Assembly (NCBI GenBank): GCA_964234715.1
Contig: OZ174285.1
DNA: 64,000 bases
Direction: 5' to 3' (one strand)
Origin: Podarcis melisellensis
Taxonomy: Eukaryota
The translations under genes were made by a program, and so were the position numbers. Of the stretch, positions 1 to 64,000 are shown piece by piece. The notes under the pieces were generated by a model. That model was not told the origin of the DNA. It saw only the letters and a list, made by a program, of their open reading frames with translations, and did not search any database. Each line of letters starts with the position of its first letter. The first letter of the stretch is position 1.

Positions 1-68
1 CGAGATGAGTGCCGCAACCCCAGAGTCGGCCACGACTGGACCTAATGGTCAGGGGTCCCTTTACCTTT
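1..68 (-). mobile_element. Sauria SINE, 5' part (cut by window edge)
   Basis: Reverse complement of AAAGGTAAAGGGACCCCTGACCATTAGGTCCAGTCGTGGCCGACTCTGGGGTTGCGGC; matches the copies at 4518, 14427 and 54720. Confidence 0.85.
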
Positions 69-371
69 AAGGACAAAATATAGCATGCTTTGCTAGTATC
101 TTCCAATAAGCTTTTCTAAACCCTGTTCCACCCACAAAGAACCTTCTGGCTTGCTTCTCATCATATGAAGACTGCAGGAATAAGAGGGAAAGTGTAAGGA
201 AAGAGAATACTACGGTATATAGAATATTTATGCAAATACGAAAGGAGTTGCAAGGTAACTATTTGATTACAACTGGAAGCCATTAAAGAAGAAAGCAATG
301 CATTTTAGCTTTAAAGTCAGGCCTACTAACCAAGGTATTCCAGGAGAGAGAGAGAAAAGAAAAGAAAACTG

Positions 372-585
372 TTGCATTTATATCCCAACCTTTCCTCCAA
401 GATGCTCAAGGTGGGTTACATAGGTCTCCATATTATTCTCACAGCAACCCTGTGAGGTAGGCTAGGTTGAGAGTTGGTGACTGGCCCATAGTCCCCTAGT
501 GAGCTGCATGGCTGAGTGGGGATTTGAACTCTAGTCTCCCAGGTCCTATTCTGACACTCTCCCACTATATTACTGGCTTTCTGCT
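372..585. mobile_element. Old MIR/L2-like SINE fragment
   Basis: Degenerate core 'attctcacagcaaccctgtgaggtagg...gggatttgaactc'; similar sequence near 24710 and 25030-25100. Boundaries approximate. Confidence 0.5.
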
Positions 586-2075
586 CACATCTGAAGAAAT
601 CTATCTGAGCTCCATGGAGAAAGGGTGGATACAAATGCAATAGCAGCAACAAATTCATGTACAGTAAGTCTACAACATACATAGGGGTTATGTTTCTGGG
701 GATAGTGCCTAAAGCCAAAACTGTGTATAGTCAAAACACATTGGGTGCTATAGTGAGTGGGATTACTAAAGCCTCCCCCCCATTTGCCTTCCCCCCTTTT
801 ATTTTTATTTTTGCCAAGCACATAAAGTGGAATGCGCACAAATTTAATGTGTGTAAATTGCAGGCTTACTGTATTAAATACAGAAACATGAAAGAACTTC
901 AAGTAAGTTACTGGCGTGCACTTTTTAAGCATACAGTTAAAATAGCTGGTTTGTGTTCACATAAGGATTTAAATGTAAAAACATCTCAATTGAAGGATTA
1001 AGATCCTCCCCCCTTTGCTCTCTCGCTTTCTTTTTAGTATTTGTTTCATAAAAGTTGAAGAAAAGCAGACAGCGAAACAGTAACAGTAAAAACTGGCACA
1101 CTGATCCTAAACAGATTTGCTTGCAAGTCCCACTGACTTGCTTGCATTTGCTGCCTTAACCCCTCAGTACAATTCTGTAAGCAAAGGCTAACACTCCACA
1201 GCATCATACAATGCTTTTTACTGGAGCGCTCGCTGGGGTAATATTGATTGGCTGGTCCAGTCACAGCTGTGAAGTGTTCTCAGGGGAACAACAGCAGAGC
1301 ATTTATCTCCTTTATCCCGACAATGCCAGATTTTAAAATAAGATTTAAGGGGATTTTTGTGGCCTTTGGGTCAATAGTTTTAGGAGATCATAGGAATTCT
1401 AGTTATAACTGTAGCTGGCTAAATCCTGACCCTACAGCGTATGGAGTATTTTTTTAAATGCTAAGACTACATTTGCATACAATTCAAACATTTATCCGTG
1501 CAATACCTCCCCTTAGTAACTGCTGTATTTCAGAGATGTAGTTTAATCTCTGAAGGGGTTTATCTTACGAAATAATATCCTTAACACAGGTAGTTGGAAT
1601 GTATCAATTGCCAGCTAGATTTAGTAATGTAACTTTAGACTAAAGATAATCTTATTTGTCCTTATTTGAATGGACTGACCTGCTCTCTCAATTTGAAGTG
1701 ATGAAGTCTTTTGTAGTTCTCACTCATTGGTTTTTGTTCCATACCAGGCACTGAATATGCAATACCTAGGACAAGGCCAGACCATTCCCTGTCTTGTGTC
1801 ACAACTCAGAAAACCATTCCTAAAATAGATTATGTTCCAGAATCAATTTTACAGCCAAGTTCCTATAAAAGCACAGTCAACATTTAATGTGGAATTGGTT
1901 GAAACCCTGTTCCCTGCAACTTTTAATGGCGATGATGGACACTAGGGAGAGGCATTTAATGTAATTTCAATTAATTGTGTTTATTAAGTTCTGTTCCTGT
2001 TGCTTGTGTTCGATATTCTAATTTATTTGATACTATTTTTCCTGGGTGAAGTTTACCCTTTCCTAAGGTTTAGTG

Positions 2076-4316
2076 CCCCTTCATGGATCACTGCCTTGCC
2101 GTGGCGAAGGGGCTTGAAGAACTCAGAGAAGCTATGAACTATGCCGAGCAGGGCACCCAAGATGAACAGGTCATAGTGGAGAGTTTTGACCAAACGTGAT
2201 CCACCTGGAGGAGGAACCGGCAAGCCACTCCAGTATCCCTGCCAAGAAAACTCCATGGACAAAGACAACAGGCATACACAGTGGAAGTGAGGAACAGGTT
2301 TAAGGATTTAGATTTGGTGGACAGAGTGCCTGAAGAACTATGGATGGAGGCTCGTAACATTATACAGGAGGCAGCAACGAAAACCATCCCAATGAAAAGG
2401 AAATGCAAGAAAGCAAAGTGGCTGTCCAATGAGGCCTTACAAATAGCGGGGGAGAGAAGGCAAGCAAAATTCGAGGGAGATGGTGAAAGATACAGGAAAT
2501 TGAATGCAGATTCCAAAGAATAGCAAGGAGAGACAAGAAGACCTTCTTAAACAAGCAATGCAAAGAAATAGAGGAAAGCAATAGAATGGGAAGAACCAGA
2601 GATCTGTTCAAGAAAACTGGAGATATGAAAGGAACATTTTGAACAAAGATTTCCATAATAAAGGACAAAAGTGGAAAGGACCTAACAGAAGCAGAAGACA
2701 TCAAGAAGAGGTGGCAAGAATACACAGAGGAATTATACCAGAAAGAAATGGATGTCCCGTATACCCCAGATAGTGTGGTTGCTGACCTTGAGCCAGACAT
2801 CCTGGAGAGTGAAGTCAAATGGGCCTTAGAAAGCACTGCAAATAACAAGGCCAGTGGAAGTGATGGTATTCCAGCTGAACTATTTAAAATTTTAAAAGAT
2901 GATGCTGTTAAGGTGCTACACTCAATATGCCAGCAAGTTTGGAAAACTCAGCAGTGGCCAGAAGATTGGAGATCAGTCTACATCCCAATCCCAAAGAAGG
3001 GCAGTGCCAAAGAATGCTCCAACTACCGCACAATTGCACTCATTTCACACGCTAGCCTGGTTATGCTTAAAATTCTACAAGGAAGGCTCAAGCAATATGT
3101 GGACCGAGAACTCCCAGAAGTGCAAGCTGGATTTAGAAGAGGCAGAGGAACCAGAGACCAAATTGCAAACATGCGCTGGATTATGGAGAAAGCTAGAGAG
3201 TTCCAGAAAGACATCTACTTCTGCTTCATTGACTATGCAAAAGCCTTTGACTGTGTCGACCACGGCAAACTATGGCAAGTTCTTAAAGAAATGGGAGTGC
3301 CAGATCACCTCATCTGTCTCCTGAGAAATCTCTATGTGGGACAAGAAGCTACAGTTTAGAACTGGATATGGAACAACTGATTGGTTCAAAATTGGGAAAG
3401 GAGTACGACAAGGCTGTATTTTGTCTCCCTGCTTATTTAACTTATATGCAGAATTCATCATGCGAAAGGCTGGGCTGGATGAATCCCTAGCCGGAATTAA
3501 GATTGCCGGAAGAAATATCAACAACCTCAGATATGCAGATGACACAACCTTGATGGCAGAAAGTGAGGAGGAATTAAAGAACCTTTTAATGAGGGTGAAA
3601 GAGGAGAGCGCAAAATATGGTCTGAAGCTCACCATCAAAAAAACGAAGATCATGGCCACTGGTCCCATCACCTCCTGGCAAATAGAAGGGGAAGAAATGG
3701 AGGTAGTGAGAGATTTTACTTTCTTGGGCTTAATGATCACTGCAGATGGTAACAGCAGCCACGAAATTAAAAGACGCCTGCTTCTTGGGAGAAGGGCAAT
3801 GACAGGCCTAGACAGCATCTTGAGAAGTAGAGACATCACCTTGCCAACAAAGGTTCGTATAGTTAAAACTATGGTTTTCCCAGTAGTGATGTATGGAAGT
3901 GAGAGCTGGACCATAAAGAAGGCTGATCGCCGAAGAATTGATGCTTTTGAATTATGGTGCTGGAGGAGACTCTTGAGAGTCCCATGGACTGCAAGAAGAT
4001 CAAACCTCTCCATACTGAAGGAAATCAACCCTGAGTGCTCACTGGAAGGACAGATTGTGAAGCTGAGGCTCCAGTACTTTGGCCACCTCATGAGAAGAGA
4101 AGACTCCCTGGAGAAGACCCTGATGTTGGGAAAGATGGAGGGCACAAGGAGAAGGGGGCGACAGAGGACGAGATGGTTGGATAGTGTTTTCGAGGCTACC
4201 AGCATGAGTTTGACCAAACTGCGGGAGGCAGTAGAGGACAGAGGTGCCTGGCGTTCTCTGGTCCATGGGGTCACGAAGAGTCGGACACGACTAAACGACT
4301 AAACAACAACAACAAC
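2076..4316 (+). mobile_element. BovB (RTE-clade LINE), internally deleted and frameshifted
   Basis: BovB-type 5' end (atggatcactgccttg...). RT fragments: CSNYRTIALISH, QAGFRRGRGTRDQI, FIDYAKAFD, GVRQGCILSPCLFN, LRYADD. (CAA)n tail; 11-bp TSD AAGGTTTAGTG at 2065-2075 and 4317-4327. Frameshifts or stops near 2515, 2640 and 3350. Confidence 0.93.
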
Positions 4317-4517
4317 AAGGTTTAGTGAGTGTAAAGATACAAATACAAACCTTTTATGACAGACATAAAAGCTGCACCATTTAAGAACCCATTTTGCCCT
4401 TCACAGAGCAGCAAGCCCTAAACTTTTAAACTATAATGAACAGAGATAAGATAACTACATCTTCTAGATTATTTTTATTAATAGTTTAGGTTATACTGCA
4501 GGCTTTTCTGTACAGTA

Positions 4518-4869
4518 AAAAGGTAAAGGGACCCCTGACCATTAGGTCCAGTCGTAGCCGACTCTGGGGTTGCGGCGCTCATCTCGCTTTATTGGCCGAG
4601 GGAGCCGGCGTACGGCTTCCGGGTCATGTGGCCAGCATGACTAAGCCGCTTCTGGCGAACCAGAGCAACGCACGGAAACGCCGTTTACCTTCCCGCTGGA
4701 GCAGTATCTATTTATCTACTTGCACTTTGACGTGCTTTCAAACTGCTAGGTTGGCAGGAGCAGGGACCGAGCAACAGGAGCTACCCCATCACAAGGATTC
4801 GAACCACCGACCTTCTGATCGGCAAGTCGTAGGCTCTGTGGTTTAACCCACAGCGCCACCTATGTCCCT
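4518..4869 (+). mobile_element. Sauria SINE, full length
   Basis: Characteristic Sauria SINE sequence; TSD TTTTCTGTACAGTA at 4504-4517 and 4870-4883. Confidence 0.9.
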
Positions 4870-5821
4870 TTTTCTGTACAGTACTAATCTTTTAAAGCAG
4901 AAGTGGGGAACCTTCAAGCTGCAGGTCAGTCTTGCCCCACCAAGGGATCCAAATTGGCCTGCAAAACCATTTCCCCTAAAGCATGGCCACCAATGACATC
5001 ATCTGATGTGTAGGAAGGTGGGGGTTAAAGTCTGCACTCAATGCACATGACTGGTGAATTAATCCTGCTCAGTTTGGCAAGATTCTATGCAAACCTCTTC
5101 CTGATTCAGGAAGGGATTTACATGCCTGTTAAAATGAAGGGGGGAAGGAAACCCTGTTTTAGCAACACTTTGAATCTGACATAATGGTGATGCTGGCCGA
5201 CTAACAATGGGAGGCTCTGCCCACCTCTCACATCTGGCCCACAAGGCAGATCCAGCTAAGGACCTGGCCTGTGGAGTCCAAAAGGTTCCCTTATCCACAC
5301 TTTAAAATGCTCATCCTTGGGCCTCAGAGGAAGATGCAGTAATTTTAGGGAGTGTAAATCATTAGAAGAATTACCAGATTCAGGAAACCCCTGAAAAACT
5401 GCTTGCAAGGAAAGGGGAACTTTCCTTGCTGCTGATAGCACAGATGGCCTTTAAAACCATAGGACATCTATGACACACTAACGCGTCTTCAAAATTTAAA
5501 TACTAGTAGACTGTGTGTCTTTGTGTAGTATAAACACAGAACCAATGGTTGTTGTTTTTTTTAAAAGCACCCCTGCAGAGTGTCTTTTAGCACCTTGAAG
5601 ATTAGTTGTGCACCTGGTACCTTCATTCTACAGTTTTGTCATTTGCTGAAGACACACCTTTTTATCCTGGTCTTTGGCACTTGTGATATATATATGTTTA
5701 GGATTCGCTTTAGGCGTGACTGTAATTTGTTTTGAATTGTTATTAATGCTGTATTTTATATTGTTATGACCCACTCTGGGACCTTCTTACAACAGCAACA
5801 CATTTATTATCACATAGCTTT

Positions 5822-5958
5822 CAGGCTTCCTCAAACTCGGCCCTTCAGATGTTTTGAGACCACAATTCCCATCATCCCTGACCACTGTTCCTGTTAGCTA
5901 GGGATCATGGGAGTTGTAGGCCAAAAAATGTCTGGAGAGCCGAGTTTGAGGAAGCCTG
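5822..5958. mobile_element. Short hAT-type MITE
   Basis: TIRs CAGGCTTCCTCAAACTCGG / CCGAGTTTGAGGAAGCCTG around a palindromic 'acaattcccatc...gatcatgggagttgt' core; same family as 41976-42107. Confidence 0.75.
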
Positions 5959-7047
5959 GACTAGAATCTACTTCATCAAATGCTTGTGCCATATGTGTTG
6001 GTCTTTAAGGCGCCACAAGACTGTTGGGTTTGCTGCAAGAGACTCATATGTCTACCCTTCTGGAAACATTTTCAAGTTGTATTCACAAGTCATCGTCCCC
6101 AAACCTCCCAGAACTTACTACAATATTTTGATGCTTAATTTTCCTTGTTACATTTTATCATAAAGCATTATTTCTACAAACAGAGTAGCTATGACAGAAG
6201 AAGAGGACCCAGGAAATCTGACAGGCCTTTTAAAGTTTACTCTTTAAAGCTATATAAATCAGAATGAAATGTAAACATTGCTAAATGTAATATTAGGAGA
6301 TCTGACAAGATGAAGCACAGTCTCACCAACAACCTTGTCTTAGCATCAGAGTGAAAGGCTGTCAGCATTTCATTTATATACAATGTGTTCTGAAAAGAAA
6401 CAATTATAACTAACATTTTCCATTGCAGCAGCTTTATTTAAAACAGAGGTCAACTTTTCAGTCTCAAGAGAATGCTACAGAAAAACCACATGTAAAATCC
6501 TGTTTCCTGTGAAACGGGGCAGATGTTTTTATGTAAGCAAAAGCAAATCATAACTCTGCAGGACCAGCAAAGGACCAGGATCTAACTTATATGATGGCTG
6601 AGTACCCACAAAAAGAGAAGTTAGAAATCATTGCAATTAGGTCTGAGTTGCTTTGTCTCTTCAGAAGACAGCTGTGGAGGCATGTGCTTTGAAGCAGCTG
6701 CAGAGTCTAAAACTAGACGGGCAACTATTTTGAGGTTAGGTACCAATGGCCAAAGATATAGCCAAGTTCATTAATATTAGATAACTTGCAGTAACTAATT
6801 TTGCCTTGTGCAAGGATAGTTCCAGTTTGTATTTCTGTGCATATCAAAACTACAGGGTTCTGGCAGCCTAGCAAGAAATCAATATATTGTACAGGAGAAG
6901 TAGTTTACCTAGGGTCCTCCAGACATTGGTGAACTCAAACTCCTGTCACCCCACGAAGCACAGCCAAGGATCAGGGATGATGGGATTTGTAGTACAGCAA
7001 CATCTGGACATCACAATTTAGCCACAACTGCTGTACAGCAAACTTAG

Positions 7048-7455
7048 TGTCAGGGAACTGACATCTAAAGCGCAGGAGGCGCAAAGGCTCACTGAGGGTG
7101 AGAGAGCAGTAGCAGCGGAAGAGGGAACCAGTAGAGGGCGAGCAAGAACTCCAAGGGAAAGTGAGTCGGAGGGATGGCTCAGAGACGCTTCAAGCGAAAC
7201 CAGTGGGGAGGTCTCAGGACCTCCTATAGGGACACCCACACCTCGACGGAAACTGTCACGCCGAGAGGCCAGACGACGTGTTTCCGTTAAGGAGCTTTTA
7301 TGTTGGAAACGTTTCCGAAAGCAGCCACTTTCGGATTCTACTAGTGATTGACGCAGCCATGCTGGAGGGGCTCCGTCACAGGCAGAGGTTTGAAAGCCTG
7401 ATCAAACTCTGAGGGACTTGCATTTTACGCACAAGCAGCTCATCGTCCCATCACA
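7048..7455 (+). repeat. 5' LTR (408 bp)
   Basis: TGTCAGGG...CCATCACA, direct repeat of 12138-12545. Confidence 0.97.
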
Positions 7456-7457
7456 GC

Positions 7458-7468
7458 AATCCGAAAGT
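7458..7468 (+). other. Self-priming primer binding site (AATCCGAAAGT)
   Basis: Starts 2 nt after the LTR; no TGG tRNA-type start; exact reverse complement of LTR positions 7327-7337 (ACTTTCGGATT). Confidence 0.8.
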
Positions 7469-7501
7469 CTCCGAAAGCCAGCTTGTGCAGGGAGAAGCAT
7501 C

Positions 7502-8521
7502 ATGAGCAATCCAGCCGGAACCGGGGAAGCAGGAGCAGCTGGAGGAGGTCCAAGCCTGGAAGAAAGGTACAGGGCGTTGGAGATCCAGTTGGCGCTGCAA
7601 ACGGCGAGGCTTGAGGAGAGGAGGGCTCAGGATGCAGAAAAGGGAAAGGAGAAAACCACCCCGCTCGCCAGAAAGGTGCCAGGATTGGTGCAGAAATTCG
7701 GGGGGGATCCCAGGAACTATCATGCCTTTAGAACAGAGATGCAATACGCTCTAAACTTGCAGTTTGATGACTTCCCCGATGAGGAATCGCGAGTGGCGTA
7801 TGTGATTGGCCATCTCGAATCCGGGGCGAAAGATTGGGTTAGACCCCTGATGGCAGCGAATAATGAGATCTTAAAGGACACGAGGAAGTTTTTTCGTGCC
7901 ATGGACCTGATGTTTTCCAGCGATATTGAGCAGGGGGTGGTGCGAAGGCAGTTAATGGCTTGCCAGCAAGGAAGCAGATCTGTCCGTGAGTACTGGACTG
8001 AATTTACCATGTTGATTCACAAATTGGGGTGGGACCTATCGGCGGAGCCCATCCAAATGCTTTTCGAAGAGGGGCTTTCTTCAACCGTCAAAGATGAGCT
8101 TTCCCGGGGCCCCAGGGCGGAGTCTATGGACCAGTTAACCAAATCTGCGCTGGCCATAGGAGCGCGCCAGGAGGCGAGGGCTATGGAAAAGCGGGAAGGG
8201 AAAGGAGACCGTTGGAGGGAGTTCCGCATTCCAGACATTCCAGAGCCACCTTTCCCGCCGGCAGAGCCGATGGAAGTTGGAACAGCGCGGGCGCGCGCAG
8301 TTTCAAATCCCAGTGAAGGGCGGAAAAAGGAGGGAAAGAGCGCCAAGAGATGTTATCTCTGCCAACAGCCAGGGCACTTTGCCAGAGTTTGCCCACAAAG
8401 AAAGGAATGGCAAGGGATGGCAGGAGCTGTTGGGGGAAAGGAAGAGGAAGGCAAGGAGCAAGTAAAAGCCAACGCCTGGCTGCCACCGTTGGGGCACAGC
8501 AGCCAGGCCAAAGAGCAATGA
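7502..8521 (+). CDS. gag: Gag (retrotransposon capsid plus CCHC zinc knuckle)
   Basis: First ATG after the LTR (MSNPAG). Sushi/PEG10-like capsid region (FGGDPRNY...QQGSRSVREYWTEF) and knuckle CYLCQQPGHFARVC. Confidence 0.92.
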   Translation: MSNPAGTGEAGAAGGGPSLEERYRALEIQLALQTARLEERRAQDAEKGKEKTTPLARKVPGLVQKFGGDPRNYHAFRTEMQYALNLQFDDFPDEESRVAYVIGHLESGAKDWVRPLMAANNEILKDTRKFFRAMDLMFSSDIEQGVVRRQLMACQQGSRSVREYWTEFTMLIHKLGWDLSAEPIQMLFEEGLSSTVKDELSRGPRAESMDQLTKSALAIGARQEARAMEKREGKGDRWREFRIPDIPEPPFPPAEPMEVGTARARAVSNPSEGRKKEGKSAKRCYLCQQPGHFARVCPQRKEWQGMAGAVGGKEEEGKEQVKANAWLPPLGHSSQAKEQ

Positions 8522-11500
8522 AAGTGCCCATGCCAGAACCCCCCAGACCCGCTTTAGTGATAGAGGTGTTACTAGAACTGCCAAACGGACACCCACTAAA
8601 GGTCAAGGCGCTTTTGGATTCAGGCAGCTCCTGTAATTTCATGAGTAAGGAGTTTGCAGCTGAGCACCAGATACAGACTATCCCTTTAAGTAACCCCTTG
8701 CAGGTGACTACGATTGACGGCAGAGAGCTGTTGGGGGGAGAAGTTAGCCAACAGACTGTCCCGATGATAATGAGAGTGGCAAGGCACACCGAACAGATAG
8801 CGTTTAATGTGGCCATCCTGGGAGGAGCGCCCATCATTTTGGGGATGAGCTGGCTGGCGCTACACGATCCGCTAGTGGGCTGGCATCAGAGGGTGGTCTC
8901 CTTTGGGTCAGCACATTGCCTAGAACACTGCAAGGAGGGGAAGGTTTCGGGAGGAGACAGAGTCACCCTAGCGGGGATGGAAGTGATGGACAAAGGGAAG
9001 GTGCCCCCGCAATACGCAGATCTGAGCAACGTATTCAGCGAAAGGGAAGCAGACAAACTGCCACCGCATAGACCCTTTGACTGTCAAATCAACCTACTCC
9101 CAGGGGCCCAACTCCCAGTAGGCAAGCTGTACGCCATGTCAGACAGGGAGATGCAGGAGCTGAGGGAGTTCATTGACAAAAACTTGAAGCGAGGTTTCAT
9201 CAGAGAGTCCCGAGCGGTGGGGGGCAGCCCAGTGTTCTTTGTGGACAAAAAGAACACAGACAAACCGAGACTGGTGTGTGACTTCAGGGCCCTCAATGCA
9301 GTGTCGGAGCCCCTGGCTTTCCCTATGCCCCGAATTGATGACATTTTGACCAGAGTAAGGAAGGGAAAGATTTTTACAAAACTGGACCTGCGGGGGGCGT
9401 ACAATCTGATACGCATAAGGAAGGGAGATGAATGGAAGACCACCATGTTTACCCCGTTGGGAGCCTTTGAATACCTCGTTATGCCCTTCGGTCTACAAGG
9501 GGGCTCCGCGTGTTTTCAAGCTTTTATAAACCACGTTCTGGGACCTTTGCTCTACAAGAATTGTGTGGCCTTTTTAGACGACGTGTTGGTGTATTCGGAA
9601 AATGAGGAACAGCATGTGAGGGACGTTCGAGAAGTGTTGGGCAGGCTGCAAGCCAACCAGCTGTGGGTGAAACTGGAGAAGTGCCAGTTTCATACCAAGG
9701 AGGTGGAATTCCTGGGGTACCGCTTGTCAGACAAGGGATTGGCCATGGATCCAGGCAAGGTCCAAGCGGTACTGGAATGGAAGACACCGAAGACCAAGAA
9801 GGACGTGCAAAGATTCTTGGGATTTGGGAACTTTTATCGGAAGTTCATCAAGAACTTTGCCCACTTGACGGCGCCCATCACCGACTGTCTCAGCAGCAAG
9901 AAGAAATTTGTTTGGACGGCAGAGGCGGATCGAGCCTTTGAAGAACTGAAAAGGGCTTTCGCCTCGGAAGAACAACTTCTGCATGTGGATTTACGAAAAC
10001 CCATGAGAGTGGAAACAGATGCATCCGACCGGGCGGTAGGGGCGGTCCTTCTTCAACCGGGGAGGAGTGCGTCGGAGTGGAGACCGTGTGCCTTCTTCTC
10101 GCGGAAGCTGAATAAGTCCGAGAGGAATTACACGGTGTATGACAGGGAACTACTTGCCATTCACGAAGCATTCCGGAGGTGGAGACATTTATTAATTGGG
10201 GCACAACACAAGGTGCAAGTGTGCACCGACCACAAAAATTTAGAGTATTGGAGAACAGCTCGAGTGCTCAACCAACGACAAGTGAGATGGGCACAGGAAT
10301 TCTCCAAATTTAACTTTGAGATTTGTTATGTGCCAGGCCCAGAAAACGTCAGGGCGGACGCGCTCTCACGCAAACCAGAATATTGGGAAGGGGAGGGGGT
10401 GATCGAAGAGAGACATGTCATCCCGGAGGACCGCTGGGTGTGTGGGGCGGCGATGGTGGGGCAACGAGAACTGGTGGAGGAAACGGAAAATGATGAATAT
10501 GCCCAGGATAAGCTCAGAGGTCTCAGGGGGGAGGGCGAGAGCCCCGGAGGTTTTGAGGAAAGAAATGGGGCATTGTATTACAAAGGGGCACTGTATATAC
10601 CCGAAGGTGAATTGAGGGGGAGAGTACTCAAGCAGTTGCATGATAGCCCCACGGCGGGACATTTTGGGCAACACAAGACCATGTGGTTGGTTACCAGGGA
10701 ATTTTGGTGGCCTAAGGTGAGGGAAGATGTAAGGGAGTATGTAAGAGGGTGTGACCAATGTCAGCGAGCCAAAGGGGAAAGAAGGGCGCCGGCAGGGTTA
10801 TTAGAACCTTTACCCACACCAGAACGGCCTTGGGAAGCGATATCAATAGATTTTATGACGGATCTGCCAAGGTCCAAGGGGAAAACAGCCATCATGGTAG
10901 TAGTAGACCTGTTAACTAAGATGTGCCACTTTGTAGCATGCTCACATGCAGTCACAGCGGAAGAAACGGCGAAGTTGTTTGTGGAACATATCTTTAGGTT
11001 GCACGGGGCTCCCTCGAGGGTGATCTCAGATCGAGGCAAACAATTTACTTCCAGGTTCTGGAGGAAGCTCATGAGCTTGTTACACGTGGAAGTCAATTTT
11101 TCAACTGCCCGGCACCCTGAAACCAACGGGCAGGCGGAAAGGGCAAATGGCATTCTTCAACAATATCTTAGGTGTTATGTCAATGACAGAGAGAACGATT
11201 GGGTCGAAAAGTTGGCGTTGGCAGAATTTGCCTACAATAATGCGGAGAATGTGTCCACAGGGATGAGTCCCTTTTTGGCTAATTACGGGTGTCACCCCAG
11301 GGCATTTCCAGGGGAAGGAGGGGAGAGATGGAGCGTCCCAGCGGCTGAACATTTTGTAGAAGAGATGGAAGCCATCCATCAGCAGCTCCAGCTCAACTTA
11401 GAAAGGGCTAAGGCACAATATAAGAAGCAGGCAGACAAGAACAGAAGGGAAGGTGAAACCATAAGGGTGGGGGATCAAGTGTGGTTGTCAACCCAAGGGT

Positions 11501-12441
11501 TGCCGTTCAAAGGGGGTTGTAAGAAACTGAGGCCCAGAAGATTGGGACCCTTTGAGGTGATTCAGCAGGTCAACCCGGTAGCTTTCAAACTCCGATTACC
11601 CAATCACATGAAATTGCACCCAGTGTTCCACAGGTCGTTACTGTCACCATACAGGGGAGGAGGTGAAGGGGAGCACGTCAGGGAACCAGCCTTGGAAGAG
11701 AGGGAACGCCGCAACCATGTAGCGGAAATCCTCGATTCCAGGTGGAAGGGAAATCAGGTGGAGTATTTAGTGGCGTGGGAAGGGGAACCGGAGTCAGAAA
11801 ACACCTGGGTAAGTGCGCAGGAAGTCAATGACGAGGTTTTAACAGAAACGTTCCATCAAAGGTTCCCGAGGAAACCTCAGCCGATAGCAAGGTCTAGGAG
11901 GGAGTATTTCGGCACCACCGATGAGGAAGAGGAAATGGAAGGGTTCGCGGAGTCGGAGTTGGAAGAGGGAGTGGACTCTGATGACGAAGAGTACCTAGAG
12001 AGTAGGAACAGCAACAAGTGGAAGGAAGTGTTCGCGACGTCGGAAGATGAGGGAGGTTCTTTCAAGGGTTTTACCTCCTCACCGCCAGTAGGAGAGGAGA
12101 CGGGAGGGGGTGAAGGGGGCCCTGGAGGGGAGGTGGATGTCAGGGAACTGACATCTAAAGCGCAGGAGGCGCAAAGGCTCACTGAGGGTGAGAGAGCAGT
12201 AGCAGCGGAAGAGGGAACCAGTAGAGGGCGAGCAAGAACTCCAAGGGAAAGTGAGTCGGAGGGATGGCTCAGAGACGCTTCAAGCGAAACCAGTGGGGAG
12301 GTCTCAGGACCTCCTATAGGGACACCCACACCTCGACGGAAACTGTCACGCCGAGAGGCCAGACGACGTGTTTCCGTTAAGGAGCTTTTATGTTGGAAAC
12401 GTTTCCGAAAGCAGCCACTTTCGGATTCTACTAGTGATTGA
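8350..12441 (+). CDS. pol: Pol: protease-RT-RNaseH-integrase-chromodomain plus C-terminal tail, probably expressed by -1 frameshift
   Basis: Protease LLDSGS; RT MPFGL and FLDD; RNase H ETDAS; integrase HHCC (HDSPTAGH...CDQC), DDE (IDF, SDRG, QAERAN) and GPF; chromodomain HVAEILDSRWKGNQVEYLVAWEG. Overlaps gag in the -1 frame. Confidence 0.95.
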   Translation: MLSLPTARALCQSLPTKKGMARDGRSCWGKGRGRQGASKSQRLAATVGAQQPGQRAMKVPMPEPPRPALVIEVLLELPNGHPLKVKALLDSGSSCNFMSKEFAAEHQIQTIPLSNPLQVTTIDGRELLGGEVSQQTVPMIMRVARHTEQIAFNVAILGGAPIILGMSWLALHDPLVGWHQRVVSFGSAHCLEHCKEGKVSGGDRVTLAGMEVMDKGKVPPQYADLSNVFSEREADKLPPHRPFDCQINLLPGAQLPVGKLYAMSDREMQELREFIDKNLKRGFIRESRAVGGSPVFFVDKKNTDKPRLVCDFRALNAVSEPLAFPMPRIDDILTRVRKGKIFTKLDLRGAYNLIRIRKGDEWKTTMFTPLGAFEYLVMPFGLQGGSACFQAFINHVLGPLLYKNCVAFLDDVLVYSENEEQHVRDVREVLGRLQANQLWVKLEKCQFHTKEVEFLGYRLSDKGLAMDPGKVQAVLEWKTPKTKKDVQRFLGFGNFYRKFIKNFAHLTAPITDCLSSKKKFVWTAEADRAFEELKRAFASEEQLLHVDLRKPMRVETDASDRAVGAVLLQPGRSASEWRPCAFFSRKLNKSERNYTVYDRELLAIHEAFRRWRHLLIGAQHKVQVCTDHKNLEYWRTARVLNQRQVRWAQEFSKFNFEICYVPGPENVRADALSRKPEYWEGEGVIEERHVIPEDRWVCGAAMVGQRELVEETENDEYAQDKLRGLRGEGESPGGFEERNGALYYKGALYIPEGELRGRVLKQLHDSPTAGHFGQHKTMWLVTREFWWPKVREDVREYVRGCDQCQRAKGERRAPAGLLEPLPTPERPWEAISIDFMTDLPRSKGKTAIMVVVDLLTKMCHFVACSHAVTAEETAKLFVEHIFRLHGAPSRVISDRGKQFTSRFWRKLMSLLHVEVNFSTARHPETNGQAERANGILQQYLRCYVNDRENDWVEKLALAEFAYNNAENVSTGMSPFLANYGCHPRAFPGEGGERWSVPAAEHFVEEMEAIHQQLQLNLERAKAQYKKQADKNRREGETIRVGDQVWLSTQGLPFKGGCKKLRPRRLGPFEVIQQVNPVAFKLRLPNHMKLHPVFHRSLLSPYRGGGEGEHVREPALEERERRNHVAEILDSRWKGNQVEYLVAWEGEPESENTWVSAQEVNDEVLTETFHQRFPRKPQPIARSRREYFGTTDEEEEMEGFAESELEEGVDSDDEEYLESRNSNKWKEVFATSEDEGGSFKGFTSSPPVGEETGGGEGGPGGEVDVRELTSKAQEAQRLTEGERAVAAEEGTSRGRARTPRESESEGWLRDASSETSGEVSGPPIGTPTPRRKLSRREARRRVSVKELLCWKRFRKQPLSDSTSD

Positions 12442-12545
12442 CGCAGCCATGCTGGAGGGGCTCCGTCACAGGCAGAGGTTTGAAAGCCTGATCAAACTCT
12501 GAGGGACTTGCATTTTACGCACAAGCAGCTCATCGTCCCATCACA
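12138..12545 (+). repeat. 3' LTR (408 bp)
   Basis: Identical to 7048-7455; preceded by the PPT GGAGGGGAGGTGGA. Confidence 0.97.
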
Positions 12546-12577
12546 CTTAGATATGTAGTGGCTGTAAACAATGCCTA

Positions 12578-12725
12578 GAGTCATAGAATCATATAGAATT
12601 GTAGAGCTGGAAGGGACCATGAGGGTCATTCAGTTCAACCCCCTGCAAGAATTTTTCACTGAATGTGGGACTTGATTGAATACATGACTCTGAGATTAAA
12701 AGTATTATGTTCTACCAACTGAATT
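12578..12725 (-). mobile_element. tRNA-headed, CR1-tailed SINE (Squam-like), degenerate
   Basis: Minus strand reads a tRNA-like head (TCAGTTGGTAGAACA...) and a CR1-type tail (ccttccagctctacaattctat...attctatga). Confidence 0.55.
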
Positions 12726-14426
12726 ATCATGAAAACAAATAGTAAACTGTGTTGTTGTTTTTTGAGGGGGGGTTATAATCAAGTAGTGTATAAATGTTAT
12801 GGAATAAAATATTTTTTGATGAAATAAATAGTGCAAAGACGTTTATTTAATCCACATGATGAGTTATGGAACATGTATAGCATGCTGCATAGAGACAGCT
12901 ACTCAATGTAATTCAAGCAGCTGTTTCCTATGCACCACCCCCAAAGTAACATTTCCATGACTAATATAAAAAACACTTCAGGATTAACCACAGTACTCCT
13001 ATGAAATTTAAGGATGACTGGTTTCTAAAACTCAGAGCTGACCCTGTTCATGCTATTAAGATTCGCTGTCAGAGCTTGCAGCATAGTGAAGGCAAATATT
13101 TGTTATTTGAGGAACAAAAGATGTGCATGACAATGACTCATCCTAGAAAAAAAAATTCTTGGGAAATTATACACTCTTAGGGATAGGAAGAACTGGAATG
13201 ACCTAAAACTAATTAAGTCATAATGGAACACCTAATATCCTGTTTCGACCAAACATTTCCAAAACACACTGTCCAAACTTTAATTCTTTTTTGGTGTTTT
13301 TAAGAATGTGCAGGAACTAGAATGCTTCTGCAGAAATTTTTTTAAAGTTGTTTCTGTTCTATCAATCTCCAGCAGTTTTCCTTGAATAAAATGTCAATAT
13401 TCTAGGTTATATACCTTGTAGCTCTTCTACCAGTGTGGATAAACTGAGGAGAGGTCCACCATGTTTGGTTAATAAAAACTTTACAGCCATGTTTTCCCCC
13501 TCTTTCTAGTAGCAAGTGAAGCAGAGATTTCTCACTCCCCCTTCCAAAGCAGCCAAGTACATGCATGGATCACACTTGTAGGGCCATCTGGTTACAGATG
13601 AGTGAGGAGGACATTTAAGTGCCCCTGACGAAGGCATTTATGAAGGCGGCTGGCCTGCTAAACCTTTGCTGCATGGATAAGCCAACACGAAGCCCCCAGT
13701 ATGTTGTTAGACTCCAGCTTCTATCAACCCAAGCTAGCATTGGCAAATGAGAGATGTAATCCAACAGTACCTGCAGGGGAACATGCTTATCCAGTTTTAT
13801 TATTTTGCTCCTCAGATACTCAGTCTCTTATTTTCTGCTTGTTTTCAGCACCATCCACCATTTTCCTGCCCATCCATGCCATACTCACAGGTTAGGAAAT
13901 GTACTGTTTTTTACATAAAAGAAAGGAGAAACCCTTCTGCTTCACAAAACATGCCACAACTACTGCATCCTGGCACAAGATATAGTTTACCTACATTCTG
14001 AAGTAGTCATCTCTGCATCCATCTGCCTACATGTGGCTTTATATTTGTGGTGGAATGTAATCAGACGCTTTGCCTGGAATTGCCCTAGTGACCAAACTAC
14101 TGAATTTGTGGATTGCTGAAACACATAATGATATTCGCCTTCTACTGCAAATGACTTTACAGATGTGCAACATATGCTTATTCAGAATATAAGAAATATG
14201 TCGGTAATGTTGCTGTTGATTCAGTTTATATTTTGCCCTTCCTCCCAAAGTAGCCCAGTGTGCAAAGAGATTGTTTTTACAATTTTTAAAAGGTATCAAT
14301 CACATTCTCTCACCCAATGGTTTCAGGCTTCCTAGGAGCAACATCTTTCAGCCTGCGTAAAAAATAACATATTGAAATTCCTTCTGAAAGCCAATAATGA
14401 GAGAAATAGACACCTCACCTAGGATA

Positions 14427-14779
14427 AAGTAAAGGGACCCCTGACCATTAGGTCCAGTCGTGACCGACTCTGGGGTTGTGGTGCTCATCTCGCTTTATTG
14501 GCCGAGGGAGCTGGCGTACAGCTTCCGGGTCATGTGGCCAGCATGACAAAGCTGCTTCTGGCGAACCAGAGCAGTGCACAGAAACGCCGTTTACCTTCCC
14601 GTCGGAGCGGTACCTATTTATCTACTTGCACTCTGGTGTGCTTTCGAACTGCTAGGTTGGCAGGAGCTGGGACAGAGCAACGGGAGCTCACCCCGTCACG
14701 GGGATTCAAACCGCCAACCTTCTGATTGGCAAGTCCTAGGCTTTGTGGTTTAACCCACAGCACCACCCGCATCCCTCTA
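14427..14779 (+). mobile_element. Sauria SINE, full length
   Basis: Family sequence; TSD ACCTAGGATA at 14417-14426 and 14780-14789. Confidence 0.9.
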
Positions 14780-14908
14780 ACCTAGGATAGCATTCCACAA
14801 ATGGGGAACTGGAACTGGAGCTGCCACATGCGGATTGTGATAAGATTTTAACTGGTGCTTGCAATCTCACAGTGATACAATAGGCAACTATGAACTAATA
14901 CGTTGAAT

Positions 14909-14947
14909 TTCATTCATTCATTCATTCATTCATTCATTCATTCATTC
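14909..14947. repeat. (TTCA)n microsatellite
   Basis: About 9 tandem TTCA units. Confidence 0.9.
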
Positions 14948-16196
14948 CTTTCAGAGAGTTATGCCTTCACATACAAACAGAAAAGGTGTAACTCTGAAAA
15001 GAACATTATGGCCTCCAGACTGTACCGTATATTTATAAATTGCAAATTATGATTTTAAGTATGCCACAATTTCCTTTTGTCTTTAGGAGAATTTTCAGCT
15101 ATCTTGTTCAAGTTGTGTACAGCTAGGGAGAATTTCAAGTTATTAACAGCACAAAGAGGCAACTTTAAAGCAGCACATTTGTATGCAATGTTCTACGGGA
15201 TCTAAGCAGAGTTTACTCCCATTAAATAAAGCTATGTTTTCTTATGTGCTTTACATATGGCAATATGCTTTTTGCATTTGCATTCTGTCATCTGCTGTAA
15301 CCTCTACAGTAGCTAGAGAGGACACATTCAGTGTGCTTCTGTCTTGCATTAGTGACATTCGCACACAAAAAGCAAAAGGGATGATTCAAAGGCCCTTTGG
15401 GAGTTATGCTTAAAGTATATGGCATGGCAAATTCAGGGAACAAAAACATTGCCACTCTGGAATGAAACAATGTTTTCTCCCCACTAATTAGCAGCTGTAG
15501 CTCTTTTGTCAATATTTTACAACCACAGCCCAATGTTTGAAAAGTTGTTGCATAATTAAACAAAATACTGGGAAATGTATTGGGAATGGCTATCATAATC
15601 TAATTAGGAAGAGGATTCCTTTGAACTTAACAGGAATTGCTCCCAAACAAATACATTTAGGGTGGGGCTGTATGACATTAGTAATGAGTGAGAACACAAC
15701 TAACAAATGCTTTCTGTTGCCAAAGCATACAATTCATTAGCAGTATCGCTTTCCTCAGAGAAATTCTGATTTGTTCTTCCACTCTAGGATACGGCGGCAA
15801 TTGAATGCTAGCCTCCCCTTTCCAAATGTCCCTGTAGCATCAACCCACAAACTAAATGAACTATCCAGATTTCAGGAACTAAAATTGTACTCAGAAACAA
15901 TGTTGGATTGAACCCTGTGGAGGCCCCTAGGCAGTCGAAATCTTGGGGGGGGCCCTCACAAATCATCTCCTAATACATCTTTTATTTTACCAACAACAAT
16001 TTTAATAAATCAATTGTGATCTGTTGTTGCAGGGCCCCCAAAAGGTGTGGGACCTCATAACCCAGTACCTACTCTGCTTATTTTGTAAACTGGCACGGTT
16101 CAAAAAGAATGAGGGGGTGTCTTGATCTGCTACACAGTACTTCTTAAGACTTTAAAAGTGCTGCATAACACTTTGTGCATAAAATCTAACACAGTA

Positions 16197-17043
16197 CAGT
16201 GGTGCCCCGCTAGACGAATGCCTCGCAAGACGAAAAACCCGCAAGACGAAAGCCCATAGGGAAATCTCGGGGACCTTTTTTTAAATGCTGGCGGTGGGGA
16301 GCAAAGCCTTTCCCCCCCCTCCGGACTTCAGAAGAGGTCCAGGAAGGCCGGCGGGGGCGAAAGGCTTTGCTCCCCACCGCCAGCATTTTAAAAGCGTCCG
16401 GGATAGCAGGGAAGCGCTTCCCGCTATCCCGGACGGCTTTTGAAGGCAGGCAGGGGGGCAAAGACTTTTGCCCCCCCTGCCTGCCTAACCGGGGGCTTTT
16501 AAATCGCCCCGGGACTGTCCGGGGCGATTTAAAAGCCCCCGGACGGCTTTTGAAGCCTCCCCCCGCCGCCCGGCTTTGGGGCATCGTCCCAATGCCGGGC
16601 GGTGGGGCAGGAACGCCTCCCCCAGCCGCCCGGCATCGGAACGATGTCCCGAAGCCGGGCGGCCGGGCGGGAAAGCCTCCCCCCGCCGCCCGGCTTCGGG
16701 GCATCGTCCCTATGCCGGGCGGTGGGGCAGGAAAGCCTCCCCCAGCCGCCCGGCATCGGAACGATGTCCCGAAGCCGGGCGGCCGGGCGGGAAAGCCTTT
16801 GTCCCCCCTGCCTGCCTTCCCAGGGGCTTTTAAATCGCCCCGGACAGCGGAGAAGTCCTCCGCTGTCCCGGGCGATTTTAAAATGCCGCCCGCCAGAAGA
16901 GGTCGGGGGAAGGCTTTTTCCATAGGAACGCATTAATTGATTTTCAATGCATTCCTATGGAAAACCGTGCATCGCAAGACGAAAAACTCGCAAGACGAAG
17001 AGACTTGCGGAACGAATTAATTTCGTCTTGCGAGGCACCACTG
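16197..17043. mobile_element. Tc1/mariner (pogo/Tigger-like) non-autonomous element with GC-rich internal repeats
   Basis: TA|CAGTGGTGCC...GGCACCACTG|TA termini, repeated subterminal CGCAAGACGAA motifs, and four internal 60-bp units. Confidence 0.85.
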
Positions 17044-17559
17044 TAATTAAAAAAAACAGTTCCTCTTGAGAAATCCCAAGCTTTCAATGGTGGGTATACC
17101 TTTGAACCAAACATATACTGTAAGCCATTGTAAGAGAAAAAGGACAGCGATCTGCACACCATCTAAGGGAGTGGATTTGCCGTTATTGGTAAGCTCCTTT
17201 TAATCGTTTCTGATCTTAAATCGAAGCGGCACATGAACTAACCAATCCATCAGAAACTAAACGCTGCATATAACCCTGCCAAGATTTCACTCTAGACATC
17301 TGACCAACTGGGCTCGAAAGCAGGGAAGCTTCTGTCATTATGCATTTGTCCATATTCAATGTGCCACAAGACTGTTAATGCAGCGTCTGAATGCAGGCCA
17401 ACGGGTCTGCTGCCACCACCATCCGTTTGGCACCGAGTTGGCACCCACGAGCAGCACCGCAAACCCTCTGCGTTGCCTGTTCGATCGACAAGGGAAAGTC
17501 CTTTCTGCAGACCCAGTTCCTCAGCAGCTAAACTCAGAAGCCGAGCACTTGGCACGGGC

Positions 17560-18560
17560 AGATCCGCCCTGGGCACAGGCAGGCTGAGGAGTCTTAGGAA
17601 TCGCAATCCTGGCCAGGGAAGACGAGAGCGAGCGCGGCCGCCAAGCAGGCGCTGGCGCAGTCCCAAAGGACCTTGCCACGCAGCCAGGGTGGGGCTTCCG
17701 ACCGTATCCGCCTGGGAAGAGGAGAAGGGTGGCCTCCAAACGGAGGGGCTTCCTCGTTTCGCTCCTTCTCCTCACAGAAGGGAATGGCTTTTTTCCGCGC
17801 CCCCCCCTCCCCGCCTCAAAAACAAAACCTCCTTACCTGACCCGCACAACAGCGCGCGGACATGGTCGCCCCTCAGACGGCGAGCCCCGGGCTGGCCGCG
17901 CGCAAATGCCCTCTCCGTCCGCACCTGCCCGCTGGCTCAGGCAAGCGGCCTCGCGCCCGGGCAGCAGCCGAGGCGCAGCTGAAGGCTTCCTCAGCCGCCC
18001 AGCCCTGGGTTGCCGAGGCGCGCAGAGAGCGCACACGCGCCCCCTAGAGCAGCTGGCCGGGCCTGAGGCGCGCGGCGCGCTCGCCCCGACGCATGACACA
18101 AACACGGGAGAGACTGGCGAGCTCGGCTTCTGCGCTGCTGGGTGAGTTGCCCGAGCCCAGCTCGGAGCGCGCTGGAAGCTTCCGCTGTCGTCAGTTTTTT
18201 GCTTGGAAGGAGATAAATGGCTTTCCGGTGCGGGAGGTTAGGAACGGCCCGCCCCGCTTAGGAGACGGGAGAAAAGAGGAAGCAGCCTGGAATGAAGCAG
18301 GCGCGCGGCGGAGACCACCTGTCCTCGTTCTCACGCTCCGAAGTGAAACGCAGCGCGAGGGCACCTGGGATTGAGGTTCCCCAAGGAGAGGGCGGAGCTA
18401 CCGGCCTGCGGGCGCCGGTTGGCGAGGCGCCTCCTCCGAGGCTAGTGGCGTCTCGGAAGGAGGGACGCCTCTCGCGGGGAGAGCTGCTGCGGCTTCTGCA
18501 GGTGTTGCGTTACCTGCATCCATCCTTCGGCCGTTGGCATGAAAGTCGCTTCCGATTTGC
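17560..18560. promoter_or_regulatory. CpG island / SERINC5 promoter
   Basis: Dense CpG and GC boxes surrounding the SERINC5 first exon. Confidence 0.8.
17837..17863 (-). CDS. SERINC5: Serine incorporator 5, coding exon 1 (rest of gene left of window)
   Basis: gaccATG TCC GCG CGC TGT TGT GCG GGT CAG|gtaagg = MSARCCAGQ, matching the known SERINC5 N-terminal exon (MSAQCCAGQ/MSARCCAGQ). Good Kozak context, strong donor, inside a CpG island. Exon 2 was not found in 1-17836. Confidence 0.82.
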
Positions 18561-18974
18561 TTCTCACGCGATCTGGTTCACACAATGCTTCTAAGCCATC
18601 AGAGCAGTTCTCTGCTGGACCCGAAGTCTCTTATTCTAGTCTATTGTCCTCTTTCCCACAGGGATCGACCAGATTCCCCTGGGAAGCCCACAAGAAGGGC
18701 ATGAAAGGAATAGTCTCCCACCGCCTTTGGTCAGAGGCAGATTGCTCTGGAGATGAGGTGGAAGAGCTACCGCCCTTACACACAAATTTGTCCCATCCCC
18801 ACAGCTTTTATTCCTATACTGTGAACCAGAGGGACACTGCTGCTGGAAGCAGCAACTTTGGTCACCGCTACAGCAATTAAGATACTGCTCCTGCACTGGG
18901 ATCTCTAGATATAAACTAGTCACGCCCATGCTAAATCTTTGCGGCAGTAAGATAACAGGGTTAAAGATAACAGG

Positions 18975-19131
18975 AAAATTCCTTCCAGTAGCACCTTAAA
19001 GACCAACTAAGTTAGTTCTTAGCATGCACACGAAAGCTCATACCAAGAACTAACTTAGTTGGTCTTTAAGGTGCTACTGGAAGGAATTTTTTTTGTTTTG
19101 ACTATGGCAGACCAACACGGCTACCTATCTG
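18975..19131 (+). mobile_element. Penelope-like terminal-repeat remnant with an inverted 46-bp segment
   Basis: Perfect inverted repeat 18975-19020 / 19045-19090. Contains 'gcatgcacacgaaagctcatacc' and 'gtctttaaggtgctac...acacggctacc'; flanked by duplicated TAAAGATAACAGG. Confidence 0.6.
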
Positions 19132-19828
19132 TAAAGATAACAGGGTTAAAGAGGCCTTGGTCTGCTTGGCTGGGGGGTTCAGTGAAAAAATCATTCTGGC
19201 ATCCCATATTATCACAAAATAAATGTTTTAGGATTTACTGGCACAAGAGCAGCTTTGTTTCAAATTCATCTAGTCCAGCATCCTCTCACAGTGGCCGACC
19301 AAATGTATCAAGAAAGCCAACAAGCAGGAATTCAGGGCTTATTTTCACTCATGGCTTACCAGGGGGCTTGGTAGTAATTTCCCTGTTAGGTAGAACCTAC
19401 TCTCATTTTATAAATGTGGAATTAGGGCCTTGCCCTAAATCTACCATACCAGTCTAGGCTGAAGCAAGATACAGATACAGAAACTTTCTCCACTGTAGAA
19501 TATGATTTTTAGTCACAGCCATCTCTGGTAATACTGTAGCTCATATTGACACCCAATGAAGCCCTTTCTTCTACTAAATCACCATATTTTCAACAACTGC
19601 ACTGGCATATGTAACGGGAATGAGATTCCTACACATTTTGGTTGTTGTTTTTTGTCTAGAGCAGATACTAGGGACACAAAGATTCATCCATACCGAGACT
19701 TCCAATCTCTGCATCTGGGATTCCAGCCTCCAGGGCATTTCTAGCACAAGGTCTCATTCATCAGTACCATATGCCAAGTTCCCATATCCCACCTATTATA
19801 TATTATTAACCAATGAGTCTTTAACTTT

Positions 19829-19834
19829 TTTATT
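19829..19834 (-). terminator. Candidate CDK7 poly(A) signal AATAAA
   Basis: TTTATT on the plus strand, about 180 nt after the CDK7 stop. Confidence 0.6.
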
Positions 19835-20014
19835 TTTAAAAAAGCAAAGCAATAAAAATACATGGTTTTTAGAGTTTAACACTACACACATTTTACATGT
19901 TTACATTTACAAATTACGCTTTAATCCATATTGTGACTTTTGAGTTTTCACATTATTTGATCTTTTCAGACTTCATAGCAGCAGAAATATTCAATATCCC
20001 TGTTTCCACAGTAG

Positions 20015-32540
<12,526 letters not shown>

Positions 32541-35500
32541 CCCGACCAAGCGCGATTTAAAAACCGTCAAGTTTACGACGCCTCCAGGAAACCAGCGCGA
32601 CTCCGGCTCCTCCCCCCTCTCCCGTATACCACCGGCCTTCCCACCGCGTTCTACGCATGCGCCACGCACGCGGGCAAATGACGCCTCCCCCTGCCCGCCG
32701 AGGTTTCCGCCGGTCGTGACAACAGCCTCTCAACATAGAGATAGGAAAGGATAGACGAGCAGGCGAAATCCCTCATAGAGCTGTTACGGGGATAGAAAAA
32801 CCCGTGGTGTTCTTCTCGGGTCGCAACTTCTCCGCCTACCCAGGAGTGCTAGTGAGGGCTGTCCATTAAAAAAAGAGAGAGAGGAGAAATTCGGGGTTTC
32901 GACATAACTGATCATTGGGAAGCTGCAGCTTTGTCTGCCTAAAGAAAGGTAGCGGCAGAGGAACCCCCTGCTTTGATTTCTAGTGACTGTTTTGTACACG
33001 TTTAAAAGCACCTTGCCGGTGAACTCCAGTATCCCCATATTGTTAGTGTGCCCCTGGGGTGGGGAGGGGCACTGGGGATGACCAGCTGGTGACAGGCCAG
33101 AACTGTATACCATTGTTAATATTGCTGGGAGGTGGGGGGTTTGCTAGTCAAAAGCACCCTTCAGATTGCAGCAGGGCCAGCGCTACCATTGGGCAGAGAG
33201 AAGCAGCAGTTGCACCAGCAGTCAGACCTTATCAGTTGGATGTACAACTGTGCATATCATATTGCCAGCCCTTTGACTTGGTGAGCTAGCCTGATGCCCT
33301 CAGAAGTGGTAGATGTGTGCTGTTTTATCGTAACAAATAATGTGAAAAGTTGGGGGGGGGACCCTGTTAACTCATCTCATTGCTTCTGTGAGAGCCCTCT
33401 GCTGCCCTTACACATCTTGCTAAAGTCTAAATTCCTGTTTCCCAGCTGTCACTGCCATCCCAAAAGAGAGGGGTGGGGAAGCTTGTTGTTAAGCAGTGTT
33501 AGTCTTGCAACAAAAACAAGTGTTGTGGCACTTTAAGCAGAGGTGGAGAACCTGTGGCCCACAAGATATTGTTACTCTCACTGGTCATGCTGACCAAGGC
33601 TGGTGGGAACTGAAGTCGAACTCAACACCTGGAGAGGCACAGGTTCTCATCCCTGCTTGAAAATGAGTATTTAATATGGTATCAGCTTTCATGGACCACA
33701 ATCCACTGCATTGGATCATATATAAATTGCAATCATAAGTTGGCAAGTATATACACATAGTTTAGTGAAAACTATAGGGGAGTGAGCAAACTCCAGTGAA
33801 CCTCAACCACTTTGCTCAAGCAGCTCCCTCTTTTCAAGTTCCCAAGTGCCAAGGCAGCCACTACACCTGACTACAGCAGTAAAGATAACATAATAAATGC
33901 ATGTTTGGTTGCACACAAATGAGTCTGAGAAAATATAAATGCAGCACAATGTGATACAAGTTTATTTACTCAGAAGCAAATTCCCAAAAAATAAGTAGGC
34001 ATGCACATACTGGTTGTTTTGTTGTTGTTTGGGCTTTCCAAACAAAAGATGCATTTATTACTCTATTTATTTTCAGGATTTATACCCTGCGGCTTTTTAT
34101 TTAAGGCCACTTTGTAGATAAACTAAAGAGCAAAATAAGCACTCCAAAATTAACAGTTGCAGCTTTATTTGTAATCAACCCATCACATTTAGAAGATTCC
34201 ACAATTTGATGTAGGTTGGAGCAGAACCCATTTTGTTCAAACGGAAATGTCATTTCTTGATGACCAGGGAATCAAAAGGGAAGTAGATATCCTGCTACAA
34301 TGTGGATGCGACCAGCATTTTATTTGCAAGGCGTGTTTATTGCCTTCCTTGGCAGATTTTATTCATGCATTTATTTTTAAGAAGTGCTATAGTTCAGTGG
34401 TAGCACATATGCTTTGCATTTTAAAAAAGTTCCAGGTTCAGTCTCTGGAAGCTGTATGCAATAGATGGGAAACCTCTTTACAATGAAATTTATACATAAC
34501 AGGATCTCCCTATACTTCCAACACTTTCCACTTATAGAATTCTCACTTAAGAAGACAGCTTTATCAATCCCTGCCCCTCTCCCCCCACTCAGAAACCATT
34601 TCCAGTGATCCTTGCAAACTTGGGAGTGGTTGGAAGATAGGGGAAAAAAGTTCCAGGCCTCAACTCTAACTGATGTGAGTAGCTTGAACTTATAATATGT
34701 TTCTAAAGCACAAAGATGAGCAGGAGCAAGGTCAGGACGACATGGGTGCAGCAGGAGTGTCAGATTGATTGTAGTGCTCCCAGCCATATAACTGGGTAGG
34801 CCTGACCTTACTAGATAAGCAACAGTGACACTAGTGTTGGGAGGGTATCTCTGGCTACTACTATGTGTACTGATAGATGCCTCATTTCATTAAAATAAAT
34901 GGGTACCTGAGCCTTCAGAAGATCCTCATTTCACATCACAACTGATGAGGATCACAGGAACAAAGTCCATTTTGAGACCAAAGGATAGTATCAATACTAA
35001 ACTTGATTGATGAGTAGATGGTGCAAACATTTTAATTTCTTATTCTTTTGAGATTTCAAAAGAAAAACCTCTAGTTATTAGCATAACTTAGAGATACATT
35101 TTAAAACGAGTTCCTGCATATTTGGACTACATTTCATCTAACAAGCAGGCTGAGTGAGAGTAGTACCTACAAGTGGAATTGTCAAGAATGGAGGCCTGTA
35201 TTTCTTTCCAAAAGAGCAGGCAGATAAGTTTGCAATAATATGTAACTGATGTTTAATAAATGCAGTTCATCCACTAACACCTGAAAGTTCTGTCTTGATA
35301 CTGTCTCTCACATCCGCCACCCTTTAAAAAAACTCTCCCAAAGGACATGATTGATGCTGTTGGAGAGAAGAAACAAATATTGCTTTCCTTCCTGCCAGGC
35401 AGGCATTACATGAACAGTGAAAACTCCACGAGATTTTGCTGTTCTTCCTTAGTGTATCAACAACAGCTACAAAGGAGATAACAAAACCATTATTGCTAAG

Positions 35501-35750
35501 TAGAACAAATAAAATAAAATTTTAATTGTAGAGTTGTATAAAGTGGAGTCACAATTTCTCAAAACAGAATGGTCTTCTGTTCTAGGACACCACCACTTTC
35601 TGAAGAAGCATTTACCTTCTCATCCCTCGTGAAATACCTTTAACAAAGCTATTTGCTTTTAGACTTTTATAACATTCAGAGAGTGAGGAAGGCCTTTGTT
35701 GTGAATATAAGAGTTTGTTGTACACCAGTAGCTAACCGGAGTCTTGTGCG

Positions 35751-38700
35751 TTATTCTGGACCTCCACGCTGTAAGAAAAAATATTGGTTATTTATCTTTC
35801 AACAGAAAGAAAAATCAATTCTTGCACTGATATCTATTTGCATTTGGATAAAGTGACTGATGTCTAACTTTATAGGGATATACAGAACAGCAAGCCACAC
35901 ATAATTTTTCTGTTGCCATTTGGACTTTTCTGTAGTGTGCTATATCCCACTTACTATTTACGGGTCCAGTAAATTAACTGCCTGCCTGTATTTCTGTATT
36001 TTTCAAAACAATATAAATTTGAGTCCCTTGGGCCCAACCCACAGTTGTGCACTAAGTGTCCTCCCCCAAACACTGCAATCTTGAACATGAAACTATTTCA
36101 TGTAATCCAGGAAGGTCATGTGGGATTTGGAGTAAAGTGTCATCAAAATGTGGATGACACCCATGGCTATTTCTCCTTTTTGTCCAAGCAAAACAGCTGA
36201 TGTTCCGAACATCCATTTTAAGATAGGTGGTGCGAACACTTGGCTTTCCAGACATTGCTGAATTACAACTTCATCGTTCTGGGTGATGTGCTATTCTTGC
36301 TGGAATTCATGAGAGTAGTTCAGTGACATCTGGAAGGATAAAGGTTCTCCACACCTGCACAGGTAGTGAACCCGGGTTGAAACCAATGGAAGAAGTAAGG
36401 AGCCAAGTTATGGATTGGTTACAGTACCATCCATTATATGATTTGTATAAAACAGACTAAAAAATGGATTTTGGACCAAAGCTCACAGTTTGAAAGAGAG
36501 TTACTATGGAATTAGGATAAATTATTGTCTAAAATGTATAACATTGCTAGAATGGGAAACAAACCATAGATTTAAACCTCTGGGAGAAACTCTGGAAGAA
36601 TGATTTCCAATTCTCTGCATATTATACATTGAAAGAGAATTATATGAAAATGATTCATAGATAGTATTTAACTCTGGGTGGGCACTAATAAACTGGAGCT
36701 GACTAAAGATAAAATACCTAGTGGTATCTTATCTGAAGTTGAAGATGCTATCTTGTACTGTATGGGGTTGCACTCCTACAGGGATATTAGATATAGAAGC
36801 TAGGGATACTGCATACTGAGATTGTTTTCATAGCACTAAGTACCTTTATGCCAGCTACTCACTCTCCTACACAAGTTGTCCATGCTTTAGTAACACAAAG
36901 GGCTGATTACCATAACACATTATATATGGAGCTGCCTCTGAAAATTTAAACTGGTTCAGAATGCAGCAGCTAGGTTGCAGATCATGGCTTGTTATGCAAA
37001 CATACACCTGCTCTAAAGATCAACAGTGGCTTTCAGATTGTTCCTGAGAACAATGCAAACTGCTGTTTTAAACATTTAAAGCTCGGCTGTCTAAGAGCAG
37101 GCTTCTACAATGTTTCACCCACTTCCATATCAACTGGCCTGGGAACTGATCGTCATAGCTTCAACACAGAAAACATTAAAACATGTTATTATATATGTTG
37201 GAAGCTGCTCAGAGTGGCTGGGGCAACCCAGTCAGATGGGCAGGGTACAAATAATAATGATAATGATTATGATAATTGTGATATACAGTATCTACAGGAA
37301 CAGAAGTACCAGGCCTCTGAATACCAGTTGCTGAAAAACAATAATGAAAAAGAGCTATTGGCAACAGGTCCTTCTTGTAGACTATCCATAGGTCTCTAGT
37401 CTGATCCAGCAGAGGTTTTGTGTTTTTATCATCAGAAACTTTCTCTGGGTGCCCCAATTGGTGAAGTTTAGAAAAGGTTAGGAGAGAGGGGCCCCTTTCT
37501 GCAGTTGCACCCATCTGTGGAACTTCATCCCAAGAAAGATAAACCTGGTGACCTAATTTTTTCTAGGCACTAGGCTGTCTTATTATCCAGGTTTTGGCAG
37601 TTTGGTTTTTCACCTAATGCTTATTTTATTGTTTGGCTATGAGTCTGTTGGAACTGTTTCAATGCTGGTTATTGTTTTATCAACGCAGCACTAGATTGCA
37701 GACATTCCCATTGACTGCCCTAGGCTTTTATTTTGGAACTGTTTAAACTATTTCATTTAATGGCCACCTTGTGTCCAATTTATAAAAGAAAGGCAACATA
37801 ATAGATATTTCAGTAAAACAAATGCAACGAATAAATTATGTAGGAAATCTTTGGGACCTTACTTGGATATACTCCATCTCTTCCACCGACATGGGTTTCC
37901 TTCTATATTTTTGAGGTAACGTTTTTACTAACTCTGAAGTGTCAGGTGTGCCTTGAATTCTACTGGAGAATGAAATATTTGTAGATGATGACGGCCCACC
38001 TCCTGCAGAGAGTTGTGAGGCTGAACCATGAGGCAGAGGCACTCTTGACTGTAGAGGCTCCTGTACTGAAGGAACAAGAGACAAGTTCTAAACCATTTAC
38101 TTTAGCAAAAATATTCAGGAAACCCTAGATCATGAAGCATTCAGAGTAATAGCCATGTTATTCCGTTGCAGAAAAAACAACAAAAATAACTTTTTTTAAG
38201 TGAAAGGGGGAATTTTGGAATGGTATGTTCAAAGAAACAGCAAATGTCAGTTAACACCAATTTCCAGTCTAAGCAAAAGAAATATGGCGACTAAGGCTGC
38301 GATCCTATGCACTCTTACATGGAAATAGGTCACATGGAATCCAATAAAACATACTTACAAATACACAAGCCTGGGATGGGATGGTATTATGGCAAACTTT
38401 TTCTAAACATTACTAGATAAAATTAACAAACATTTACAAAAAGAGATACTTACTTGTAGGTTTGGGAGTACTTCTTCTATCTGGAAACTTAATTAAGGGT
38501 GTATGTGGCTTCACTACCTGGAGTAAAACAGGTAAATGGAAGGCAATGTAAGATAACTACGACAGCAATTCAATATACATATTTGCATTTTCTTGCAAAG
38601 CACCCTACACCAAGCACTGTTGCTGAATGGCATTTTAGTGGGGAGCCCAACCCAACTCCTTTTGGAACAGAACACTGGCAACAGCAATGGCTTCTGAGTA

Positions 38701-39578
38701 GAATGGGATACTTGGGAGCAAAATACAAAGACATTTGAAGAGTTCAACTTTTACATTTGAAATGTTGGAGCAGTTGAAGAACAAAACCTATCATGTAAAC
38801 TCTAGAAACACTGCCCACTTATTCATTCACAATCTAATGCTATCCAAAGACAAATGAAACATAGCTGGTGGACTATTGTACTACACAAGGCAGCAGGTTT
38901 ATCTGCATGGATAGTTAACAAGCACTAAGTACAAGGTCCAGTGGTTGTACTTGAATTAATTGCACAGATTTCTCCAGAAGTGTTTCTTTACACATTATTA
39001 TTTCTATTGCAGAGAAGAAAGGGTTTTTTGTTCTGTTTACTGTTTACCTAAGGGGTGGTCAGGAAGTATATCACTTGCTATCCTCACAGAATGTTGCTCA
39101 CAAGTGGCAGTCTATAGCTGCTGTGATGTCTGAAATGTAGATAATTTGTTATGTTCTGCAAGAGTAAAGTGTGCTGGAATAAACGTGCATGACAGAAATA
39201 TGATAGGAAACGTGCATGACAGAAATATGATAGGAAAACTACCTTTTTCTAATTCCCTTTTAAAGCCATCTAAGAGCCAAACTAGAAGTGGCACTAAAAG
39301 AATTATTAGCAACGATGTTTACATTTTTTAAAAAAACAAACCAATGGCAAGTATGAAAATGGGATTTTTGTTGGAACTGTAGTTATGGAAAGGCTTAAAT
39401 CTAACTTCAATACAAGCTGCAGTACTGATGAAAAGCACCTCCTCCTGCTCCTGGCATTATTTTCATTTAAAGCATAAAATAAGTGGCTAATAATGGCACA
39501 TTTTGCATCAAGTCTAGTTTGGCACAACTTGTGGCAGTGAATTCCCTAAGTTAATGAATGCTTTGTGCACATTAGTTT

Positions 39579-39635
<57 letters not shown>

Positions 39636-41614
39636 GTGTCTATGAAATACCCTGCAAAGTCTGCCCAGCCACGTACATTGGACAAACAAACAGACGAATA
39701 AATGCACGTATCGCAGAACACAAGAATGCCGTCAAAAAAGAAGAAAAAACTTCCTCTCTTTTCCAACACATGAAAGAAACAGGACACGAAATTAATTTTG
39801 CAGATTCCAAATTGCTCTTTAACATGGAACATCACCACAAGAGAATAATCATGGAAGCCATCGAGATAGAGAAACACCCTCACAACATGAACAAGCGTGA
39901 CGACACATCCCGCTTGCCAGACATCTGGAAATTAGCCCTCCCCACAAAAACTGACACCAGATCCAGAGGCACACAGAACGCCACCACCAATCAACCACAC
40001 CAGACCCAAACCCAGACCCTCTCCACAGATAAATTACAGACACCATCCAGTAGCCAAACCATGGTGGCACCTCCGGATGCTGCACCCCCCTGCAATCCCT
40101 ACACAGATCTGGCTGACACAGGCCACAAAACCACAGCTCGCCCCTATACACGAAGCCAAGCCAGAGCACAACTAAGTGCAGTACAGCCATCTTCTCAGAA
40201 AAACTCTTCACAAAGTTCAAGAGGTCAAGACACAAAGACTTTAGCAACTAATCCACACCTAATGACCCACCTAAGTGGTACTCAGGATATCACCCAAGAA
40301 ATCACTCAAGATATCCCTCAAGTAATTAAGGAACAAAAGAAGAAAAGGCACACTAGCCTGGGAACTTCCTCTCTGCCCAGAACATTGGAGGCTATACACC
40401 ACACCCCCTCAACAGTATTTATAGGAACTCAAACACTGAGATCCTGCTCTGTTCCAGTAACAAGAAGCCGAAAGCACCAGCCTGAAGATGACGAGTGAGA
40501 CCTCGTCGAAACGTCGCCTAGACACCCCAACTTTTACACGGGAAGACACCCGAGGACACCAAAACCTGCATTCCTGTACCCGTGAAAATCTACGAAAGCA
40601 TATATATATATATATATATATATATGGCTATTCCAGTTCTACTGCCAAAGATCAATTTCATGGGATGACCTGAGTTCCAATATTATGAAAGAGGAAGAAA
40701 AAGTTATTCCGCACTCCAAACAATGTCTTTCCCTATACACCTTTTGCTTTTCCACCCTAAACTTAAGATGTACAAATATTTAAGTAAGGTGCTCTAGCCA
40801 CCTTACTGCTAAAGGACAGGAAACTGCCAGTTATTTTGGTTATTATCACCATCCTGCTCGCTGTCCCAAGCACTAAAAACGGACTGAGCCACTTCTCTCC
40901 AAGTCACCAAACCAGCCAGAAATCTTTTAAGGCATTGCCTGTGAGCAAAAACGGGGTCAAACTGCTTGTCAACATGTCCAGTCCAACAGTTTATTTTCAT
41001 TTATTTTTTTAAAAAAGCGGATCTCCCTCTTTAGCCAGGGGAACTGCAAACGCTGATATTTCACTCCACTCTTATTTACAGTTGACAGGCTTGTCATTGA
41101 CACGAGGGCTGAGACGAGAGACTTAATCCGGAGTTAAATTGCAGAGTACAGAAGAATCTAATCCCGAGGCGATGAGGAAGATGATGGTGCACCGTAGGAC
41201 AGCATTGCGACCCTGTTGCTTTGAGATGGGACCCTCGGGGGGCAAAGGCGGAGGACAGGCGAAGCGACCGGGAAAGGCTGCCCAACAAACCTCTGCCTCC
41301 TCCCTCCGAAGCCGCCAAGGTGACGAGGCCCCAGCCGAGCCGCTTTCTCGCCTTCCTCTCCCGAGGTCGGCAGGCAGCGCATCCCCTCTCGACCGCCTTC
41401 CCTCCTGCGCTTTCTCCCCTGCCCGCCCAAGGGCACCGGCCTCCGCTAGTCCCACGGGGCCAGGGACCCGCTTCCCCGCCGCCGGACACCGAAGCCTGGC
41501 TCAGAGGTGCGAGGCCCGGCCGTGCGCCAAGCCGGAGCGGGGTCTCTTGCGGCAGAAGCGCCTTAAAGGACTTACCTGAACGACCCTACTGGCGGCCGCC
41601 ATCTTGCTGCCCAT
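35751..41614 (-). CDS. MRPS36: MRPS36 / KGD4 (alpha-ketoglutarate dehydrogenase adaptor), 4 exons, 107 aa
   Basis: Exons 41576-41614 (MGSKMAAASRVVQ), 38454-38517 (VVKPHTPLIKFPDRR), 37863-38065 (...LPQKYRRKPMSVEEMEYIQ) and 35751-35768 (RGGPE*). GT-AG introns; syntenic between CENPH and CDK7. Confidence 0.95.
39181..39237. repeat. 27-bp tandem duplication
   Basis: AAACGTGCATGACAGAAATATGATAGG twice, perfect. Confidence 0.9.
39581..39628. repeat. (CA)n microsatellite
   Basis: About 24 CA units at the left junction of the Penelope fragment. Confidence 0.95.
39634..40599 (+). mobile_element. 5'-truncated Penelope-like element: GIY-YIG endonuclease and terminal repeat
   Basis: VYEIPCKVCPATYIGQTNRRINARIAEH...EAIEI...MNKRDD is a PLE GIY-YIG signature. 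Frame open to 40498; hammerhead core at 40482-40515; bounded by (CA)n and (TA)n. Confidence 0.88.
40478..40520 (+). ncRNA. Minimal type I hammerhead ribozyme motif
   Basis: CTGAAGA (40482-88), T, stem II GACGAG/CTCGTC, GAAA (40508-11), CGTC. Stem I is only about 2 bp. Confidence 0.6.
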
Positions 41615-41880
41615 GGTGACCGCCCGCTGCCCGGCCCAGGCAGGGGAAAGTGCGCGCTTCGACGAGGAGCGGGCGGCGGCCTAGCGAAGCGCCGCCCACG
41701 GGAGGGGCCTTGGCGGCGACGCTCAGCGCACGGAGCGGATCCGGAGAAAGAAAAGAGGCCGGGCGTCACACGCCGCGTTACTGAACTGCTCAGAGTTCAA
41801 GCGGACAAGCCCGGGCGGGCCCCTGACACTCGCTTTGTCTCGTTTTGTCCTTAACAGCCGAGGAAAAAAATAAGTAAAAC
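41150..41880 (-). promoter_or_regulatory. CpG island / MRPS36 promoter
   Basis: CpG-rich; YY1-type CAAGATGGCGGC overlaps the second in-frame ATG. Confidence 0.75.
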
Positions 41881-41975
41881 GCTCCTACTGGGACTGGGAG
41901 AGTGTGTTTTGTTTTGTATTTCAATTGATTTCATTAGTGCAAGGCAAGCTATTCTCTAGAAAGGATGGTCTTCTG

Positions 41976-42107
41976 CAGGCATCCTCAAAGGCCCTTCAGA
42001 TGTTTTGAAACTACAATTCCCATCATCCTTGACCACTGGTCCTGCTAGCTAGGGATCATGGGAGTTGTAGGCCAAAAACATCTGGAGGCCATGGCTGAGG
42101 AAGCCTG
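41976..42107. mobile_element. Short hAT-type MITE
   Basis: CAGGC...GCCTG termini; near-perfect 8-bp TSD GTCTTCTG/GTCTTATG. Confidence 0.75.
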
Positions 42108-43059
42108 GTCTTATGGATGGTGGGGGTGTCCTAAAGCTATCAAGAAACCAATAGCAATGGCCTGCTGGATATATTTCCGATGGGAACTTCTTCATATGAG
42201 CCCTGCTGGATCAGGCCCTTGGCCCAACTCAAGAAGCATCCTGGTCCCACAGTGGCCAACTAGATACTGTTATGAGGGGGGGAAACCTGCTCCTTTTCCC
42301 TTATGGGGTACCCAAGAGCCCATACAGAGTCCTTTTGTAGGTTCTCTATTGGTAGGAGAAAATAACAGAGACCAACCAGAGAATATTGAGAAGCAAACCA
42401 GCTAGTAAGCCTCATCTTCATTAACCTGTTGGAACAAGGTTGTCACTCACCACATGCCGGAGGGAGGAGGAACCCAGAACAAAGGCCCTTATATAGACCT
42501 TTTAAATTGCCCACCCTCAAACTCGAGACCGTCCCCCAGAAACATCATACATACATCACAGAAGGGGTGTATCCTAGGACCACCTTCCCCAATGCATCAT
42601 ACATACAACACAGGGGGCTGTCTAAAACAGAATCCCGAGTGTGTTGTTTATCTCCTGTCTGGCAGGTTACCTGATTGCATTATCTGGGTTTTGGCCACTC
42701 TTTTATTATAACTACTTAATTCCTGAATCCAGGTCACACACAGGCTCACCCTATTCACAACTTAAATATGCCCTTAAGGCAGGATTGGTGAGCACAGAGG
42801 CATTTCTTCCCTCCTTGCAGAGAAACATTTGGTCAGTTTGGGAGAGTCAAAATGGTTTCCGGACTGCCTTCCTGTACTGTTTCAGACATGTGGTTTATGT
42901 ATTTATGCATGTGTTTGCCTTGTACATTTAGTTTACATATTTGAGACCTCAAATTCTTATAACAATACCTACGGCAAGTCTGCAAGCAGAACTGCTCTCT
43001 CCCATCCTGAACTATAGCTTCCACGGGGGGGGGGGGGGGGGGGAGAGAGAGAGAGAGAG

Positions 43060-44220
43060 TGCATAGCCATTATGGTTGGTAGCCTTCAGCAGACTTTATC
43101 CTCCAAGGTTTGCCTAAATCAGGGGTAGGCAGCCTAAGGCCTGTGGGCCGGATGCGGCCCAATTGCCTTCTCAATCCGGCCTGTGGACGGTCTGGGAATC
43201 AGTGGTTTTTTTACATGAGTAGAATGTGTGCTTTTATTTAAAATGCACCTCTGGGTTATTTGTGGGGCATAGGAATTCGTTCATTATTTTTTTTCAAAAT
43301 ATAGTCTGGCCCACCACATGGTCTAAGGGACGGTAGAACAGGCTACAGCTGAAAAAGGTTGCTGACCCCTGGCCTAAATTCTCCTTTAAACCATCTGGCT
43401 TGGTGGTCGTCGCTGCCTCTTGTGGGAGCAAATTCAATGGTTTTAAATATGTGCTGTGTGAAGAAGTACTTTCTTCAGCCTGTTCTGAATCTCCCAGCAT
43501 TTAGCTCCATAGGATAGCTACAAGTCTAATGTTATGAGGAAGAACAACTTGCCTTAATCCACTTTCTCCATGGCATTATCACACGCGTTTATATGTCATC
43601 TCTTAGCTAAATTAAAAAACACCTCCAAATGCTGCAGCCTTTCATTATAGGAGAATTGTTCCATTTCCTTGATCATTTTGCTTTTCACTTTTTGGAACGT
43701 TTTCCAACTCAACAATATCATTTTTGAAGTAAGGCAACCAGAACTACGGACAGCAGGAATACAGTTGCAATATAGATTTGTATAATGGCATTATGCTATC
43801 AGCAGCTTTATTTTTAATTCTTTCCTAATGATCCCTAGCATGGGATTTACATTTTTTTGCAACTGCTACGTAGTGGGTCAACATGACCCCAAGATCTTGT
43901 TCCTGGCCAATCACCACCAGTTCATACTCCATGAGCATATATGTGAAAGATTTTTTTTTTTGCCCCAGAATGCATCACTCTACAATTGTTTATCCTGAAA
44001 TGCACCTGCCATTTTACTACCAATTCACTCAGTTAGGATGGGTTCTTTGGGAGGTCTCTGCAATCCCTCCTTTAATTTAATGTCCTGGACAACTTAGTAT
44101 TTTCAGCAAACATGGTCACGCCACTGCTCACTCCTAGCTCTAGATGGTTTGTGAACAAGTTAACAGCACAGGTCCAAAAGCCAATCATTGGGGGACTCCA
44201 CTTTTTACCTCCCTTCGTAG
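43060..44220 (-). mobile_element. Degenerate CR1 LINE 3' fragment (interrupted by a MITE)
   Basis: CR1-like antisense sequence (gtgtgaagaagtactttc..., tccactttctcc..., gtacaggtcc-like); boundaries approximate. Confidence 0.6.
43120..43371. mobile_element. hAT (Charlie-like) MITE nested in CR1
   Basis: CAGGGGT...ACCCCTG TIRs; perfect 8-bp TSD GCCTAAAT (43112-19 and 43372-79). Confidence 0.88.
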
Positions 44221-45215
44221 AACCATTCCTGATGTACAAGAGTTATTTATTTGATTTATATACCACCCTTCATCTGAAGACCACAGAACGGTTCACAACC
44301 TAAAAATACAAAATGAAGATGCAAAATACACAATAAAATCAAACCAAACCAATAACCATCCTTCTACAAGAAGGCCACATCTTATTCCCATGAGTGCTAA
44401 GCTTGTAAGAGGTTTGAACCCTCCAAACCATATAGGATAACACATAAAGCTATTTTATTTCACAGCAAATGCAGCCAATACTATGGCATAACATGTATAA
44501 ACAATACAAGAATTCTAACCTATGGTCATTCTCAGTAAGATTTCTCTACCCCTGTCCTTCCCTCCATTATGTTCCTCATTATTTTAGATTTTAGAAACAC
44601 TTAAATGCACAATGTTACATGTATAATGATGGCACTGCAATAATAGCAGCAGCCAACTATTTAAATGCACAACAGTTAACTAAACATGCATAACATACCA
44701 TTGTAGTGAAGTGGCTTTGGGAATCCATTGAATATAACAAAAATGATCCCTCAAAATACTAAGCTGCTTTCCACTGGCACACATAAAAATGATGTGCTAG
44801 TTATAGGTGGTAAAGAAAGTCAAAATGTAAGGAAAGGCATTCCTGCCTTCCCAGCAGGAAATAAGATTTAAAAAGCAACCCTGTTGCTCTGTCTTCATTC
44901 CAAGGCAACAGCCAATAATTTCTCTGGAAATTGAGGAGGCGATGGGAAGAATGTTGCAGTTACAATACTCTCCGTTAATAACTCCTTCCATAAAACTGGA
45001 ATGGTTCTTCCAAGGTAGAGCAAACAAATCTAGTCATTAAGTTAGGCAACATATTTTACAGCAGGAAGTTTTCAAGTCCATCTGTGCATCAATATAATTA
45101 AGCGCCACTGCAGTTATGATTATGAAAACACACCTCTTTGTCACAATAGCTTGACAGACTACTGCTTCTCCTCTGAATCAGCAAACCATAGAAAATGTAC
45201 TGGTCTGCTGTTTCT

Positions 45216-48200
45216 TCACATTCTAGCCACATTTTTCTCCAGTTGCAGAACAATTTCCTTCAAAGCTGGATCTTCTGCCCAATTGACCTCACTTCCAATA
45301 ATGAGATTCTGAAACAAAATCAGTTTGTTTAGTTTTTAAAGAAATACTTCAGATACTTCATGCTCCCAGTAGCAAATGGAACTCTCTTCAGGATGTCAAT
45401 ACTAAAAAAGGGAAAAAAATATGGGCTGATAAAAGAAAGTGGTCACACATCGTGCAAGTTATACGTTTGGTCATTCACAATCTATGCACAGAAATGTTAA
45501 TGTTTAATATATTAACTGTCAATAGATCACAAAATTCCCCAATAAATGTAGCTTTCTCATCAGTAAAGACATTCTTGCTAGTAGGACATAAATTGACTCA
45601 ATTTATATTTAGTACAGATCAAAATGATATAATCTGTCCTTCTCAGAGGCAGTTTTACCTGGAAGATGTTTTGAATCAATGTCGTCATCTCAATTTCCTT
45701 TTGCAGATTTCTACGGGCCTTCTTCAACATTTCACTCACTTCCATATTGTCCAGTTCCTCTTTTCGTTTCATTTTCATATTATGTATATCTGCCAGTTTG
45801 CAATCCATAGCTTGCTTTAGTGCTATTGAATTATGAGGAGAAAAATATGAAACTATGAGCTTGATCATTTCCCAAATCCTAGTGCTAGAAGAGGCTTTGT
45901 AGTGAGTGATTTATGACACGGTTTTAAAATAAAGAAATACAGTTGTACCTTGGTTGTCGAACACCCTGGAACTCATAAGTTTTGGCTCCCAAACACTGCA
46001 AACCCGGAAGTGATTGTTCTGGTTTGTGAATGTTCTTTTGGAACCCGAACGTCCAACAAGGCTTCTGGGGCTTGATTGGCTGCAGGAGCTTCCTGCAGCC
46101 AATCAGAAGCCATGATCTGGTTTTTGAACATTTTGGAAGTCAAACGGACTTCAGGAACGGATTCCATTCAAGTTCCAAGGTATGACTGTATGCCTCCATT
46201 CCACACACCATGCTTAAACCGTTAGAACTCTAAACACATGTAGAGTTTTATCCAATGCTGCTGCTTTGCGAGCAGAACAGACTTCCATCTGACACAATTT
46301 CAATTCCCTTTCCTTTTTCCCCCTCCTGCAGCCATCTGTGTACCTTCAAAAGCTGCTCCACAGGGTTGGGGAACCTTCCAGAGCAGATTTATGGGCATGC
46401 ATAGTATTAATACAACCAATAATGAGCTTTGTTTAGTCGTTTAGTCGTGTCCGACTCTTCGTGACCCCATGGACCAGAGAACGCCAGGCACCTCTGTCCT
46501 CCACTCCCTCCCGCAGTTTGGTCAAACTCATGCTGGTAATCTCGAAAACACTATCCAACCATCAGCTACAAAACACTTAAAGAAGCTACTACAATGCAAG
46601 TATTGCATTTCAACACTGTTTGTAAAAAGTAGCAAGTCAGCACTGAGTAGTGAACAAAAATCAAAGGTAAGTGATCTTATATAGTAAAAGCAAACTTTGA
46701 GTGGGGAGTGCCAGGCTGTTTAGAAGCAAACTGGACCGATGAAAAATCAAGGTACTGGTTTTTACATACTAAGGGGATTCCCCGTGTATGCAGAAGTATA
46801 TATTAAGTGTGCAAATAAAAACAAGCTCTGCTGATTCTACAAAAACTTAGTTTTGGAAGAAAGTGTGTACACTTTAAGGCAGGTCTGTGTGGGTGGGGGC
46901 AGCCAGGCCCACTTGCCCTGGGCATCGGAGGGCTAAGCTAGCCAAGGGGCCATCCAGACATGCTATCATGCCAAGAACACCCTGTGACAGACCGGGGACT
47001 TATTGGGTGAAACACCCATGCCTGTCCATATGCACTGCAAGGCTTTGATAATAAAATCTGGACCTGTGTTACTGCATACTAGGTCAGATTAGGTGTTGGC
47101 CTGTCTCACAGACAAGCCTCCCGCCCTGGGCTTCTGACAAGCTCTGCATGGACCTGTATTAAGGCCATAATATGGCTTAAGGTTCTTTTCTAAATGGGAT
47201 CATGAGAATACAGTCCTACCTTGGGTTGAAGTCACTTCAAGTTAAGCCTTTTCGGGTTGCGCTCCGTGGTGACCCAGAAGTAACGGAGCACGTTACTTCC
47301 AGGTTTTGCCGCTCGCGCATATGCTCAAAATGACGTCTTGCGCATGCGCGGAAGCGTCGAATCGCGACCCCCCCCCACAGACGGGCAGTCGTGGGTTGCG
47401 TTCGCTTCAGGATGTGAACGGGGCTCCGGAACGGATCCCATTTGCATCCTGAGGTACCACTGTATGAGTAAAGCAAGCGGCAGTAATCATCCAGTAAAAC
47501 CAGAATTGGAGTAGTTAACGGAAAGCTTTGTGGGGATGCTTACCTATTTCTGTTATTGTTCTTGAATGCCCACAGAAAGAAGTCTTAGCGCCTGTGTAAT
47601 TGCACACAATGCTACTGTGATGTGGCCTTTATACTGTTCTTGGGGCACCTTCCTTACCACACCCCTTTTGCACTAACCACCGAACTGACTATCCATGAGA
47701 ATTTATAATGTGCACATCCATCATTGGGTGGAATGATAATGTTTCCAACACACACTCATTTTCATGGCACACCACCTTTATAAGATACAAAAGGGAAACT
47801 GATATTTCACTACGGTTAAAAAACTTACATTGTCTTCTCTGCTTAACTTCATTCAATTTTTCTTCCAGTTCACGAGACTGCTATATTAAAAAAGCAGTTC
47901 ATTAATATATTTTGTAAAAAATATCTAATCCGGTTGTCAGAGTAATACTTGTTGGCATCCTTCTACCTCGAGAGACAATGGAGTGCTCTTCCAGAGGTGA
48001 AGTCAAAACACTGAGTTAGCAGCACCAAAGTGACCTCCCTGGGGCATAAGCCTGAGAAGTGTATGGAGGTCCTGGGATGCCCAGATGACAAGACTGCCCC
48101 CTCTTGGCCTCGCTGCTGTGGTCCAAAGGAAAGCAGATAAATATATTTGGCACCAACTTGGCTGCAGGAGTTGCCAGAAGGTGGTGTACAAGATGCCATC

Positions 48201-51200
48201 CAACCACCTTAAGGACTCCATTCCAGATTTGTGTAGGGTTTACTCCTTAGGATTTTCTTCTCCTGAAGATGTCCCACAAGGCAGTAGAGGTTTGGGATCA
48301 GTTTTCCTCCTCCTACATGGACTACCTTCCCAGATAAGCCCCATCTGCCACTCACTTCTCTATATAGCCTGTGCAGAAACCAACTTCTGGAACATTGGAC
48401 CCACTATTGGTCTCATCCACTCAATCTGCCGAAACCTGTCTTCACATATTCGGAAGTCCCTTTTTCACTGATGGTTTAAGACCCATTGGCTCCCCTCACC
48501 TGGTTTAGCTGGCCAGTCAAAGCCATTCCCAGGGTGTGGCTACTGTTGCATGCTGACAACTTTTAGGAGCCACAGGTGTAGGGTGGGGACCAAAGGTGGA
48601 CAAGCTACCCTGAAAAGAGCACAATGTGTCCCCCCCACTACCCCCCTGACACCCCAAAGTAATACTGTAACTGTGAATATTAACTTTAGCACTTTTTTTC
48701 TTCAGAGAAAGGGTAGTATGTAAACACAGTAACTTTTTTAAGTACAGCTACACTTGTATCTACCATGGGTTGCAAATATATCTTTTCTAGACAACGAGCC
48801 TTAACGTTTTAACAGAAAGGATACTTGCCTGCTTTAATTTAATTACTGCAGTACTAAGCATCATAATGTGTTTTATAGTCTCCCCGATCAACCTAATGAA
48901 AGCATAAACAGAAATCAGCATGACCCTGAGGCCCATACAATCAAATCAAACCTATATGCAAATGCACTTAAACAGAAGCCTGATGCCCTTCTTCTAAGAA
49001 AAGCATATATAAGGACATATAAAGTTGTCTCATGTTAAGGAAGACCACTGGTCCACCTAGCACAGTACTGTTTACACTGACTGGCAATGGCTCTTCAGGG
49101 TTTCAGATAGGGGACATTCCCAGCAAAGCATGCAAAGCTCTACCACTGAACTACAGCCCTTTCTCTTTGGTATGGAGTGATTTGGAGTGAATATGCAGTG
49201 TTGGATTAAGCTGCTTAATTCTTTCCCTGGCTGTGGTTTTCTACTGTAAATCCCCCCTTCCCACATTGTTCTATTCCCTACAGAGTTTCAAATGTGTTTC
49301 CCACAGGGGGAGTTGCAGCAGAAAGCAGTGGCCAAAGATTAAGCAGCCCCCATACTGCTATTTCTCTCCAAATCATCCCATCCCAAAGTGCTAGTATTTT
49401 TGGTGTGCATTTTGTGTGCAGCATTTCATTTGGTCCTTAGATTACACCAGGGCTGCAGAACTCTGAGTCTTCCAGGTGTTGGCCAATTCCCATCAACCAG
49501 GATAGCCGATAGTCAGGGATTATGGAAAATATATTTTGGACTCTTGGTTAAGACTTTATTGACACATTTCCCTGCAATATGACCCAGCCTTGTATGTTTT
49601 ACTGAACATAACATACACTTTTATTCCGTATTTTATGTTATATTATATCATATTGATTTTCTTGCTTTGGTGCCTAGATATCTATGTTGCGTGGTGTAGA
49701 AACTGATAAGTAAACAAAAACAAACAAACGTAGTCTAACATCATCTGGAGGGCCACAGATTCCCCATCCTTGGTTTAAATCTATTCACAGACTCAATTTA
49801 AGTGAAGGCAGTTTGACTTCAATTCACTTTTCTCTAACAAAAAGTTGAAAACTGCCTGCACCAGATCAGGTCTAAAAGCCAGGTGATGGGGGTATTTCTA
49901 ATGGCCAAATATTCATATATCAAGATATCTGTCTTCGGCTTTTACTAGTACTTCTATGTGTGTATTATGCCAGCTAAGCATGCAACACACCTGGGCATCA
50001 AGATATTCATCTGCAGCTGCAGCAAGTTGCAAGCAGCGAAAAACAACAATAAAAAGCAGTATTTAGAGAAAAAGTCTCAAAAGTACATGTTATGGCACCA
50101 GCACCTGTGTGTTGTAATGCAGATTTGGTCAAGTTCCTATGAAGCAAAGGGGCTGGAGCCATTTAAAAACCAGGGTGGGGACAACAGCATGCTAGACCGC
50201 CCACTTTTTTATTGTCCATGTTTTCCCCTCTTCAGCTGTTTTCTTCCTAGGGGAGTTACTTTCACTGTTATGACTTCCCTGTGAGAAACTGCCAAAACAT
50301 GTTATGGGGAGGTAAATGACATAGGCGCTTACTCTAAGTGGACGCTGCCCAACAACCAACCAACCAACCAAAAACAAAAGCAGCAGCTGCCTTCTATAAA
50401 AATCAGCAACAGCACAATTCTAAGGAACAGGTTTGCTGAGATCACAGCTAATTTTAACCTGATTCTAGTTTTAAACTGTATCCCAGTTGTAGTTAAATGG
50501 AACCACAGTATGAGAATTTTACAAAGGACTAAAATAGGGCATTGCAACAGCTGATTTAAACCAAATATAAGGGACTAGAAATTTCATCTAGGAATATCAG
50601 TTGTCTAACCAGAGTGCCTTTCTGAAATATACTATTATCCACAGAAGCAGTATTTAAATATCAATTCCATAGTCATTAAACAAGCTACAAATACTCTTGT
50701 CGGTTAAATAATTCAGTTTAAATAACTCCTTGGACTTTCAAATCCCCTTACTTTAAGTTGTCATCATTGTTCCTCAGCTTGGTTCTAAGTGCATCATTTA
50801 CTTGCAACCTATACAGTTAAAAAGAAGAAAAGTAAGATGTGTTCTGAGGAAATGCATAACAGTATGTCTAGGACATTCATAGAAGAAATAAGAACTGGAT
50901 TCTAAGAAATTTTTTTCTGCTTTCATATACACATTTCCATGAACAAGTGATGCACCATAACTTACTGGCTAAACATTACACATCACATCAGAGTATTTCA
51001 AAGATCAAGATGTGTATGAAACTTTGTATAGTAAGGAACCTTGTGTTTGTATTTCTGATGAAATTCCAATAATATATTTTATTTCAATTAGTGGTTAAGC
51101 TGTTTCATGTGCTAAATGCATAGCTGTCAACCGTCCCTTATTTGGCAGGAAAGTCCCTTATCCCAGCGCTGCGTCACGGCGCTGTCCCTTATTGATGGAT

Positions 51201-54200
51201 GTCCCTCAAATGATGTCCCTTAAATTTCAAAGGAAGCAGCTCCTCTCCCTCCCTCCCTGCCAGCCAGGGAGGAGGGAGGCTCCAACTGTGTTGCTTGGCT
51301 GCGTTGCTCACCCAATAAGGAATCTAAGAACGACTGGGGGGGTGGAGCTTGCATGCCTTGTGCCGATGAAATTGGCCGCGTTGCCTGGGGACTCGCCTTT
51401 GCTCAGCGCTTCGCAGCAAAGAGGTGACGGTGGTTTTCCTTGCTGCATCCCCTTTGCCAGGTTGCTGCGCTGTGGGAACCACCGCTTGAGGCTTCGTTTG
51501 GCTGCTGGCTGGGCTTTCTGCCTTTGGCTGGGAGGGGCTCAGAAGTTGAACATAGCTGTGCTCTGAAAATCCCTTATTCTGGCGGCTGATCCCTTATTTT
51601 TGAGGCTGCTGGTCCCTTATTTTCAAATCTGTAAGTTGACAGCTATAGCTAAATGGCATAGGTTTTATTTATATATTCACTAAACCATTAAACCATTTTT
51701 TAAAAAGAAGCAGACATATATGAAGTTCAATAGAAAGCAGCTGCAGAGTAAAAAGTTGTCTAATGCTCAATTTTGTAAAGCATAAAAATTACTATTAAGT
51801 AATTTCACATATGTAACTTTGCTGCACAATCAAGCACCGAGTTGGATGCACAAGCCCATTAATTTCAGTGGATCTTGATTCCACATAACATTTGCTGGAT
51901 TGTGGCTTGGATTTTTTAATTTCCATGTGGTACGAATCTGACCAAACAAGCCATCCCTGTGGTAACAGACACAGTATATTTTTAATTCCTCCAATCTACA
52001 TTAGTTCTTCATTCATGTCCTATGTTATACTTCAACTTTTCAGAAAGATTGAATCTTTACCTTTGTAATGCCAAAGTTTTGTGTCTGTGTGATAGCTTCA
52101 CTTCTTCCAATTCCCCTTCCAAGTCTTCTATTGTACTAAGAGCAAAAGAAAACTCAGGTAAACAGAAACCAAGGATCAGGTGATCTGAAACGTATATTTC
52201 TTAGGAGGTGATTCTTTTATCAATTTTTTCTAACAACTGGAGAAGTTTTTAACACATTTTCCTAGTTACTGATGTTTGAAAAGCAATATTGCTCTGCTCA
52301 GATATTGGTCCTTACTCTTTCTGCAAGTTGCATTGGGAACTTGGAGATGTAGAACAGCAAGTAGATATGTAATGCTAAAATTATTCATATAATGATATCT
52401 GCTCCTCCTCCGCATTTAATGTAACATCTGTGTTGCCAGCATTATTGGGTGGGAAAGCTTTCTGAGACCATGCCACACAAGCACGTAACTTGTTATTGGA
52501 TGCAGCATTCAGCATACAGATTTCAACTTCCTTTGAGAAATTAATCCATTTTCTAGACCCCAAGGCTATGAAACAAGGTTGGTGGGTGGACAATACAGGG
52601 GAAGGGATTGAGCAGAATTTCTCAGACAGGCAGTGGAGCATTAACACCATGGACAGCTTGTTGCTCTTCTTGATTACAAGGGGCAAACATACAAAATATG
52701 CGGAAAACCATTTACACAATTTAAAGTGGCCACAGAACTTCCAGTTTATTTTTTTAACATGGTCTGAGCGCAATGAACAAAACCACAACAAGCTGCTTAT
52801 CCCATTTACCTTGCTTTCACACACATTCCCTTGGAGATACATCCCACTGAAATAAGTACAGTTTACTTCCAACTATGTTTGTTAAGGGTAAACAATTTTA
52901 AAGCTTGCCATTTAAACTCAGAACAAGCATAAATATATTTTAGACACTTTTAAACACAAGCCTGATAGTTTATAAATACTACAACATTTTCAGTTATTTT
53001 GTTAAACCACAGATAATTCTGCAAATAGAAATGAACTAGAATATGCAACATGTAAAGAGATACAAGTGAATGCTTCATACCCATTTCCTCCTTACAAATA
53101 TAACATCGCCGTTAGTCCTTTTTCTTTTGCATAGAGCACAAAAGTAAGTTTTTGCTTGTTTGAACTGTTTGTGGGGGAAAACCATGGAAACATCATAGTA
53201 GCATATTCATTAATAAGTTATGATGACATACCTCACAATGGCTTTTTCATCAATAACTTGATCCGTAATGATTTCTTCATCTGTCACATAAAAGATGAAT
53301 ATGTTAGAAGTAACTGAAAAACACTCCCCCCCCCCCAAGAGGAACATGCCAATATAGTATAGTAAGTTTCAAAACACCAGTTCATAGGATTATACATCAC
53401 AAAGAGAAATAAAGTCCTCAAGAGACTTCATACTGGTATTTACTTTCTAAACAAGGGCTTATCAAATAACTTTACATGTTTGTACTGTATTTTTTATTTA
53501 GCAATATATAAACATAAGATTTTTTTTATTTTTCACAATGGTAGTCACACACTTACTTGCATTAACTGTTGCATTATATTCCAAAAGTTGTTGCTTTATT
53601 TGTTCTCTTACTCTACATAGTAAAAAACAAATTAAGAGAAAAAAATCAAAAGAGTGGATCTGGTAGCAGTTTATAGAAAATTTATCTTGTTTACATATGA
53701 ATTAATAGCACCCACCTTTTATCTGATACTGAAATCAAAGACAGGAGCATTCTGATCAGCATTTTAAAGGAGGAGCTGGGTATGTCTTTAGAAAGACCCA
53801 ATCTTCAGATGAATGGCAGTATACAAATTTAATAATAATAATAAATTAACACCCTGAAAGGATCTTGCTTCTCCCATTACCACAACCTTAGATTCCAGAA
53901 GAAGTCAGCCATGACACACTCTCTGCCTTTGCAGCCTGCAGCCTCTCTCCCAACTTCTCATTCACATAACTGAATTTTCAACTATGGCCTTTTACTTTTA
54001 CCTAACTAATCAGGGAGGGAGGCCCACCCATTTGGCCTCTGGCACAGAGCCATTCCCTTTGTTCTCTTAATGAATCATAATTAGCTGGCCTGGGCTCAAG
54101 CATAGTCTACCACTTGAAACTCATAACCTATAATGCGAGGGTGTGTGGGTGCCATTGAGGTTGGTCTGGAAGCTGCAGCTAATGCAAAACACAATGGCTC

Positions 54201-55551
54201 AACTAGCTGTAATGTCAATACAGCTGGACAAAGCCCAATACAGCCTAGAACCATAATCCCTAAAATATAATCTTATCCCTTTATGCCCAGCCTATGACTG
54301 CACTCTGAAGGAGAGGGTTTCTTACAGATAACATATCCTCAGGAGGCCTGCTCCATGTAATGTAGAAATTGGGGCTTTAGAGTGGCAGCACCTACTCTTT
54401 GGAACTCCCTCCCACTGTGTATCAGATGCTGCCTCTATAGTCTTTTGAAGACTTTCCTTTTCCCACCAACCTCTTACGGGTAGATTTTTGTTTTGTATTG
54501 GACCCGAAGTTTTTTTAATTTATGTTTTCACCGTTAAATCGCTTCAGGCCACAGAATTATAAAGTTGGGCAGGATCCCGAGGGTCATCTAGTCCAACCCC
54601 CTGCAATGCAGGAATCCTGCCCACAGCCATCCCCGGGTGGGCTGAAACCACTAACCTTCTGGTTAACAGCTAGATGCACAAACCCATTGCACAGACCTGG
54701 GTACTTTAATAAATAACTAGGTAAAGGTAAAGGGACCCCTGACCATTAGGTCCATTCGTGGCCGACTCTGGGGTTGCGGCGCTCATCTTGCTTTATTGAC
54801 TAAGGGAGCTGGCGTACAGCTTTCGGGTCATGTGGCCAGCTCGACTAAGCCGTGAACCAGAGCAGTGAACGGAAACACCGTTTACCTTCCCGCCGGAGTG
54901 GTACCTATTTATCTACTTGCCCTTTGACGTGCTTTTGAACTGTCGTGGGGATTCGAACCACCAACCTTCTGATTGGCAAGTCCTAGGCTCTATGGTTTAA
55001 CCCACAGCGCCACCCGTGTCCCAATAAATAACTACATATGCACAATTAAGGTTTACATGCTCCCAATGCATTTCTTTGGTCTTTCTAAATAATATTATAG
55101 AGGTGGCATAGAAATTCAAATCTACCGTGACTGGAAACAGCAAATGCGACAGTTTGGAGGTGGGGGGGGGCGTGTTTGTGCGTGGGTGTTTGTAGAGAGG
55201 GCAGGGGTGCCAACATGAATACAATATTTTTTGGGGGGGAGGCATAAGCGATCACACGACGTGGCGCACGTTTACTATTTGAATGGCAATGCCCATCAAC
55301 TTTAGGGGGGCAGCCCCTTCAAATATTTTATGGGGGAGCGAAGGGCGTTGGCTCCTATGAGAGGGAGTGTGAGTGTTTCTCTGTTGAGACTCGCCCGACA
55401 CCAATACCCAGAGAGGGCCTGACCTTAAAAGCGACACCAGGTCCAGCTTCTCCTGCCCCTCCTCGCCCACGAGCCGTCGGGTTTCTTCTGATGTCTCTTC
55501 AACGAAGCCGTCGAGAGGAGCCGCCGCCGCCGCCGCCTCCCTTGTTTCCAT
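45216..55551 (-). CDS. CENPH: Centromere protein H, 9 exons, 245 aa
   Basis: Exons 55424-55551, 53557-53612, 53232-53280, 52061-52135, 50752-50808, 48829-48892 (GC donor), 47829-47880, 45659-45822, 45216-45308; 738 nt in frame. Coiled coil ending in QNIFQNLIIGSEVNWAEDPALKEIVLQLE; syntenic. Confidence 0.93.
45940..46188. mobile_element. Tc1/mariner-type MITE
   Basis: TA|CAGTTGTACCTTGG...CCAAGGTATGACTG|TA; central palindrome gattggctgcagga/tcctgcagccaatc. Confidence 0.8.
46428..46563 (-). mobile_element. BovB 3' end fragment
   Basis: Reverse complement matches about 4170-4305 of the BovB copy. Confidence 0.85.
47211..47462. mobile_element. Tc1/mariner-type MITE
   Basis: TA|CAGTCCTACC...GGTACCACTG|TA termini; CpG-rich interior. 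Confidence 0.75.
51119..51647. mobile_element. hAT non-autonomous element
   Basis: TIRs ATAGCTGTCAAC / GTTGACAGCTAT; perfect 8-bp TSD GCTAAATG (51111-18 and 51648-55); repeated subterminal TCCCTTAT motifs. Confidence 0.88.
54550..54700 (-). mobile_element. tRNA-headed, CR1-tailed SINE (Squam-like), degenerate
   Basis: 'agaattataaagttggg...gtcatctagtccaaccccctgcaa' tail, as at 12578. Confidence 0.5.
54720..55022 (+). mobile_element. Sauria SINE with internal deletions
   Basis: Family sequence; TSD AATAAATAACTA at 54708-19 and 55023-34. Confidence 0.88.
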
Positions 55552-55614
55552 TCCAGCAGCAGCAGCGCCCAGCCAGGCCCGCTTCCCTCGCGCAACTCCC
55601 TCCCTCCCCTCTGT

Positions 55615-55629
55615 TTCAAAAGGCCCGCC
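55615..55629 (-). promoter_or_regulatory. CDE/CHR tandem element of the CENPH promoter
   Basis: Minus strand GGCGG-GCCT-TTTGAA: canonical CDE, 4-nt spacer and CHR, 64 nt upstream of the ATG in a CpG island. Confidence 0.8.
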
Positions 55630-56137
55630 GCCTCAGCCTTACGTCACGGTCCCGAGGGAGCGCGGTGATCGATTGCTCTTGCCTGAGATAAGCCGCACTC
55701 CCAGCTCCGAACGAAATCCGAAGACGCTCTACCTTCCGGCCTGGTGGGCCACGCCTTCCAGCTTTAATGGGCGTGCCGAAGAAAGCTCCTCTTCAAGGGG
55801 GCGGGGCGTCAAGTGCGTGGAGTCGCCTTTGCACCCCGCCGGAGGGGGAAGAGGTTTTTTCGGGGGCCATCATTTTATTAATTACTACTACTACTACAGC
55901 TACAGCGTTAGGTCCTCTCTCGCGCAGACATACATAATAAAACAAAGAAAAATGGGTAAAGGACGGCGGTCGGTTATAAACCAACTAAAACAAGAGGCGG
56001 GGCTTTACGCTGCAATCCTGAACACATTTACACCTTGCATTTCGTGGAACTGGTGAATTTAGGCTTGCAGTGTTAAGATGAGAAAATAAAAAATTGTCCA
56101 GTAGCACCTTATGGACGTACTAAGTTTGTTCTGGGTA

Positions 56138-56355
56138 CAGTGGTACCTCGGGTTACAGACGCTTCAGGTTACAGACTCCGCTAACCCAGAAACAGTACCT
56201 CGGGTTAAGAACTTTGCTTCAGGATGAGAACCAAAATCGTGCAGCGGCGGCAGCAGGAGGCCCTATTAGCTAAAGTGGTGCTTCAGGTTAAGAACAGTTT
56301 CAGGTTAAGAACGAACCTCCGGAATGAATTAAGTACTTAACCCGAGGTACCACTG
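56138..56355. mobile_element. Tc1/mariner-type MITE nested in a Penelope-like terminal-repeat remnant (~56088-56390)
   Basis: TA|CAGTGGTACCTCGGGTTA...TAACCCGAGGTACCACTG|TA; the flanks rejoin into the family seen at 18975-19131. Confidence 0.85.
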
Positions 56356-56659
56356 TATAAGCTTTCGTGTGCATGCACACTTCAGATACAGTGAAGCAGA
56401 AGTCACCAGACCTCTATAGTCTTTTGGCGATCACTCCTAGCTGAGTAAGATTGTCTTCCATATACACGGTTCTAACAATGAGTCCTTAAGTGACTGTGGA
56501 GGCCAATTCTGGATCCACACGTCCTTCCACATTGGGGACGTTGGTTTCCTGACATGAAGTTGATCACGGTATGGATTTGCCAAGCGTTGACCTATACATA
56601 AGGGTAGGGTGATAGCTGGAGAATTGATGCTTTTAAAAAATATATATATTAAGGATTTT

Positions 56660-56815
56660 CTTGCTTTTGAATTATGGTGCTGGAGGAGACTCTTGAGAGT
56701 CCCATGGACTGCAAAAAGATCAAACCTATCCATTCTGAAGGAAATCAGCCCTGAGTGCTCACTGGAAGAACAGATCCTGAAGCTGAGGCTCAAATACTTT
56801 GGCCACCTCGTGAGA
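56660..56815 (+). mobile_element. BovB internal fragment
   Basis: AFELWCWRRLLRVPWTAKRSNLSILKEI; near-identical to about 3943-4097. Confidence 0.85.
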
Positions 56816-58087
56816 AACAGCCAGTTTCTTAGTAGGATTTAAACAGAAGCAGGATGGGCTTACTAAAGCTTAGTAATACCTTAAAGCTTACTATACCTTA
56901 GCATCTGCCAAGACTGACCTATACCATAGGTGACCATGTTTATTGTTTTTAACAACAGCTGCAGCTATCTTGTGTTTACACAAATTCAAGTGTGCAATAC
57001 CCTCCCTTTCGCCTGACTGAACTGGAATTATTTCCAATCAAGCAGTGTAATTGCAGTAGTGCTCTTCCCAAGATCTTGCAAATTTGTGACCATGAATCCT
57101 TACTAGCATGCTTGAGTTGCTGTGAACATCAGAATCAATTTTTCCCCCCACCACACCCAACTGCAGGAATAGCACACGTTGCACCTGGCTCAGATAAATT
57201 GAAGTCACTCAAAATGATTGCACCAATTCACATAGGCAGCCATTTCCCTTCCTTTTCAGCATGGCTTGCTGCTTTTAAAGTGACAGAACCCTACTAAAGT
57301 TGACTAGCTTCAAGCTAACCTTCCCCAATCAAATTTTTTTATTAAACTTTCACCAGACTCTGGAAGCTACAGTATGAAACACCCCAAGCAATTAATTATA
57401 AATTCAAATAATAAAAACTACGGTATATCTTACCTGTCCTCTCCAGAAAACCCAACTTGTAAGGCCTGAGCTGACAGTTATAATTTCTCTATAGCCCCCC
57501 CCTTTTTTGCATTAGCTAAAACAATGTTAATTTAAAAGTGTGTTGTTATTCCTTCAGAAGTGCTGCTGCAACAAATATTGAAGTTTAAAAACTACACTAA
57601 TAGGAGGGAAGGAAGGCCTTACATTCCAGGTACCAGAGACTGATCTACACGTCAAGCAGTCATGGCTCATTTTATGTTCCATGTACCTGTGATTACATTT
57701 GATTTCCACTTGTGTCCAAATAGCAGCTTGGTCATCCTAACAAGAGTCTCTGATAGAGGACAGCAATAAAATAGACTTTAAAAGAACAGGAAGAGTTTGA
57801 CTTAGAAGTCGCTCTCACAACTCACTTTTTTCCTGCAGACAAAAGCAACCTAAAAGTCTAGCCAAATTGGCAAACAATTATAAAAGTATGCTTTGGGGAA
57901 ACCAATCAGCTGCTTTTTAGTAAAGTTTGCTCATGTATGCTCCATTGTGCTAAAGAACATGCAACCATCTTCTTACCGAGAAGCCAAAGATTTATAGCTT
58001 AAAATTATAGGCTGCCTTTGTGAATCAATAACTCACTAGCTAATCTGCAATTCAGCAATTTCAATTAGACCATGACAAGCAGGTTAA

Positions 58088-58140
58088 AGTAAAAAAGAAG
58101 TTTATTAAAACTTTTATAACCACTATATTTATAATATACA
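58088..58140 (-). promoter_or_regulatory. CCNB1 3' UTR: PBE, CPE overlapping the AAUAAA hexamer, downstream CPE-like element
   Basis: Minus strand: TGTATATT (58133-40), TTTTAATAAA (58101-10), TTTTACT after the hexamer. Confidence 0.75.
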
Positions 58141-58193
58141 CACACTTAAGTAGCAACACACGGTGTCAACTTTGTCCAACAGTTAAATTAGGT

Positions 58194-61100
58194 TTATTTC
58201 GAGAATGGTTTAGCCAGATCCTTTATGACTGCAGAGTTCAGTGCTGGAAGGGTGCTGATCTTGGCATGCTTGCTGGTGGCATATTTGTTCTTGACAGTCT
58301 GTGGAGAGATTGAACAATAGTTAACATAAATTTTGCACCATTGTAGAGCCAACCATTATCATTACATATTAACATAACCAAAGCACACCTGTGCTTAATC
58401 ACACTGACTTAGCTATAAACCTCGTTTAGTAGCAAGTTAGGACTTACATGTAACCAGACGCACAGTGGTATGGTTTTTTGCTTACCAGATGCTTTGCATT
58501 GCCTCTGTTTACCAACATCACATTCTTTGCCATATGCTGCATAACAGGAATAAGATCAGTCTCGGTATATTGCATGTAGTGTTGTAGAGCTGTTGTCTAA
58601 GAGAGCAAGAAGTTAAGCGTTAGAAATCCTTCTGAGTAACACTTGAAGGTCATGGAAGAGCTCAGAATGCCCTATGAACCTCCTTTGCACTTGATCTAGT
58701 GGCACACATAATGGCGTGCTTAAGGCTACCTAGAGGCTTTGTAGCAGAGGCAAATTTTGAGGCAGATCTCCCAGGGTCACAGCTTATTCTCCAAGTCACT
58801 CTGCTCTAGCAATTCTAGCTCACACATGGGAATGAAAGTCATGGAAACAAATACCCAAAGTCATTTTTGGTATTTAGTGGAGGTGAAAAGTGAAATCTTT
58901 TTAACCTTACAAATTTAAGGCTATGTCTGGGCTCAGTTACTTACCCATTCTCCCTCTTCAAGTATTTTAGTAGATAGGCAAAAGGCCGCAGCAGCAATTT
59001 GAGAGGGAGGGTAGTGTGCCATGTCATAATCCACCAGTGAGAGCTCCATCAGGTATTTTGCAAGTGTGTGTTGCTGTACATCGGCCTGGAATAGTTAGGG
59101 TAAGATAGTGTTTATTGCCAACGAACCCTGAAGGATCAACAAGGAAGACTGTGCCTTGCATTACATTTCTGCCTATCTGAAAAACCGAATCAAAAGGTTG
59201 TGCCTTCACAGCTACACACAGCAAGATGTTGAGCTTTTTACAGCTTTTTCAGGACAAAACAACCCAACGCCATGGCCAGTTTTAAATTTGCCAGGCTCCA
59301 TTTTGAACCACAAATGCTCATAAAAGTAGTGATAGCCATTTCTGCTTTCCCAAGTTTGTCTCTTTCAGTTGTTTTGGCCCAACTCCCAATAGACATGCTG
59401 GCTACAGCCAATAGGACTCACCCACTTGGAAGGAACCAGGCTGGATAAGGCTGGCCTACTGGTAGGATACTGAATACACCTCCTCACACCAAAAGGAGAC
59501 ATTTTAGGATTCCAAGTTTGATCTTCCTACACACACATTTGACTCAAGAGTGTCATACTGTGACCTAGTGAGAATGGCATCCCCTTAAACAGCATTACCT
59601 CTCCAATTTTTGATGCCCTCCGTAGGAAATGCAGTGGAAGAGGACGACCAAGATTGAAGTCCAGTGATCTTAGGATCTTCATCTCCATTTGCCTAATCTG
59701 CACGTTGGTGTAGGTGTTATCTGTCACAAAGGCAAAGTCGCCGATTTCTGGAGGGTACATTTCTTCGTATTTGCTGGCAACAAACATGGCTGTTACACCA
59801 ACCAGCTGCAGCATCCTCTTATGAACTTTGTTGTTCTGCAATAGAAACAGCTATTAGCCAAACTGGCTAATAACAACATTATGGGGAAGACCACTTACTC
59901 CCAAAGCAGACACACTCTTCAGCAAGGAATATTTATGCACTTGTTCCACTGCAAGTTCAATGGTCAACTTCCTGGACCAATAAGTCAGTTTAGCTACCCT
60001 GGGAGAGCTGTGTAGAATGTGCATCTACCAAGCATGCAGCTTTCAATTTAAAAGGAAAGTGCATTGTTCCATGTATGATCAAATTCATACATGGGCGTTG
60101 GAAACATTGTGATGCAATGTATTGCCTCCATACAATGCAGCTAAGCCCCCCTCTGCCTTCTGTGTCCCTGCAGATTCTTAAGGAAAGACAGCTGCAAACA
60201 GGCCAAAAAAGAAAAGTGTTGCCATGCTGCTCTTACCTGCATAAAGCGATCAATAATGGCAACAGTCATGTACATAGTCTCTTGCAGGAGTTTGAATTTC
60301 ATCTGGACCTGCACAAGCCAGTCAATTAGGACTGCCCGCATGTTCCCAGTAATTTCCTGGCCTGCCAAGTAGTTTGGTCTCACTGACTGCTGAGCCTGTG
60401 AAGAAAACAACAGATGTCAAATCATGTTTACCCGCACAAACGAAAAGAAAGGAAGCCTTGCTGCAGCTGACGTGTCGCCACCATTGATATTTTGCAAGCA
60501 CAGCAAGGGCACACAAAGAGCAAGACCCCTAGCCGCTGTCATTTGGGGGGGGGCACACCTGCTGTGCACAAACTTAAGTAGTGACATTTCCTAGTTAACT
60601 TAGATTTGGAAGAAACCTCAGTTTCCAGAGGCATGCATCAGGCTTGCCTTAGCTACTTGAACCAACCTCAAGATCTCTCAGGTAGTTGTAGATATCCTTC
60701 ACATATTCGCTGCAAAGGTTTGGATCTGAAGCATCATCTGTATCAATGTCTTTCACTTCAAGCAGAACATCTGAAAAGGCCTGGCACAGTATTTCCTCTG
60801 CTGGTGCACAACCAGAAGTCTCCATTGGGCTGGGGGATGGAGACTCCAACTGTTGAAGAGAAGTTTTCAGTTATTAATATCTGAGCTACAACACTACATG
60901 TCTCCTTGGATTGTTGAACTCATGGCAGCATACATGGGACTGCAACTGGGCTCCTAATTCAGGACGCAGACCTGTTTAGCTTCAGCAAGGTGGCTGCATG
61001 ATGAGTCCTCTGACCACTCTCTATAGATTGGTAGGCAAAAGGTATATGTGGTCTCTGTATAATAGCCCAGTTACAAGTCAACTGCAAGTTTCTGCTGCAT

Positions 61101-63032
61101 CCATGTCAGGGTTAGGGGAATCTCTTGGCCTAGAGGCCAAATGTGGCCTATTGGTCTTTAGAATCTCCCCAGATCACATGTCTTAAAGGCCCTGATTTGC
61201 TCAAGTGTTTTTGTCTGGCTAGAATGTGTCCTAGAACTATTTTGCCTGTTGTCTGGGGAGGGTGTGTGTGTGTGTAAGCCATGCTATGGTGCAAAGGTAA
61301 AATTCTCATTTGTTGCTCTGCCCATATGGCCCACGAATGCTGACCAGAAGGGAAATGCTAGACTACTGATGAATATTCAGACTCCTGATCAATATTTTGT
61401 ATAAGAGCATTGCATGGGATGCAGAGCTACTTGTGTGTTACTGACCCAGTGTAATCATGATGCTAATGGGCATAGAAGCATAAAGGGATCCAGTAGTCCA
61501 CACCCAGGCTGCAGGAAGAACTAAGCTATAGCCCAAAAGGGTTGGGAAAGAACAGTAGTAGTAGTGTGAGAGATCAGAAGCAAGTGCTAAGGATTCAAAT
61601 ATCCACCTTATGTCAGATACTGGATTGAGTATTGGACTTGCAACCAAAGGGATTGCAGTTAATGATTCAAAAGCCCATTGTAATGGACATGGTTTGTCTC
61701 AAGTTTCTGCATCTGGGGGGGGGGGGACCCACAATACTGTATTCACAGAGTTGATTTCTTAAGAGAAAATCAGTATTAATCTGGCAGCAGGAAATACCCA
61801 GTGGTGTTTGGAGTCCACTGAACACATTGCAAGCCCTGGAAGAAAGTTGTTTGCCATTAAGGTACATTGTTCAGACAACTTAAGTTTGGCAGTGTAGCCC
61901 ACCCAGGGGCTAAAACCCAAGCCTCAGTATGCAGACTGCCAATTATTGCTAAGGGTAGCTAATGAATGCTCAAAAATAGCTGTTTCAATATCAAGAGACA
62001 ACACATATAGCATATATGTACAACATATATAGCAAAAATGTTATTCATAATTCTTCACCCCCATGCCCCACCCAAGCATAAAGCTAGGGCTATCATTTGC
62101 AAGTCATTTGATACCTTAACGGGTTCAAGGATGGGCTTTTCTTCCTTCACAGATTCATTTGGCTGTTCAGTAGGTCTTGTGACTTTTTGAGTTGTAACTT
62201 TGTCCAAAACGGCAGGTTTCAGTATTTCCTGGGCGAGGGAACAGAAGTGGGTAGAGGGAGGAATAATTGCAGTAGCCCTGATAGTTCCCAATGTTAAGCT
62301 CTACTTGGAAGGGGGAAGGGAAGGAGACACTTACCTTTTTCATTACAGCCTTGGCTTTTGTTTCACATGCCTTGTTGCCAATGTCCCCCAAGGCAGTCCT
62401 AGGCCTCAAGCCGGGTCTGGCACCATCGCCTCCCCGCTTGGTTGCCATTACAGCCTTGATTTTGTTCTCTGCATTGATCTTTGTGTTCTGCAGGAAGGAG
62501 GAAGACCCCGTTTAAGTACCTCTCTGTTTCACAAACACATTGAAGCATTTGCACAGCTTTATGATAAAGCGAGGAGGGATAGGAATAAGAGTTCTGAACC
62601 TTACAAGCTTCCCTACCTTAAAGCCCTCCTCCTATCAATTTTGTTGAGGCACAGTACTAATTAAGCAGAAGCCTTAGCCAATTCGCAACTGGTAAAACTC
62701 AACAAGCCAGGGCAACGCCCCAACCCCCCCCCCCAAAGGGTCTGGGAACCGACTTACTAATTCTGGTAGGCAGAAAAAACTCGACACAGCAGTATAATTC
62801 CATTTTTCATATGGCAATTAGCAGTTACTAGCACCACCGCCCCTTACTTCCTGTGAAACAGAAGCTTATGCACGTTTCCTCGGGAGTAAGCCCCATTTAT
62901 ACGCTTGCATAGGACTGCAGCCTTAAGTTTGCCACCTCCTGCAAAAAAGAGGGCGCAGCAGGAAGGCTGAAAAACAAAAAAATTCTCCCCTTCCAAAAGC
63001 CCCTTTCCTACCCGGGTGACCCGCAAAGCCAT
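58194..63032 (-). CDS. CCNB1: G2/mitotic-specific cyclin B1, 9 exons, 407 aa
   Basis: Exons 63012-63032, 62335-62487, 62115-62228, 60667-60849, 60237-60395, 59599-59835, 58945-59085, 58486-58596, 58194-58298 (1224 nt). MALRVTR start, D-box [25 protein letters not shown]...[10 protein letters not shown], cyclin box MRAVLIDW and [10 protein letters not shown]. Confidence 0.97.
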
Positions 63033-63158
63033 GATCCAGACTCGGTCCGCGCAACACGAGATGTTAATCCGAACCAGTCGCCTCTGCTCCCAGCAAACTC
63101 CCAGCGGCCGATTCCTGCTGCGCACGAGTCCGACGGCCGCCCCACCTACCGCCGCAAG

Positions 63159-63327
63159 TTTAAAACTCGCACCAGGCTGCGCTCATTGGCTGCCTTTCTC
63201 GGCGTCCGCCGCTTCCCATTGGCCGTGCGGCGTTACACCCTGAATGCGTTTCCACGGCTACAAGGAGGATGACTTCTCCGGGCGTTCGAAAAGGGGGGCG
63301 TGGCGAGAAGATGCGGAAGGTCACGTG
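63159..63327 (-). promoter_or_regulatory. CCNB1 promoter: CHR, two CCAAT boxes, E-box
   Basis: TTTAAA at 63159-64; ATTGG at 63185-89 and 63218-22 (33-bp spacing); CACGTG at 63322-27; CpG-rich. Confidence 0.8.
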
Positions 63328-64000
63328 GAAAGGATGGCTCGCTTTCAGTTTGGGAGCTCAGCTGGTGGACGAGGGGGAATAAATAGGTGGAGCCGTTTGC
63401 TTCTCATCTAGAAAAGCACCTCCCGGCTATCAAGAAATCAATCCAAACTATTATAGTTCTCCTTATGGGTCCGTGTTTCTGAGTTGCGCGTCCTCTCCCG
63501 CTTGCTTACGTGCGCCGGATTTTGAACTCCCATTGGTCCATATATATTTTTTTCACAAAAATGAGTTGGGTAAAGCCAACCGCTTTGCACAAGAATGTTT
63601 TGGACTACAACGGCTTTCCAGACCCACTTGTAATTTTAATAGCGTCGCATAGGAAGGAATGCAACAGCCGCAGGTTTTTCCTACCTATGCTGGGAAACGT
63701 ACGCTGATTGAATCTTTGTTGTCATACAAGCGTTGAAAAGGATAAGGAATAAATCCCTTAGGACTAGGCAAGCGTAGAGGAAAAACGAGGATAGGCTGAG
63801 GTCTCTGGCTTATCTCTGCCATGAATTCAGTGGGTAGCCTTAAACAAGCCCCTACCCTAACACTGCAATATGGAGACAGTAACCTACATTGCAGGATTAT
63901 TGTAAGAATTACATCAATGTAGTGCATCAAATACTTAAAAGTGTGATATAAATGCTGTTAACAATTTTCCTTCCACCCCAAAACTGAACAGTCTCAAGTT

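Follow-up and report, generated by a model that had tools for sequence, protein, structure and literature searches.

To our knowledge, reverse transcription primed by an element's own RNA has been proven experimentally only in fission-yeast elements, while vertebrates have contributed sequence signatures. The self-primer of Tf1 is reportedly 11 nt long, which is also the length of the predicted primer in the lizard element described here. Ty3 of Saccharomyces cerevisiae, which has the same domain order as this element and provides its closest solved structures, is tRNA-primed, its primer being the initiator tRNA-Met, whereas the lizard element is without a tRNA-type PBS. Two papers state that self-priming is described or implicated from fungi to vertebrates (PMC6317226, PMC4600332, citing Butler et al. 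2001). According to a third, self-priming together with a 'pretzel' of three duplexes is a common feature of Tf1/sushi elements, including those of vertebrates (PMC10085805). The pretzel, which the same paper reports from Lin & Levin and from Butler et al., consists of a central self-primer/PBS duplex and two further duplexes, in which letters adjacent to the PBS pair with the LTR downstream of the primer (PMC10085805). For vertebrate chromoviruses, both self-priming and the pretzel were proposed from sequence (Butler et al. 2001, J Mol Evol 52:260, as cited in PMC10085805, PMC6317226, and PMC4600332).

The element lies in a stretch of 64,000 nucleotides from Podarcis melisellensis (contig OZ174285.1), hereafter the window. 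It resembles Tf1/Tf2 of Schizosaccharomyces pombe, Tj1, Tosmo1-3, and Tcry1 in its chromodomain integrase with a Tf2-1-type SH3, in the lack of a tRNA PBS and the presence of a self-primer at the predicted 5' end of the RNA, in a PBS just past the terminal CA of the LTR, and in a potential three-duplex pretzel with a crossing arm (PMC10085805). It differs from this group by its vertebrate host, by a U3 copy of the PBS that can pair with the primer, and by an LTR with no canonical poly(A) hexamer; Tf1, moreover, has a single ORF, whereas gag and pol of the lizard element lie in overlapping frames (-1). With sushi-ichi and other vertebrate Tf1/sushi elements, compared here through papers citing Butler et al. 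2001, it shares the status of a vertebrate chromovirus with self-priming proposed from sequence, and it differs from them by its squamate host, its short R+U5 (129 nt), and the absence of AATAAA. Among squamates, Piskurek et al. 2009 reported a chromodomain gypsy element of full length from Anolis (cited in PMC3899998). The chromodomain Ty3/gypsy element of Anolis carolinensis and an element of Gekko japonicus are likewise full-length squamate chromoviruses, with Pol 46-47% and 44% identical to that of the lizard element, respectively, but both belong to different families with unrelated LTR letters. The gecko element has the spacer GA and a 10-nt PBS; TATATAT precedes its primer by 32 nt, and it shares the U3 hairpin of the lizard element. 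From the analysis below we conclude that, in this intact, very recent lacertid chromovirus, the primer of reverse transcription is most likely the element's own RNA and not a tRNA.

Anatomy and age of the element

The identical LTRs, the open gag and pol with their domains, and the data on its family identify the element at 7048-12545 as an intact, very recently inserted Ty3/gypsy chromovirus of Tf1/sushi-like type (Table 1). Its description as intact and very young in the earlier note is thus borne out by the 408-bp LTRs without a single difference, the 5-bp target-site duplication, and the two open frames. Pfam searches of Pol identified protease, RT, RNase H, integrase H2C2, rve, Tf2-1-type SH3, and chromodomain, and the succession of gag, protease, RT, RNase H, and integrase is the Ty3/gypsy order. 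The chromodomain (PF00385, E 1e-8) occupies Pol residues 1124-1171 at the integrase C-terminus and is preceded by SH3_Tf2-1 (PF24626, E 3e-19). The nearest solved structures to Pol were those of Ty3, namely 7q5b (E 1e-137) and also 4ol8. The top protein matches of the element were Podarcis muralis entries with 94-96% identity, and its own closest subfamilies have Pol sequences 86% and 54-57% identical; outside the vertebrates, the best Pol matches were fungal chromoviruses (39-42% identity), with a plant one at 36%. No further copies of the element were found within the 64-kb window. Of 24 public runs, all of them Logan contigs, four were compared with the window; they showed no molecule starts, ends, or strand, and in the contigs of one of them (organism D) the family was present at very high summed depth.

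Table 1. Positions of the features of the lizard element in the window, with the evidence for each
Feature	Positions	Strand	Evidence or remark
5' target-site duplication CTTAG	7043-7047	+	5 letters flanking both LTR ends; second copy 12546-12550
5' LTR, 408 bp, TG...CA ends	7048-7455	+	100% identical to 12138-12545
Putative AT-rich TATA-like box TTTTATGT	7296-7303	+	31-24 nt before 7327; similar boxes in relatives
U3 copy of PBS core TCCGAAAG, pairs with 7328-7335	7314-7321	+	Inverted repeat, shuffles, fold
Predicted self-primer ACTTTCGGATT; would be nt 1-11 of the RNA and the beginning of R	7327-7337	+	Inverted repeat, shuffles, initiator match
Arm of the inner flanking duplex; partner 7450-7456; 7 bp with a single bulge	7341-7348	+	Minimum-free-energy fold of 7327-7501
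U5 arm GCACAAGC of outer (crossing) duplex	7429-7436	+	Inverted repeat; fits third 'pretzel' duplex (PMC10085805)
Inner duplex partner, U5 end and first spacer letter	7450-7456	+	Minimum-free-energy fold
Spacer GC between LTR and PBS, 2 nt	7456-7457	+	LTR boundary; 1-2 nt in relatives
PBS AATCCGAAAGT, complementary to 7327-7337	7458-7468	+	Inverted-repeat search, shuffles
Second, shorter PBS-like copy TCCGAAAG, 8-bp alternative primer partner	7470-7477	+	Inverted and direct repeats
Leader arm GCTTGTGC of outer duplex	7481-7488	+	Inverted repeat
gag ORF, 339 aa: Retrotrans_gag, Ty3_capsid, CCHC knuckle	7502-8521	+	ORF list, Pfam
pol ORF, -1 frame, ATG 8350, open from 8317	8350-12441	+	ORFs, Pfam, structure search
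Run GGAGGGGAGGTGGA adjoining 3' LTR, putative polypurine tract	12124-12137	+	Sequence
3' LTR, 408 bp	12138-12545	+	100% identical to 7048-7455

The pol frame passes through the polypurine run and then through about 100 codons of the 3' LTR (12138-12441) before its stop. Within the gag/pol overlap, the heptamer GGGAAAG occurs at 8332-8338 and 8434-8440 in the gag frame, and both occurrences are candidate -1 slippery sites, similar to the PEG10 site GGGAAAC. The contigs of all four runs often break or join in the flanks of the element at 6971-7008 and 12593-12629, and in the runs guessed to be RNA the depth at these flanks was several-fold above that of the element; the insertion site therefore seems to lie among older interspersed repeats. 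Farther downstream, at 16553-16792, the window carries a tandem array of about four 60-nt units, whose copies are 78-100% alike.

Primer/PBS pairing in the lizard element and its relatives

The PBS AATCCGAAAGT is the exact reverse complement of ACTTTCGGATT inside the LTR (11/11 nt, inverted repeat I2), and the match is exactly 11 nt long because C-C clashes bound it on both sides. When the LTR letters were shuffled, a complement of at least 11 nt starting no more than 4 nt past the LTR end was obtained in 3 of 20,000 trials in one series and in 0 of 5,000 in another. The leader from the LTR up to the gag start codon at 7502 contains no TGG (7456-7500 checked), so the 3' end of a tRNA cannot pair within the 45 nt past the LTR; a PBS of the type found in tRNA-primed Ty3/gypsy elements, about 10-18 nt long and starting with TGG, does not follow the LTR. 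A search of the window and of 11 relative loci found no tRNA genes, and a phage search likewise gave nothing. The core TCCGAAAG is present three times, at 7314, 7460, and 7470, and was recovered by the repeat search as I4, I5, and D1. The earlier note had asserted this triple occurrence, the absence of a tRNA-type TGG start, and an exact 11-nt complement 2 nt past the LTR, and each of these statements proved correct, with all coordinates exact. Among the 40 differences listed, of 397 found in the contigs of the public runs, none falls in either 11-mer. Exact look-ups of the lizard gag and of the nearest Podarcis protein returned no contigs.

For comparison, eleven loci encoding Pol relatives (39-49% identical) were fetched. 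Seven of them were used, and as one (L010) holds two elements, eight elements were compared (Table 2); L003, L004, and L007 were left out for want of LTR sequence, and L009 (Absidia) for an assembly gap before gag. In all eight relatives, an LTR ending in CA is followed by a spacer of 1-2 nt and then by 9-11 letters complementary to a site in the element's own LTR, and this layout is the same although the LTR letters are unrelated. Shuffles reached the observed match in only 1-16 of 5,000 trials (L001, L005, L008, L010 inner, and L011).

Table 2. Spacer, PBS, and predicted primer of the eight related elements
Element	Source	Spacer	PBS	Primer
L001	Gekko japonicus	GA	TTGCCAGCAC	GTGCTGGCAA
L005	Prochilodus	G	AATACTTCGC	GCGAAGTATT
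L008	NCBI assembly	G	AAGACTTCGC	GCGAAGTCTT
L010 inner	Labeo rohita	GA	AGCCCGGAC	GTCCGGGCT
L010 outer	Labeo rohita	GA	AGACCAGAC	GTCTGGTCT
L011	ENA contig	T	TAACTTCTTT	AAAGAAGTTA
L002	Logan contig	TC	TTGTTTGCCTC	GAGGCAAACAA
L006	NCBI contig	GT	TTGCTAGACT	AGTCTAGCAA

The LTRs and leaders of three fish families (L005, L008, and L010) can be aligned, and their primers and PBSs fall in the same columns. In this alignment, 29/30 cells pair and 6/10 pairs have changed on both sides, a covariation that belongs to these three fish families and not to the lizard element's own closest subfamilies. Conservation of the pairing and its covariation in relatives are thereby established, as are the anatomy of the lizard element and the chance statistics given above. 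The compensatory changes that the self-priming reading of the earlier note had called for are thus present in relatives. With a complement of 9-11 nt kept in eight relatives and both sides changed in three families, self-priming by the lizard element is supported, as judged from sequence comparison. In Labeo rohita, one element of the self-priming type is nested in the leader of another (2835-12747 of L010), with inner LTRs at 3513-3972 and 8225-8683, outer LTRs at 2835-3247 and 12375-12747, and the duplication ACAAT; each of the two nested elements carries its own primer/PBS pair.

Predicted start, U3 hairpin, and leader fold

On the basis of motifs, the RNA is predicted to start at 7327 or only a few nt away. 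As read from the sequence, CCACTTT (7325-7331) is a full match to the initiator YYANWYY with its A at 7327, and the AT-rich letters at 7296-7303 depart from a canonical TATA box. In 7/8 relatives, L011 being the exception, a TATA-like box precedes the primer site by 23-32 nt, a distance that would put the start no more than about 3 nt from the first primer letter. These boxes and the initiator match speak against the variant in which the element self-primes with something other than the exact 5' end of its RNA, the start being upstream or a few nt off. With an upstream start, the U3 letters 7314-7321 would be part of the RNA; in either case the primer would be freed internally or from a 5' hairpin of another shape. 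This variant gains from the poor quality of the lizard box as a TATA, from an initiator-like TCAYT located 3-4 nt before the primer in the gecko and fish relatives, and from the strong local hairpin 7314-21/7328-35, which spans the predicted start; on balance we consider it unlikely and prefer a start at or very near the first primer letter.

Signals for the 3' end of the RNA were scored in the same LTRs. Neither AATAAA nor ATTAAA is present in the LTR of the lizard element (7048-7455) or in that of the gecko element (4791-5501). In the fish relatives L005, L008, and L010, AATAAA follows the primer and stands 51-76 nt short of the LTR end, as in the Sushi LTR model (PMC3601003); with the primer at the beginning of R, this order would be expected. 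In L011, an AATAAA and the first letters of the primer overlap. In the lizard element, the distance between the first primer letter and the LTR end is 129 nt, giving an R+U5 of 129 nt versus 270-333 nt in the fish elements. The same distance is exactly 298 nt in L001, L005, and L008, which may be chance.

The lizard and gecko LTRs also share a hairpin between U3 and the primer. In the lizard element, the pairing 7314-21/7328-35 was matched by 3/1000 shuffles and by 0/56 other LTR windows; in the gecko element, the partner of the primer is GTTGCCAGCAG at -17..-7, a pairing reached by 2/1,000 shuffles, and no other window of that LTR was as good. The hairpin has 8 bp in the lizard element (7314-7335 and 12404-12425) and 9-11 bp in the gecko element (5187-5213 and 10311-10337), the U3 copy standing 5-17 nt before the predicted start, and both hairpins were present when the 3' LTR was folded in its context (gecko z -3.76). 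It was not significant in L002, L005, L006, L008, L010, or L011. The two LTRs with the hairpin are also the only two without AATAAA. The letters of the half-sites differ between the two hosts, which favours a structural role over a shared protein-binding site. This hairpin may be the only new point of the analysis, a lead drawn from the sequences of two families. One speculative possibility, which we regard as rather doubtful, is that in squamate members the U3 copy of the PBS would act as an 'anti-primer' that binds the primer only where U3 precedes it, leaving the true 5' end as the sole free partner of the PBS. If so, the primer would be held in a duplex at the 3' end of the RNA or in read-through transcripts. 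As both LTRs lack AATAAA, a role of the hairpin in forming the 3' end is another possibility.

Around the primer, the three potential duplexes of the lizard leader match the pretzel of the published descriptions, the side arms being weakly supported candidates. The minimum-free-energy fold of 7327-7501 includes the primer/PBS duplex and the inner duplex 7341-48/7450-56; being nested, it is without the stem 7429-36/7481-88, because that stem crosses the central duplex. The latter stem, GCACAAGC with GCTTGTGC, exists as the earlier note described it (inverted repeat I6), but its 8 nt are by themselves within chance (expectation about 0.07). Both flanking duplexes are short and neither is significant alone, and the fold of the whole 5' UTR is no more stable than those of shuffled sequences (z -1.2). 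A search for side-arm duplexes in the relatives gave no clear recovery, and at 7345, within the inner arm, the copies of organism A have T>C, a change that would cost the inner duplex one pair.

This ordinary stability of the fold, together with the fourfold occurrence of the 8-mer within 165 nt (both orientations counted), would suit the idea that the complement has another role, such as packaging, dimerisation, or translation control, or is a by-product of motif repetition, while priming proceeds in some other way. In the repetition variant, a protein-binding motif TCCGAAAG would be present three times and its complement once. The relatives, however, lack such motif repeats and pair at the equivalent position through entirely different letters, and a pairing that is kept while its letters differ is not explained by a shared protein site. 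The complement is also located 1-2 nt past the terminal CA, which is where the minus-strand primer must sit, and the leader offers no other candidate PBS. We therefore judge these other roles very improbable as replacements for self-priming. Just as improbable, judged from the sequences of the elements themselves, is priming at or near 7458-7468 by a host RNA, for instance an internal segment or a half of a tRNA, modelled on copia or Ty5-type elements and with the LTR match incidental: half-tRNA priming is known in other LTR retrotransposons (PMC6317226), but no TGG stands in the 45 nt past the LTR, and a conserved host RNA does not predict PBS letters that differ among the eight relatives, are matched each time by the element's own LTR, and have changed on both sides in six pairs.

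Proposed course of self-priming and its meaning

For self-priming from the RNA 5' end, we infer the start site, the RNase H cut, and the priming itself as follows. By analogy with Tf1, transcription would begin at 7327 or a few nt from it, and the first 11 nt of the RNA would fold back on 7458-7468, closing a loop of 120 nt. The duplexes 7341-48/7450-56 and 7429-36/7481-88 could steady this fold, the latter crossing its centre and thereby giving the 'pretzel'. The element's RNase H would then cut after nucleotide 11 (7337/7338), and RT, starting from the 3' end thus released, would copy the GC spacer, U5, and R into minus-strand strong-stop DNA. As the primer would be copied later, during plus-strand synthesis, the PBS would be rewritten from the primer in each cycle; the two 11-mers would in this way stay perfectly matched, and covariation would come readily.

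The self-priming layout of this element is a good new example of a known mechanism. Of what the earlier note had put forward, the layout itself is real, but two points go too far: self-priming is already the common view of Tf1/sushi elements, including those of vertebrates, and chromodomain gypsy elements of lizards have already been described. Because published work treats self-priming as common in this group, the lizard case adds a member and not a new mechanism, and by itself it opens no new question. With its identical LTRs, open gag and pol, and exact 11-nt pairing, the lizard copy is a clean amniote case, to which the very high copy number of the family in public lizard data adds. In essence, nine elements including that of the lizard, with changes on both sides of the pairing, strengthen the case for self-priming as a general trait of the vertebrate Tf1/sushi elements.
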